64,000 nucleotides of DNA, from positions 5,086,001-5,150,000 of the forward strand of contig NC_087250.1 in NCBI RefSeq assembly GCF_037042905.1, in the 5' to 3' direction. The stretch comes from Lytechinus pictus. Taxonomy: Eukaryota. Positions within the stretch are counted from its first letter, which is position 1. Every line of letters starts with the position of its first letter. The notes beneath the pieces are model-generated. The model made no database searches and had not been told where the DNA came from. It saw nothing but the letters and a program-made list of their open reading frames with translations. Below, in pieces: positions 1 to 64,000 of the stretch. Both the position numbers and the translations under genes were made by a program.

Positions 1-539
1 CAACGATTAAAGGGATAGAGCCTAGTCGTTCTAAACTTGAAGCTGCGCAGCGGCTGCCGGGCCCATGATCAATTGGGCAAAGCAAATGTTTGGAGTATTT
101 AACTTCATGTCTATTTCGAACAATAAAATATGGATTTTATCTTTAACGATTCAAATTTAACCCGAGTTCAGAATACGGGCCGAAGTGATTAAAACCACAA
201 TCACCCCTTCACTTCGGATCGAGGGCCGCACTAACGGTGATAAAATGTAAACAATTCGCAAACAATGATGTTATTTTTGCTTTTTTGCTAGCTTGTTATT
301 TGTGTTTGTTTTGTTCAGAGTATACGAAGACTGTAGAACGTGGAACGTTTCCAAAAAAAAAAAAAACTAACAACGAGGAGCATTTTGTTTAACACCTAAA
401 AGTGCTTTTAGTGGCATTTCTTTCTCAAAGAATGGGTGTATGAGTGTGTGGACGTGTGTGTAGGGTAAGGTAGAATGTGTGTATGTGTGTATATTAGTTT
501 ATTCTCTCGTGGGGTATAAATCAGATATATATATATTTG

Positions 540-1477
540 GCAGGAGTTTCTGCATTTAATGTAGAGTCAAAATAAATTTACAATACATAATCATAATCAT
601 AAGTAGTACATAGCAATGTGACAAATTTATAACAGAGTAATAAAACAATTGACATAATAAATAAAATTTGAGCATAAGACAGAGTAATGAAAACATAAAT
701 GCAGTGGCAAACTATATATGCAAAATAAATGCCCGAGTAATAGCAGCCAAAGGGGGAAAGGGCTTCATGAAAACCAATTACATTGCATAGTCTATATATG
801 GAAGAAAAAATCTGATGTCACAAATCATCAGTAAATGAGAATGAAGAAAAATGAAGAAATGTAGTGTGCGTGTGTGTGCAAGTGGATGAACGTGCAGGTG
901 TGATATTTAAGAATACTTCGATAAAAGATACTTTTTTTAATGAAGCTTTAAAAGAAAAGATAGATGCAGTGAGTATAATATCGTTGGGCAAATCATTCCA
1001 AATATCATGCAGGGCCGCGATGTCTTATCGTTTTGTGCGCTAATATTGTTTCCGGGTTTGTTACTGTGAATGTTTGATGAGTGGTGTAGAATATGAATGA
1101 ATGTTGGTGTTGTAAACGAAAATATCTTGAAAGGGTATATATTTAATTGACAATTTATACATAAAAATGGCAGTTTGGAAAGTATGAATGTCATGAATTT
1201 TGAATGTTTTAAGGTTCCGAAAAATTGGATCAGTATGTGGTAATAAATGCGAGTGGTAACAAATACGGAGTGCTTTCTTTTGGAGGCGCAGAATTTAGTC
1301 TATTTTCGTTTTGTTGCTATTACCCCACAATATATTGCAATATGATAATATATGTGACAAAATAAAGGAATTGTACAGCATAAAAGGTGATCTGTGGGAA
1401 AGAAAATATTTCAGTTTAAATAGTATGCCAATACATCTGGCAACGAGTGTGCTAACATAACGAATGTGGCTAATCAA
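540..1477 (-). mobile_element. 5'-truncated, decayed LINE (CR1/L2-group) ORF2 C-terminus plus 3' UTR
   Basis: Minus strand reads HIRYVSTLVARCIGILFKLKYFL..LYNSFILSHILSYCNILWGN..*ILRLQKKALRI, the typical post-RT segment of CR1/L2-like LINEs, with in-frame stops. Left boundary is approximate. Confidence 0.8.
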
Positions 1478-1598
1478 GGTTATGCTTATTTACTTTTAGG
1501 ACTGACTTTTAACGTCACCATCCAAAAGAAGTGACCGGGTCTCAAACCTCGAACTTTTGAATAATTAGTTCCCCCCCACATTGCTTGCATTGCAAGTA

Positions 1599-2434
1599 CA
1601 CTGTAAAAAAAAAATCTTTGAATCAGTAGTTAACACTTAATGTATTTAAGTAGAATTTACAATTTGTAATTATTTTTCGTTGTTTTTAATTAGTTTCAAC
1701 TTGTCTTTTAATTTACTTGATTTACTTGATTTATTTGGGTTCAATATACATTTAAGAAAATTCACGTATTGATAGCTTGCTTTGATTGAGTAAATCTAAC
1801 TCAATTAGGCAAAGATGATTGTTACTTATAAAATCATGTTGAATGTACTTATATTTTTCAATTAACGCCATATTTAAATAATGCATGAATATTCATTAGA
1901 GCAAGTAAATGTGTTTTTTTTTAAATAACTGTCATATCTATTTGTGTTTGAAATTGTTTTGGATAAGGGTGTGCTAACTATTGTATTCTTTTGTTGAATC
2001 AATAAAAAGGCAATATTAAATAGTCATTTAGCAGAAAATTATTCTCACTGTTTTATTTGTAAGAATGAAACGATCGCGTATAAATATAAATGTCAGTACC
2101 TATACATGTACAGGTAAGTGACAATTCACAAAGTCTAATATTTGGATAAAACATGTCTAAAATGAAAATGATGCCACCAAAAGTGGGACGATGGGGGAGC
2201 GGACTTTCGAATCACGAAAGTCAACTCCCCCATTTGATATTTTCAAATATTTTGTTGATTGTTTTACTTAATTGAATTAAGTTATTGTAACTTAATTTTC
2301 TTGAGTAAAATGGAAGCAAAGAAAATAAGTAAATTTTACTTAAAACTGCCAAAGTCATAAATACTTGAAAAAAATTAAGGGAATTTTTTGCCACAATTTT
2401 ATTAAGTAATTTCTACTAATTTTTTTTTACAGTG
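1599..2434. mobile_element. Non-autonomous DNA transposon, CACTG termini (CMC/EnSpm-like)
   Basis: TA|CACTGTAAAAAAAA ... TTTTTTTTACAGTG|TA; 2-bp TSD; short AAGTA/TACTT subterminal repeats. Confidence 0.8.
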
Positions 2435-2483
2435 TATGGTCTTATTGACTGAGATGCATGCATGGACACAAAACATGACTAAT

Positions 2484-2701
2484 GGGGCGTTGCAAGAAAC
2501 TTGCGATCAATTGAAAGTCTATTTTCGTTCCAGAAATCAAGCAAATGCCGTGCAATTAATTGCAAAGTTGTGATTGATTGTTAATCTGCTCCATGAAACA
2601 AGAAGTGTAATCTGATTTGCTAAAGTTAAAAGTGATAGATCAACTGTATAATTGCAACAGAATATTTGCAATTGATTGCAAATATTTTCTTGCAACACCC
2701 C
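2484..2701. mobile_element. MITE (PIF/Harbinger-like)
   Basis: GGGGCGTTGCAAGAAA ... TTTCTTGCAACACCCC inverted termini. Confidence 0.7.
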
Positions 2702-2902
2702 CCCTAGCAACACAGATATGACAGAGACAACACAATGTTCAGATGATCCCCCGCTTATCGGGACATTCCCAGAGATCTGTGTGTAGCTGTGTGAGTGTTT
2801 CAGTCAATCAAATTTTATATTTTTTTATTTCCTGTAGCTTCTTTGTGATCATGATTAAGCTAATCACTTAAACATGCCTGTGAAAAATATGTGTGTTTAA
2901 TC

Positions 2903-5126
2903 CATGGGCGGAAATCTGTCCCGAAAGGTAGGGGGGACAATTAACATGGGCGGATCCAGCCTTCGCCAATGGGGGGGGGGCGATTTTTTTTTCCAGCCAT
3001 ATGTTAATCCCCCATCGGCCGCTCGAAGATGATTTTTGTTTGTTTCATTAAAGGAGTAGTCCTCATGGCCACTTTTCAGCTTTATTCTTATAATTCAACA
3101 TAAATATATAATATCATAATCCTTATCTATGTAATGCGAGCGAGAAGCGCGAGCAATTTTTTTTTTTTTTGGGGGGATTTTATGTATTTTTTCCTAAAAT
3201 TTGAACATTCTGGGCAATGTTTGTTATCCTGAAAAAGATGTATATGCAACTAAATAATTACTTCAAACGCGAAGTGCGAGCAGATGGAAACTGATGGAAA
3301 AGGTTAGCCATGAGTACGTTACATATTTCAACAATCAAATAATGCGAGCGCGAAGCGCGAGCTTAAATTTATTTGAAATTTTTGCCTAAAGAATGGAAAT
3401 TCTAAGCACTTTTTGTAACTGAAACATATAATAGGTATATAACTAAACAATTGATGCGAACGCGAAGCGCGAGCGGAAAATTTTGAGATTTAGACCTAAG
3501 AACGAGACACTCTATTCATGTTTGTAAATCATGAAAATGATGAGTAATTGAGGGCCTTCCTTATACCCGGTCCTTACATTAATGCGAGTGCAAAGTGCTG
3601 CCATGAAATGTTTTTTTTTTATTTGAACTTATCGAAAAGGTACTTGTTAAGGATTGCTTGCACTTAGCCATGAGGACGTTACATATTTCAACAATCAATA
3701 ATGCTAGCGCGAATCGCGAGCTGAAAATTGTTGACATTTCTACAAAAAGAATCGAAAATTTTAATCAATTTTCGTAATCGTGAACAGGGTAGCTATATAA
3801 CTAACCGATTGATGCAAGCGAAGCGCGAGCAGAAAAATTCGAGATTTAGACCTAAAAACGGGACACTCTATTCATGTTTTGTAAATCATGAAAAGGATGA
3901 ATAATAGGGGATCTTTCTACATTAATAATGTGAGCACAAAGCGCGAGCAGAAAATTTTTGATATTGTGATCTGAAACTGGATAATGATTTCAATAGAGAA
4001 CAAGTTGAATATATGAATAAACATGCGCGTGTTTCAGATTTAGACCTAGAATTTAGGCATTCTATACCTATTTTATCATGAAAAATCTGAAAAAGAGTCC
4101 ATTTCAGCTATATATTTCAAGCTCTTTGTAGGAAAATTGTGAGGTGGATATGGATCGCACTTAATAAAGAGCTGATATTTTTCATTGTCATTCGAGTTTT
4201 GACATAGGACCGGGACATCCTTAATTGGGACATGTCATATGAATATCTTCCTATTCCTCTTGCTAAGCGCGAGATGAAACAAAAGGGACAATTTAATTGT
4301 TAAATTATTAATATCTTATTTATTAATGCCTAATGAGGGCGAAAAATCTGATGATATTATGGCCTGAAAACTGGACATTTCAAGCAATTTTGTAATTATG
4401 AATAGAATGCATCAGTCAAAATATTTTTTAACCATTAATGCGAGCGCAAATCGCGAGCCAAAATCTTTGATAAACTGTCATGAAAACCAATATTGAGACA
4501 TACATAAATCGCCAATTAAAATGCGAGCGAGTAGCCAGCGCTATCTGATACGTTTTGACAATCAGACTTGATTTCTTTTTCAAACTAAATGGAATACACA
4601 AAATAATAGGTACTTAATTCGAAATTTGCGAGCGCTCAGTGCGAGCAGAAAATGTCAATATTCAGACCATGAAGCTGTCACTTTTACAAAGCACTTTTTA
4701 AAAGTCAGTTTGTAAATCACACAAAATAATGAAAGTTCGATTTCCGAGGTGAAATGTGTTATGTATATTGACTTCCAAACTTGATATTTAAGCTCCATAT
4801 TGAAAAATCACCTGACAGGCAATGCGAGCGCGAGCGAAAATTTCATATAGTGACATGAAAGATTCTTTTTATTTTCCAAGTCTTCCCCTCATCTTATTTT
4901 AGTCTCTCTGGAAAATTTGACAAGCCCCGCCCAAAAAAGAAGGTTTTTACCCAAAATGTAAGGTCATTTAGTCCAAAATAAATGTATTATTTCGAATGTG
5001 AATGATGCATATTTCTCCATCATAAAATACCAAAAATAGTAGGGGGGACATTTGATATTGTGTCCCCCTACTATTTTTGGTAGGGGGGACACGTCCCCCC
5101 TGTCCCCCCTGGGATTTCCGCCCATG
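2903..5126. mobile_element. Non-autonomous hAT-type element with internal GCGAGCGCGAAGCGCGAGC periodic array
   Basis: TIR CATGGGCGGAAATC ... GATTTCCGCCCATG; perfect 8-bp TSD GTTTAATC (2895-2902, 5127-5134). Motif recurs about every 120 bp from ~3135 to ~4835. Confidence 0.88.
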
Positions 5127-5419
5127 GTTTAATCCCATCTCATTTGAATTGCTCTTTCTTTTGCCATTTCGTAACTTTGGATTCTGAAACCAAGTGATGC
5201 GAGGGGCTAACCATAGCCGCTCTTTGATTTAAACAATCTGTAAATAATGACATGTGCTTAGTAGGCTTATACACTCTTATTATTATGGGCAACATACTGT
5301 CCACACAACAATTGGTTAAAACTTTTTCCACTGAAGCTCGCCTGTGTGAAAATATTGTTCATTTTGACTGAGTGAAATTTGGGCAGTGCCCTTGTAAATT
5401 TTGCAACAAAGTCTTAAGC

Positions 5420-5665
5420 AACAAGGACTAATAATAAACTAAGTGTGCACTCCCAATTCGTCCTCGGGTGGTTCCTGATAGGGACGTTGGGGAGTAAAGA
5501 AGATTAGTTTCTTTTTAGAACCCAGTTTACAAAAACTTTCACATCTGTACAGGGTAGCCATTTAGCACCAGTGGCAAAGGACGTTGGGTCGCAGTGGGAT
5601 TAATTCGAACACACGACCCTCTGATTACAAGTCGAGAGTCAAAACCACTACACCACAGCTCTTCC
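5420..5665 (-). mobile_element. Decayed tRNA-derived SINE
   Basis: Reverse strand starts GAGCTGTGGTGTAGTGGTTTTGACTCTCGACTTGTAATCAGAGGGTCGTGTGTTCGAA (A and B boxes); head is similar to the 17834-18254 copy. Confidence 0.7.
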
Positions 5666-5806
5666 ACTTAACTAAAACGAACTCATGCACATAACGAATT
5701 CGCTCCTATATTAGACTAAATTTACGGTACTCCAAAAAAGAGTATCTATTCATACCATATGTTGACTGTCAATATTTTCCTGGGGTATGGGATGTTTTAA
5801 AACAGA

Positions 5807-6290
5807 CAGGGGCGGATCCATGATTTTTTTGAAGGGGGCGAAGTCCTGACGGGGGGTCAGAAAAATTTGGAAAAATTAAACCCCTTATATGCGATTTCAG
5901 CGTTTCTGAGGTCATTCACTCTATGTTAAAATATTTATTCCATGAGTAAAATGTGCGTTTTGATGACCTAAACATCACGCTAGGGGCTTGACTGAAATTA
6001 AAAAAAATGAGATTGTGGCACGCATATACACAGTACACAAAGGGGTGGATCAAAGATTTTCCAAAGGGGGGCACATTTTCCCAAGGAAAAGTTGTACAAG
6101 CAAAAAAAAAAGTTTTCAGCAAAAATAAGGACATTTCGTTCACGAAAAATTTGACAAGCAAAAAAAAAGTTTTCACTTTCAAAAGGAAGTGGGGGCACAC
6201 TTCTGTTTTAATGAGTATTTTACATTACTAATTTTAATTGTGCCTCTCAAGGGGAGGGGGGGGGGGGCACTGGCCGGCTTTGTCCTGGGC
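5807..6290. mobile_element. hAT-like MITE fragments (CAGGGGCGGATCC end; AAAATTGACAAGCAAAAA subunits)
   Basis: Terminal motif and subunits are shared with elements at 50125 and 52016; no intact TSD seen. Confidence 0.5.
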
Positions 6291-7779
6291 TATAGGCTAT
6301 CTATTACAATGCAATGCATAGTTGGCAGCCGCCAGTTCTTCATTGATATTGATCTAGTCTAGGTGATTGGTGAAAATAATGTTCAGAAAATGGTACCAGC
6401 ATGAAAATTGGCACAAAGGTAAATTAAGTTATCCTAAACATTTCTAGCAGGGGGTGCCAACGTGAGTTTCCCAAATATAGAAACGGTTACTAGGTAACAT
6501 ATTTACCTTAGTAACTGAGCTTTATTGGGCTTGATGAACAGTTTGAGAAACAATATGTCACATACATTTTAATCTTCAGCATATATCTTTGTATCACATA
6601 TGTTTTCATCCATTTATTCATAGCAACAGTTGCTAAGGGGCCTTTTTCGATAGCAACAATTGTTTATCATAGTTCAGATCATTATAATTTACTCAGAAGA
6701 GCTCAGAAATTAATTTTGGCCCGTAGATTCCTTATGTGATGAAAGTTTCCATAGGTAGACCCAATGAGCACCAAAGCAACGGTTGCTAGGTAATATCTTT
6801 CCTCAATAACCAATACTTATAGGGTGTTTTTATGATCATTACGATTTCTATGAGCCACCACATCTTTTCTATCTAAGCATGAATACATTAATCACAACAA
6901 CCCAGGAACATATGCCATTTTAACCCGCCAACGATAAAATACCAGCTGCTAAGTAACATGTTTTCTGCAACCGATTGTTAAAGGCCGTATGATAAGATTA
7001 TTAATGCGTTTAAGGGGTACTAATACTAGTAGATGTTTAAATACGTAAAACCTTGCACAAATTAAACTACCTCATGATATGGTTTACATTTCCAAAAACG
7101 ATGACTATGGGTTCCATATCATTGGCATTGTAATATTTGTTGCATGTTAGAAAACTCACCTTAAAACCGACCTTTCTCCACAATTATTAGGGATTAACCT
7201 AGAAACATAATTATGTAAAAGATCAATCATTGATTAAATGATTTGATGTCTTTCATAGTAAAGGGTTATCTGTTAACATTTGTTATCACTATATAGTTAC
7301 ATGCTTATCAATGAATGATAATAGACCTCATGATTACTTTATCTGAGCGATTGACAATACAGGTAGAATTGATCGACACTTGCATCATCGAGAAGCTTCA
7401 TCGAGAATCAAAAGTCTAGAAACCGTTGACATTCTGTAAATTTCCAAGGGGGCCCTGTATACCTAAAAACGCCCTTACAAAGAAGAACGGTTACAAGAGC
7501 TCACCAGGAGGTCATGGGTTCTTACAACTTAAACTTCTCTGATCTTGGAGAGGTGAAAGAATGACTGCCGAATAATTAATTCAGGCAACTAAGTTTAAAA
7601 TCATTTCAAACACCAAAATCTCGCCAGAATGTAATTTCCAGATGAGTGCTTGCATGGATACCGTTTTATTCCTTGCTAACAGTAGTCGGTCGCTTGAAAG
7701 GCCTTGGTTTTACCACTCCTTTCTGTAGCCTGCAATGAAGATATTAGTTCTCCATGCTGTTCCCGGACCTAATTCTACG

Positions 7780-8425
7780 TGCAGGAGTTGATTTTGACTT
7801 GTCAGTTCCGTCTCCAGGTGTTTTGACTTGGATCAATCCTGCGCAGCTCCGGGATCTATCATGAAGTGAAAGATCTGTTAGAGATGATTCGGATCATTGA
7901 GTTCCGTTTCCAGGCGTGTTGGCCTGGATCCTGCAGCTACATGATCTATCGTGTGTTCTGCAGAAGTTAATTTGGACCTGTTAGTTCCGATGCCAGGTGT
8001 TTTCACCCGGACCAATCCTGCAGCTCTGGGATCTATCATGACGTAAAAGATCTTGCCAGAGTTGATTTAGACCGGTCAGTTCCATTTCGAGGCATGTTGG
8101 CCTGGATCCTGCAGCTATATGATTGATATATCTCGACTCAATCCTGCAGAAGTTGATTTGGACCTGTCTATTCTGTTTCCAGGTGTTTGACCTGGATCAG
8201 TCCTGCAGCTCCAGGATTTATCATCACGTCAAAGATCTTGCAAAAGTTGATTTTGACTGGTCAGGTCTGTTTCAGGCGTGTTGACCTGGATCCTGCAACT
8301 CCGTGATCTATCATGATTTGAAAACTCTTGCAGAAGTTGATTTTGACCTGTCAGTTCCGATTGCAGGTGTTTTGACTGGGATCATGCAGCTTCAAGATCT
8401 ATCATGACTTAAACGATCTTGCAGG
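7780..8425. repeat. Tandem repeat, ~7 units of ~83-96 bp with alternating A/B variants
   Basis: Core GAAGTTGATTTGGACCTGTCAGTTCC..CCTGGATC..CTGCAGCT..GATCTATCATGA recurs near 7784, 7880, 7963, 8059, 8149, 8244 and 8334. Confidence 0.85.
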
Positions 8426-11400
8426 ACTATGAGCAGCTGACTTTGTCACATACATGTGAAGCACTTGTAATATCAGGTTGGCTGGACGTGATCCATACTA
8501 GGCCACAGAACAGTATCATTAAGTTCTGATATGCTTCTTTCTTCCATATGACTCCAATACTTCTTGGCATGTCCGAATCAGAAAGAAATGATTCTGCTGG
8601 TGGCACTATCATTTTGTCTCGCAATATAATGTCCTTATGGGGAGGAATGCTTCTTACACTTCGATCGATGAAAAATCCATCTTCCCATTGAATAGCGTGA
8701 TGACTGTAACTTTCTTGATGTATTCCTCTGTTGCCTCTAATACTCTTTGTCGAGTTTAATGCATGCTTCGCAGTGGCTTTGCTTTCCCCTACTTATAGTT
8801 AACCAAGAAAGTCTTGGATTTTTGGACAAATATATGCCCAAACTTGTGCGACACATTAAATGTACGTTCGATTAATTCGCCACAATCGTATTTGAAGTCC
8901 CAAACTATTGGAAAATGTACAGTCCCAGGTAACAATATAGTGTTGGACCAACGTTGGATCAACGTTGGGAATTTTTTTCCCAACGTTGCCTCAACGTTGG
9001 CAGGCAAACGTTGCATCATCGATATAAGTGCACGCGCATACATCGTCAGACCAACAACATTTCCAACGTCAGTTCAACGTTGTTCAGCAACAATGTTCCA
9101 ACGCTGGCAACGTTGATCCAATGTTGGCTAAATAGTCAAATACAACATTGCTACAACGTTGGTAAGCAACGTTGCATCTTCGATAGAAGTGCACGTCCAT
9201 ACATCGTCAGACCAACAACATTTCCAACGTCAGTTCAACGTTGTCCACCACCAATGCTCCAACGTTGGTATAATGTCGGCTGAGTCATCAATAACAGCGT
9301 TGCTGCAACGTTGATGGGCAACGTTGAAGCAGCGATGGACGTGCACGTGCATACATCGTCAGTCCAACTATGTTTACAACGTTGGTTCAACGCTGTCCAG
9401 CAACAATGCTCCAACGTTGTCTGGCAACATTGTTACAACGTTGTCACAACGTTGCTCCAACATTGCTCCAACGTTATTCCAACGTATGGCAGTAATTAAC
9501 AAAACATTAATTGGTTTCAAGGTGAAGTCCACCATTACAACTCTACACTCTAATCTTTATCATCATGTCTTATCCTATCCTAAAATCCTACATCCTAATC
9601 CTAATCCTATTCCTATCATCCTACACCTATCCACTAAATCTTGTCATTGACTCTTATATATAGAGCAACTTTGCTATACTTGGCAGAATACAGTTAATAT
9701 CATTTTCCACACTTAACCTTGAAAATTTCACTTAGAATAATATATTTTGATTATAAATGATATGGTAATGGAGCCACATACTTTTCTGAAACTTTTCATG
9801 GTGGAAATATTGAATAAACATAAATACTCTAATTATTATAGCAATATTACCTAAAATTTTGGTCATTTACTGATGTAATGAATATTCATGAGTGCATAAT
9901 CATTATGTCCAGATGAGGCAGGTATGGCAGCGTTGGTCCAATGTTGGTCCAACGTTGGGTGACGTTGATCCAACGTTGGTCTAATATTGGTCCAATGTTG
10001 ATGGAAAGTTGATTCAACTTTAGTCCAATGTTAGTCCAACGTTGGCGTAAACGTTGATTCAATGTTTGTCTAATATTGGTTAAATGTTGTTGTAACGTTG
10101 ATCCTTTGTTGGTCTAATTTTAAACAAATCCAGCGATGCGCCATCTCCATCAAACAGTTTTCAACACTGTGCCATCATCATCTGTAACCTGTTCATGATT
10201 CTGTCAAAAAACATTACAACTATTATTACAGCTATTCATTTCTTTTCATTCTTTCTGTTACAAGTCTCTTCATATAATTAAGAGGAATCAAGAGAATTAC
10301 GTGTGATATTTATTGAGGCCTTTGTAGCATTCAAACTTTTTTGACATCCTCTTTTTCTCAAACATGACTAATACCAAAAAAACATATGCATATGTAATAA
10401 GAATTAAGATTAAGCTACTGCCTACTGTAACTAAAGAGCGCCTCTTTTTTATTAAGATAGAAGTCAACTGATATCTCAATATGCATGGCCTAGTCTTGCT
10501 CGTGCCATAACTCTTAAATGATATTTCAGCGTCAAGTGTAAACATGCCTCACGTAGCAACTACATGTTTGACTGCAGTTGGAAAACACTCGGTCCAGGCT
10601 AGGCCAGGCAGGACCGACCAGGTCAATTCAAGGCAGCGTATAATAAATAAGGCAGGAATGCCAGGTAGCAAGTCATTTGGTTATTTCAAGTACGGTGTAC
10701 AGTGTTGAGAGCGCGAAAGGGCTGCTGAACTGAGCTCCAACACCAAGCGTAATATTATTATTCATTGAAATGTATTAAAACTCTAATGATTTGCTCTCAT
10801 CTTAAATGTAAAAGATAATTTTATGGAGATGGTTCGTCGTGTTTGCCCCCTGTTCGTGAGCTACATTCCATCAACTCCAACACTGAACTTTAAATCACGA
10901 TTCTCCCAATCGATCCCTGGGGGTCGGTGTTGCTGAATGGGGAAATTGCACGTAGATCATCAACACTGTGCAGCCGCAGTGCCGTGTTGGGTTCAGCAGA
11001 TGACAATCAACACCAGCCTTCAACACAAACTGCCGGAAATACACCATATTTTCCGAGGTCAATCTCAACACCAGCCTGATTCAACTTCAAGTACGGTATT
11101 GTCACAACACCAAAACCAGATTTCAACACTGTACTTGAAATTATTGAAATCACCCAATGACTGTTGCCTTGCCCTTGGTATCGCATACTCGTTCCCACTC
11201 ACACGTATTGCGAGGTTAGTATTAGTCACTCACACAAGTACGAGGTAAGTTAGTATGTTATATACTGAGCAGTGACTGGTGTTAAGTACTTACACTAAAA
11301 TACTAGCGTCGGACAGTACGCGCACGGAAGCTGACTCCGGGATCTTTCGGAGGGGATCAACGGTTGCAGTTACCGATTATCTGCAAGTGCAAAGAAAATC

Positions 11401-11785
11401 CACTGTAGATTGTAGGTCCTAAATATGCAGCTTATAAGTACTGTTCCAGATCACTAGATATTCAGGAATTTAATTGTCTATATCCAGTCCAAATTCTGCC
11501 AGATTCTTCAAGTTCAAAATTGAAGGAAGCAGACTACACAGAAGGAGCCGACGTCGCGACTAATTCTGCGCATCAGAATAGTATGGTATTTTTAAATAGG
11601 CACATTTGATGCTTGTATTTCCTTCTTCAATTTCTTCTAGTTATGTGACGGTATAGGCCTATATATATCTCGTACTTATTGTGAGAGGCCTAGCCAGCTG
11701 CTAAGGACGAGGTCGTTTCTGGAAATTCTGGTCTTGAACTACATTATTTTGTTTTCTTGTTTTTCTCCTTTATTTTCTATATTAA

Positions 11786-12386
11786 AGGACAAGTCCACCC
11801 CAACAAAAAATTGATTTGAATAAGTAGAGAAAATCAAACTAGCATAACACTGAAAATTTCATCAAAATCGGATGTGAAATAAGAAAGTTATGGCATTTTA
11901 AAGTTTCGCTTATTTTTCACAAAACAGTGATATGCACAACTCAGTGACATGCAAATGAGTCAGTCGATGATGTCTATCACTCACTATTTCTTTTGATTTT
12001 TATTGTTTGAATTATAAAATATTTAATTTTTTACAGATTTGACCATAGGGACTGACTTGACTGAACCATAAAGTATTAAACAATGCTAATTCCACATGTT
12101 CAGGGAGGAATTAATCACTGTTTCACTTGACAATGAGGAGAAAATTAGAATATTTCATATCTCATATAATAAAATACAAAAGAAATAGTAAGTGGATGAC
12201 ATCATCAGTCTCCTAATTTGCATACCGACCAGGATGTGCATATAACTGTTTTGTGATATTAAGCGAAACTTTAAAATGTCATAACTTCATTATTTTACAT
12301 CCGATTTTGATGAAATTTTCAGTGCTATGCCTGTTGGATTATTATCTTTTTATTCAAATCAATTTTTGTTGGGATGGACTTGTCCT
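11786..12386. mobile_element. Kolobok-type MITE, family A
   Basis: TTAA|AGGACAAGTCCACCCCAACAAAAA ... TTTTTGTTGGGATGGACTTGTCCT|TTAA; homologous to 19315-19901 and 36417-37010. Confidence 0.88.
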
Positions 12387-12544
12387 TTAATCGACACATT
12401 TGCATCAATCCCCCGGTGCATGCAGCCTCTTTATTCTACCCCATCTTTATTTTTGTTTTCCCCTTAGCTTTAGTTCCTCTTTCCCTTCTCATTATTTTCC
12501 TTCTCTCTCGATTTCTTTTCCCCTTATTGCTGGGGGATACCAAG

Positions 12545-14100
12545 CAGCGGCGTAACAGGGGTCGGTGGCCAGGGGGGGGCAAGAGCCAAAATTTTCCCGG
12601 GAATATCATGGAACAGGCAATGGCGTCTTAAGGCAAAAATTTTGAGGGGGCGATATGGCGTATCGGGCAAATATATATATATATAAGCGAGCGAGCGAGC
12701 AAATTTTTTTTGACATTTTTATTGCAAAAATCAAATTTTGTGATAGATTTTGACATAATGTTAAAAAGATGATATCTTATTCACCCTCCTCTCTTTCATT
12801 TTTTCTCTGTTTTTTGTACGCCACGGTGAGCAGGATTTTTGTTATGATTGTGAGCATCAGGGCGAAGCTCTATATGCTCGAGGGGGCTGAGTATGGCGCT
12901 TCTGGCAAGAAGTAGCTTAATATAGGTCCCGAGCGAGCGAAGCGAGCGAGATAAAAAATCACCTTTTCATGAGAATCTAACATGAAGATAGATTTTAACG
13001 TGATATTCAGAAAAATATAATACACTTTCCTTTCTTTCCTCATTTTTTTTTTGTTGTTGTAGAACTTTGGGGGCCATGGTCCAAACTCATCCATATAACA
13101 GTGCTTTATGGGTGGGGTCCAGGGCAGAGCCCCGGAACCTCTTGATATCAAAGCCATTTTAAACCTTACAGATGGCCACTTATTTTAATCAAATTGCGTG
13201 TATATTTACATAGATTTAACACAACACATAAATTCAATGCAGTTGTGTATCGTAATCATCCAAATATTGTGAGGGGCACACCATAGCAAATGTGGGAAAA
13301 TTTGTAAAAAGTCACCAGCGAGCGAAGCGAGCCAGAAAAAAAAGGCCTGTTAAAATGAAATTCTAATTATGTGATAGATTTTTACATCATTTTAGCAAAT
13401 ATCATGTCATATATTTTTTTCATTCATCTCATTTCGCTGCCTCCTTTATTTTCTTTTATTTCCCCTTGGCTGTGGAACCACCCCCGGTACGCCAGTGCTT
13501 CAACGTAAAGCTTAATGCAGGAAGGGTCCATATAGGGGCCCGTTATAGAACCCATTAAAGGTTACAGATGAAGAGCCCCCACTGCACGGGGTCTTGACTC
13601 TTATTTGGAGATTTAGCAAGTTTATGATAGACTTTCATACGACATTATGCTATATACCATCCATTTTTCTTCCCGCTCATTATCTCAATCCTCGGCAGCC
13701 CGGTAGTGTACGTTATCTTGTCCCTGTTCTTTATTTTCCAATTTAGATTTTGGCTAATTCCATTTTGCCTTTATTTCCCGCTTTTGTTTGCCTTTTTGTC
13801 ATCTTTAATTTATTTCCCTGTCTTACTAATCATGCTAATGTATTTGTATATCGGGGCGAACTGTTCTTTCTCACTTGTTGTTTTTTCCTTCCTTTTCCCG
13901 TTATCTTTCCGTTTTCCTTTTTTTTATGTTTTTTCTTAGTTTTCTTTTCCCTTTTCCTTTCCCCTTTCCCTTTTTTTCTTTCCTTTCCCTTTCCCTTTCC
14001 CCCTTTTTTTCTTCTTTTTCCCGTTTTTTTTAATTTTCCCGGTGAGCTCCGCCAGGGGGGGCAGCTTGCCCCCCCTGCCCCCCCGCCTGTTACGCCACTG
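12545..14100. mobile_element. Non-autonomous hAT-type element
   Basis: TIR CAGCGGCGTAACAGG ... CCTGTTACGCCACTG; perfect 8-bp TSD ATACCAAG (12537-12544, 14101-14108). Confidence 0.9.
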
Positions 14101-16575
14101 ATACCAAGGGTGACATGGATAGACAAGCAAACTTACTTGATCGACCCCCCCCCCCTTGGCCCCATTGGAAATTATGCGAGTAGTCGTCTGTATATCAATT
14201 CTCCAATGAACCAGTTTCTCAAGTTCTCAACACTGAGTATATTATGCCGGGATATTATATGTTGACTGTCAAATTAATATCCAACAAACTATAGTGTCCA
14301 ACATTGTGTCAATGTTAACTGTCAACAACTCTCTAATAAACTATTCCAATTACGCTGTCCACGTTGTGCCATTGTCCGTTGTTCAACAACTCTCCATCAA
14401 ACTAGTTTCCACCTTTGTCAACGTTGTGCCATTGTCGACTGTCCAACAAATCTCCAAGCAAATAGTTTCCAACGTTGTTCCGTTGTCGGTTGTTCAGCAA
14501 CTCTCCATCGAACTAGTTTCCGACGTAGTCAACGCTGACATGTGCCTTTGTTGGCTGATGTTCAACAACTATCCAATCAAACACATTTCCAACGTTGTGA
14601 CGTTGTTGGCTGTCCAACAAATCTCCAACACACTAGTTTCCAATGTTGTGCCATTGTCCGTTGTTCAACAACTTTCCAACGTTGTGTCATCGTCGACTAT
14701 CCTACTATTCTCCAACCTACCAGTTTCCAACGTTGTGCCTGTGTCAGTTGTTCAACAACTTTCCGGCTTTATCAACGTTGTGTCATGGTCTACTATCTAA
14801 CTAATCTGACTAATCTAACTAATGTGCCATCGTCGACTATCCAAAAAATCTCCATCGAACTAGTTTCTAGCTTTGACAACGTTGTGCCATAGTTGGTTGT
14901 TCAACATTTTTCCATCGAACTAGTTTCCAACGTTGCCAACCTTGTATCATCGTCGACTATCCAACTAATCTCCAACCTACTAGTTTCCAACGTTTTGCCA
15001 TTGTCGACCTTCCAACAAATCTCCAACAAACTAGTTTCCAACTTTGTCAACGTTGTCTCATTGTCGGTTGATCAACAACTTTCCATCGAACTGGTTTCCA
15101 ACGTTGCCAACGTTGTGTAATTGTTGGCTGTTCAGCAACTATCCAATTAAACATGTTTCCATCGTTGTGCCATTGTCGACTGTCCAACAACTCTCCAACT
15201 AACAAGTTTCCAACGTTGCCAACGTCGTGTAATTGTTGATTGTTCAACAACTTTCTTGCGAACTAGTTTCCAACGTTGCCAACGTTGTGCCTTTGCTGGC
15301 TGTTCAACAACTATCCAATCAAACGTGTCTCCAACGTTGTGACATTGTCGACTGTCCAACAACTCTCCAACTTACTAGTTTCCAACGTTGTGCCATTGTC
15401 GACCGTCCAACAAACTAGTTTCCAACTTTGTCAACGTTGTGCCATTGTCGGTTGTTCAACAACTTTCCAGCAAACTAGTTTCCAACGTTGCCAACGTTGT
15501 GCCTTTGCTGGCTGTTCAACAACTATCCAATCAAACGTGTTTCCAACGTTGTGACATTGTCGACTGTCCAACAACTCTCCAACTAACAAGTTTCCAACGT
15601 TGCCAACGTCGTGTTATTGTTGATTGTCCATCATCTTTCCATCAAACTAGTTTCCAACGTCGATTCAACGTTAATCCATCAAGTTTTTCCAACGTCCAAC
15701 GACTTACAAGTTTCCAACGTAGAGCCAACGTTGGCTTGTTACCTGGGGTTGTACATTATTTGTCTTCATCGTCTAGAAATCACTTAAAATATCGGTAACT
15801 TATGCAAATGACTCTACTGCCCAGCATTATAGTCAAATTAAAAAGATACATACAGTGGCAACTCTTATACTAGATGCTGAAATATAATGGGCAATGAAAG
15901 AAGTAATCTCAAGCAGGTTTGAAGCTAAACCAACACCTTAACACTGCTTTCAATTCTACAACCATACCTTTGATGACCTAGTACAACATACAATTTATTG
16001 CAGTCTACTGCTTCATCTACATGATTTGTAGAATGCGGCGTTAGTAATTAGTGTCAATAAGGCCTACAGAGATCTTCATTTCTCTCAAAAGATTTTGTTG
16101 TGTAATCACCAAATGTACTGCTTCGTTACATATTCACAAGTAGTGCATGTCCAGTCAACGATGCTTAGGGCTGTTTCAGGTCTGCTGTCCTTAATGCTAT
16201 ACAGGGAACATACAGTCAATGATGCTTGAGGCTGTTTCAGGTCTACTGTACATGCTATACAAGTCAGTCAATAATATCAAAACCTTACTGACAAGAAGGT
16301 GTCACTATGTGGGCATTGCTCGACATTACATCCCAATGAAGCTTTGTCATTTGGGAGAAAAATTGACAAGCAAAAAAAAAAAAAAAAAGTTCTTCAAGTT
16401 CAAAGGAGGGGGCCGTCAGGGGGTCGTCAGGGATCAGTTGTGACTCGTCAGGGGGGGGGGGCAGTCTGCCCCCCCTTAGGTACGCTAGTGGCGTAACCCG
16501 ATTTTCAACCAATGAAATGTGCGAATAGTGACTTGGTTTTTACGGTAAAACGCAATTCTGTAGACTGAGGTGGTA

Positions 16576-17460
16576 GAGGTGTGTGGATCAGTGGATAAGT
16601 CACCGGACTTTGAACCGAAAGGTCCGGGGTTTGAATCCCATCACAGCTCTCGCGTCCTTTGGCAAGACACTTATCTACATTTGGCACTCTCCACCCAGGT
16701 GTAGTGAATGGGTACCCGGTAGGAAGGAATTCCTTGAATGCACGAGCGTCCGATCAGGATATAGCCGTGCTAATTAAATGATTAAAGGGGAATCCAACCC
16801 AAATAAAAACTTGTTTTTATAAGGAAAATAAAAATCAGACAAGTTGATAGGTGAAAGTTTGAACAATATTGGACAAACAACAAGAAAGTTATGCATTTTT
16901 AAAAGTTGTGAATATTGGTAATCCCTATACCCATGGAGACTTCAAATTGGCCGCATAGGGGATGTCATAGTGATGGAAGGCAAGGACTACTCTTCCAAGT
17001 ACTCCAATACATATTATGGCTAAAATGTCATTTTCCCCAAAAAGTTTTATTTCAAATTATATTTTTCTTTCATGAGGACATAAAACAATATACTACCTGG
17101 GTTATATTTAGATTACTGCCCCGGGGGAATGGGTACTCAGGATAAAACCACAAATCCCTGATAATAAAGTACATGGCCTATGGGAAAATTGTCCTTGCCC
17201 TTGTCATAATTTACTGATCCAGTTGCCAATTTGAAATCTACATAGTATTAGTGATCTCAATTTTAAAGCAGCTATAACTTTCTTATTGCTTGTCCGATTT
17301 CTTTCAAACTTTCACCATTCTGTTTAATTGATTTTTCTCCTTCCCAACACAACATTAATGGCCAAGGCTGGATTCCCCTTTAAGCCGGGGTAATAGTATG
17401 CAACGTTTAGAAACATTTGTATTAAGCGCTATATAAATGTTGCATATAATTGTTTTTTAA
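16576..17460 (+). mobile_element. tRNA-derived SINE (CORE-like centre) interrupted by a Kolobok-type MITE
   Basis: A box TGGATCAGTGG and B box GTTTGAATCC; body CCACCCAGGTG..GAATGGGTACCCGGTAGGAAG is shared with 60565-60858. Sequence resumes GCCGGGGTAATA after 17383. Confidence 0.85.
16786..17379. mobile_element. Kolobok-type MITE
   Basis: TTAA|AGGGGAATCCAACC ... GGCTGGATTCCCCT|TTAA. Confidence 0.85.
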
Positions 17461-17833
17461 TATTATTTTTTTTTGTGGATAGGCTCCAAGCATTAATCTC
17501 CTTCAGAAAGACACAAATTCATTAATATTATGCTGCACCCAACTAAGGAAAGGTAAATCGAAACGACATAAATTAAAGACGTACTCCAGTCTGAAAATAA
17601 TATGATTCGTCTGAGATGAGGCAAAATCAGACAAACAATACAACAAGAAATGGACAAGGAATAACAAAGTTATGAAATTTTAAAGCTTTGCATTATTTCG
17701 GTAAAACAGATCTTTGTATATCCTCATGAATATACACAACGAGCAACATGTCAGATCCCTACTTATTTCAAATCAAATCGTGTCCACCAGGAAAAAAAAA
17801 ATGGATTGACAATGGATCTAATGCATAAGATAT

Positions 17834-18254
17834 GATAATAATAATCCGCTTTTATATAGGGCTTAATACATCGGAACGGCGCGTCGTTCCGACGTATTAA
17901 GCGATGTATTAAGCGACGGATTAATTAAGCGACGCGTCTCAGCGCTTTTACCCCGGTCATCGGATTCAATCAGTCATTCCCGCACACAATGTGTGCACAT
18001 CCTCCACTCCCTGGGGAGTATTCCAGTAAGTCGCCGGTGAGGCGCACACAGTACTGGACAAGCTACAATGACTATCACATCCTATCGGGTACCCATTTAG
18101 CACCTGGGTCGAGAGTGGCAAAGTGTAGATTAATGCCTTGCCAAAGGACGACAGACCGTGGTGGGATCCGAACACACGACCCTCTGTTTACAAGGCGAGA
18201 GTCAGAACCACTACACCACGGCTCCTTCAGGATACACCACTACACCACGGCTCC
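17834..18254 (-). mobile_element. tRNA-derived SINE inserted in a decayed Kolobok-type MITE (~17575-18490)
   Basis: Reverse-strand head GGAGCCGTGGTGTAGTGGTTCTGACTCTCGCCTTGTAAACAGAGGGTCGTGTGTTCGGATCCC; (ATT)n tail; flanking direct repeat AAGATAT (17826-32, 18255-61). Confidence 0.85.
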
Positions 18255-19314
18255 AAGATATTTATTACTGCAACTTATAATGTTAGAAGGGAAACATGTC
18301 ATACACACATAATATCAAATAACTGTGATTTCATATGATAACATTAGAGAAAAGAATATGTGGACATAACATTATTAGCCTATATTGCGCATTCATCACG
18401 GCGTGCATATAACTAATTAGAAATTACTAACTTTTAAATTCGTCACCTCCTCATTTGTTACCATTTTTTGAAGAAATTTTCAGTGTTTTGCTGTTTTTTG
18501 TTGGAAATGAAATGAATGAATGAACAAAGGAGACGAAGATTGAAACATGTAATTAATTAAGAGAGCAGCATTAATAGTACATGAAATCCTATTAAACACA
18601 TATGATATTGATAACCGCTTTGGCTCGTGTTCAAGGTCACTGCACTCTTATGAACAATCGAGTGAAAGCGTAGCCAGGAACATTGTATCCAAGCCATTGA
18701 CGAGCCGATACAAAGGGGAGTCATAAGCGAACAAAATTAAATGGTACTTGGAGCCCAAATTACCACATTGAAAGTAAAATTATACGAGCAAAACACCGAT
18801 CTCATCAAAATCGGATCATTCATTTGATTGCATGGTTGTGGAGGCCTATTATTTCGGTGAAACAGTTATTATGTCTGCATGAATAATGAATAGACAGACG
18901 AGTTGACGATTCCACGCCCCTCCATAGTCGTATGCAGCATAGGGGTAAGGGGCAGTCTCCCCCCTGAAATTATGAAAACTTACATTTTACTGAACATTTT
19001 CACAAATTTCACCACTTATCCTGAAAAAAAAAATCTAGACAATAATAGTTTGTCATTCTCGGGGCTAGAAATCGGATTAATGTCATATAATGAAATTTTA
19101 GTCCCTCTCCCCACCAGAAAAAAAAGGGTGAGATGACACCAACCATCTTTTTATTTTATTTTTTTTTGTATTTTTTAATTTTTTTAATTTTTTAATTTTT
19201 TAATTTTTTTTTTTTAATGTTATAATTTGTATTTTCCCCTTTTATGTTCAATGTTTATATCTGGTATTCAGTATTTATTACATCATGTATTTTACAATAT
19301 CATATATATATTAA

Positions 19315-19901
19315 AGGTCAAGTCCAACCCAGAAAAATGTTAATTTGAATAGATAGAGAAAAATCAAACAAGCATTATGCTGAAAAATTCATCAAAATCG
19401 GATGTAAAATTTCAAAGTTTCGCTTATTGTTCACAAAACAGTAATATGCAGAACTCAGTGACATGCAAATGAGACAGTCGATGATGTCCCTCACTCACTA
19501 TTTCTTTTCTTTTTTATTGTTTGAATTATACAATATTTCATTTTTTACAAATTTGACAATAAGGACCAACTTGATTGAACCATATAATATTAAACAATGC
19601 TAATTGCACATGTTCAGGGAGGAATTAATCGTTGTTTCACACGACAACAGGGAGAAAATTGGAATATTTCATATTTCACATAATAAAATACAAAAGAAAT
19701 AGTGAGTGGATGACGTCATCAGTCTCCTCATTTGCATACCAACCAGGATGTGCATATAACTGTTTTGTGAAATTAAGTGAAACTTTAAAATGTCATAACG
19801 TTCTTATTTTACATCCGATTTTGATGAAATTTTCAGTGTTACGTTTGTTGAATTTTTCTCTTTTTATTCAAATCAACTTTTTGTTGGGGTGGACTTGTCC
19901 T
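19315..19901. mobile_element. Kolobok-type MITE, family A
   Basis: TTAA|AGGTCAAGTCCA ... TGGACTTGTCCT|TTAA; colinear with 11786-12386. Confidence 0.88.
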
Positions 19902-20564
19902 TTAAGTTTCCAGATTCTGTAAAGGTGGCAGCGCTAATAAGGCTTTCCCTTTCTAGTTGCCTCCTCATTCATTTATAAATCATGTACACTCTTTTCTTTT
20001 TATTCAACTGTTTCCCAGATTTTATCATTGTAATATTTGCAATTTCCCATGTAATTTATGTAAACTTTGTATGTACCTTGTATTTGTTTTTATGATGAAT
20101 GGAATAAATGCTATCAAATCAAATCAAAATCAAAACCACTTGTGTCGATCTGTGACGTCATACATGTCATACTATTCAAGTGGGGGGAATGAAACAATAG
20201 AATCACCCCCTTGAACAACAGGTTCACAACACAAATCGACACCTATGACACCAACAACGGTTTCCTAATTCTTGCAGCAATAATCATGATAATGACAATA
20301 CTTGATGATATTAATAATCCTAATGATAACAATGATATTCAAAACGAAGGCGAGCGAAGGGTTGATATAACCAAATAAGACGAAGGAACAGTGAGCAATG
20401 GTTTGATATGGCGTGCGATTAGAAACGAAGACGAGGGAATAGATCAGGCAATCTTGATGATATTAATTATACTAAGGATAACAATGATGATCAAATAATA
20501 GTAGTACTAATTATGATATTACTAATGATAAACAGAATTAGATCAATAATAAAAATCTGATTAA

Positions 20565-20942
20565 AGGTATTGTTTAACTTTGTGAGCAGCCGATTTAAAA
20601 AATTCTCAAACCAAGATGTAACATGTGTACAAGTGCATGTATTAGAACTAATAAACCCTGAAAACAACCATTATTGAGAATGAAAAGCTAAAACTACAAG
20701 GCAAACCCCGATTTTGTAAATAGGCGTCTTATAGACGCCTAAATAGTACACATAAGTGTATGGGATGAAATTAAGATGGTGTTTTCGGTCACTTTATATT
20801 TCAATTTTTGAAGCACTAAATAATTATTTTCGAACGCAATTTTTTCTGGGCTTCATTTTTGTAACATATCACAGACACAGGTGACAAGTGTGAACTTCTA
20901 GCTCAGATTTTTAAAAAGTCAAACCAATGTTAACCAATCACT
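20565..20942. mobile_element. Kolobok-type MITE
   Basis: TTAA|AGGTATTGTTTAAC ... GTTAACCAATCACT|TTAA, imperfect TIR. Confidence 0.7.
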
Positions 20943-21596
20943 TTAACAATAAAATACATTTTAAAAGAAACGAATAATACGGGTTATTCTCATGGTGTCG
21001 TTGGGAATGGAACAAGCGCGCAGTTATCACCCTCAAACTGATAATCAAATCACATTTATTATCAACTACAAGGGAACAATGTGTCATGATTTTTCGCCGC
21101 AAGCAAGGATAATCTCATTGATGCTAATGAAGAGCTGACGACAACGAGGCCATCGTAATTAACTCTTCAAAATATTTCATAAATCTGAATGAAATCTATT
21201 TGTAAAAGCCCTTCGATTCATCGCAACAATAATTTTTGTTTCCGCCTCTTCAATGATGAAAATACGACTCTACCTTCAAAATAGTTGAAATTGGTTGTGG
21301 AATGTCATTTCCTCTCTTGAAACAGAATGAACACGTGAATTTAGACATTATCCATGTTATTAAGGAGTAAATTCAAGAGTGTGTGATATATAACATTTAA
21401 CTCTATAATCAGACTGGATTCATCCTAATATCACCAGTTGTCTACATATTTTTACTTCACATTTTTCTCATTTGAAGAGAGAGGTTGGTGGGGGAAAGAA
21501 AGGAGGGTGAGGGAAAGAAGAGAGAGAGAGAGGGGAGAGTGGGGGGGGGGGTGATAAGTATCTTTCAATAATGAAACATTATTTCAGCGAATTTAA

Positions 21597-22038
21597 AGGT
21601 TTACCCTGACAAAAAAAGTTTATTGTAAAAAAAAAACAGAAACAAACAATAGAAAAATCCATAAAAGAATTAAAAAGTTATTAGAATTTTTATTATTTGA
21701 TTTGTGGCGTCATAGGCGAGCAGCATTTCTACATAGCGGATGGAAAAAACAAAATCAATAATATGTCATTTTCTCAGAAAATTGAAAATGGTTTTTAAGG
21801 TACCTTTTGTATATCAGTAGGCAAATCATTTTATACCCAATCATGAAATTCATAGATTTTATATGACATAACATATGTGGCAGCTGCTCGTTTATGACGT
21901 CACAATTCCAAACCTTAAAGTTCTAATAATTTTTTTATAATCGTTAGGGGGTTTTCCTCAAACCTTCACCAATATTTTTTAAATATTTTTCTTTCTGCTA
22001 TTCATACATCAGACTTTTCTTCATGGTGAAATTCCCCT
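21597..22038. mobile_element. Kolobok-type MITE, family B (related copies ~49415-50106 and ~54576-54800)
   Basis: TTAA flanks; ACCCTGAC..AAAAAG start and GGTGAAATTCCCCT end; shared GTGACGTCA/GCAGCTGC internal motifs. Confidence 0.65.
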
Positions 22039-22981
22039 TTAATAATATGAATGGGTTTGTCTGTGGTTTATAATCCTATTCATGAAGAGTGCCAATAATC
22101 ATCGCTTAGATAATAGGCTACATTAATACTAAGGAAAATATAATAATGATACCGATACAAAAGAAAAGAATTATATATATATATATATATATTACACCCG
22201 AATTAAAATACAAATTACACATTATTTTCTCTATAATATTGTATACAAGGTAAAACGCGGTAACTAAACGATGGTGTTCGGGTCTCTATCTCTTGTTATT
22301 TTAAGAATGGTTCGTATTTATTTACTCTAACTCTATAGAGACAGTTAGCACAATAAATATAGATCGCATAACGAGTATGAGGGTCAAATCTCAAACATGA
22401 AGGCCGAGTTAGCGAAACTGTTATCATTATAGAACATCTTGCCAAGTTCAATGCGCTCCTCCGGCGAGTGATTTAACGCTGCATTTATGACCGCATCAGC
22501 GTGGGGCCTAGAAAAGCAGTTGCCCTCCCTCCTCAGAAATTTTGAAAACTTACATTTTGTTTCCTACCCCTCCCCCCCCCCCACACACACACAAAATCCT
22601 TCGATTTCGATCCATAAGATACACCACATATGAAAAGCTTGGTCGCTGTGCTCCCACGGTTTCAAGTTTCTTCGACTCCCCCCCCCCCCCCCGAAGAATA
22701 AATAGCCTCAAAATTGTTGCTCTATCCGTTTCTTTTGTTAAATATCGACGGTACTACGTGGATACCGCGAAAGATCAGCCGTTCGACTGAAGAGGAAAAA
22801 TAATGAATTAAAAAAATAGTTAAAAAAAATTATCGCAATCAATATCTGTTGGGTGGAGCTATGCTCCGGCGCTTCACTATTGTCCTGCCTCCAGTGGCAT
22901 TGAGTGACATATGCTGTTATTTCCCATGCGCCTAACAAAACATATCACACCCATTAATTCGGGCATGTGTATCAAGTTTAA

Positions 22982-23667
22982 AGGCCCCCGCACACCTAAC
23001 CGAATTGCCTGAAATATGCCTTGCGATGGCTGGCGAAAGGCATTTTTATAAAAAATCGTTTTCAATGGTAACTGATAGTAAATCATATTTACCCTTCGTT
23101 TTGGGGTTCGTACATCTTCTGAACTAACAGCTGCGATTATTCCAATTCGCGCGAAAATTTTGAACATGTTTAAAATTTCCCGACGAATTGAAAAATCGTT
23201 GGTCATCTGTTTGAATTCGCATCTCTTGCGGTAATCGTTCGTTCATCGTTCGTGTGTTTTTGTCGCGCATAGTCCCTCTTCGCGCTTTTGCCAAAGTGGA
23301 CCGATCTCGAAAGAACCCGTAACGAAGCAACACGATGACACAACGAACAAGATTGCCTGATCTATTCCATCGTCTTCGTTTCTAATCCCACGCCATATCA
23401 AACCATTGCTCACTGTTCCTTCGTCTTATTTGGTTATATCAACCCTTCGCTCGCCTTCGGCAGCAATTTTCTCAAAGAGGTGAACCGAAAAATCGACATC
23501 CTTTGCATGTCATATTTATCCTTCACTTACCGTTCGTTGATAAGATTTGACAATAGTTTGTGATCGCATGATTTGACGGACATTTTATTTGAATTCGCGT
23601 GCATTTCGTTCATTTTCCTATTCGTCACCCTTCGTCCGCCTACATTCAGTCAGGTGTGAGGGGGCTT
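22982..23667. mobile_element. Non-autonomous PIF/Harbinger-like element
   Basis: TIR AGGCCCCCGCACACCTAACCGAAT ... ATTCAGTCAGGTGTGAGGGGGCTT. Confidence 0.75.
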
Positions 23668-24056
23668 TGAGCCTGGGTAACGCCGAAACCAAATCAGCTG
23701 CGAATCTATCCGAATGCAAGACAGTGTTCGAGTGAATTCGGTAGTATTCTGTTCTCCATCCGCGAATGCGAGAAAATTCGGGAGGGATTCGGGAACATTC
23801 ACATACGAATTCGTCTCGTTTTGAAATGGTCAATTAAACCAGGCCGAATACCCTCCAAGATATACTCCCGAATGCGGCCACAACTAATTTTATTCGGGTC
23901 ACATTCGGGCTGTATTCGGATGAACATAAAAAATCTATTGCCAAACGCCCGTCATGACAAAGAGCAACAAAACAGTCTTTGTAATAAAAAACTGATGAAT
24001 CAAAACAACAGCTCAGTCATATGACTAAAGTGATAACATGCATCTCTTCTGCATGT

Positions 24057-24867
24057 GAAGAGCTCACTTGCAAAAGGGGTTACGACCATTTTTTATCAAA
24101 TTTGATTTTTTGGTCTCAATGTATAGAGTTTTAATGGCTTTATAAGATGATACCAAAGAAAAGTTGAAATTCCCATTAAAAGTGAACTAAAATGGCAGAG
24201 ACAAATCATTTTTTTAAAAGGGGTTAGGTCCATTTCAGTTTGGTTGCAAAAGGGGTTAGGTCCACACAATTTTTTTTGGAGAAGAATATTTTTGAAATTT
24301 TATGAAGACTGGTAGATTTCTTTTTATACCCAATTTTATGTTCTCATGGTAAGGTATCATGAAAATTTAGTTTCGCCTAAGAATATTGCAATATGGAAGA
24401 ATAAAAACAAAGGAGTTTCTTGGAGTGGACCTAACCCCTTTTGCAATCAAACTCTTCTGAAGAGCTCATTTGTCAAAAGGGCTAGGTCCATTTGTCATAA
24501 ATCTAATTATTTTCTGTCTCAAAACCTCTAAATTTTTAGTCGCTCTGATGATACAAAAAAAAAATTCATGTTGAAAACGTGAATAAAAGTGGCAAAGAAA
24601 AATCACTTTTTTTGATCAAAAGAGATTGCATTCATTTCAGTTTGCTTGCAAAAGGGGTTAGGTCCACAATGATATTTTCTTAAATATATAGTTGAATATT
24701 GAAGACAGGTAGATTTCTTTCATACCCAATTTTATGTTCACATGATAGGGTAGTACATCCTGACATATTAATTCTTCATAAGAATATTGCAGTAAGTGAG
24801 AATAAAAACATGGGTTTTCTCGGAATGGTCCAAAGTGGACCTAACCCCTTTTGCAACCAAACTCTTC
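24057..24867. mobile_element. Head-to-tail dimer of a ~400 bp MITE with GAAGAG termini and 4-bp TSD (possibly Sola-like)
   Basis: ATGT|GAAGAGCTCACTTGCAAAAGGGGTTA ... TAACCCCTTTTGCAATCAAACTCTTC-T-GAAGAGCTCATTTG ... TAACCCCTTTTGCAACCAAACTCTTC|ATGT. Confidence 0.8.
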
Positions 24868-25001
24868 ATGTGTGGAATTCGAATGATACTAGCCATTCAT
24901 TTTGAACTCATATAGAGAGGAAGGGTTCAGTGTAGAATTGAAGCAAATCAATTTCAGTGATGAATTGTTTTTCTTGTTTACATTGTAGAGTGTTGAGGAA
25001 C

Positions 25002-26170
25002 ATGATACGTCGGAGAAAGTTCATTGTTCTGGCTGCCATTCTCAGCGCTGCTTGCTACTTGCAACTGTTTCTTCTCATCGAGCAGACGGACCTGAGCAAC
25101 GACAGAGACATCATCCTCCCCGTCAGGTCGCCAGACTTGGAAGAGCCGAGGAGGTCCATCTCCTCGAACGGATCAATGACGGGAGACACAAGGGAAGCAG
25201 GGTCTTTGGGCCAAGCTTTGACCCGATCTTGGACCACACGAAACAACCACGTGAAACCACGTTACAGGGATTTCAGGACAAATTCAGAAGTAAAAGATGC
25301 CGTGGTTAATAGTACCTTGATGTCAAGGACTAAGCCAATGGTACAACAGTTCAATTCTGGAAGGAAATCCACGATAAACCACACCATAGCAAACGACAAT
25401 GACCTTACGTATCACAAAGGCTCCCGGAAGAACCAGGTTGTGAAAAGTGTTACGGGCATTCCAATGACAACACGCTCACGTGATCAATCCGCTGTGAAGC
25501 AGGGCGATCCAGGCGCAGACTTCTTGGTAAAGCAGCCCCAAAACGGTACAGAATCGAAACCAAAGCAAAAAGTTGTTGACAAGAAGCTTCGAGAGCTTGA
25601 CGCAGAATCTGTACTACTCAAAGCCGAGATTGATCACCGGAAGATGCATGTTTCGACGACAAGGGCTCCATCCCACCGCTGCCACCGAAATGTACACCTG
25701 TGGGCTAACGCAGCCAATGAACTGGGATACCGTAAAGGTAAACACCTGATAGACTGCCCCAGAAGTGTCTGCGATGTCCAGATAACCCTCGACATGGACG
25801 TCAACACCATGCAGGAGAATGAAGCGCTTGTCCTGTTCCATTGGTCGAGCTGGGACTGGGGAAAACTGCATAGCTTTCGGCCACCAGGGCAGAAATGGGT
25901 CTTCTACACCCTGGAGAGTCCTCGGCACACACGGCGTCATGTCATCCCGCCAGATAAATACTATAACACTTCGTATGATTACATAATGACCTTCAGGTAC
26001 GACTCGGACTTCCGTGCTGATTATGGGCAATATAGGGCTGGGATACCAGAGCTTGAGGCGGACGACAATAAAAATTGGGCTGAAAATCGAACCAAGCTGG
26101 TTGCCTGGATGGCATCAAACTGCCGCGGCACATCGTGGCCAAGAATGGACTTCGTTCAGAGGCTCTCAAG
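25002..26170 (+). CDS. Alpha-1,3-fucosyltransferase (GT10 family), coding exon 1: cytoplasmic tail, TM anchor, long stem, N-terminal catalytic domain
   Basis: ATG at 25002 lies just after a splice acceptor (ttcttgtttacattgtAG, 24987-88). MIRRRK plus hydrophobic FIVLAAILSAACYLQLFLLI is a type II Golgi anchor. GT10-like motifs: RPPGQKWVFYTLESP, MTFRYDSDF, KLVAWMASNC. Donor AG|gtaaga at 26170/26171 (phase 2). Confidence 0.93.
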
Positions 26171-26195
26171 GTAAGAGTTTGTTAGAAGTACATTC

Positions 26196-27540
26196 GGACC
26201 CCGTCTGACAAAGAGTTGCGATTGATCCAATCAACCAGACCTATGGAAAGCCAGTAACGCCAAGTATAACGCATGGTTGTTCAAAATATTTTGTAGATAT
26301 GCCGGGTATTAATGCGTTTATCATTTCTCTAAAACTCATTGTGATCCTTTTTGCCTACAAAGGACATTGTGACAATTTCCTGTCTAGTATTGACAGATTT
26401 CCATACAGTTCAGGTTGATCAGATCAATGGCAACTCTTTTTAAGACGGGATCCTGTATTCGGTTTTGCCGATACTAGTGCAGCATAATACTGCATGTTTA
26501 ACTATAAGGATAATAAATTATTGTAGCATTACACGATCAACTGTTAATCTTCAAATCGGCAACATTGATGTTTTGCTTCATTAAAAAAAGTTCATTAAAA
26601 AGTTAATGTATTGAAACCTTGGACGCCTCTCTACAAACAGTCTGCTGTTCTTGATGTGGTCAATTGCGAGTTTTTGCAATGCCACGCAGAACACATCTTA
26701 GAACACAGTAATTCTCTTGGGAATGTTCGTCGAATTACAAAGAACGTCGTCCATAGTCCAGGGCCCCGTCTTACAAAGAGATACGATTGATCAAATCAAT
26801 CGTAACTCTGTGGAAATCCACCAGTGTCATAATTTTTCTACAGGAAATTTGCAAAATGTAATTTGTAACCAAATGAGAACGTCCCAAATTGTCAAGCAAT
26901 CAATGAATTTATGGATATACATTCCTATGTATAGAATTTTTTTGAGCAAACATGCATTTCATATGTTGACTTTGCTGGCTTTCCATACTTGCGATTGATC
27001 GGATCAATCACAACTCTTTGTAAGACGGATGAAACTGCCGTTTAGATTCACAAAATTTCGACAAAGACTTCTTGGTTGTTCATTGTAATGAAGGGCATGT
27101 AAATTTTTTTTGTGTGTCACGGTGCAAAAAGACCCTATTAGTGGCTTGCAATGGTCAATAAATGACAAACCGCATTACGTCACAACAACGAATTCGCCCT
27201 CAACAGACCCATTGCAAATCATCGAAAATGACGAACGCTTTATATACGTCTCGGCCTCGTCTTACAACGAGTTACGATTGATGCAATCAACCACAACTAT
27301 GGAAAGCCTGCAACGTCAACATCCAAAACACACGTTTGTTCAAAACATTTTCTAGATATGACGTATATTTATACATTCATAGTATTCAGTGTACTTCACT
27401 TTATTGATAAGTCGTTTGTCCAGAGTCTGGGACGAAACTGCTGCTTTGATTTGTTATAAAGAAATAATTACGACATTGGTGGGATTCCAGATACTTGAGG
27501 TTTAATTTAATCAATCGTAAGTCTTTGCAAGACGGGACCC
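26196..27540. mobile_element. Three copies of a ~260-290 bp Harbinger-like MITE in the fucosyltransferase intron (26196-26453, 26761-27028, 27252-27540)
   Basis: Each has CCCGTCTTACAAAGAGTTGCGATTGATC-like and CTCTTTGTAAGACGG-like inverted ends. Confidence 0.8.
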
Positions 27541-28261
27541 AGGTGACGGTTCGTACGCCAGGGTGCCTCTTGCATTTTATTATTGTTTTAAACCGTCAAA
27601 CAGTAGCATAGAGATAGGGGGCCTTTGGGTGCTTGCCCCCCCCCCCAAAAAATAAAAAAATAGTAATAATAAATAATAAATAAATTAAATAAATAAATCA
27701 CAATCAGAAAAAAAAGAAAAGGAAAGAGAGAAGGGTGAGTCTGATATTTTGCTGTATATTATGTCAAAATATATCACGAAATTGGAATTTGCAATAAATA
27801 TCGAAAAATTCCCGCTCGCTTCGGTCGCTCGCAACTTTTATTCAATTTTGCCCGATACGCCATATCTGGCCCCCTCAAAAGTTTTGGGTCATTACGCCAC
27901 TTCCGTCAAATTTCAAACATTCAACTCGACTGACAATGTTAAGCAGTAGGTGAGTCATAAGTTATTGACCCCCCTTATGTCTTTGCTTTTATTATCATTG
28001 GGTGATTTCAAGTCCGGTGTTAGTGTTGGTGTTAGTGTTGGAAGCACAGTTTGGATTGGATTTCCTCGCTCCAAAACTTATTCTGAGTTTACAAAAATAA
28101 CCCAGACCACAATATTGACACCTCAACACCTTGTGAGAGACTTTTCAGGACTATCTCCCTTTTATGTTTGGTGTTACACTCGTGTAAACATTGCTATAAC
28201 ACCAACACCAAAGGGTCAACACTGAACTTGAAATCACACATTGTGCTCATATATTTTGCAG

Positions 28262-28772
28262 ACACATCTCAATTGATATGTACGGAAAGTGTGGCAATCT
28301 CAGCTGTCCTCCCGGGACTCAAGAATGCAACGAAAGACTGAAGCAGTATAAGTTCTACCTCGCTCTCGAAAACAGTGAATGCACGGACTATATCACCGAG
28401 AAGTTCTGGATCCAGGCCCTGGTTCGGGGTCTAGTCCCCATTGTGTATGGTCCTCAACGGAGCGACTATGAAAAGGTCGCACCTCCGAATTCCTTCATAC
28501 ACATCCAGGACTTCGCGACGACGAAGGAACTGGCAGCGTATTTGCAGAGGGTGGACGAAGACGACGCGCTGTATAACGCGTATTTCCAATGGAAGAAGGT
28601 TGGGTCCTTGAAACCTTACGGGACTGAACCGAGTATCTTTTGCCAGCTTGGGGATCGCTTGACAGCCGATGAGAGGGCGCTGCAGGCTGGGACATACGTG
28701 CCTTCTCCGCAGAAAGACTGGAAAGTCTGGTGGGGCCAATCGTGTAGAAGGCAGGGAGATACACCCGAGTAG
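28262..28772 (+). CDS. Alpha-1,3-fucosyltransferase (GT10 family), coding exon 2: GDP-fucose-binding C-terminal domain
   Basis: Acceptor ttttgcAG ends at 28261. The phase-2 join reads RLSR-HISIDMYGKCG in frame. Contains the signature YKFYLALENSECTDYITEKFW, plus VPIVYG, APPNSFIHIQDF and YNAYFQWK. Stop TAG at 28770-28772. Confidence 0.95.
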
Positions 28773-29291
28773 CTGTTCTCCTATTATTCAATTTTAAATC
28801 AGCCTTAATTACCGTGTGTGCATCAAATTATTTTTCATCAAAGTGGTGGATTGAGTATATTTTTTACAAAATATTTATTGTCTGCGAAGCATTAAATTGG
28901 AAACTGGGGGAGGTAGTAAGGATTGTCGAGTTCACACGGCCCGTATTCTGACGTCAAGTTTAACTTAGACCTCGGTCTAACTGTATCTAACAGATATCAA
29001 CATCTCCTTACATTCATGACCTAATATATAATCATGTTTCTCATGTTTACTGTATTATTTCCTTATAATAATTCAATTTTGAAAAACATTGTATCAGTTT
29101 TCATGCACATACGGTTGTGAGTAAATGGAGTGTTAAATAAGTTAATAGATGATATCAGTAATCTTAGAGGTTTGTGTCGCTAATAGCCATTCATAGTTAA
29201 AGCCACAAATGTAGACGAGAGATTAAGTTAAACCCGACTGTTAGAGGCTTATGTCGCGATTGGCCATCCATAGAAAAAAAATCACATTTTA

Positions 29292-29513
29292 CACTCTAAA
29301 AACAGAGAACTAAATTTTACCCAATATTGGGTAAAAAGGGAACATGCATTTTTGCTGGGTAAGTTTTTCCCCAATATTGGTCAAAATGCATGTTTGAAGG
29401 GTAAATTTCAACGCAACATTGCGTAAAATTTACAAAATATTTGGTATCTATTTACCCAGCAAACATGCATGTTCCCATTTCACCCAATATTGGGTAAACT
29501 TTTTTTTAGAGAG
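29292..29513. mobile_element. Palindromic MITE, CACTC terminus
   Basis: CACTCTAAAAA..TTTTACCCAATATTGGGTAAAA..GAACATGCAT is mirrored by ATGCATGTTC..CCCAATATTGGGTAAA..TTTTTAGAGAG. Confidence 0.75.
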
Positions 29514-31094
29514 TTTAAATTAAGCCTGTGTTCATACTACAGTCGATTGGCTGGTATTTTACATGCTTCCATTGATGTTTGTTTATATTTGCCTTTATGA
29601 TTAGGCCTTCATACTGCAATATGTAAACATGATAATGCTAGGAGTCCACTGGGCGGCGCCAGTTCGCGTCAATGCAAATCGGCTGTGGCCCCTTCTGTCG
29701 TCAATAAGGTGCCCAAGTGGCGTACAGTGGCTCAAACTGGCGCGTGGTGGTCCGTAACGGCGCCAAAATTTGAATTTGGAGCGACAAAAATTTCAAACAT
29801 TTTGAAGCTGGACTCCAAGCATAACTGACCAATTTGACCATGTGGTGGCAAAAATGCAGCAAATCTATTTTTATGTAATACGACCGGAAGAAAAGGGTAG
29901 TCTTTGGAACAATCATGAATTTTGCATTGATTTTATTATCTTCGTTATGAATGTTAAGAAGGTGAAAAGTAATGCATTCCATGGATGTGTGAAATAAATC
30001 TTGTTTATTCTGTATTAAAACCAACGCTTGGTTTTCAGAATACATTATATTTATGTTTCCATTCCGTAATGCGTAAATTGCTACAGTGGTGTAACTTTTC
30101 CATGAGTATATGTTTGTTGAGGTTAAGTGCAATAGTCTACAACGCTGAAATCCTAGAAATATGCCTTCAATTATTTATTTAGAATTTTTTTTAAAAATAA
30201 TCTTTCTTAGTGTATATTTTGCTATTTGCGATTTTATATAGGGATACCAATTATTAATTAGAGTGTTGGCTAAAACAGAATCGGAAATTATACGCATAGG
30301 ATACTCTAAAGCCTAGTTAGATGTAGATGTTGACATCATATTCAGAAAATAATATATTTCACTTTGTTTTCGGGGGGGGGGGTCTTGGTCCTGAAACTTT
30401 CTCATCATTTAGATTTTCATTTGTATCAAAAAGGTCTAATTTTTTGCTCGCTCGCATGATGACCTCGCAGCGTTTCAAAATTTTGGTCCCGTACGCAATG
30501 TCTCCTCCAATCCTTTTCCTCATTAAGCCACTGATCAAAACGCTCAGTTTACTCCGGTGTTAAATTTACAGTGTTACAGTGTTTGTCGTTACTTTAACGC
30601 TCTCTGGAATCTTTTCAAATCGTTAGACCGTCTCGAGTTAGAAGCACCGAAATATATTTTCAAACGTAATAAAAAAATAATCTTGTTAAACTGAGGTTCT
30701 ACGCGACGATAAGTTGGTTTGATAAAAGCAGAACAATTTGAGCACAGTATTTAGTGAATGTTTGGTGAAAATCCTAGGTATGAAGTTTTAATTTGTGAAA
30801 ATTTGTGACGTCATTTGATAGCCGCTTCCCATTATATCGTGTATTATAAATTCTATAAATTCCATTTTTGATACAGTAGAAGATTAATAATTGTCTCTTA
30901 TATAACATGACATGGAATGACGTGTCTGATGATACATTCACCACACAGAAAATATCTTTTTTTTCTTAGAAAATTGCATTATTTAGAAATTATATCAAAC
31001 GAAACATAAAAGAGCTGCCCGTCCGCGACGTCACAATTCATAATTCCGATATTCCTAGACAGATCTTCCTCGAAGCTACACTAATGCGAAGGTT

Positions 31095-31098
<4 letters not shown>

Positions 31099-31175
<77 letters not shown>
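31099..31175. repeat. (TA)n microsatellite
   Basis: Uninterrupted TA run. Confidence 0.98.
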
Positions 31176-31180
<5 letters not shown>

Positions 31181-33188
31181 ATATATTTATATTCATACTG
31201 TTTTTATTGAAACCAACGTGTTGTCCGGGTAAGCATCCTCTTTACGGGTGTTTCGACGTATCAAGTTTTTAAATAAATATGTATGTCTGAATCATGCACA
31301 TATCCGGGAATCTATGATATGTAACTAACGTTTGTGCAATATTGTCTGAAATATTTTTAACTGATCAAAAATCAGTAAAACGTGACTTGTTCTCACTTCT
31401 GGTTTTGTTTTATTCTGACTAATGAATCACAGTCACCATCTTCGTTAACTAAACTGGGTTGAATATACTGCCCCGCCTGTATGATAATGGACTTGGTATG
31501 AATACTTGGCATAGTTTAATTGTCCCTGAAATGTATATTATTATGCCTATCACTTTGGTGATAGGAAATATAACACGCAATATATAGCTGGCGAACCGAT
31601 TAGTGAAATGGCGGGACACCGAGATACTATAGATGCGTTTAAATTAGAATTTAATCGCAACCGAGAGTTTGCCTGTTATCGTTGAGTAACATTGTTTTTA
31701 TTCATTGAACGATAAGTATCGCAAAGTCAGTAGATAAGACAGTGATATTTGGTGAGTGGGAAAATAATATAGGGAATAAACACATGTAATTATGAGAACT
31801 ATCTGCTCAAACAGATATTGGAAATATTTTGTAATTTTTGAGTGTCTTGTTATATATTTTGTATACGCTGCGGCTGGTGTGTATTCTGAATTCAGTTTTC
31901 ATTCCAGCAATGTTTTAACTTTGTGGTTAAGTATGGAGAGCCAAAAACATATTAAAAATGTCTAAATTATATCATTTGTATTGTTACTGTTCTCTTTATT
32001 CATAATTTAATGACGAAGAAAACTATAATTTTACTTATTTAAAGACAGTAATAAAACGAGCTGATTAATTTGAGTAATATAAGTCCTACAGTGCGAATAA
32101 AATTGTTATATAATCCATTATGCGAACATACTCTGATCACACTGTTTTTTTCAAGTAGGGCACTCTCACTTACAATACGCGCACACCCAATCCAACTCTT
32201 TTCACACCTCCTATACACACGGATACATTTAATATACAAACACACACCCACACACACACACTACACGCTTACATTCGCGCACACGCCCCAAAATAACACA
32301 TTAGTATTATGTATTCGCATCCTGTACTACAGGGAAACATCGAACAAACACACGCATACACAGTAACACACCCCCAACGTAGTTCATGATCTATCATATA
32401 CCAAGGTTGCACTAAAGAGTCGGAAATATGCATAACAGAAACAAAAAACAAAAAACAAGAGTCATCATGTATAGTTAGTTTCAAAGTCAACGTAATCACA
32501 TTTAATTGATTTGTAAACAGTTGAAACGAAATAAATCAGAAGGCCTGCAATAAAAGCAATAATGTATACATTCCCTAGACGTAATTACAGAATATTATAT
32601 ATATTTGCATTTTGAATTTCCCTCCCCGGCTATTCTTATCTGTTTGTCGTATCCTTCTTATCTTTTCTCCCATCACGTACCATAAAATAAACAAACCAAG
32701 CTCTTTACATGTCATAAATTGATAATAATGATTTAGATTTAGATGAGATCAAGATTCATTTATTTCCGTTCAACAAAATTTTCAAAATATAATCAAAGTA
32801 GCAATACATATTCAATATAATACAGACAGATCAATGACATTTCGTAACAAAATAATACTGAAGATAAATTAAACAAAACTAAAGTGAGCTGCAATTATTT
32901 TATCTATGAAAAGAATGTAGAAATGAACTTGCCAAGAAATGACTGGCCAAGAAAAGCAAAGCTTGTATAAAAGGCAAGTCCCTGAACTTAGTTTCAATAC
33001 TAATTATAAACAAACTATATATACAACTATACACGGAAGACGAGCTTAACACAAGTAATCTACAAATATGAAAATAAAGCGAATAGGCGACAACAAAAAT
33101 AAGAGAAAGTCATGAAAGTAGTTCAATAGTTGGATTTAAAAAGCTGTGTAAAGCGCTATTTGTGGCATAAAACAAGTTAAGGTTTGCA

Positions 33189-33408
33189 CACAGTAAAAAC
33201 GCTGTTTAAGATTTTATACAACGCTGTTTACTATATGAACCTTACAGTATTTGTTTAACCGTTTAAACAATCATGTTTAATTGATTGAAGATTAGATATT
33301 GAAAATTAAACTTTGTTGCTTAAGATTTAAACACTTGTTTAAACTGTTTAAACAATTACTGCAAGGTTCATATAGTAAACAGCGTTGTATAATTGTTTTT
33401 ATACTGTG
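33189..33408. mobile_element. Palindromic MITE, CACAG termini (same family as 54284-54513; decayed copies ~35725-35943 and ~58200-58430)
   Basis: CACAGTAAAAACGCTGTTTA ... ACAGCGTTGTATAA..ACTGTG. Confidence 0.8.
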
Positions 33409-33707
33409 AAGTTACACATCGGTGTTCAGATTCTTTTTGATAATTGTGTGAATGTGACAATATACTTCACAGGTAAGTGAAATTGACCCTTTCCCGTGGT
33501 TCATTACAGACCTATAGATTTTTTCAAATCGATTTGTAATGAAATACAGGATAACGTAATAGACCATGACCTCACACGTGATCTCACACGTGACCTAACA
33601 CGAAAATAAAAGAAACCCACCTGCCATCAGTATAGCAAGCCGAACAACAACTACAAGAGAGAATGATGGCGTCTCGCGCAAACCTCTGTCTCCACTACTA
33701 TAGACCA

Positions 33708-33864
33708 GGGTCCCGTAACACAAAGGTTGGCGATTGATCGCTTATTTAAAAGAACAATTCTGATTGGTTCATATTCAGCCTACTTAGCAAAATACGCATG
33801 CAACGAGAATCTTGATTGGTCATTCCATTTAACGATTAATCGCTAATCTTTGTGCTACGGCGCC
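33708..33864. mobile_element. Harbinger-like MITE
   Basis: GGTCCCGTAACACAAAGGTT ... AATCTTTGTGCTACGGCGCC, flanked by CAG. Confidence 0.7.
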
Positions 33865-34057
33865 CAGTTCGTAGTTACTTCATTTTGGTCAAATGACCTT
33901 TCATTCCTTATATTGTGATAAGTATCAAAGCAAGATATTAGGTAAACATGCCTTAAATAGCAGGATGGAGAAATTGAATAGACCGGGTGAATAGAATAGC
34001 ACACCAATAAACACGATATGAAGTTATTTGTTGCATTTTGGGGCAGTCGCCCCCCCC

Positions 34058-34088
<31 letters not shown>

Positions 34089-35965
34089 GCTCCCCAAAAA
34101 ATAAAAGAAGAGGAAAAGGAGAAAAAGAAAAAGCAAAATGAGAAAAGAGAAGAAAGGTATAGCTTTGTTGCTTTTATCTTCTCTTTTTTTGGCAAAAGAA
34201 TTTAAAAAATCTAAACGAAACGTAGATCTTCTCTTTTCATACAAAAAAAATTTCCGCGCTCCGCGCGGGAAAAATATCGAAATCGCTAGTCCCTTTTGTT
34301 TCCCCACTCTATTTTCTTCTCCGTTTTTCCCCTTCCCGGCTGTGGGAATCGTATATTCTTGCCGGAAATTATAAATTGTACATGGGTGTAAATAGTATGA
34401 AAAGTATTTTTTATTATTACATTGACACAAAAAGTCGGCTCTTCTGTTCGGAGCGGGTAAACATTACCGTCACTTCCCCACTCCCCAAATGATATTTCTT
34501 TCGCTTTTCAGCAAGTCATTTTGGCAAGGTATATCTGCTCAAAGGGGGAGGCATTAAAATCAATTCGTGCCGTGCTATATGCAAAAGGAGTATAAACTTT
34601 ATTCTATATCGCTGCACATCCATCTCCTGTCTTGATTTGTGCCATTGATTTAATTTTGTTAATATCACTGAAGTTTCTTAATCAAACCAAAGGAAGCGAA
34701 ATTACACAATTTTTTTCTTCAAAAATAGATCACAAAGGTTTCCGTGCTTTGCGAGCATGGGGGCGCTAATAATTTCTTTCGAAAACAGTTTTCTTTTAAT
34801 CACAGCAAGTCAATTGAACTCGAGTTAGTAAGGGTACTAGAGACGCAGAAAACGTCGTCTTCTTTTGCTTTGAATTTGATGAGACATCAAAATCTTCGCG
34901 CTTTGCGGGAATAAATAATTTTCCGTGCATAACATATAACCGTCTTCTACTCTGTTTTGCGACTTGAGTTAACGAAATTTATATAAAATCTGATGCGACC
35001 AAATTAGGCATTTTATACCACAGGTTCTCAGTTTTATGGAACGTTTCAGCTTCCGCGCTCCGCGCGGTAAGAGGAATCATTTCAAATTCTTCAATCTTAT
35101 TTCAAATCTTCAAGCTCATAATTTCTTTTGAAAACAAGTTTGAATTCGAGTTGATAAGGGTACTAGAGACGCAAGAGGCGCCTTCTTTTTATTTGAATTT
35201 GATGATCCCTGCACCCTCCCCCTAGGGAGCCGCGAAGGGAGCGCGCTTCGCCCGCTCTGTAAGTGTTGGCACCTATGGTTGGCACGCTTCGCCTGCACTT
35301 ACCGCCCCCTCCAAAATTAAATCCTGGCTACGCGGTTTCATGTAAAGTATGAAATATTTCAGATAAAATTTTATTATCTGTAAATATAGCAAAGTTCCAT
35401 CGTGGCAACCTTTTGTGATTCAATAAATACATTCACTTTTAAGTCAAATCGACAAAAAATGAAGTATTCTATTAATCAAATAATGAAATATAAATGAAAT
35501 AGTTAGTGTGTGAAAATAAACATATCTATCATTTGCATATCACATGTGTTGTGCGTGTAAAGTACGATGCATAAATGTTTTGTGACAATACACAAAACCT
35601 ATTGACGTCCTAAGTCGTTTTTATTTAACATCCGATTTTGAGGTAACGTTTAGTTAAAAAAAAAAAATCGATTTTACTTTATTTATGCAAATATTTTTTG
35701 TAGCAGTGGTGGATTAGAATTACATAGTAAAAACACAATTTTTTTACACAACGTTCTTTACTGTTTGAACCTTGCAGTAGTTGTTTGACAGAGTTTAAAC
35801 AACCATGCTTTATTTAGTGAGAAATAAATATTTAAAATCAAGATTTGTTGTTTAATTTTCAAACACTTGTTTAAACCCTTTAAATAGTTACTGTAATATT
35901 CATACAGTATTGTTTGAACAATTCTAAGCAGATTTTTTAGTGTATAAAGTTTAAATACAGTTTAT

Positions 35966-36075
35966 GATAATAATAATATGCAACATTTATGAAGCGCTTA
36001 ATACAAATGTTTCTAGTGCTGCATATTATTACTCCGGCTTTAGCACGGCTACCCTGATCGGGCGGTCGAGCATTC
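35966..36075 (-). mobile_element. SINE 3' fragment (tail type shared with the 16576 copy)
   Basis: Reverse complement reads GATCAGGGTAGCCGTGCTAAAGCCGGAGTAATAATATGCAGCACTAGAAACATTTGTATTAAGCGCTTCATAAATGTTGCATATTATTATT. Confidence 0.75.
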
Positions 36076-36416
36076 GCGTATCAGTACCCTCGAGTATACC
36101 CTCGCCACTATACAGATCGAACAAGTAAGTCAAGCTGCTAAGATATATCTGTCACGTCTATCTGTAGAAAATAAGATTAAATTTATTTGATGAATTGTTC
36201 GATTTAACGAACAAAACTTCTTATGCCCCGTCCATATTAAGTATTTCATATGTACATGTTTATACCTTAAGCACGAAATAAAAATGAAATATTCAGGGCT
36301 TCCTCAATACCACCATTACTAAGATTGAATGATAAGGGGGAAACTTGAGGAAGAAAAGACAAATATGAACTTGAAAGGTTGAAAAAAAATACTCAATGAC
36401 CACTAAGCATGTTTAA

Positions 36417-37010
36417 AGGTCAAGTCCACCAAATAAAATGTTGATTTGAATAAATAGAGAAAGATCAAGCTAGCATAACGCTGAAAATTTCATCAAAATC
36501 GGATGTAAAATAAGAAAGTTTGGACAGTTTAAAGTTTCACTTTATATTTCGCAAGATAGTGATATGCATAATTCAGTGACATGCAAATGAGAGAGTCGAT
36601 GGTGTCCTTCACTCACCTTTTCGTGTGTTTATTTATATATTTACATCTAAATGTTATTCTTTTTTACATATTGGACAATAAGGACCAACTTAACTGAACC
36701 ACGTAAAACTAAACAATTATAATTTCACATGTTTAGGAAGGAATTAATCGTTGTTTCACTTGATAATGAGGAGAAAATTAGAATATTTCATATTTCATAT
36801 AATACAATACAAAACAAATAGTGAGTGGATAACGTCATTAGTCTCCTCATTTGCATACCAACCAGGATGTGCATTTGTGAAATTAAGCAAAAGTTTAAAA
36901 CATCACAACTTTCTTATTCTACATCCAATTTTGATGACATTTTCAGTGTTATGCTTGCTAGATTTTTTCTATTTTATTCTGATTAACTTTTGTTGGGGTG
37001 GAATTGTTCT
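36417..37010. mobile_element. Kolobok-type MITE, family A (more diverged copy)
   Basis: TTAA|AGGTCAAGTCCACC ... GGGGTGGAATTGTTCT|TTAA. Confidence 0.82.
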
Positions 37011-37014
37011 TTAA

Positions 37015-37595
37015 AGGGATGGTCCAGGGTGAAAGTTTTTATAGCTTAATAAATAAAGTAGAATTCACTGAGCAAAATGCCGAAAATTTCATCAAAATCG
37101 GATAACAAATAACAAAGTTATTGAATTTTAAAATTCAGCAATATTTTGTGAAAACAGTCATCATGAATATTTATTAGGTGGGCTGATGATGTCGCATCCA
37201 TACTTTTCTTTTGTATTTTATTATATGAAATTAGGTTTACTCAATTTTTTTCCTCCAAGAACTAAAAAAATTGGATTGACAACTGATTTAGTGAATTAGA
37301 TATTTATTGCTGCAAGTTATTTCATTATAAGGGAGACATATTATTCACACAAGTATGAAATAATGAACAAAATATGATTTTATGTAATAGCATAAGAAAA
37401 CGGAAAGTGAGGATGTGACATCATCAGCCCACCTAATGAATATTCATGACGACTGTTTTCACAAAATATTGCTAAACTTTAAACTTCAATAACTTAATTA
37501 TTTGTTTTCCAATTTTGATGAAGTTTTCAGCATTTTGCTCTGTGAATTTTACTTCATTTATTTAAATATAAACATTTTCAGCCCGGACCATCCCT
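37015..37595. mobile_element. Kolobok-type MITE with long (~190 bp) inverted arms
   Basis: TTAA|AGGGATGGTCCAGGGTGAAA ... TTTCAGCCCGGACCATCCCT|TTAA; the arms include GTCATCATGAATATTTATTAGGTGGGCTGATGATGTC and its mirror. Confidence 0.88.
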
Positions 37596-37999
37596 TTAAG
37601 ATTGAGATGTCATATATTACTGAAATATAATTCACGTCATTGGCCTTTTACCAAAGTTACACAGAGGCTTTAATAAATGAATTCTACTGCACAACTCATG
37701 TATATACTATCTGTGGTAGGTCCATTATACTATGTAGTTATTATGGTGCAGAATATGAGGCATGGTAGATTATTTAGCAACATAAGAAGAAAGAACGAAA
37801 AGGAGGAGATATAAAGAAAGGAGGAAAAGGAATAAAAGGTATATTACATAAAAGGGGGAGAAAGAAAATATTAACGAAAACGCTAAAGAAAGAATGTACA
37901 ATGAACAAAGAAAATGTAAAACGTGAAAAGGGGCACAAGAAAGAAAGGAACATGAGGAATAACAAAAATATCATAAAAAGGATTAAAACATCGTACTTA

Positions 38000-38042
<43 letters not shown>

Positions 38043-38819
38043 GAAAAAAGAAGAAAGAAAGAAAGAAAAAAAAAAGAGAATAAAAAAAATACATAAATAA
38101 ATAAAGAATGGCACAAAGAAATACACAAAAAAATAAACATAAATTAAACAGCAAAAATAAGTAAGAAAGCAAGAAAAAACAGATATGAACGAAAGGAAGA
38201 ATAACGGAAGAACGGAGAAAAGAAGGGGGAAAGGGGGAAAGAGAGAGAGGTCGGGGAAAATCTAAAGTGCTTCACGAATAAGTGTGTCTGAACTTTGGAA
38301 AGTTGCACACCAAGCAAAAAACCGATGGAATGATCCCGATGATGAAAATAACAAGGCGATGTGGATTTAGCGAGGATTTATGACAAGTTCACCTTTAAAC
38401 CCTGTCAAGTTCAGAACAGCTTTTCACGAAGAGTCGTGTCAGCGACCCTCGCTGATGAATTGTTATAAGCTACGGAAATCCTTGCATTTGATTGGCTAAT
38501 GGTGGACGTGTCGTTAAAATGCGCCGACAAGGCGTTTCATGAAATATGCCCAGATGGGACATGGAGCTATACAGCGAGCACGAACCGTATGCCTCGCAAT
38601 CATGTCCGAAAAATGACTACAAAAGCAGAGTTGTTTATTAAAAAAAGGCTCTAAAACCCCTTTTCCAACTTTCAGAGGAATCCAATTATTGCCACGATCC
38701 TAGACCTGTGGAATTAATTGATAAACACAACATTAAATTGCCTTTGCACTGTTAAATTTGAGTCTTTCATATTCAGTGTAACATTTTCACACTTTGACAG
38801 GATCACATATTCATTATGC

Positions 38820-39539
38820 GAACACACAGTCACATACTGTTAACACATTATGAACAAACTGTTAACACAATTTGTGACACTACGTCCGTGATGTTACGTG
38901 TATGCCTAATGTAGCTCCCATACATAACCCACATGGGGATATTTTTCAAAATTGAACTTAACGCCTTTTAGAAGCAGTCCTATACATTCTTCAAGAATGA
39001 TCTTAACTTACGATGATATCTTACAGTCACATACTGTAAACACATTATGAACATACTGTTAACACAATGTGGACGCTATGTCCGTGATGTTACGTGTATG
39101 CCTAATGTAGCTCCCATACATAACCCACGCGGAGATATTTATCAAAATTGAACTTACTAGAAGCAGTCCTATACATTCTTCAAGAATGATCTTAACTTAC
39201 GATGATCTCTTACATTCACATACTGTAAACACATTCTGAACATACTGTTAACACAATGTGTGACGCTATGTCCACGATGTTACGTGTATGCCTAATGTAG
39301 CTCCCATACATAACCCACGCGGAGATATTTATCAAAATTGAACTTACTAGAAGCAGTCCTATACATTCTTCAAGAATGATCTTAACTTACGATGATATCT
39401 TACAGTCACATACTGTAAACACATTCTGAACATACTGTTAACACAATGTGTGACGCTATGTCCATGATGTTACGTGTATGCCTAATGTAGCTCCCATACA
39501 TAACCCACGCGGAGATATTTATCAAAATTGAACTTACTA
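38820..39539. repeat. Satellite array, ~190 bp unit, left part (~4 units)
   Basis: GAAGCAGTCCTATACATTCTTCAAGAATGATCTTAACTTACGATGAT recurs at 38971, 39160 and 39350. Confidence 0.93.
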
Positions 39540-42386
39540 TAGTCAGGCAGCATATGTCATGATTTACCGGCTACTTCGATAAATTGGCTAAGTCTGATTT
39601 TTCACTTTTATGTGATTGGTGACATCACAAGGAACAACTTCCAACTTGGTGACAAATTTCTAATGGTCATCTTGACCATGTTAGGGGTCAAAATAAGGTC
39701 AATAGGGGTCAATTTTTTTAATTGCCCCAATTCTGTCAAATGACACATCAAATTGTTTGTCTTGTTATACTGAACTAAAAAGTGTACACAATTATATACA
39801 CTTGACCTCCCGTTAAAAAGTTATGACCGGAAATGTCAAAGGTCAACGAACTTTCGTTAAATGGCAAATTACACTGAAGGTGTTAAATAAGCTCATTTTT
39901 CTGTGTTTTTATGAATGTGTGAACTTGTTTATTTTCGATTTTGATAATTCCATCGTCAGAAGTCCTTATCCATGAGATATAAAAGGTCAAGACAGGGTCA
40001 GGGAAAGGTCAAAAGGTCAACAAACTTTCATTGGAAGCCAAAATACACGTCTAATAGCGGTTAGAAGTTTAGAAGTCTTATTTTTCGTGGGTTCTTTATT
40101 TTGAGTCTATATCTAAGAAGACATTTTATATATAAAGGGGTCAAACGTGCTTATTTAGGAATAAAAATAGATAAACAGCGATAGACATCGAATGCATTCA
40201 GTGTGGTATTGCGGGAATACCTTGAAAAGACTTGACAAACCCTTATGCCCTTAAAATTTTATCATCTTCAAGATGTGATAAGTGCAACCAGGGATTTTTT
40301 TTTTTTTTTTAGGAATTCAATTCAAGTTCAGTTCATTTTCAATTTACTCATCTTTGATATGTAAAGAAGTATTTCCTTCATTTGCTTTGTACAGAATATC
40401 TTAATTAACAGAAATTATTATAATATTATAACTTCTAGGGGCTCCCAATCCCATGTTTTTTTTACCTAACTTGTATATACCTGTATTTTTATGATTGATT
40501 GATTGAAATAAATTTTGAATTGAATTTTGAATGGAATAATGTATTGGGGTATAAGTATAATACTATGTTAACAGAACAAACACATCGATTGATCAGTGCT
40601 CCCAGCTCCTAAGAAAGATGTCTAACATTTCATTTGGATTATCTTGCAAATAAGATAATGAGGTTAAGATTGAGGATGATAATGTATGACGGTTATATTA
40701 TTTCTGACAAAGAAGCAACATCGTGCATGCATGCTCATTGTAGTCATGGATGTCCATTTGTTGATGTATATATTCTGACCATTACTCGATCTCTGGAGTC
40801 AAGAAGGATGGTTCATGTGCTGTTCTAAGCTTATCATTAAATCATTGGGCCCTTTTTGCATTTTGTAAAGTGAAAATTTATAAGGATTTCGTGCATACTT
40901 TTGGTCAATTATATTTATTTTTTAGTAAAAATGCAAGTCTTCACAATTTCTGGTGGCAGCTCCCCCCCCCCCTTTCCCGCTGCGGTATGGCCGTGGTTTA
41001 CTTCAATCATATAATTATTCTTTCTAGTAACTTCCAGGTAATTCAGCAAATAGGAAAAAAACAAGAACGACAAAAGAACAAAAAAAAAATCTGCATCTGG
41101 TATTAAGTTTAGTTTCACGTTGTATGCTCTGGAAAAATACACTTGATAAAATAGTACAAGCCGTGTTAATAATGTCAGCACATAATCAGGAATGTGTAGT
41201 CCTTGGCTCCAGAGATCGAGTAATGGTCAGAACATATCACATCAGCATGATGGACACCCATGACTGACTACAATGAGCATGCTTGCACGATGTTGCCTCT
41301 GTCAGAAATAATAGTCACACATTAGAATTAATAGCAATTTGAGTCCAACTTATCATATCATCCTCATTCCTTACCTCATTATCTTATTCGTAAGTTAATC
41401 CAAATAAGATGTTAGGCATCTTTCTTAGGAGCTGGGAGCACTGATCAATCGATGTGTGTGTTAACATAGTGCACATAATTATATACCCCAATACATTACA
41501 ATACTCTCTGTTGATTAAAATATTATGTACAAAGCAAACGGAATAAATGTATCTTTACATATCAAAGACTAGTAACTTGAAAATGAATTGAACTTGAATT
41601 GAATTCCTAAATCAAGAAAATCAAGAAACTCGGAAAGAGCTGGTTGCACTTATAACATCATGAAGATGATACGACTTTTAAGGGCATTAGGGTTTGTCAA
41701 GTCGTTTCAAAGTATTCCTGCAATACCATACCACACTGAATGTATTCGAAGTCTATCTCTGTTTATCTATTTTGTTCCTAAATAAGCATATTTGACCCCT
41801 TTGTATATAAAATATCTTCTTAGATATAGACTCAAAATAAAGAACCCACGAAAAATAAGACTTCTAAACTTCTAACCGCTATTAGACGTGTATTTTGGCC
41901 TCCAATGAAAGTTTGTTGACCTTTTGACCTTTCCATGACCTTGTCTTGACCCTTTATATCTTCTGGATAAGGATTTCTGACGATGGACTTATCAAAATCG
42001 AAAATAAAAAAGTACACACATGCATAAAACACGGAAAAAATGAGCTTTCTTAACACCTTCAATGTAATTTGCCATTTAACGAAAGTTCGTTGACCTTTGA
42101 CATTTCCGGTCATAACTTTTTAACGGGAGGTCAAGAGTATATGATTGTGTACACTTTTTTGTTCAGTATAACAAGACAAACAATTTGATGTATCATTTGA
42201 CAGAACTGTGGCAATTTAAAAAATTGACCCCTATTGACCTTATTTTGACCACTAACATGGTCAAGATGACCATTAGAAATTTGTCACCAAGTTGGAAGTT
42301 GTTCCTAGTGATGTCACCGATCACATAAAAGTGAAAAATCAGACTTAGCCAATTTGTCGAAGTAAATGACATATGCTGCCTGACTA
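39540..42386. mobile_element. 2.85 kb foldback non-autonomous DNA transposon (Academ-like TAG termini, 3-bp TSD)
   Basis: CTA|TAGTCAGGCAGCATATGTCAT ... ATGACATATGCTGCCTGACTA|CTA; inverted arms ~39540-40805 versus ~41200-42386. Confidence 0.88.
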
Positions 42387-43790
42387 CTAGAAGCAGTCCT
42401 ATACATTCTTCAAGAATGATCTTAACTTACGATGATATCTTACAGTCACATACTGTAAACACATTCTGAACACACTGTTAACACAATGTGTGACGCTATG
42501 TCCATGATGTTACGTGTATGCCTAATGTAGCTCCCATACATAACCCACACGGAGATATTTATCAAAATTGAACTTAACGCCTTTTAGAAGCAGTCCTATA
42601 CATTCTTTAAGAATGATCTTAACTTACGATGATCTCTTACATTCACATACTGTAAACACATTCTGAACATACTGTTAAGTGTTAACACAATGTGGACGCT
42701 ATGTCCGTGATGTTACGTGTATGCCATATGTAGCTCCCATACATAACCCACACGGAGATATTTATCAAAATTGATCTTAACGCCTTTTAGAAGCAGTCCT
42801 ATACATTCTTCAAGAATGATATTAACTTCCGATGATTTCTTACAGTCACGTACTATAAACACATTATGAACATACTGTTAACACAATGTGGACGCTATGT
42901 CCGTGATGTTACGTGTATGCCATGTAGCTCCCATACATAACCACATGGAGATATTCTTCAAAATTGAACTTAATGCCTTTTAGAAGCAGTCCTATACATT
43001 CTTCAAGAATGATCTTAACTTACGATGATATCTGTAAACACATTCTGAACATACTGTTAACACAATGTGTGACACTATGTTACGTGTATGCGCAATGTAG
43101 CTCCATACATACCCCACATGGAGATATTTATCAAAATTGATCTTAACGCCTTTTAGCAGCGGTCCTACATTCTTTAAGAATGATCTTAACTTACGATGAT
43201 CTCTTACATTCACATACTGTAAACACATTCTGAACATACTGTTAACACAATGTGTGACGCTATGTCCGTGATGTTACGTGTATGCCTAATGTAGCTCCCA
43301 TACATAACCCACACGGAGATATTTATCAAAATGGAACTTACTAGAAGCAGTCCTATACATTCTTCAAGAATGATCTTAACTTACGATGATATCTTTATAC
43401 AGTCACATACTGTAAACACATTCTGAACATACTGTTAACACAATGTGTGACGCTATGTCCGTGATGTTACGTGTATGCCTAATGTAGCTCCCATACATAA
43501 CCCACACGGAGATATTTATCAAAATTGAACTAAACGCCTTTTAGAAGCAGTTCTATACATTCTTCAAGAATGATCTTAACTTACGATGATATCTTACAGC
43601 CACACACTGTAAACACATTATGAACATACTGTTAACACAATGTGGACGCTATGTCCGTGATGTTACGTGTATGCCATATGTAGCTCCCATACATAACCAC
43701 ATGGAGATATTCTTCAAAATTGAACTTAACGCCTTTTAGAAGCAGTCCTACATTCTTCAAGAATGATATTAACTTACGATGATTTCTGCA
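42387..43790. repeat. Satellite array, ~173-203 bp unit, right part (~7 units)
   Basis: Same unit recurs near 42390, 42587, 42790, 42983, 43156, 43344, 43544 and 43739. Confidence 0.93.
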
Positions 43791-43909
43791 GTACTTTCAG
43801 GATTTGACTGTTTGTAGGGGTTATACTATAAACATGTCAGGGCCTTTAATATATATATTTTGACCTACTATATATTATTTGAAATAAAATCATATTGTAT
43901 GATATTCAC

Positions 43910-43970
43910 CCTTTCCTTTCTTTCTTTATTTCTTTCTTTCTTTTTCTTTCTTTCTTTTTCTTTCTTTCCT

Positions 43971-44030
<60 letters not shown>

Positions 44031-44041
44031 TCGTCCTTTCT

Positions 44042-44133
<92 letters not shown>
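43910..44133. repeat. (TTTC)n microsatellite
   Basis: Long tetranucleotide run; similar (GAAA)n tracts at ~38000-38070 and ~57800-57910. Confidence 0.97.
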
Positions 44134-44419
44134 AATTCTTTTTTTTATGGTCGTGGACCTTTTTATACCTAAAAATGTTCTGTTCCCTTTTTGTGTTATT
44201 ACTTTTTATTTGTTTTTTTTTACGATGAATGCTGTCTCTATTTACAGATATTTTATGACCCCCTGTCATCAGATCCTGGATGGCCGTAAACAATTTTACC
44301 TCATGTACTTTTTCAAGTCTATGGGAGTTCATTCTAGTAACACGAGATCTTGCAAGCTCAAATATTTGGCATATACTGCGTTGGTTTTTACTTCCTATAC
44401 CAGGTAGCCGTCACAACCT

Positions 44420-44950
44420 GGGTATTCACAGTGGGTTCGCGCTGTGTTTACAGTTTGTTGACAGAGTATTCACAATGTGTGTACAGTGTATTCACAGTGT
44501 GTTAACAATGTGTTCACAGTATTTATAAAGTGTGTTGACAGTGTGTTAACAGTGTATTCGCAGTGTGTTCACAATGTGTTTACAGTGTATTCGCATTGTG
44601 TTAACAATGTGTTCACAGTATGTAAAAAGTGTGTTGACAGTGTGTTAACAGTGTATTCGCAGTGTGTTCACAGTGTGTTCACAGTATGTACAAAGTGTGT
44701 TGACAGTGTGTTAACAGTGTATTCACAGTGTGTTAGCAATATCTTCACAGTATGTACAAAGTGTGTTGACAGTGTGTTAACAGTGTATTCGCAGTGTGTT
44801 CACAGTGTGTTCACAGTATGTACAAAGTGTGTTGACAGTGTGTTAACAGTGTATTCACAGTGTGTTAACAATGTGTTCACAGTATGTACAAAGCGTGTTG
44901 ACAGTGTGTTAACAGTGTATTCGCAGTGTGTTCACAATATGTTTGCAGTG
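44420..44950 (+). repeat. Minisatellite, ~60 bp higher-order unit built from ~12 bp CAGTGTGTTCAC-like subunits
   Basis: AAAGTGTGTTGACAGTGTGTTAACAGTGTATTC recurs every ~60-72 bp. Confidence 0.9.
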
Positions 44951-45204
44951 ACAGTTACGATAAGTTTACACTATATACATTATATGCATGCATATGTCTT
45001 ACATTTCAAATCGCACAGAATGGCGTTCGTTCTTTTATGGACTTAATAGATTAATCGTTGTTTTATTATTATTGTTATCAATGTCATTATTATCATTATT
45101 ATTATTGTTATTATTATTTTTTGAACTGTGACCTGCTGCACATTGGGAGTGTTTACAGTTTGTTCTTATAGTGGACTCTGAAATAAGAGGTTCACAATAT
45201 TCCA

Positions 45205-45955
45205 TACCTCACTTTGAATACACTGTGTACACACTCGGAACACAAAATGAATACACTCTGAACAAACTTTGGAACACTGTAAACACACTCTGACAATACT
45301 GTGAAATCACTGTTAACAAACACACCGTGGGATAATCTGGACACAATCTGAATACACTCGGGAAAAAAATGTGAACACACTGTGAAAACACTGTTAACAT
45401 ACTTCAAACACACCGTGGGATAATCTGAACACAGTCTGAATACACTCGGAAAGTACTGTGAACACACTGTGAAAACACTGTGAACAAACTTTAAACACAC
45501 CGTGGGATAATCTGAACACAGTCTGAATACACTCGGAAAAAACTGAACACACTGTGAAAACACTGTGAACAAACTGTTAACATACTTTAAACACACCGTG
45601 GGATAATCTGAACACAATCTGAATAGACTTGGAAAACATCATGTACACACTCTGAACACAAACTGAACAAACTGTGGAACGCTGTAAACACACTCTGAAA
45701 ACACTGTCAACACACTGTCAACACACCGTGGGATAATCTGAACACAGTCTGAATACACTCGGGAAAAAATGAACACACTGTGAAAACACTGTGAACAAAC
45801 TGTTAACATACTTTAAATACACCGTGGGATAATCTGAACACAGTCTGAATACACTCGGAAAAAACTGTGAACACACTGTGAACACACTGTTAACACGCTT
45901 TAAACACAACGTGGGATAGTCTGAACACAATCTGAAAACACACTCCAAACACACA
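45205..45955 (-). repeat. Minisatellite, ~90-100 bp unit, opposite orientation to 44420-44950
   Basis: ACACACCGTGGGATAATCTGAACACAGTCTGAATACACTCGG repeated about 7 times. Confidence 0.9.
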
Positions 45956-46252
45956 AGCGGGGTGGGGGCATATATTACCTAGAAATGACATCGCTATGTG
46001 CGTTTCAACACCTCAAGAAAATGGGGTTGATTATTTGAACAGACAAGGGATTCAGAACCAGTGACAGAATTGAGTGCGACCTCTTACATTATGGATAACT
46101 TTTGGCAAATCGTGGAGCCTGTCAATAACAAGGCCGCCATTATATAATGCTAAGTTCACACCAACGAAATCTACCCCAATACGATTACAATTATCATGTT
46201 ATTTCCAATAGTATAGCATTGGTCGGATGGAACTGGGGTTTGGTGTCACAGC

Positions 46253-46504
46253 CATGGGCGGAAATCCCAGGGGGGACGCGTCCCCCCTACCCAAAATAGT
46301 AGGGGGGCACAATATCAAATGTCCCCCTACTGTTTTAGGTATTTTATGATGGAAAGAAATACAACATCGAAATAAAACATGTATTTGGGTCGAAATGACC
46401 TTACTTTTTGGGTGATGACCTTCGTTTTTTTTTTTTTTTTTTTTGCTTGTCAAACTTTCCAACCCCTGGTCCCCCCTACGTTTGGGGAGAGATTTCCGCC
46501 CTTG
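46253..46504. mobile_element. hAT-type MITE (short member of the 2903-5126 family)
   Basis: CATGGGCGGAAATC ... GATTTCCGCCCTTG; degenerate 8-bp TSD GTCACAGC/TTCACAGT. Confidence 0.8.
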
Positions 46505-47134
46505 TTCACAGTCATGGCCGTCTATGAAGCCCCCTATGACTGTTAGGCTATTCATATCAATCAAATGCCTACCGACTGGGGGAAAAATATCCACGAAAGG
46601 CCGGGTGGATGCGAGGCACTGGCGCTCAATCGGGTGTCACCACTCCTCTTCGTCGGCTCCTAGTCGATCTCCTCTCAGCCACTACTTGACGAGGAATATA
46701 GCCAAGTCGCAATCCCTTGTCAAAAGGCAATGACTGTATATGGCCGTGAGCAAGGCATCTAATCAATGGTGCTATTCTATCCTACAGTCAAATGAAATAA
46801 ATGGTATAGACATTCTCGTTAATAATGTGTGCACTTGCTACATACAAGCTTGTTATTTAGATTATGCCTATAGGCTTTCGGATAAATATTTCCGAGAAAC
46901 TGTCGCCTGAAAAAAAAAAGGTTCCTATTATTGACACATCTGAAGTCTGTTTGAAACACATTATTTTGTCGTCGACTCGTCACATGGGGTTAAAGCAGGA
47001 TGGTACAGGCCTATTCCTTTCTAACACATCCCTGGTCTAAGTTAAACCTTACTTCAAAATGCGGGCCCCTGTGTTTAAACATTATAATGATTTCAGATAA
47101 TTATATACTTAATCCTGCATCGCAGATGGTCTCT

Positions 47135-47610
47135 TTAGTGTGTTCATAGTTTGTTCAAAGTGTGTTCAAAGTGTGTTCATAGTGTGTTCATAGTGTGTTC
47201 ATTGTGTGTTCAAAGTGTGTTCATAGTGTGTTCACATTGTGTTCACAGTGTGTTCACATTGCGTTTACATTGTGTTCACTATGTGTTACAGTGTATTACA
47301 GTGTATTCACAGTGTGTTCACTGTGTGTTTACAGTGTGTTCAGGGTGTGTTTACAGTGTGTTCATAGTGTGTTCACATTGTGTTCACAGTGTGTTCACAT
47401 TGCATTCACATTGTGTTCACTGTGTGTTACAGTGTGTTGCAGTGTATTCACAGTGTGTTCACTGTGTGTTTACAGTGTGTTCATAGTGTGTTCAGAGGGT
47501 GTTCACAGTATAATCATTGTGTGTTCACAGTGTTCATAATGTGCTCATAGAGTGTTCTCAGTGTTTTCACTGTGCACATAGTCGACTATGCGTAATGTGA
47601 TTCACACTTT
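47135..47610 (+). repeat. Minisatellite of ~11-12 bp AGTGTGTTCAC-like subunits
   Basis: Dense GTGTGTTCA repeats, related to 44420-44950. Confidence 0.9.
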
Positions 47611-48392
47611 TAATATCTATCCAAAAGGAAACAGGAGAAAAAAAAGAACAAACACGGGAAGGTGATCATAAAATAAAGGAGAGGGACTTAAAAACCAAAG
47701 GTGATGCGATGCCAAAAAAAAACCCTTAACGTTTTTATATTCATCTAAAGTGGTTTTAGAATGCATAATTCCCTGTCAGCCACAACAAACGTTGTGCTCT
47801 CTGCACGTCGACTTTTAATATTAATGGAAAATGGAAAGCTTTAAAGGAAAGTGACGGTAGTTTTATTAACATGATTAACTTTAATATGAGGCGCATGCAT
47901 GTGCGGGGTACGATTGTGGTAAAGTGATTGTGGGTAGGCGTTTTGCTAGTTGGAACTTTTATGTAACAGTGTGTGTGTACGTAGGATTGTGTGTGAGGTA
48001 AAAGGTGCTCGCTTATTAAGTATTTTACAATGATTACCGAATTATCACTGAATTTTCAATTTTTTAAGTCATACTCCCGGTGTGTTTGTATGTGCTCGAA
48101 TATATATTAGTGTTGGTCCGTTTGGTTTGATTGTGGGTGTGCGAGGGTTCGTGTGTGTGTGTTTTGTGTGCCGTATACTTTTGTGTGCCGTATGTCAAGG
48201 GAGTGCAACTTATTAACAGCAAAGAATGTAAATGTCCTATGGAAAAAAAACACTGCTAGACACGCATTCGAACTGCATAGCAACCAGACCTGGGTGAACT
48301 GATCCAAGTCGACTGGGGTTAGAAATGTTTTGGGAACTGTTCCCATTCGTTAACATCGCGATGAAAGACATATCACTAGACAACCCCATCTG

Positions 48393-48537
48393 GGGTCCGT
48401 TGCAGAAAGAGTTGCGTTTAAACGCAAGTCAAAATATCAATCGCAAGTCCCAAATGCGCGCTGTTGATTGGTTGAAAATCAAGTTGCGCATGATTTTTGA
48501 AGTTGCGTTTGATTGCAACTCTTTCTGCAACGGGCCC
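48393..48537. mobile_element. Harbinger-like MITE with CWG flanks
   Basis: CTG|GGGTCCGTTGCAGAAAGAGTTGCG ... TGCAACTCTTTCTGCAACGGGCCC|CAG. Confidence 0.85.
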
Positions 48538-48689
48538 CAGTATGTATATATTTTCCCATGGGGGTCTATCGAGAAGGGGTCGCTCAAGGGGTGGAATTTG
48601 GGTAAATGCATGCATAGGACATTGGTGAAATTACGGATTCGCCTTGTGACGAAAAGGCGTTGCCCCCATGAGCCCCCCCCCCCACACAC

Positions 48690-49045
48690 ACACAGTGTGA
48701 TCACAGTGTGGTCCCATAGTCGACTATGTGATTTTTTTTCACTCTTACAGTGCTCACATTCAACGGTGTGGATATATTTTCACACTGTGGACACCACGAC
48801 AGTGTGACTGTTCACAGCGTGTCCACATGTTCGACTATGTGAAGTTGTGATCCACACTGTTAAGATGCTCAAATTCAACAGTGTGGATACTTCTTCACAC
48901 TGTGGACACCTCGACAGTGTGACTGTTCACAGCGTGTTCACATGGTCGACTATGTGAATATGTGATTCGCACTGTTGAAATGCTCAAATTTAACAGTGTG
49001 AAGGTGATTTCACATTGTGTTCTACACTGTGAACACACTCTGTGA
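48690..49045. repeat. Short tandem array (~115 bp unit) related to the neighbouring CACAGTGTG repeats
   Basis: CACACTGTGGACACC..GACAGTGTGACTGTTCACAGCGTG..TCGACTATGTGAA..CTCAAATT.AACAGTGTG occurs twice, plus a partial copy. Confidence 0.75.
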
Positions 49046-50124
49046 CACTTAGCTCTTTTCAGTAGTGTTTGTACTCCGTCATTTATCAAATTGTAGCTCG
49101 CGCTCTTATAGCTTCTGGTTTTTTTTTAGTAAGTGTATGAATAATTCCTTTTCTCTCCTCTTCTGATATTCACCCCAACTTTGTCTGTTATCATTTCACA
49201 TACTCATTTTTTATAAAGATATGTTATATGTATAAGTTATGTACCTGTTACTTGCATCGAAATTGTACATTAAGTTTTATACTACTGCCGGCCAACATCG
49301 ACAGTAATGTGTCATGACCTGGGCATATCTTAATTTTCATTATGTTTTGTATTGACTTTGTAAATTTCTTTCTTTATCGTGATTTCAATAAAGTGATATA
49401 AAAAAAAATGTGTTAAAAAGGAAGTTTATCCTGACGTATGATAGAAAAGTACCAGAAAGAATAATGAAATATATTGGTGAAGATTTGAGGAAAATCCATC
49501 AGAGATGAAGAAAGTGTCTAGAATTTTAAGTTTTGCATTTGTGACGTCATATACGAGCAGTTTCCACATATTTATGTTATGTAACATGCATACATTTCAA
49601 TCATGGGCGGAAATCACAGGGGGACGCTTCCCCCCTACTCAAAATAGTAGGGAGGGACACAATATCAAATATCCCCCTGCTATTTTTGGTCTTTTATGAT
49701 GGAAAGAAATACACCATTCAAAATCGAGATAAAAGATGTATTCTGGACGAGATGACCAGATGACCTAGCTTTTTCGGTGATAATTTTTTTTTTGCTTGTC
49801 AAATAATATTTTGGTCGTCACGTTTTACATTTGGGGTGATAACCTTCTTTCTTTTTTTTTTGCTTGCTTGTCAAATTTTCAAAGGTAAAATCATTTTTAC
49901 AAATCTTATCTTGAGATGATGACATTTCATTGATTTTTAATAACAAGATTGTCATTATGAGAAGGCTGTTCGCATATGAACAAATAAAACAAATTCGAGT
50001 AACTACTGTAGTAATGTTTGATGGATTTTTCTCAAACCTTCACCGATACTTTTCATAATTTTCCTGCTAATTTTAGATTAAGCTTTTTGACGGGATGACC
50101 TTCCCTTTAACCCCCTCCCCCCAC

Positions 50125-50502
50125 CAGTGACGTACCTAGGATTTTTCACAGGGGGGGCAAAACCGTCCGCCAAAAAATTGACAAGCCACAAAAAAAAAGG
50201 TCTTCAATCAAAAATGAAGGATTTCGTACCAGAAAAAAATTGACAACCAAAAAAAAAAAAAAAAAAAAAAGGTCTTCAATCACAAATGAACGATTTAGTA
50301 CCACAAAAAAAATTGACAAGCAAAAAAAAAATTCAAGCTCGTCAGGAGGGGCAATAAAGGTCTTCAAGCTCGTCAGGGGGGGGTCAAAAAAGGCCTTTCA
50401 AGCTCGTCAGGGGGGGCAGGGATACGTCCTTTGCATGGGTTGTGGCTCGTCAGGGGGGCAAACTGCCCCCTCTGCCCCCCCCCCCCCGTAGGTACGCTAG
50501 TG
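50125..50502. mobile_element. hAT-type MITE (partial relatives at ~16330-16490 and ~52016-52290)
   Basis: CAGTGACGTACCTA ... TAGGTACGCTAGTG; 8-bp TSD CCCCCCAC (50117-24, 50503-10). Confidence 0.85.
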
Positions 50503-52349
50503 CCCCCCACCCTCTTCCCTCTTCCTCTGGTCCATGTTAGATGCCACGAGGTCTGAATCTAGATATTTTCCCCAGAGAGTGCCTTTTTTCGAAGTCACGA
50601 GCAGACTATTGTGACAGAGTACATTGAAATACATCAAAACATTGGAATCATCATATTTCTCGAGAGCAAGACCCCTAAACTTGCCATCGCGGCATAAATA
50701 GAAGTTACTGCAAGGGCGTACGAGGCTGGTTTGAGCATGGGGAGGTGGAACTAAAGTCGTATGGAAAGGGGTGCACATCTTGGGGAGATGGAACTAAAGT
50801 TTGGAAAATCAGCTGTTGAACGCAAAAGAGGGGTACAATTTTCGTTTTGCTTGCCGATGTCAGAACTCCTCTGCCTCAGCGGGAGGTACGTGCACGAGCA
50901 TCCAGCGCACCCCAACCTACGCCCTTGATCTGTTGATGTAACTTCAATAGTAGTTTACGTGAATTTTGATGAATATGGCGGCCACTGCCCAATCTTTTAT
51001 TTATTTATTTTTTTTTTTGTATATTATTTCTGCGTTCACAATAATACATTATCAAAAGTGATTACGTTGTTTGCAGTATACAGAATAATCCATATGTATG
51101 CAATATAATCATAATACCTAGTTTTTTAAAGCGTGTTTTCTTTTTCCGTACTAAAAAAAGAGATGAAGTGTGGAAAACTTTGAAGGAAGAGAGGTGTGGG
51201 TATATGGGATGGGTTTCGTGTGAATATTTGAGCACACGAATATATCTACCCCCTATCCAGATAGAGGGACATCACCCCCCACCCCTTGAGAGTCTGTATA
51301 AAAATACCCCCCCCCCCCACTCCCTGAAAAATCCTGAATCCGCCCCAATCTATCTCCACCTTTCCTGCCATACTACCCCCCTCCCCCGATGTTGAACATA
51401 GGGAGGCCATTGACTTGTATTTATCATGCAATCAATTCAACATTCCTGTTTAAGGCATATTTTGTTCGGGTCATTTTAGCTATATCTTTTTTTTGACTGT
51501 GTTATACTGGGTATTTGTCACCCTAACTCGCCAAATATATCGTCCTGTTTCATAAAGTGAATTGCATAATATATCAGACAAAGGGGGAGTTTGTGTTGAC
51601 TTTATTATTGTTTTTTTTTATTACGCGTACACACGTTGGTATCGATAATGCGTAAATCATTCCATTTATTTGATCTAAGATAAAAGAGCAATGTAGATGA
51701 AGATGCCTTTAGATAAAAATGCCTTGGTCAAGGGCCGTGCGGGGAACCGATTCCCGGACTTTCCTGGTGTAGTCGGGCGCCTTAGAACACCCCAATGGTA
51801 TGGTAGCCTACATGACCAGATGATACGAGGTCTTTTCATCGTGTACACAAAATGCTGCATATGGGGCAACTATATACAACAAAAAATAGGTGTGTGTTGG
51901 TAGATGTGTCATATCGAGTTTTCCTAAGGGGTTTGATTGGATAAATATTGTACATAATGAAAGACCTTATTTATGACAGACAACCTCAGAATTACACACC
52001 AATACTCAGTCACATCACTGACGTACCTAGGATTTTCCAGAAGGGGGGCAAATTTTTTAGAGGATATTTCGTCCGCGAAAAAAAATTCACAAGCCAAAAC
52101 AAAAATAAAAAGTCTTCAACTACAAACAAACGATTTCGTACCAGAAAAAAAATTGACAAGCAAAAAAAAAAAAGGTCTTCAACCACAAATAAAGGATTTC
52201 TTCCCACAAAAAAAATTGACAAGCAAAAAAAAAAGGGTCTTTTTCTTACCACAAAAAAATTTGACAAATGAAGCCAAAAAAAAAAAAAGCTAGTGAGTCA
52301 CACTTTATCCGACTCCTGGCCGATCTAAGCTATTACCTGTTTATTTTCA

Positions 52350-52902
52350 ATTGGTCTATTGCCAATTCGCCCAACTGCTATTTCGTCTACTATCATTCGG
52401 TCTACCATCCGTTCGTCCATTATTCACATAGTCTAATTGCCATTTCGTCCACTCACCATTTTCGTCTAATAACCAGAAGGTCCAATAATATCCATCTGGT
52501 GTTCACTTTTTGCGAGAGTGATCACGAATTTCTTAGAAAGCTAGTGAACACTTTTTGCGAGAGTGATCACGAATTTCCTTGTTGACCATAGTAGATTGCG
52601 AGACAAATGAATACCCTCTAGCGATTATTTCATTCCGCAATAATGAACCTATTTAGTAATATCCATCTAGTCCATATACCATTTGGTCTGATTGGACTAA
52701 GTGTTAATTGGGCGAAAGGAATGAATTAAAATGGATATTAGACCAACTGGTTATGATAAAAAGAAATGGTCATATAGGCGAACTGGTGATCACACGAAGT
52801 GATGATTGGACCAAATGGATGTTAGACGAAATGTTGATGGATGGAAAGGTAGACCACTGTGGGGAGTAGACGAATTGGCAGTAGACGAACTGGCAATTTA
52901 CC
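52350..52902. mobile_element. MITE with short TTCGTCYA / TAGACGAA subterminal repeats
   Basis: ATTGCCAATTCGCCCAACTGC ... GCAGTAGACGAACTGGCAAT inverted ends. Confidence 0.65.
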
Positions 52903-53317
52903 TAATTACCAATGACTCACCATCGGTTGGTTTGAGGTCGGTTTCGTTGATATGACTGGGGCATGATGACACAGTCACACTGTGAAAGCCGCTTACAGAC
53001 AGACCAAAGCTAGTACGTCATTTCAAATGACTTATATTGATTTGGAGTGCGTTTTGTTGGGAGTGTGACTATGGCATTGTAATTCTCAGACCGTAGATGG
53101 CGTTATACAAGAGAGACACTAGGGCCTGTGAGAGACACCCTACCCTACATGGTGATCGCGAAGAAGAGAGCCCTACCAATAAAATTGCACATCAACTGCG
53201 GCCTCTTACCCTTTCGAGGTGAATAATGTGTGTTGTGAACAAAAATTGATTTTTTTTTAATATATTTTTTTTATTATTAGCCTCCGTCCCCGGCCTCCAC
53301 CCTTCTGTAAGATAATT

Positions 53318-53590
53318 GATTTGATTTGATTTGATTTCAGCATTTTTCCAACATAAATTATTAACAAACATAATGTACAACATAAAAAAAATAGTGATAC
53401 ATTTCTTTTTACAAAAATAAATACAAATAATAATTCATTGGCAAAAATGTATATAGATAGTATTAGTTTGCAATATTATAAGTTGTACTTTGTTGAGTAG
53501 ACAAAAAAAAAATGCTGGAGACCGCTACCATAAGCAGTGCTTGACTAGGGTAGCGGCCTCAAACGTAATAGCGAAATTTAATACACACAA
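53318..53590 (-). mobile_element. LINE 3' UTR remnant
   Basis: (AAATC)n tail on the minus strand and stem-loop GAGACCGCTACC..GGTAGCGGCCTC. A similar tailed remnant lies at ~19920-20135 (+). Confidence 0.55.
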
Positions 53591-54283
53591 CACAGGCGTG
53601 CAGGTGGGGGGGGGGGGGGGGGCGAGGCTTGGGGGCATTGATACCCCCTCAAAAAAAATGTCCAGGAAAAAAAGGTGTAAAAGGGTAAAATATGATATAT
53701 TTCTGAATATTATGTCAAAATCTATGAGACATTTTTTGTATTGAAAACTCGCTAATTTAAAAAAATAGGGGTCAAGGGGTACGTACATCGGTCGCCCATA
53801 CCCCATGACTGTGCCACCTCGGAGGTTTTTGTGTTCTTTTTTTTTTTTTTTTTTTGGGGGGGGGGGGTCATTACACCGCTGATACATATCGTGTTCATTG
53901 AAAACCATTCTCAATCTGTAGGTACTTTGCAACGGGAAGTTATTTTTATGGGAAAAATGGAGGAGCGGGGGCGGCTAGATCTCGCTGTCTGGCCTAACAG
54001 AGATCAAGAAGCTCAGTATTTAATCTCATGTCCTTACAACTTGTACATGAGAACAGGGACACCTTTCATGGGGACCTGAGCTACCAGAAATCCTTGCTTT
54101 TGATTGGCTGTGCATGAGCGTCACTGATATAACTCTTAGTGAAATGCTCCCCAGGCGAAGGCATTGATATTTACCAGGGTCCCGTAACACAAAGCCTTTA
54201 ACGATTGATTGTTGAGTTTATTCCTACGATTGATCTTATACTCCTAAATACTCAAATTAATAATATTGCAGAAATTTGCCCTA

Positions 54284-54513
54284 CACAGTAAAAACGCTGT
54301 TTAGGATTTTATACAACGTTGTTTACAATATGAACCTTACAGTAGTTGTTTAACACTTTAAACAATCGTGTTTGATTTATTGAAGATTAGATATTGAAAA
54401 TTAAACTTTGTTGTTTAGATTTTAAACACTTGTTTAAACTGTTTAAACAATTACTGTAAGGTTCATACAGTAAACAGCGTTGTATAAAAATTTAAAACAG
54501 CGTTTTTACTGTG
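54284..54513. mobile_element. Palindromic CACAG MITE nested in a Harbinger-like MITE (~54178-54555)
   Basis: TA|CACAGTAAAAACGCTG ... CAGCGTTTTTACTGTG|TA; host ends GGTCCCGTAAC ... GTTACGGGCCCC. Confidence 0.88.
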
Positions 54514-55622
54514 TAAGATTGATCGCTTAGCTTCGTGTTACTGGTTACGGGCCCCGGTAGGCACACTGAGATTTAAAGGTAGAATTAAGTTCAACCTGAA
54601 GAAAAGCTTCTTGTAAAAAGAGCAGAAAAATAATTTAAAAAATATTGGTGCAGGCTTGAGGAAAATCCATTAAAGATTAAGAAAGTTAGTAGAATTTAAT
54701 GTTTTGGATTTGTGACATCATAGACGAACAGCTGCCTCATATGTTATATGATATAAAACGCATAAATTTCCATTTTTGAACGGTTCGTGACGACTTATTT
54801 TTGTGTACGTCTTACGCCATTGGCAACACCCCTTATGTAAAAAAATAGAAATATGACCCTCCCCCCCAAAAAAATACCTTGATTAGTTTATTTTTCAGCG
54901 AAACCCTTTTTTTTTGGGGGGGGAGGGGGTCGAACGATCTTTTTCTGACAAAAATCACCATCATTTTTTTCGAGTGAAAACGTTTTTTTTTTTTTTGGGG
55001 GGGGGGCTTGTCAATTTTTTCCAGTGCCCTGCCGACCAAGCGATACAGTTGGCAAGTACAGTATCAGCAATCAATGGGCATTTCCCATCCCTTACATACA
55101 AAGTGACGTTTAACTCGAAACTCGTCGGACGTTAGAAGACAACACTGTGTCAACGTTGGAAGAGAACGCTGCCAACGTTGGAGCAACGTTGTTGCCAGAT
55201 ATCGTCGGAGTCGGACCAACGTTGTAAACATCGTTGGACTGACGATTCTAATTTCAAGGATGCAGCGTTGCCTGCCACACAATTGACGCAACGTTAATTG
55301 TTAAAACGAATTCACAAGGTTACGTTAGTCCAACGTTGTACGCAAGCTTTATTGTTGATTGGAATGGTACGTTGCTGGGCAGGTCACATATCAAGGTCAA
55401 ATGTAGCTTGAGGTCAAATGCTAAAGTTCACCCACAAAGCTCTCTCGTGACGCAACCTTGCAACCATGACACAATATTCTACCTTGGTTGTAGAAGCACG
55501 CGTGAATGTGTTTCCGTCAAAGGTCACGTGATGAGGAAATGGATGTTACATTCAACCAGTAACGTAATAAGCCAAACATTTTGAGGGGGTCAAACATGTT
55601 GTGTGGGACAACACACGCCACA

Positions 55623-55948
55623 ACTGGGCGTTGTGGCGTGTGCCTGTATTCCAAGCTATGTGGGGAAGTTACAAATTGATCAGAGGTTCGAGGTTCGAGC
55701 CCTGGTCACGTCTATCGGGGGAGCGTTTCATGAAAGGACTTGTCGGACGTTTTATCCGACAAGTCCCATTTTATCCGACAGTTACCATAGGAACAGTGCC
55801 TTTCAGCCAATCAACATGCATGAAAGATGTCAGATCTGACAAATGTTGATGAAACACTCCCCAGATGGTGACGTTAAAAGTCGGTCCCAGACGTAAATAA
55901 TCATATCTGATTGATACACGTCTGACAAAACTCAAATACACACACACA
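55623..55948 (+). mobile_element. Candidate 7SL (SRP RNA)-derived SINE, interrupted by a MITE
   Basis: Head ACTGGGCGTTGTGGCGTGTGCCTGTATTCCAAGCTATGTGGGGAAGTT resembles the SRP RNA 5' Alu domain. B box GGTTCGAGCCC at 55692-55702; body GTCTATC(G/A)GATGGTGACGTTAAAAGTCGGTCCC; (CA)n end. Confidence 0.7.
55719..55861. mobile_element. Harbinger-like MITE inside the 7SL-headed element
   Basis: CGG|GGGAGCGTTTCAT ... ATGAAACACTCCC|CAG. Confidence 0.8.
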
Positions 55949-56621
55949 TTTTTTTAAAGTCGCAAGCGAGCGAAGTGTGTGAGCAAAAATGTTGACCTTG
56001 TTAATACAAAGAGCTAATTTCATGGTAGATTGTATCAATCTATGTCATATTTCACCCTTGTCAGTCCATAATTCATTTCTTCTTTTTCTCTTTTTTTTTG
56101 GTGGGGGACCCCCCCCCCCCCCCCCCTCCCCCCATCTATACGTTTGAGCGTTCAATGGCAGTGACACGATATATGCTCATGCTACATTTTGATCTGCGGC
56201 CTTAATATCTCAGAGGGTCGGAGTTGGTATTGTAACAGAGTTTTTGGTTCAGAATAATGTATATAGGTTATAATTCGGGTTTCTTTAGTTATGGAGGTTA
56301 GGTTACAGGGGCCGCGGAACGAACGGTTTTCAAAGTGGGCGGGGGAGGGGGGCTGACCATGCAAAAATCACAATCCTATGGTCATCTTTACGTTTTTTTT
56401 GTACACGGTTTTGGAAAAAAGTGGAGGGGGGGGGGGGGCTGAAGCCCCCCTCCCCGCTTCCGCGGCCCCTGGGTTATAAGGTGTGTTTGGCTTATAACGT
56501 GTAGACTTTCCATTGGAGTAATCATCGCCGGAGCAAATGTCGTGGAACCTCAATGGCAGGTATCAATCAAAGGATTCATCGTTGGGTGATAAAGATAACT
56601 GATAAGTTATTCATGTTCAGT

Positions 56622-56935
56622 GGAGCGCCGTGGCCCAGTGGATTAGTCTCCGAACTTGGAAACAGAGGGTCGTGGGTTCGAATCCCAGCCATGGCGTAGT
56701 TTCCTTCAGCAAGGAATTCATCCACAGCGTGCTGCACTCGACCCAGGTGAGGTATATGGGTACCGGCAGGAAGTTATTCCTCAAAAAGCTGTTTGCACAT
56801 GAATCGGTAGCCTATATAGCATAGCCGGGGTAATAATAATAGCAGGGTACGCTGGGAGAACAGTTTTCGGAACTGAAGTGGCTACCCTGGGTAAATATAC
56901 CGTTATCATTATTGTTGTTGTTATTATTATTATTG
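56622..56935 (+). mobile_element. tRNA-derived SINE, inserted in a palindromic MITE (~56563-57077)
   Basis: GGAGCGCCGTGGCCCAGTGGATTAG..GGGTTCGAATCCC head and (ATT)n tail; near-colinear with 60565-60858. Confidence 0.88.
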
Positions 56936-57115
56936 TTTCTCCAACTTATACCACAAGGCTAACACATCAACTGTTGTTGCTGTGTTACCCTTGCCGTGTT
57001 AGCCTTGTGGTATTGTTGGAAAGACATGAATAACTTATCTTTTATCTTTATCACTCAAGATGATTCCTTCGATTTGATATTTAATATAATGGGATAGCTT
57101 GACCCAGATAATTTA

Positions 57116-57192
57116 GGGCACTTGGTGGTCTAGTGGTTATGACGCTGATCTAGTGATCCAAAGGTCGTGCCGGGTTCGAATCCCACGTACCC
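57116..57192 (+). pseudogene. tRNA-like sequence (tRNA pseudogene or isolated SINE head)
   Basis: A box TGGTCTAGTGG and B box GGTTCGAATCC; imperfect acceptor pairing GGGCAC/GTACCC; no clean anticodon arm. Confidence 0.5.
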
Positions 57193-57863
57193 GGTCTGCT
57201 TATATGATTTTTTTTTCATAGGCAAGCATCACTCAGCAGTTGTTGTGTTACCCGTGTGGTATTGTTGAAGCAACATGAATAACTTATCATTAATTTCAAT
57301 GAAAATGTATTTCTATACGAGCCCGGTCCATGAACAGTGTGGCTACACAACGATCGCTCGATTTCTAATCATGTTCGCAATTAGGCGAGACACAATTATC
57401 GATTACCCTTTGATCATTATAAGGTCAAGTTCTGTTGGGCATGGGATATCAACATGATAAATGTCTCGCGTTGCCATGGTTTCATTAACTCATGTCAGAC
57501 AGGAAGGGATATAGATTTAAATTGAACAAAAGTACACCAACCTCCTTAATGGGAGGCTTAATTGGGACTGGTGACGGGGGGGGGGGGTGTCCTACTGAGA
57601 TGGGAAGTGGGGTGGCAGATTATTATTTCATTGTCATTTCAATAAACGTATGTGCAGATATAGGAGTAGGCAGGTATGGCCGTAGGGGTTGACTGCACAC
57701 TGTCATATCAAGGAAGATGGAAAGATTGACAGATAAAAAGAAAAAAGAAAACAACGAAAGAAATTAATAAACAAAAATTACATTAAAAAACTAAACTTAA
57801 AGAAAGAAAGAAGAAAGAAAGATAGATATATGAATTAAAAAAGAAAGTAAGAAAGACGGAAAG

Positions 57864-57896
<33 letters not shown>

Positions 57897-60564
57897 AAGA
57901 AAGAGAAAAAAATGCACCCCCATAAAAAAAACCCAGAAATTGAAGAAAGAGAACAAAAAAGGGGAAGAAATGAAGGAAGACATAAAAAATAAAGGCAATG
58001 TGCTTGATCATGCAACTGTTTTGCTCCTTAAAAAAAAAAAAAAAAAAAAAGTCCCGCTTGTAGGCAATGTTGACCCTGCCTCTAATTCGACCTCAACATT
58101 TCTGCCAATTTAGCCTTCGACTGATCTACACTAAACTAATCGTTCATAATTATTATGAAAATAAATGTCGATTCCACTACCCGACTTTGCAGTCAACATT
58201 TGGGGCTTATGAATGCTATAGGAAAAACGCTGTTTAAAATCATATCCAAGGCTATAATCGTAGGATTCATACACAGTAAAATCAATATCTTGTTTACTAA
58301 GCGAACCTTGCATGCCAAATTTATTGAGAGTTGTTTAAGGTTTTAAACATTTGTTTTAACTATTTAAACAACTATTTTATTTCCATATAGTTAATAGCGT
58401 ATGTATAAAAATGTAAACAGCATTTATTTAAATTTGAATTTAAATTAAAAATTTTATATTTTCTTCCGGTGCAAATCTTCGGATGAATTGCTGTCCCAGT
58501 CCACCAACTTTTAACTTATTTATGAAACAAATTTCAGAGCAAATAAGTTCAGAAAGAAATAGTTTCGTTTCAGAAACCTTTTCGAACAAGCTGGCAATCT
58601 GTCACATTAACAAACATAATTAATACCAGTGTTTATTTCTTAGATATAATGTATCAGTTCTCTTATTTTTCTTGCCAAATTTGATTTGGCTGTGACAACT
58701 TGATTGTATAATAAGTCAGTTTGACTACATGTCTATGTATTATGAATTATGTATATACCATGTTTATTTACTGTTTGTCTGAAAAAATGGTAAATGTTTA
58801 TATAGTGTAACTATGCTTTTTGAAAATAAAGAACCCTGTGGAAGGGAAAATAATTTAAAAAAAAAGCAAAAAAACTTTCAATTAAACAAAAGCCTCTCAG
58901 TTCTTTATTGTGATTTTAATTGCATTTTCCAAGGAATCGATGCGTCGCAGAGAGTCCGCCCCCCAGGTTTCCCCGTACTATAGGCATAAATGCAAAAACT
59001 ACCTAGTATTTTGTTCAGATATTAAGTTTCATTGTAATTCAGTTCAGCTATGGTTGAATTATAGATGCTCACACGTGCATGTTTTCATCAATTTTCATTT
59101 GACGTTCGACCTATTTCTCTTGTCATTCCTTACCCGTTATGTCTTCATTCAATCAATTATTTCATCTACATCTGGGGCCCGTTTCACAAAGCCTGTTTTA
59201 CTAACAACTATATGCAATAAAATGTTTAAAGCTACTGAAATCATACAGTTTGATTGGCTCAGAGCAAGCAAACTTGTTGCAGGCATTGTGTATTTGGTAT
59301 TATGAAACACCATCCAGATTCTTGTAGACGGGGGAGCGGTGCCAGTATTATTATTATTATTATTATTTTTTTTTTTTTGGGGGGGGGATCTCGCGGTGGT
59401 GTCATATTCTTTTCTCAGTCATTTTAATTATAGGGGCATTTAAGCATGTTAAATAATACATTTTACAAATACCTTTTAAAATACTATTTCACAGGTTTCA
59501 TACTATAATTTTATCCTTCTTCCTTTTCGGAATTAAACCCTCCCCGAAATGTTCGCGTTTTGGGGGGAGAGCTAAATGAGTGTTATTATGTCCATATTTA
59601 ATACTTTTTTTGTCTCAAAAACATTAGCAAGGTGACTGTTTTTTTCAAGGTCACCAACACTGTTTTGTACACGGCAATAGCGATGATGAATAACTATGTC
59701 AAAGGTCAAATGTTAATGCAGATGAAGTATATCAACAGTGCCGGGTGAAGAGGAGACAGAATCGAAACACGGAGTAGGTGTGTGTGTGCAGTGGCGTAAT
59801 GAGTAAAAAAAAATTGAGGGGGTCAGATATGGCGTATCGGGGGAAAATATAAAAAGTTGCGAGTGAGCAAAATAATGTTTCTATTTTATGGTAGATTTTG
59901 ACATAATAATAGGCCTGTTCAGAAAGTAACATATTTCACGCCTTTTTTTGCTTGGGGGGAGGGGGGGGGGGGGCGCCCCAGTGTGGTTGTGTGCCGTATG
60001 TGTGTGAAAGACAGATAGAGAGGAGGGTCGGGGTGATAGAGGAGGAGGGGGGGGGGGTGACGCTAGAGCCTAAAAAGTGGGACACAGAACAGAATCAAAT
60101 AAAATGCCTATAGATAAAGGAGGGGGGGGGGCAGAATATATATATAGAGAGAGAAGGGTGCGGGCGGGGGAATAGATATCTAGGAGGGATCGAGGGATTG
60201 ACCTTTTGACACAATGCAAATGTTTTCCATTCTAAACGGTCCTCAATATGACCTAGAAAAAAATATTGGCGTGTGTATAAACGTATCATTTTGCCCATCT
60301 AGAATTTACAATACATTTTTGAAACCGGGAAAAACCGCATGGAGTTCGAAACGGGGGAGAAAAAAAAAAGTAACATAATTTCAATAAAGAAGGGCGTCGC
60401 TGGCCAGAGAGGGGAGGGATGGGGAGGGCTGGAGTAGAGCTATAATGATAATAATAACGGTTATTTATATGCGCTATACACAAAAAGTATCACAGCGCTT
60501 ACAATTGTCGGAAGTAAAATATTAATATAAATCTGAAGTAACAAAAACAGTATAGAGTCAACGT

Positions 60565-60858
60565 GGAGCGTCCGGGCCCAGTGGATTAGTCTCCGGACTT
60601 TGAAACAGAGGGTCGTGTGTTCAATTCCCAGCCATGGCTTAATTTCCTTCGGCAAAAAATTGATCCACGTTGTGCAGAACTTGACCCAGGAGAGGTGAAT
60701 GGGTACCCGGTAGGAAGAAATTCCTCGAATGCTCGAGCGCCTGATCAAGGTAGCCGTGCTAATTAAAGCCGGGGTAATAATAATAGCAGGGCCCGCTGGG
60801 AGAACAGTTTTCGGAACTGAAGTGGCTACCCTGGGTAAAAGTTTTCATTATTATTATA
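60565..60858 (+). mobile_element. tRNA-derived SINE
   Basis: Same head, body and tail as 56622-56935. Confidence 0.88.
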
Positions 60859-62267
60859 ACGCTAAAGTCGCAATTCATGTACTCCTGTAAAAGTAACTGG
60901 GGCTCTTGAGGGTCTTAATTTAGTTCATAATTGGATTTTGTTGAAATAAAACTAACAAAATATACAATCGAAAGAAGTCCACATATTGAAATATGTGACC
61001 TTTTACAAATAGAATCATAACAAATACATGAAGTAAATTTAAGTGAATATTCGAATAAAACACAGATTCATATAAATGAAAAAAAAAAATGCAAATTTCT
61101 TTATTGCACATTCTGTTTGAACATGATACATGTCCTTTTTCGCAATGAAGTGAACTTCTTTGAAATGATGATGGGATCTCCACCGCCCCCCCCCCCCCCC
61201 CGACCGCGCCCGTCCCCCGCCCCGACCACGACCCCGCCCCTTTCCATTTTCTTCGATCGTGTATGTTAATTGTCAATAGATGGCGCCAAATCTTTTAAAA
61301 GCATTTTGTGACTAGAACGAATTCTACTAGGGGCCTACTAGAAAGTGGCACAGAGATTGCACTTCAAATTATTAGTCTTTTAAAGTCGTTGAAAGTCACA
61401 TCATGGCCCTGACTCGAGGTAATTATATTATTAGCTTATGACATCCATATAATTAATTTCATAATTCGAATTTTAATGCAGTCTTGTCTCATTTCTTATT
61501 TTCTGCGCCCAGCTCTGTGCGGTCTCTTCCCCTGATCGCCGGCACCGCATCTTGCTTGTGAGTTTGCGGGGAAACCCTGGGTCAGTGTTTGTAGTTGTAC
61601 GCACCCGGGTGATGTGCACGTTGACGCCGCGGCGCTTGCGAATTCGCGAATTGATCTGAAAATAAATTGTTAGTTTCTTGACTTAAGTCATAATGAATAA
61701 GATTGATTGCATGCTTCGGGATTGTATTATAACTGGCATAATTAATATTGTTTGGATTGTATTTGACATATTAAGTGTAGACTCCTACCTTGTTTTAGCC
61801 TAGGCTCTAATTCTAAACTGAATGAATCATTAAAATGACATTGTCATTGTGAATGTCACCTTGTCTCGACTGTGAAAATTGTGTTCTGCTTTTCAAGGAA
61901 AATTCAATATTTTAGACTAAATTTTAGTTAGAAAAAATGAATCTCATAAATTTAATACTCTAAAATTCTAAATCAACATTTTGTGTAACAACCATTTGGT
62001 CCAATCATCACTTTGTCTAGACCAGTTCATCTAACGTCCATGCGCAGTGAGTTTTTTTACTGTTGCGCCACTCACCTGTCACTGCCTGACTACAATGGTT
62101 CTAGAAATCTTTTGCAATGTTGAAAAGTGTCTTGTGGCATCTGATATTAATCCTCAGTAATTCCCTGAAATGCTGCAACGTTTGGTTAAAAGATCCAGCA
62201 AAAGACAAAGGAGTTAAGCGCAGTCAAAGTCAGACTTGCAAACTTGGTCTGTACGGTGCGAATTTAA

Positions 62268-63207
62268 GGACGTTCCACATGCACAGTTAAAGTGAAAACC
62301 ATGTCATTTTCACCAAACTTTGCACATAGATACTTTAGAACCTTAATATTCGAAATATGCAAAAATTAACATAGGTCCATGTGCTTGATTTTTTGCTATA
62401 GAACTTCAAAGTTCACCCAAATTGATGTTCTTAAGAATTGCGCATTCAAAAGAATTTTGCATTTTTAGACCGCCCAAGATTACTACAATGAGTTTTAACC
62501 TGTATTACTCAGTCAAAATACATGAAAAAGTCATAAAATTTCGCAAGAGAGTTAATAATTGTATCGTTAGAATGGAGAATATATTTAAAGTGCTATTTGT
62601 TTGCAATTTTAAGTTTAACAGCACTGTCAGTTCTTAAAAATGGCGTAAAAGATAACAAAATCCCAATCTAAAAAATGTGAAATTTCAGTAACAAACTACA
62701 AAAGTACAATAAATGCTGCACTTTATTCAAAATCCATGTCATTTTCACCAAAATTTGTAGAGTTGTAGAGGAAGGTATACCTAAGAGGAACAAACATTAA
62801 AAAATAGGGGTTCATGTGCTTGTTTTTAAACTATCAGTACTTTTATTAGAGCAAATGTGCTTTTTAAAACACCAAAAATGCGCCGAATGCTTTGTATCTA
62901 TGTGAAGAAAAAATCAAAACCACTCTACCATTTATTCAATCTCGGGGTAATATTCGTGATTCTTGGCAGCACTGCAGAGTAAAGTATTTTGAAATTGTAG
63001 AGAATCTTTTTTTGAATGGTCCATGGAATAATTCAATTTTTTAGCTTCATGAAATAACGCATCGGATCTGCAGTTAAAGTGCAGAAGATGAGAAAAATCA
63101 GCACATACCCGCAGCTAATTAATCACCTGTTCATCCATTGTGACGTCAGCGCGCAGTGTAAACTATGCGCAGATCATAATGCGCACAAACATAACTGTGG
63201 AACGTCC
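62268..63207. mobile_element. Kolobok-type non-autonomous element
   Basis: TTAA|GGACGTTCCACA ... TGTGGAACGTCC|TTAA, perfect 12-bp TIR. Confidence 0.87.
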
Positions 63208-64000
63208 TTAAGCTGCCATTTTTCTCGGGCAACGATTTGAGACGCCCACACTAAGCAATCGATGTTTCCAAAACTGCCCGCTCAAGTTACCAATATTTGG
63301 TATCAAAATATAGATTATAAAAAAATGCTCACGATCATTTCATTTTGAAGGTGGGGGTGACAATTGTTATCAAAATAAGAGGGGTTGGCGACTCAACGTA
63401 TATCTTAACCCACGGAGAGGTTTCAACAATGCAGCTGAGTCAATGCACTTTTGTGTACGATCGGTGCGTGTGTGTGCGCATGCGCGATATGTCTGTGTAG
63501 TAAATGTATTGGATTTTTCGAATCGGCGACTCAAAATATACCCATCATTGGGCCGTATGCATAAAGACAAGCAATTGCTTATAAGCAAATGCTTTAAGCA
63601 AAAGCAAGAGCTGGTCAAGCAAAAGGGCAAGTTCAAGCAATTGCTTAAATTCGTATGCACAAGCTTTTGCTTGTGCTGAAACCTTTTGCTTGCACTGCCT
63701 AAGCAATTGCTTATGTGTTGGACAAAGGATCGTTACGGTTGTGCGAACATCGCACAGTAGGACAACAACGCTTCGTGCCCGAACTGGCAGCAGTATTTTT
63801 TTATTACGCAAATAGGGGGAAAACAGCGCAGAGCATCAGGGGGGTTTCTGTGTAGATCGATGGACAAAAATTGCCGTAAAAAGTCTAAAATAACAGGAAA
63901 TTGATTAGATATGAAATCACAACATAACCTCTGGAATATGGAGCTTGAAACGGTATGAAAATTTAATCCTTAAACGAGAATGCCCTGAGTAAGCAAGAGC

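Follow-up and report, generated by a model that had tools for sequence, protein, structure and literature searches.

SINEs with a head derived from 7SL RNA have been called 'extremely rare', the hosts named being supraprimates, hagfish and the shrew mole (PMC7245038, PMC13023118). The family SINE1-1_EBu of the hagfish Eptatretus burgeri was presented as the first SINE1 outside Euarchontoglires (Kojima 2020, PMC7245038), and the shrew-mole family Urop was added in 2026 (Kosushkin et al., PMC13023118), whose account gives none before it outside supraprimates and hagfish. The SINE1 lineages described in these two papers all keep a 7SL 3' segment after a central deletion of ~183 nt, and have the whole Alu domain with helix 5. 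SINE1-1_EBu is described as having arisen as a chimera of 7SL sequence with a pre-existing tRNA-derived SINE (PMC7245038). Each new lineage of this kind has served as an argument that selection favours the Alu-domain fold as an aid to reach the LINE machinery (PMC7245038, PMC13023118).

The DeuSINE superfamily provides the second point of comparison. Within the Deu domain, the widely conserved part is Nin-DC (PMC4758252, PMC4824008), and a sea urchin DeuSINE, SINE2-3_SP, is known (PMC4824008). Heads within this group are exchangeable, 5S rRNA replacing tRNA in SINE3 and AmnSINE1, and those described in PMC4824008 and PMC4758252 are of tRNA or 5S rRNA type, never 7SL. Among the full-text literature matches listed there is no invertebrate 7SL-derived SINE; 7SL is not mentioned in the 8 supplementary files of PMC11481361 other than its bivalve SINE library.

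The element described below lies at 55623-55948 of a 64-kb stretch of DNA, which was analysed as a whole and is referred to as the window. Judged by its sequence, it is likely to be a chimeric SINE, in which a tRNA-derived SINE of the Nin-DC/Deu type received by grafting the 5' Alu subdomain of 7SL RNA.

General features of the window

The window has a G+C content of 34-40%. The only gene found in it encodes a GT10 alpha-1,3-fucosyltransferase, in two exons on the + strand (24942-26174 and 28200-28772), with Pfam matches to Glyco_tran_10_N (E 3.9e-12) and Glyco_transf_10 (E 5.6e-49). Its best named relatives are from the echinoderms Diadema, Lytechinus, Holothuria and Acanthaster (45-55% identity), and the host is likely to be an echinoderm or at any rate an ambulacrarian. 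A long near-perfect hairpin at 56919-57040 (+) matches the plant MIR6274 model at 35.6 bits (gathering score 80) and is probably another inverted-repeat element rather than a microRNA. The palindromic stretch at 9235-9327, which matches the MIR2600 model on both strands at ~32-33 bits each (gathering score 98), is likely a foldback repeat. Homopolymer and G/C-rich tracts, including a T run followed by G5 and then a long C run, occur at 56087-56135 and 56412-56471, and a G-rich/C-rich hairpin within them draws several weak microRNA-model matches.

Architecture, copies and termini of the element

The locus consists of a 180-nt SINE copy that is split by a 146-bp inverted-repeat element, the length of 180 nt being that obtained when the insert is excised at the joint seen in public contigs. 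Along the + strand, a GC-rich head is followed by a duplicated GGTTCGA, a conserved block split by the insert, a unique tail, an (AC)5A end and a run of seven Ts. The sequence-only reading had proposed the order 7SL-like head, B box, Nin-DC/Deu-like block, tail and (CA)n, and this arrangement is borne out; the insert, which it placed at 55719-55861, is moved by the contig joints to 55718-55863.

A second, insert-free copy is located at 1478-1601 on the opposite strand, where the earlier reading had counted a single copy in the window. It covers SINE nt 16-140 (nhmmer E 1.2e-18) and is recovered by blastn in pieces of 75% identity over 76 nt and 88% over 42 nt. This copy is older, with its first ~15 nt missing or diverged, and its lack of the insert shows that the insert in the 55623-55948 copy is secondary. 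A third, tail-only candidate at 482-537 (-) was dropped (nhmmer E 7.6).

Logan contigs of four public runs were mapped to 55400-56100 (701 bases) at a likeness of at least 80%. The runs come from four studies; X1, X4 and X6 belong to organism A and X8 to organism B, these being coded labels that may not stand for the species of the window. Thousands of contigs from the four runs map on the 701-base stretch, and their depth was summed, a quantity that does not equal copy number. Depth is 0 at 55400-55543 in all four runs, so the unique flanks and the locus itself were seen in none of them. In the organism-A runs it is 315-1589 at 55544-55615 (2-7 in X8), climbs to 31781-65388 in the bin 55616-55639 and to 161675-558002 over 55640-55711, and reaches ~1.0-3.9 million over the first ~90 bp of the insert (55712-55807). 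A sharp fall over the last ~50 bp of the insert leads to 0.25-0.30 million at 55856-55879, followed by 1.0-1.7 million at 55880-55927; after the bin 55928-55951, depth drops from ~0.6-0.8 million to 446-1093. The profile of X8 has the same shape at lower values.

The depth steps at 55616-55639 and 55928-55951 mark 5' and 3' ends common to many copies. The first of them coincides with position 1 of the SRP model, as had been anticipated for dispersed copies with a sharp 5' edge at 7SL +1. One X6 contig joins a tail to a head (55948 to 55623, 4 nt apart) and so defines both termini; insert-free joints running from 55713/55717 to 55864 are present in all four runs. On three independent lines, namely the second copy, the contig depth and an empty-site paralogue (see below), the element is a genuine, abundant and dispersed SINE of ~180 nt with many copies.

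These data bear on the idea that the locus is a solitary 7SL pseudogene fragment, or a contaminant or transfer from a vertebrate Alu, B1 or hagfish SINE1. Such an origin is suggested only by the likeness of the head to 7SL and to the mir-1268 model, and it is already contradicted, to the point of being extremely improbable: there are two copies in the window, the head is covered by at least 100 distinct contigs in each organism-A run and differs from the bulk of the contigs at one base only, and the element lies inside an older local repeat for which the same window contains an empty-site paralogue. Furthermore, its Nin-DC body and (CA)n end are unlike the poly(A) found in Alu and B1, and unlike the RTE tail and (AAC)n of SINE1-1_EBu.

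Short sequence patterns were also searched in large collections. A 22-nt head pattern gave 0 matches in viral, genome and metagenome contig collections. A 16-nt core pattern was found in at least 119 metagenome and at least 117 prokaryote-genome stretches, all of which are chance matches; when 236 loci with this pattern were compared by blastn, none extended beyond 18-19 nt. A 19-nt core pattern occurred in one viral contig, as a bare 20-nt chance match.

The 7SL-like head

The Rfam search of the 64-kb window found no 7SL gene, and only four matches at E <=0.1, one of which is the match of RF00017 (Metazoa_SRP) to the head. It covers 55623-55713, starts at model position 1 and skips the S domain; only the first ~50 nt (55623-55672), equivalent to helices 2-4 in the Alu 5' subdomain of SRP RNA, are 7SL-like. 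The E value is 9e-5 in a 4-kb search and 0.0014 in the search of the whole window. When 121 nt of the head region are searched alone, RF00017 is the top match (26.3 bits, E 1.3e-5). A second SRP-clan family overlaps it with a lower score, and the mir-1268 model, which we take to be Alu-derived, matches the head at 23.7 bits. The covariance model recovers the 7SL-like head that had been proposed by comparison with human 7SL, with a score of 28.6 bits that is far below the gathering score of 70, and the derivation from 7SL rests on this match together with the structure counts given below.

In the RF00017 alignment, the head agrees with the consensus at 28 of the first 36 positions and has one inserted base, close to the 29 of 36 that had been put forward against human 7SL. 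In a segment running from helix 3 (3' strand) via the UGUAAU turn to helix 4 and its loop, 17 of 19 positions agree with the consensus, at the correct distance from position 1 (a count that uses the family base at 55649). Box A, GGCGTTGTGG at 55627-55636, matches human box A as printed in PMC7245038 at 8 of 10 positions. The unpaired parts, namely the UGGC loop, the UGUA turn (55645-55648) and the AGCUA loop, also match the 7SL consensus. Position 55649 is the sole position of the head where the window copy differs from the bulk of the mapped contigs: the copy has T, while A is found in ~99% of the mapped depth (106, 102, 102 and 32 distinct contigs in the four runs) and restores the SRP consensus UGUAAU. 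As a consequence, the fourth pair of a TTCC/GGAA helix, included in the sequence-only reading, is not a feature of the family.

In helices 2-4, 12 of the 14 model pairs are standard. This number is reached by 181 of 100000 mononucleotide shuffles, a control biased by the fitting of the alignment to the structure. ACU (55623-55625) and AGU (55667-55669) form helix 2 with A-U, C-G and U-A pairs, two of which differ from the consensus in both bases. Of the eight pairs of helix 3, six are kept, two of them as G-U/U-G, and the remaining two are broken (U-U and G-G), so that the differences from the consensus are not all compensated; helix 4 (UCC/GGA) and the UGUA turn are present. The proposal that compensatory changes preserve the Alu fold holds for two pairs of helix 2, but it does not extend to the two broken pairs of helix 3. 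The Alu fold is not the minimum-energy structure of the 50-nt head (-3.5 kcal/mol for the SRP model structure vs -9.3, z +1.2). The real Alu fold depends also on tertiary pairs and protein.

That the energy optimum lies elsewhere, and that the SRP match is below threshold, would be expected if the element were an ordinary tRNA-derived SINE2 of the Nin-DC/Deu superfamily, with a decayed head that resembles 7SL by chance or through box-A likeness. By eye, the first ~17 nt do resemble the starts of the printed tRNA-derived heads of SINE2-2_SP and Lsa_Nin_1, and the head of Lsa_3 also begins in a similar way. However, the tRNA-like head of a SINE2, with cloverleaf and tRNA-type box A, is not found here: the tRNA families (RF00005) give no match at E <=10 in the 121-nt search of the head region, ARAGORN reports 0 tRNA genes at the element, and box A has the 7SL form rather than the tRNA form. 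The 17 of 19 agreement and the closing of helix 2 by two double changes also speak against a decayed tRNA head, as does the E value of ~3e-7 per 64-kb window that applies when RF00017 alone is considered (0.0014 / 4227 families). On these grounds a tRNA origin of the head is rather unlikely, though it deserves to be taken seriously.

Convergence offers another route to the same structure, in which a head of non-7SL origin would have acquired an SRP9/14-binding, Alu-like fold. The pairing of helices 2-4 is kept while 8 of 36 positions differ from the consensus, a pattern consistent with this route, and the Alu-domain structure has been described as independently and repeatedly selected in SINEs (PMC7245038, PMC13023118). 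Against it stands the fact that the unpaired, sequence-specific UGGC, UGUA and AGCUA also match 7SL, for which copying is the simpler explanation, and no intermediate forms were seen; we consider convergence very improbable. A head copied from 7SL RNA is the reading followed below.

The B-box region and the Nin-DC/Deu-like block

The head is followed by a linker and a tRNA-type B-box region (55673-55709), recognised by sequence and by its hairpin fold. GGTTCGA occurs here as a tandem duplicate (55685-55691 and 55692-55698). Its first copy, of 7 nt, is upstream of the B box, and the second is contained in it (GGTTCGAGCCC, 55692-55702), so the B box noted earlier behind the head is confirmed and gains an upstream duplicate. 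The tandem duplication creates a strong hairpin, of 13 bp at 55677-55708; 55673-55709 folds at -19 kcal/mol (z -3.7), and 0 of 200 shuffles fold equally well. The duplication is common to the copy at 1478-1601.

The B box fits GGTTCGANNCC perfectly, which is the tRNA-type B-box consensus, and in this respect the element agrees with SINE2. Only 6 of 11 positions match human 7SL box B as printed in PMC7245038. A global model alignment places 55673-55713 on helix 5 and the 7SL 3' end, the hairpin at 55677-55708 falling on helix 5, with a posterior in truncated mode of only ~0.4-0.5. Compared by eye, the fit of the same stretch to the B-box part of tRNA-derived heads printed for Nin-DC SINEs is at least as good as its fit to 7SL, and from the B box to the core the stretch matches the tRNA-derived head of Lsa_Nin_1 in 25 of 30 columns, with 4 gaps. 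Both the B box and the Lsa_Nin_1 match can be cited in favour of the tRNA-head alternative discussed above. In the chimeric reading, the Lsa_Nin_1 match, the weak agreement with 7SL box B and the low posteriors lead us to regard the B-box part as a remnant of the tRNA-derived parent, and not as a 7SL 3' end. The linker and B-box part are, judging from these comparisons, probably what remains of an older tRNA-derived SINE.

A convincing 7SL 3' segment is absent, and we lean towards the view that the element lacks this hallmark of SINE1. It works like a SINE1, while strict membership, defined by 7SL 5' and 3' segments and by a match to the host 7SL, is not established. The earlier description as a SINE1 family of ~180 nt is upheld in its length and many copies; as only ~50 nt are 7SL-like and the B-box part looks derived from a tRNA SINE, chimera is the better term.

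The Nin-DC/Deu-like block begins with 8 nt on the 5' side of the insert (55710-55717) and continues behind it (55864-55888). In a by-eye comparison with sequences printed in supplementary file 4 of PMC4758252, it matches Nla_Nin at 26 of 34 positions with one gap (using the family base T at 55714), and the fit to Pan_3 and Lsa_Nin is similar; the Deu/Nin-like body that had been proposed earlier now has printed sequences as its basis. The 20 nt from 55865 are identical in the copy at 1478-1601. In distinction to DeuSINE/Nin-DC families, only the first ~34 nt of the ~120-nt Nin domain (length from PMC4824008) are recognisable, and by its sequence the block is a partial domain between head and tail.

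Tail, insertion site and secondary insert

The block is followed by a unique tail (55889-55937) and a microsatellite end, (AC)5A at 55938-55948, which is delimited by the sequence, the depth drop and the edge of the paralogue alignment. Over the last ~70 nt of the SINE, summed depth is ~4-5 times that of the head (1.0-1.7 vs 0.16-0.30 million), as expected if the tail is common to a LINE, to other SINE families or to 5'-truncated copies. From its sequence, the unique tail is presumably the recognition part derived from a LINE partner. Directly 3' of the SINE copy, the flank has a run of seven Ts (55949-55955). This run is part of the host repeat, as shown by TTTGTAAAAAG at the same point of the paralogue, and could possibly provide a Pol III stop for this copy only.

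The element sits in an older low-copy repeat (55547-55611 with 55949-56024), which has a summed depth of a few hundred to ~1900 in the organism-A runs and shows weak inverted ends at 55565-55582 and 55986-56003. Alignment of the flanks reveals an empty-site paralogue of this host repeat (13229-13371, +). The alignment of the left flank stops at 55611 and that of the right flank begins at 55949, and the two abut at 13300/13301 of the paralogue, from which it follows that the inserted segment is 55612-55948.

The inserted segment therefore includes 11 extra bases (55612-55622) at the 5' junction, which repeat SINE nt 10-20 exactly in reverse-complement orientation. With SINE nt 1-2 added, these bases make up one arm of a perfect 13-nt inverted repeat, the other arm being 55630-55642 (100% complementary, 5-nt loop). 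They are specific to this copy and not a family feature, as the depth of the bin 55592-55615 stays at ~400-640. We infer a snap-back or template jump of the reverse transcriptase as it ran off the 5' end of the RNA, which would put that end at or next to 55623. The CA-rich 5' flank was considered as a target-site duplication and rejected, because these 11 nt are inverted SINE sequence within the insertion. The check for target-site duplications suggested by the sequence-only reading gave none at either junction; there is no direct repeat of more than 7 nt between the flanks, and the paralogue runs through the site without a break. Variable target-site duplications, or none, are common with LINE clades other than L1.

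The secondary insertion (55718-55863) is a MITE-like element of 146 bp that is not part of the SINE. Its terminal inverted repeats have arms of 21 nt that are 86% complementary, and it is the deepest feature in the mapped runs. Within it, 19 nt are duplicated in tandem (55750-55787) and a perfect hairpin of 12 bp lies at 55736-55766; many copies of the insert diverge after ~55813. No clear target duplication is seen at 55718-55863, where there is one extra A at 55863. A partial relative of the insert occurs at 38504-38544.

Relationship to known SINEs

Of the families described, SINE1-1_EBu is alike in that a 7SL-like head was combined with body and tail from an earlier tRNA-derived SINE, in its use of a LINE that needs a specific tail and microsatellite end rather than of L1 and poly(A), as is presumed for the present element, and in occurring outside Euarchontoglires. 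In contrast to the ~50 nt of 7SL-like sequence in the present element, it is described as keeping 5' (96 nt) and 3' segments of 7SL, and so the whole Alu domain. SINE1-1_EBu carries a box B of the 7SL type, a bipartite tail derived from RTE and (AAC)n; the present element has a tRNA-type B box, a Nin-DC/Deu fragment and (CA)n, and its host is probably an invertebrate.

Alu/FLAM, B1, the tree-shrew Tu and the shrew-mole Urop likewise have a head that begins at 7SL position 1 and contains box A and the subdomain of helices 2-4, and the Tu types are 7SL/tRNA composites (PMC13023118). According to the same source, these families keep the 7SL 3' end after the ~183-nt deletion and rely on L1 and poly(A) tails, whereas the present element has no recognisable 7SL 3' segment, and a core domain and specific tail instead. 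With the DeuSINE/Nin-DC families (SINE2-3_SP and the gastropod Lsa_Nin and Nla_Nin), as described, it shares the start of Nin-DC directly behind the head.

Proposed origin and significance

The evidence tips somewhat towards the view that a 7SL-headed SINE arose independently in an invertebrate deuterostome, by grafting of only the 5' Alu subdomain, the SRP9/14-binding helices 2-4. In this scenario ~50 nt, comprising helices 2-4 and the 7SL-type box A, would have been copied from the 5' end of 7SL/SRP RNA, and a short linker and the tRNA-type B box with its hairpin would have been kept from an older tRNA-derived SINE. The body would be the first ~34 nt of the Nin-DC (Deu) core, followed by the unique tail with its (CA)n end. 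RNA polymerase III is predicted to start at 55623 under the direction of boxes A and B, and a LINE reverse transcriptase that recognises the tail and microsatellite end would copy the RNA into new sites. By analogy with what has been proposed for Alu, the 7SL-like subdomain may serve as a binding site for SRP9/14 and deliver the RNA to ribosomes engaged in synthesis of the LINE protein. The 55623-55948 copy landed in an older repeat, with the putative 11-nt snap-back artefact at its 5' junction, and was later split by the MITE-like element.

If the head should prove to be a decayed tRNA head, the element would be an ordinary new SINE family. If the chimeric reading is true, it would be the first 7SL-headed SINE outside vertebrates, and the 5' subdomain alone, without the 7SL 3' end, would be enough for selection in a SINE. 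As in hagfish, this invertebrate case would pair a 7SL head with a stringent, tail-recognising LINE. The Deu superfamily would then have used the three classical Pol III head types (tRNA, 5S and 7SL), a clear example of module swapping.

Follow-up and report, generated by a model that had tools for sequence, protein, structure and literature searches.

A dispersed sea urchin SINE family with a 5' end derived from the 7SL RNA of its host

The window, a stretch of 64,000 nt of the Lytechinus pictus genome (contig NC_087250.1, positions 5,086,001 to 5,150,000, forward strand), carries at 55623-55948 one copy of a dispersed element of ~176-185 nt plus a (CA)n tail, split by a 146-nt MITE. An initial annotation, made from the window alone, had proposed a short retroposon with a 7SL-derived head at this place, and alignment to the family consensus leaves both ends, 55623 and 55948, where they had been put. 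The features of this copy, and of a second one in the window, are as follows.

55623..55669, + strand: 7SL-derived head, equivalent to the 5' Alu domain (cmscan match to RF00017; near-identity with host 7SL genes L031-L037; A-box scan)
55670..55709, + strand: non-7SL linker with a B box (no significant similarity to host 7SL)
55710..55717, + strand: beginning of the SINE body, GTCTATCG (GTCTTTCGGATGG in the family consensus), interrupted here by the MITE (alignment to uninterrupted copies)
55718..55863, no strand assigned: MITE of 146 nt within the SINE body (inverted repeats; absent from other copies)
55864..55887, + strand: remaining body, GATGGTGACGTTAAAAGTCGGTCC (98.8% identity with consensus 97-181), which carries the motif that had been likened to Deu/Nin
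55888..55937, + strand: 3' tail region, a predicted hairpin followed by ACAAAACTCAAAT (MFE fold of consensus 88-181)
55938..55948, + strand: (CA)n microsatellite tail and element end (variable-length (CA)n in all copies; loose read ends behind 55948)
1481..1594, - strand: second, old copy of the same family, 5'-truncated and degenerate (blastn of the consensus, 80.2% over consensus 23-138)

The head contains helix 2 (ACT/AGT), helix 3, the loop TGGC, the U-turn CCTGTA and helix 4 (TCC/GGA), so that the helix 3 stem, the U-turn and the TCC/GGA helix of the initial annotation were all found again; the window copy has a private A>T change in the U-turn (CCTGTATTCC; family form CCTGTAATCC). The closing helix had been drawn as AACT/AGTT from 55622. 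The actual helix is ACT/AGT, 3 bp long, and A55622 is flanking sequence outside the element. The linker contains the B box that had been noticed; it is perfect (GGTTCGAGCCC, 55692-55702; full match to GGTTCGANNCC in a motif scan), lies in non-7SL sequence and is immediately preceded by GGTTCGA at 55685-55691, a 7-nt duplicate that is characteristic of the younger subfamily; other copies of the family have one B box only. A T-arm-like stretch (...CCCTGGTCAC) lies 3' of the B box.

The MITE, with terminal inverted repeats GGGGAGCGTTTCATGAA / TTGATGAAACACTCCCC and an inner palindrome GGACTTGTCGGA / TCCGACAAGTCC, is a genuine insert, as had been suggested, with limits at 55718-55863 and not 55719-55861: reads and contigs connect 55717 to 55864, skipping 146 nt, in four of four runs. 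In the same runs the MITE is a high-copy repeat in its own right, and it is missing from every other SINE copy examined. A joint 55588>55949, a possible empty site, was set aside, given its short sides and its position between repeats. Downstream of the MITE, the MFE fold predicts a hairpin CAGACGT...ACGTCTG that spans 55888-55924 and has an inner stem; the 3' end of the SINE takes the form of this hairpin followed by ...ACTCAAATA(CA)n, with the (CA)n tail located at 55938-55948, in keeping with its first description, and variable in length among copies. The window had been thought to hold one copy only; besides the degenerate minus-strand copy at 1481-1594, it holds a tail-like fragment of the SINE at 476-528.

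Exhaustive pattern counts over the 812-Mb genome (at most 3 mismatches in 33 nt; reversed-pattern controls all 0) gave 1309 SINE heads and 1370 tails, together with 793 occurrences of the head-to-linker junction of one subfamily, and the 7SL head was present at 10 of 10 sampled exact-tail sites. These numbers do not fit a low-copy 7SL pseudogene; they bear out the proposal of a dispersed family of ~180 nt, composed of 7SL head, B box, body and (CA)n, in an invertebrate host. The copies lie on more than 20 contigs in unrelated flanks, which contradicts segmental duplication as their source. Twenty-nine copies are 96.4-100% identical to the consensus, six intact copies and both pieces of the interrupted copy L024 reaching 100%; the perfect agreement of several copies with the consensus marks the family as young. 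The 5' boundary is sharp and falls at 7SL +1, as had been anticipated for a true family: 20 of 27 copies start with ACTGGG, and the remaining ones are short by 1-2 nt. Target-site duplications, likewise named beforehand as a feature to look for, were found by a strict script as exact repeats of 4-9 nt in 15/27 copies, and a longer one was seen by eye in L008. Truncated copies lacking the 5' end occur, each with its own flanks, among them ~60 of the 72 matches of one body-pattern search, which are head-less and begin at consensus ~86-88. Sequencing runs that bear the labels of two other organisms contain the family too. A few copies stand in tandem or as dimers, and a dimeric Alu-like subfamily was rejected as a reading of them: five dimer loci have identical flanks, pointing to a larger duplicated unit.

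All copies seen share an identical 7SL/non-7SL junction, the S domain is absent throughout, and the diagnostic subfamily changes, a 3-nt indel and the 7-nt B-box duplication, are each common to many copies. These features bear on whether the family propagates itself at all. Repeated chimeric retrocopies, made when a LINE switches template from a SINE2 or LINE RNA to 7SL, as in mammalian U6-L1 chimeras, could also yield 7SL-headed elements; chimeras are known to arise by template switching, which is also among the origins proposed for the hagfish element (Kojima 2020, PMC7245038) and may well explain a single founding event here. Independent chimeras would, however, vary in their junction and contain 7SL that is full-length or randomly cut, whereas here one junction recurs in all copies seen, ~1300 heads face ~1370 tails, the indel and the duplication are held in common, and identity rises to 100%. 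We therefore regard recurrent chimera formation as very improbable.

With respect to formal definitions, the family is a short (<1 kb; 176-185 nt plus tail), interspersed, non-tandem repeat in the sense of SINEBase, and with 1309 heads and 1370 tails it falls within the second part of that definition as well (PMC3531059). SINEBase also names at least 60% identity over at least 60 nt with tRNA, 5S rRNA or 7SL, or shown Pol III transcription (PMC3531059); the identity here is 91-100% but extends over ~46-47 nt only. As in SINE1 elements in the Repbase sense, the 5' part comes from 7SL RNA, and the copies share a chimeric structure unlike that of plain 7SL retrocopies. The family is thus of SINE1 type, 7SL-headed and independent in origin, and its head is composite.

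The derivation of the head from 7SL RNA is seen first with a covariance model, as the initial annotation had proposed. With cmscan, the window copy matches the Rfam model Metazoa_SRP (RF00017) at 55623-55713 with 28.6 bits (E 5.6e-5; gathering score 70), with a gap of 217 central model positions that correspond to the S domain, in line with the earlier remark that no S domain follows the head. Other copies match too: the SINE copies score 28.6-34.9 bits without an S domain, those of subfamily B covering RF00017 positions 1-44 only (31.2 bits, E 3.2e-5), and true 7SL genes score 272-283 bits. Scores below the gathering cut-off are expected because the head is a fragment, and the SINE does not have the full length, the >70 bits or the S domain of a functional 7SL/SRP RNA gene. 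What cmscan takes for helix 5 in subfamily A is a hairpin formed by the B-box duplication, and it brings no gain in score (30.0 vs 31.2 bits). Eighteen sub-threshold 'SRP RNA' matches in the host genome are explained by the SINE family and should not be read by annotators as 7SL pseudogenes.

A closer match is provided by the host itself, whose genome contains seven full 7SL genes (272-283 bits). Consensus positions from 1 to 36 are 92.7-94.4% identical to six of them (five over 1-36, one over 1-41), and the consensus is identical to the seventh, L037, at 31 of 31 positions. A copy of the older subfamily matches L037 in 42 of 46 alignment columns, stopping at GGAAGT, the 3' strand of helix 2, and the window copy matches host 7SL genes in 32 of 36 columns by hand comparison. 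The comparison with the host's own 7SL, which had been suggested as a check, thus gives near-identity beginning at 7SL +1 (31/31, 42/46), and it extends to letters specific to the urchin, A at +1 and GTTG in place of the cgcgg of the Rfam metazoan consensus. From consensus position 49 to the end, the similarity to host 7SL is not significant (scores as high occur in 182-212 of 300 shuffles), and the 7SL-derived stretch ends at ~47 nt, where the folded 5' domain closes (helix 2, AGT). The claim of a 7SL head therefore holds for a 5' domain of ~47 nt; a 7SL 3' part such as Alu, B1 and the hagfish element possess is absent. The ACT/AGT closing helix had been interpreted as a compensatory change. 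Because ACT...AGT is already present in the host variant L037, this helix is inherited and not an innovation of the SINE.

From these alignments we conclude that 7SL RNA of the host lineage itself was the source of the head, and that a chance match is excluded by ~1300 repeats together with the match to the host's own 7SL genes. A tRNA-derived SINE (SINE2) whose A-box region looks like 7SL by chance or convergence would account for the resemblance of the B-box segment to a tRNA T-arm and would agree with the sea urchin SINEs named in the cited papers, all of which are SINE2. It is scarcely credible in view of an identity that begins at the 7SL gene +1 and runs through 31/31 positions with L037 and then 42/46 columns; moreover, ARAGORN finds no tRNA in 55000-56500, and cmscan finds SRP, not tRNA.

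Human SRP RNA forms two loop-loop pairs. The L1.2 loop of the younger subfamily reads GCTATG, and that of host 7SL reads GCTAC; because of this difference, one of the two pairs may be lost in the younger subfamily, where SRP9/14 binding would not be guaranteed.

The head contains an A-box-like GGGCGTTGTGG at consensus position 4, with 2 mismatches to TRGCNNAGTGG, and the perfect B box lies at consensus 71-81 in subfamily A and, by our own count, at ~64 in subfamily B, which is without the 7-nt duplication. There is no TTTT within the consensus. At the level of motifs, the element therefore has the A and B boxes, workable spacing and freedom from terminators of a type-2 Pol III promoter. The coding region of host 7SL has no B-box match at ≤2 mismatches. 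Within ~60 nt downstream of six of the seven host 7SL genes, just past the terminator, lies the B box GGTTCGAGTC, and L031 has a perfect B box 21 nt beyond the gene end. A derivation of the SINE's B-box segment from such a downstream B box found no support, as the two sequences are similar only within the box (equal or higher scores in 10-53 of 500 shuffles). In one RNA run, the SINE is covered equally on both strands, 93% of the reads continue into unlike flanks, and no discrete SINE transcript start was reported; for these reasons, the reads probably come from copies embedded in longer RNAs.

The 4-9 nt target-site duplications (15/27) and the truncated copies would fit a LINE-mobilised retroposon, and the 3' tail region is presumably the recognition site for the reverse transcriptase of a partner LINE. 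The initial annotation had proposed comparing the tail with LINE 3' ends; a matching LINE 3' end was not found. Four exhaustive pattern searches, in which body or tail stood behind six positions forced to be unlike the SINE, found no partner LINE and gave instead indel variants of the SINE, 5'-truncated copies and one unrelated repeat of ~85 nt that ends in AACTCAAA(CA)n (L096-L098). From a Pfam RVT_1 search (150 scored matches listed of 12239 candidates), we picked eight intact-looking LINEs by ORF length; their 3' regions have poly(A) or other tails, with no similarity to the SINE tail beyond (CA)n runs.

The putative likeness of the body to Deu/Nin concerns a motif of ~20-30 nt, GACGTTAAAGGTCGGTCC. 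The Deu or Nin-DC central domain measures ~70-120 bp in invertebrates, and the body from the B box to the tail hairpin, at <35 nt, is shorter than this published domain. A full-text literature search for the body motif returned unrelated primers only. The body contains a short GACGTTAAA...GG(T/A)CC motif that also occurs after the tRNA part of the unrelated SINE2 L055. A sister SINE2 with the same body was not found at the stringency used: the pattern of tRNA-type A box, B box and GAYGTTAA had 13 matches, ten of them variants of the SINE family and three unrelated tRNA-derived SINEs.

Among known elements, SINE1-1_EBu (Ebu1-1) of hagfish likewise has an independently acquired 7SL head outside Euarchontoglires (Kojima 2020, PMC7245038). 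Both elements are composite and end in a microsatellite other than poly(A), (AAC)n in hagfish and (CA)n in the urchin; both are presumed to use a stringent non-L1 partner, which for the hagfish element is an RTE LINE; and both were probably born when a 7SL piece was fused to an existing SINE- or LINE-derived 3' part. The hagfish family numbers 2363 copies (quoted in PMC13023118), and the urchin family ~1300-1400 young ones. The hagfish element, however, keeps 7SL 5' and 3' regions around a central deletion, whereas the urchin element has the 5' ~47 nt only and no 3' part, takes its B box from non-7SL sequence and lives in an invertebrate.

Alu, B1 (FLAM/PB1) and Urop resemble the urchin SINE in starting at 7SL +1, in the 5' Alu-domain fold without an S domain, in an internal A/B-type Pol III promoter (in the urchin, at motif level) and in young, near-identical copies. 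These mammalian elements consist of 7SL sequence only, human 7SL 1-63, 76-83 and 267-299 (PMC7245038); their B box is internal and comes from 7SL, and L1 makes use of their poly(A) tail. The urchin element, in contrast, continues from 7SL 1-47 into a foreign B box and a body and ends in a hairpin and (CA)n. It does not have the Alu/B1 architecture of 7SL 5' and 3' ends, helix 5 and a ~183-nt central deletion, since the 7SL 3' part is missing; nor does it have a poly(A) or A-rich, L1-mobilised tail, its hairpin being followed by (CA)n. It is monomeric, the dimers sharing flanks. Tu-type SINEs of tree shrews, likened here by description only, also have a head of 7SL-derived and tRNA-like sequence, but belong to the Euarchontoglires SINE1 lineage, with L1 and an A-rich tail. 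SINE2-1_SP to SINE2-6_SP of sea urchins and the Meta- and Deu-SINEs share the host group and a B box with a short, seemingly conserved motif behind it; in the same way, the SINE2 L055 of the host genome has GACGTTAAAC shortly after its tRNA part. These SINE2 families differ in having tRNA-derived heads.

The best explanation of these observations, to which we give a probability of roughly 0.85, is a sea urchin SINE whose 5' end comes from host 7SL RNA and whose life cycle would depend on Pol III, SRP9/14 and a LINE. The four parts of the element, namely the 7SL head, the B-box segment, the short body and the hairpin with (CA)n tail, would divide the work. The ~47 nt of 7SL 5' Alu domain would supply the transcription start and an A-box-like motif, and the foreign B box would complete the internal Pol III promoter; a foreign box would be needed because the B box of host 7SL lies outside the RNA, downstream of the terminator. 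Pol III would transcribe from A1 to a T-run in the flank, the consensus being without TTTT. The 5' domain of the transcript would fold as an SRP Alu domain, bind SRP9/14 and park the RNA on ribosomes, where the reverse transcriptase of a 'stringent' sea urchin LINE would recognise the 3' hairpin and microsatellite tail and, by target-primed reverse transcription, insert a genomic copy of the RNA, leaving short target-site duplications and some 5'-truncated copies.

The docking step of this cycle has an experimental parallel. In human cells, retrotransposition at 73-86% of the level of full Alu is reached with a 5' Alu domain of 46 nt, which binds SRP9/14 (Moldovan et al. 2025, PMC12199147), and Kojima put forward the same argument on the basis of the hagfish SINE (Kojima 2020, PMC7245038). 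The urchin head is about the same piece as the 46-nt domain that drives Alu retrotransposition: the constructs SA46/AY46 comprise helices 2-4 and the U-turn, which the urchin ~47 nt also keep (Moldovan, Yin and Moran 2025, PMC12199147). SA46/AY46 are engineered human constructs used with L1 in HeLa, whereas the urchin SINE is natural and would use a different LINE.

The same element might instead use its 7SL piece as a promoter module (start and A box) and for RNA stability, with no SRP9/14 or ribosome docking, mobilisation being driven by the 3' hairpin and (CA)n. A stringent LINE recognises its SINE partner by the 3' end and does not require a signal at the 5' end (Kojima 2020, PMC7245038), the younger and more successful subfamily has the altered L1.2 loop, and ~60 of 72 matches are head-less copies that start at consensus ~86-88 within their own flanks, so that the head is not needed for the integration step itself. 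A promoter-only fragment, however, could be much shorter; the 7SL breakpoint falls where the folded 5' domain ends and not where the A box does (~nt 14); this same 46-nt piece is needed for SRP9/14 binding and efficient Alu retrotransposition (PMC12199147); and independent 7SL SINEs retain the Alu-domain fold (PMC7245038). On balance, we consider a purely promoter-related role unlikely, if worth serious attention, and favor a head that would also dock the RNA on ribosomes.

Alu, the most abundant human repeat, is 7SL-derived. Independent origins of 7SL SINEs are nevertheless very rare: papers up to February 2026 place them only in supraprimates, hagfish and one shrew mole and describe each new case as unexpected. 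Our search of the literature on 7SL SINEs and invertebrates or echinoderms, with Repbase and Dfam outside its scope, found no printed invertebrate 7SL SINE; a sea urchin Pol III retroposon (Nisson et al. 1988, as cited in PMC3531059) is possibly related. We see about even odds that the family represents an independent echinoid lineage of 7SL-headed SINEs, apparently the first reported in an invertebrate, in which the ~47-nt 5' Alu domain, the sole part of 7SL that is kept, is joined to a foreign B box and to the tail of a LINE that is not L1 and ends in a microsatellite.

An echinoderm case would extend this phenomenon beyond the vertebrates, and in its minimal head the engineered 46-nt domain finds a counterpart in nature. 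The family thereby offers an independent test of whether SRP9/14 binding, and not the promoter alone, makes 7SL a good SINE head, and of whether such an advantage persists when the LINE recognises a specific 3' end. Because the host's group serves as a laboratory model in which transgenesis and microinjection of embryos are established, experimental tests are feasible. If the proposed explanation is true, docking on ribosomes through SRP9/14 would be a general means of hijacking LINE machinery, at which the SINEs of mammals, hagfish and echinoderms would have arrived independently, and it would work with stringent LINEs as well as with L1.

The SINE copy that the initial annotation had described as a 7SL-derived head joined to a B box and a Deu/Nin-like body lies on the forward strand and is interrupted by a MITE. 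Its parts are as follows.

55623-55948, + strand: SINE copy, by direct reading of the window sequence
from 55623, + strand: 7SL-derived head, 47 nt, ACTGGGCGTTGTGGCGTGTGCCTGTATTCCAAGCTATGTGGGGAAGT
after the head, + strand: linker, GGTTCGA-GGTTCGAGCCC
up to the MITE, + strand: start of the body, GTCTATCG
55718-55863: MITE insert, 146 nt, with terminal inverted repeats of ~17 nt and an inner palindrome
after the MITE, + strand: remainder of the body, GATGGTGACGTTAAAAGTCGGTCC
3' end of the copy, + strand: hairpin-forming stretch, ACAAAACTCAAAT, then (CA)n

Rfam cmscan matches Metazoa_SRP to 55623-55713 at 28.6 bits (E 5.6e-5), so the proposed head does obtain an SRP covariance-model match, though one below the gathering score of 70; because all 217 of the 217 central model positions are skipped, the Alu domain alone is matched in this copy. 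ARAGORN finds no tRNA in 55000-56500. The body between B box and tail hairpin measures less than 35 nt, as against the 70-120 bp given for the Deu/Nin domain in invertebrates. The MITE is real, with its terminal inverted repeats present and no clear target-site duplication at the window site; as a repeat it is also very common, both in contigs from all three organism labels and among RNA reads.

A first-look query with the 96-nt head plus linker returned 1656 candidates from the window's own 812-Mb genome, of which 40 were scored; 39 of the 42 matches listed show 95-96% identity over 94-96 nt, on many contigs. Thirty loci compared side by side give an uninterrupted length of ~176-185 nt with a (CA)n tail whose length varies, and their flanks are unrelated except at three loci (L002, L004 and L011) with common flanks. 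The majority consensus, built from 28 copies, is matched by 29 copies at 96.4-100%, and at 100% by six intact copies and both pieces of an interrupted one (L024). Whole-genome pattern counts, at a tolerance of 3 mismatches per 33 nt, yielded 1309 matches to the head (positions 2-34), 1370 to the tail and 793 to the head/linker junction of one subfamily, with reversed-pattern controls all at 0; the dispersed family predicted from a single copy is thus present in the source genome. A SINE head was present at 10 of 10 exact-tail sites sampled on contig C1. One subfamily has a single B box and is marked by AAGCTGTGGGG (subfamily B, the older); the other carries a 7-nt B-box duplication and is marked by AAGCTATGTGGGG (subfamily A). 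Diverged relatives of the same build include a second copy in the window (1481-1594, ~80% identity) and, by eye, loci L050 and L054. Since relatives at ~80% occur alongside copies at up to 100%, the lineage has both old and very young members. Further, runs under two other organism labels have contigs with both the SINE and the MITE at 90% likeness or more, and with the MITE-free junction of the SINE, which shows that the family is not private to one assembly.

The genome contains seven full-length 7SL genes, at 272-283 bits. Six begin ACCGGGCGTTGTGGCGTGCGCCTGTAATCCAGCTAC; the seventh, L037, begins ACTGGGCG..., then ...GCTGCTTTGGAAGT. The SINE consensus agrees with the six to 92.7-94.4%, over positions 1-36 for five genes and 1-41 for one, and is identical to L037 at 31 of 31 positions. 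For a subfamily-B copy the alignment with L037 extends over 46 columns, of which 42 match, 2 mismatch and 2 hold one-letter gaps; it stops with the 3' strand of helix 2, GGAAGT. This identity indicates that the ACT/AGT closing helix, initially read as a compensatory change, was instead inherited from an L037-like gene that already had it. The host is indeed an invertebrate, a sea urchin close to Lytechinus, and SINE and host 7SL share urchin-specific letters where the Rfam metazoan consensus reads otherwise; these letters exclude descent from vertebrate 7SL SINEs. Beyond position ~47 we detected no 7SL similarity (the best local score for positions 49 to the end is 15, reached by 182-212 of 300 shuffles), and subfamily-B copies match only model positions 1-44 (31.2 bits, cmscan); the SINE therefore retains the 5' Alu domain alone. 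The "helix 5" that cmscan draws on subfamily A is the hairpin of the B-box duplication and brings no gain in score (30.0 bits).

The sharp 5' boundary expected at 7SL +1 is borne out: 20 of 27 copies start with ACTGGG, and in the remainder the first 1-2 letters are those of the flank. Exact target-site duplications of 4-9 nt flank 15 of 27 copies under a strict script, and a longer one is visible by eye at locus L008. Copies are often preceded by a flank ending in CA, 5'-truncated copies with flanks of their own exist, and in head-to-tail arrays such as L045 a new copy adjoins another's (CA)n. All this is consistent with target-primed reverse transcription by a microsatellite-tailed LINE.

The 5' ends of SINE copies have a hot spot at consensus ~86-88, (A)CGTCTTTCGG (for example L074-L079). 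By hand classification, ~60 of 72 pattern matches there are head-less copies starting within ~3 nt, each with its own flanks, compared with roughly 10-12 of 58 matches for position ~119 and some 10 of 18 for ~150. Reverse transcription might stop on reaching the structured head, or the RNA might be processed behind the T-arm-like segment. At least five loci (L039 1501-1875; L041-L044) carry a head-to-tail dimer with identical flanks on both sides, and these constant flanks imply that the dimer moves within a larger repeated unit. L045 is a trimer whose members differ in their B boxes: GGTTCGAGCCC, GGTTCGAATCC and GGTTCGAACCC.

A motif scan of the consensus locates an A-box-like GGGCGTTGTGG at position 4 and, at 71-81, a B box without mismatch (GGTTCGAGCCC); TTTT does not occur. 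In the coding region of host 7SL no B box is matched even when 2 mismatches are allowed, so a retrocopy of host 7SL RNA would miss half the promoter; we infer that a 7SL-headed SINE in the sea urchin lineage had to get its B box elsewhere. The source was probably a tRNA-derived SINE. The B-box segment resembles a degenerate T-arm followed by GACGTTAAA..., and the same arrangement follows the tRNA part of L055, an unrelated SINE2 in which GACGTTAAAC stands ~20 nt past the B box, matching the motif position. The tRNA-derived SINEs (SINE2) read from the genome are L055 (C14:23275833), L056 and L057; genome pattern searches found no sister SINE2 with the same body.

Six of the seven 7SL genes (L031-L036, on contigs C10 and C1) have a B-box match, GGTTCGAGTC(C), about 15-60 nt downstream, past the T-run terminator; its surroundings (CCTGGTTCGAGTCCAGGGTGTCTCC) resemble a tRNA 3' half and lead to a second T-run, and at L031 a perfect GGTTCGAGTCC stands 21 nt past the gene end. 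The layout resembles the downstream B box of yeast U6. An origin of the B-box segment from this region is not supported, as the likeness does not reach beyond the B box. Each of the three 7SL genes in the C10 cluster has old SINE sequence ~30 nt upstream, in the same orientation and 81-91% identical to the consensus:

L031, 877-1472: old SINE copy upstream of a 7SL gene
L035, 1294-1467: old SINE copy upstream of a 7SL gene
L036, 1315-1467: old SINE copy upstream of a 7SL gene

A conserved element, CCCTCAATAsGACAATAAA, precedes the old SINE and then the 7SL gene; it is also found upstream of the C1 genes, and at L031 the unit of element plus SINE is duplicated.

Other repeats and part of a gene were also noticed. 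A different short repeat of ~85 nt, CATGGGCGGAAATCTC...GAATTACTAACTCAAA(CA)n, has the same start base at three loci, L096-L098 (C2:25670034, C4:21107637 and C12:22309976); it has only the terminal AACTCAAA(CA)n in common with the SINE, and the two may use the same LINE. Long G-run/C-run palindromes (ggtgggggacccccccccc...) lie at 56088-56134 and 56412-56471, one with a weak mir-343 match (26.3 bits, cut-off 70); hairpins of this kind beside SINE loci L022, L046 and L075 probably represent another repeat family. L093 is an intact-looking LINE with a 1022-aa open frame and the 3' end ...AATAAAATGCAGAAACTCCTGC(A)n; judged by eye, an end resembling it (ttaaatgcagaaactcctgcc) lies in the window at ~529-580 on the - strand, adjoining a tail-like fragment at 476-528. 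The window also includes two exons of a gene.

24942-26174 and 28200-28772, + strand: alpha-1,3-fucosyltransferase-like gene, two exons, with precomputed Pfam PF17039 and PF00852 on its matches

The first exon, over 25032-26174, is 90% identical to a Lytechinus variegatus protein and less close to proteins assigned to L. pictus, Strongylocentrotus and Diadema, which is what places the host near Lytechinus.

The sea urchin SINEs named in the reports consulted are tRNA-derived, and 7SL-derived SINEs are there stated to be confined, as far as is known, to Euarchontoglires, hagfish and one shrew mole (Kojima, 2018; Kojima, 2020, PMC7245038; Kosushkin et al., 2026). In those accounts both 7SL ends persist in Alu, B1, Urop and the hagfish element, whereas the urchin SINE keeps only the 5' Alu domain. 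It is a SINE1 in the Repbase sense, its 5' part being 7SL-derived; it falls short of the SINEBase 60-nt overlap rule and does not have the Alu/B1 architecture. Full-text literature searches for an invertebrate 7SL SINE returned none. The initial observation holds, and its interpretation is supported, with the corrections made here. We put the probability that this is a 7SL-headed SINE family at roughly 0.85-0.9.

How might such an element move? Pol III would start at A1, as for the 7SL gene, and read through to a T-run in the flank. In one RNA-seq run no discrete Pol III transcripts are evident and no start site stands out; the SINE is covered alike on both strands, and 93% of reads continue into unlike flanks. 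Nucleotides 1-47 are predicted to fold into helices 2-4 and the U-turn: the minimum free energy fold of 1-48 contains the helix-3 and helix-4 hairpins, with three helix-2 bases unpaired that are paired in the cmscan consensus structure. This domain would bind SRP9/14. In human cells a 46-nt 5' Alu domain is both required and enough for association with SRP9/14, and it sustains retrotransposition at 73-86% of the Alu level (Moldovan, Yin and Moran, 2025, PMC12199147); the urchin SINE retains about the same piece of 7SL as the domain there described, and the hagfish report draws the same SRP9/14 inference for its element (Kojima, 2020, PMC7245038). Host 7SL and the younger subfamily differ in the L1.2 loop, which qualifies the predicted binding. 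The main rival, that the 7SL head serves only as a promoter, we regard as unlikely. For a partner LINE, pattern searches for the body and tail, and the 3' ends of eight intact-looking LINEs picked from the RVT_1 matches, gave no candidate. Under the SRP9/14 reading, the bound RNA would wait at ribosomes for nascent LINE reverse transcriptase, which would recognise the 3' hairpin (CAGACGT...ACGTCTG, inner stem) and the (CA)n end. We give roughly even odds that both hold together: that this sea urchin SINE is undescribed and that it works through SRP9/14 docking.
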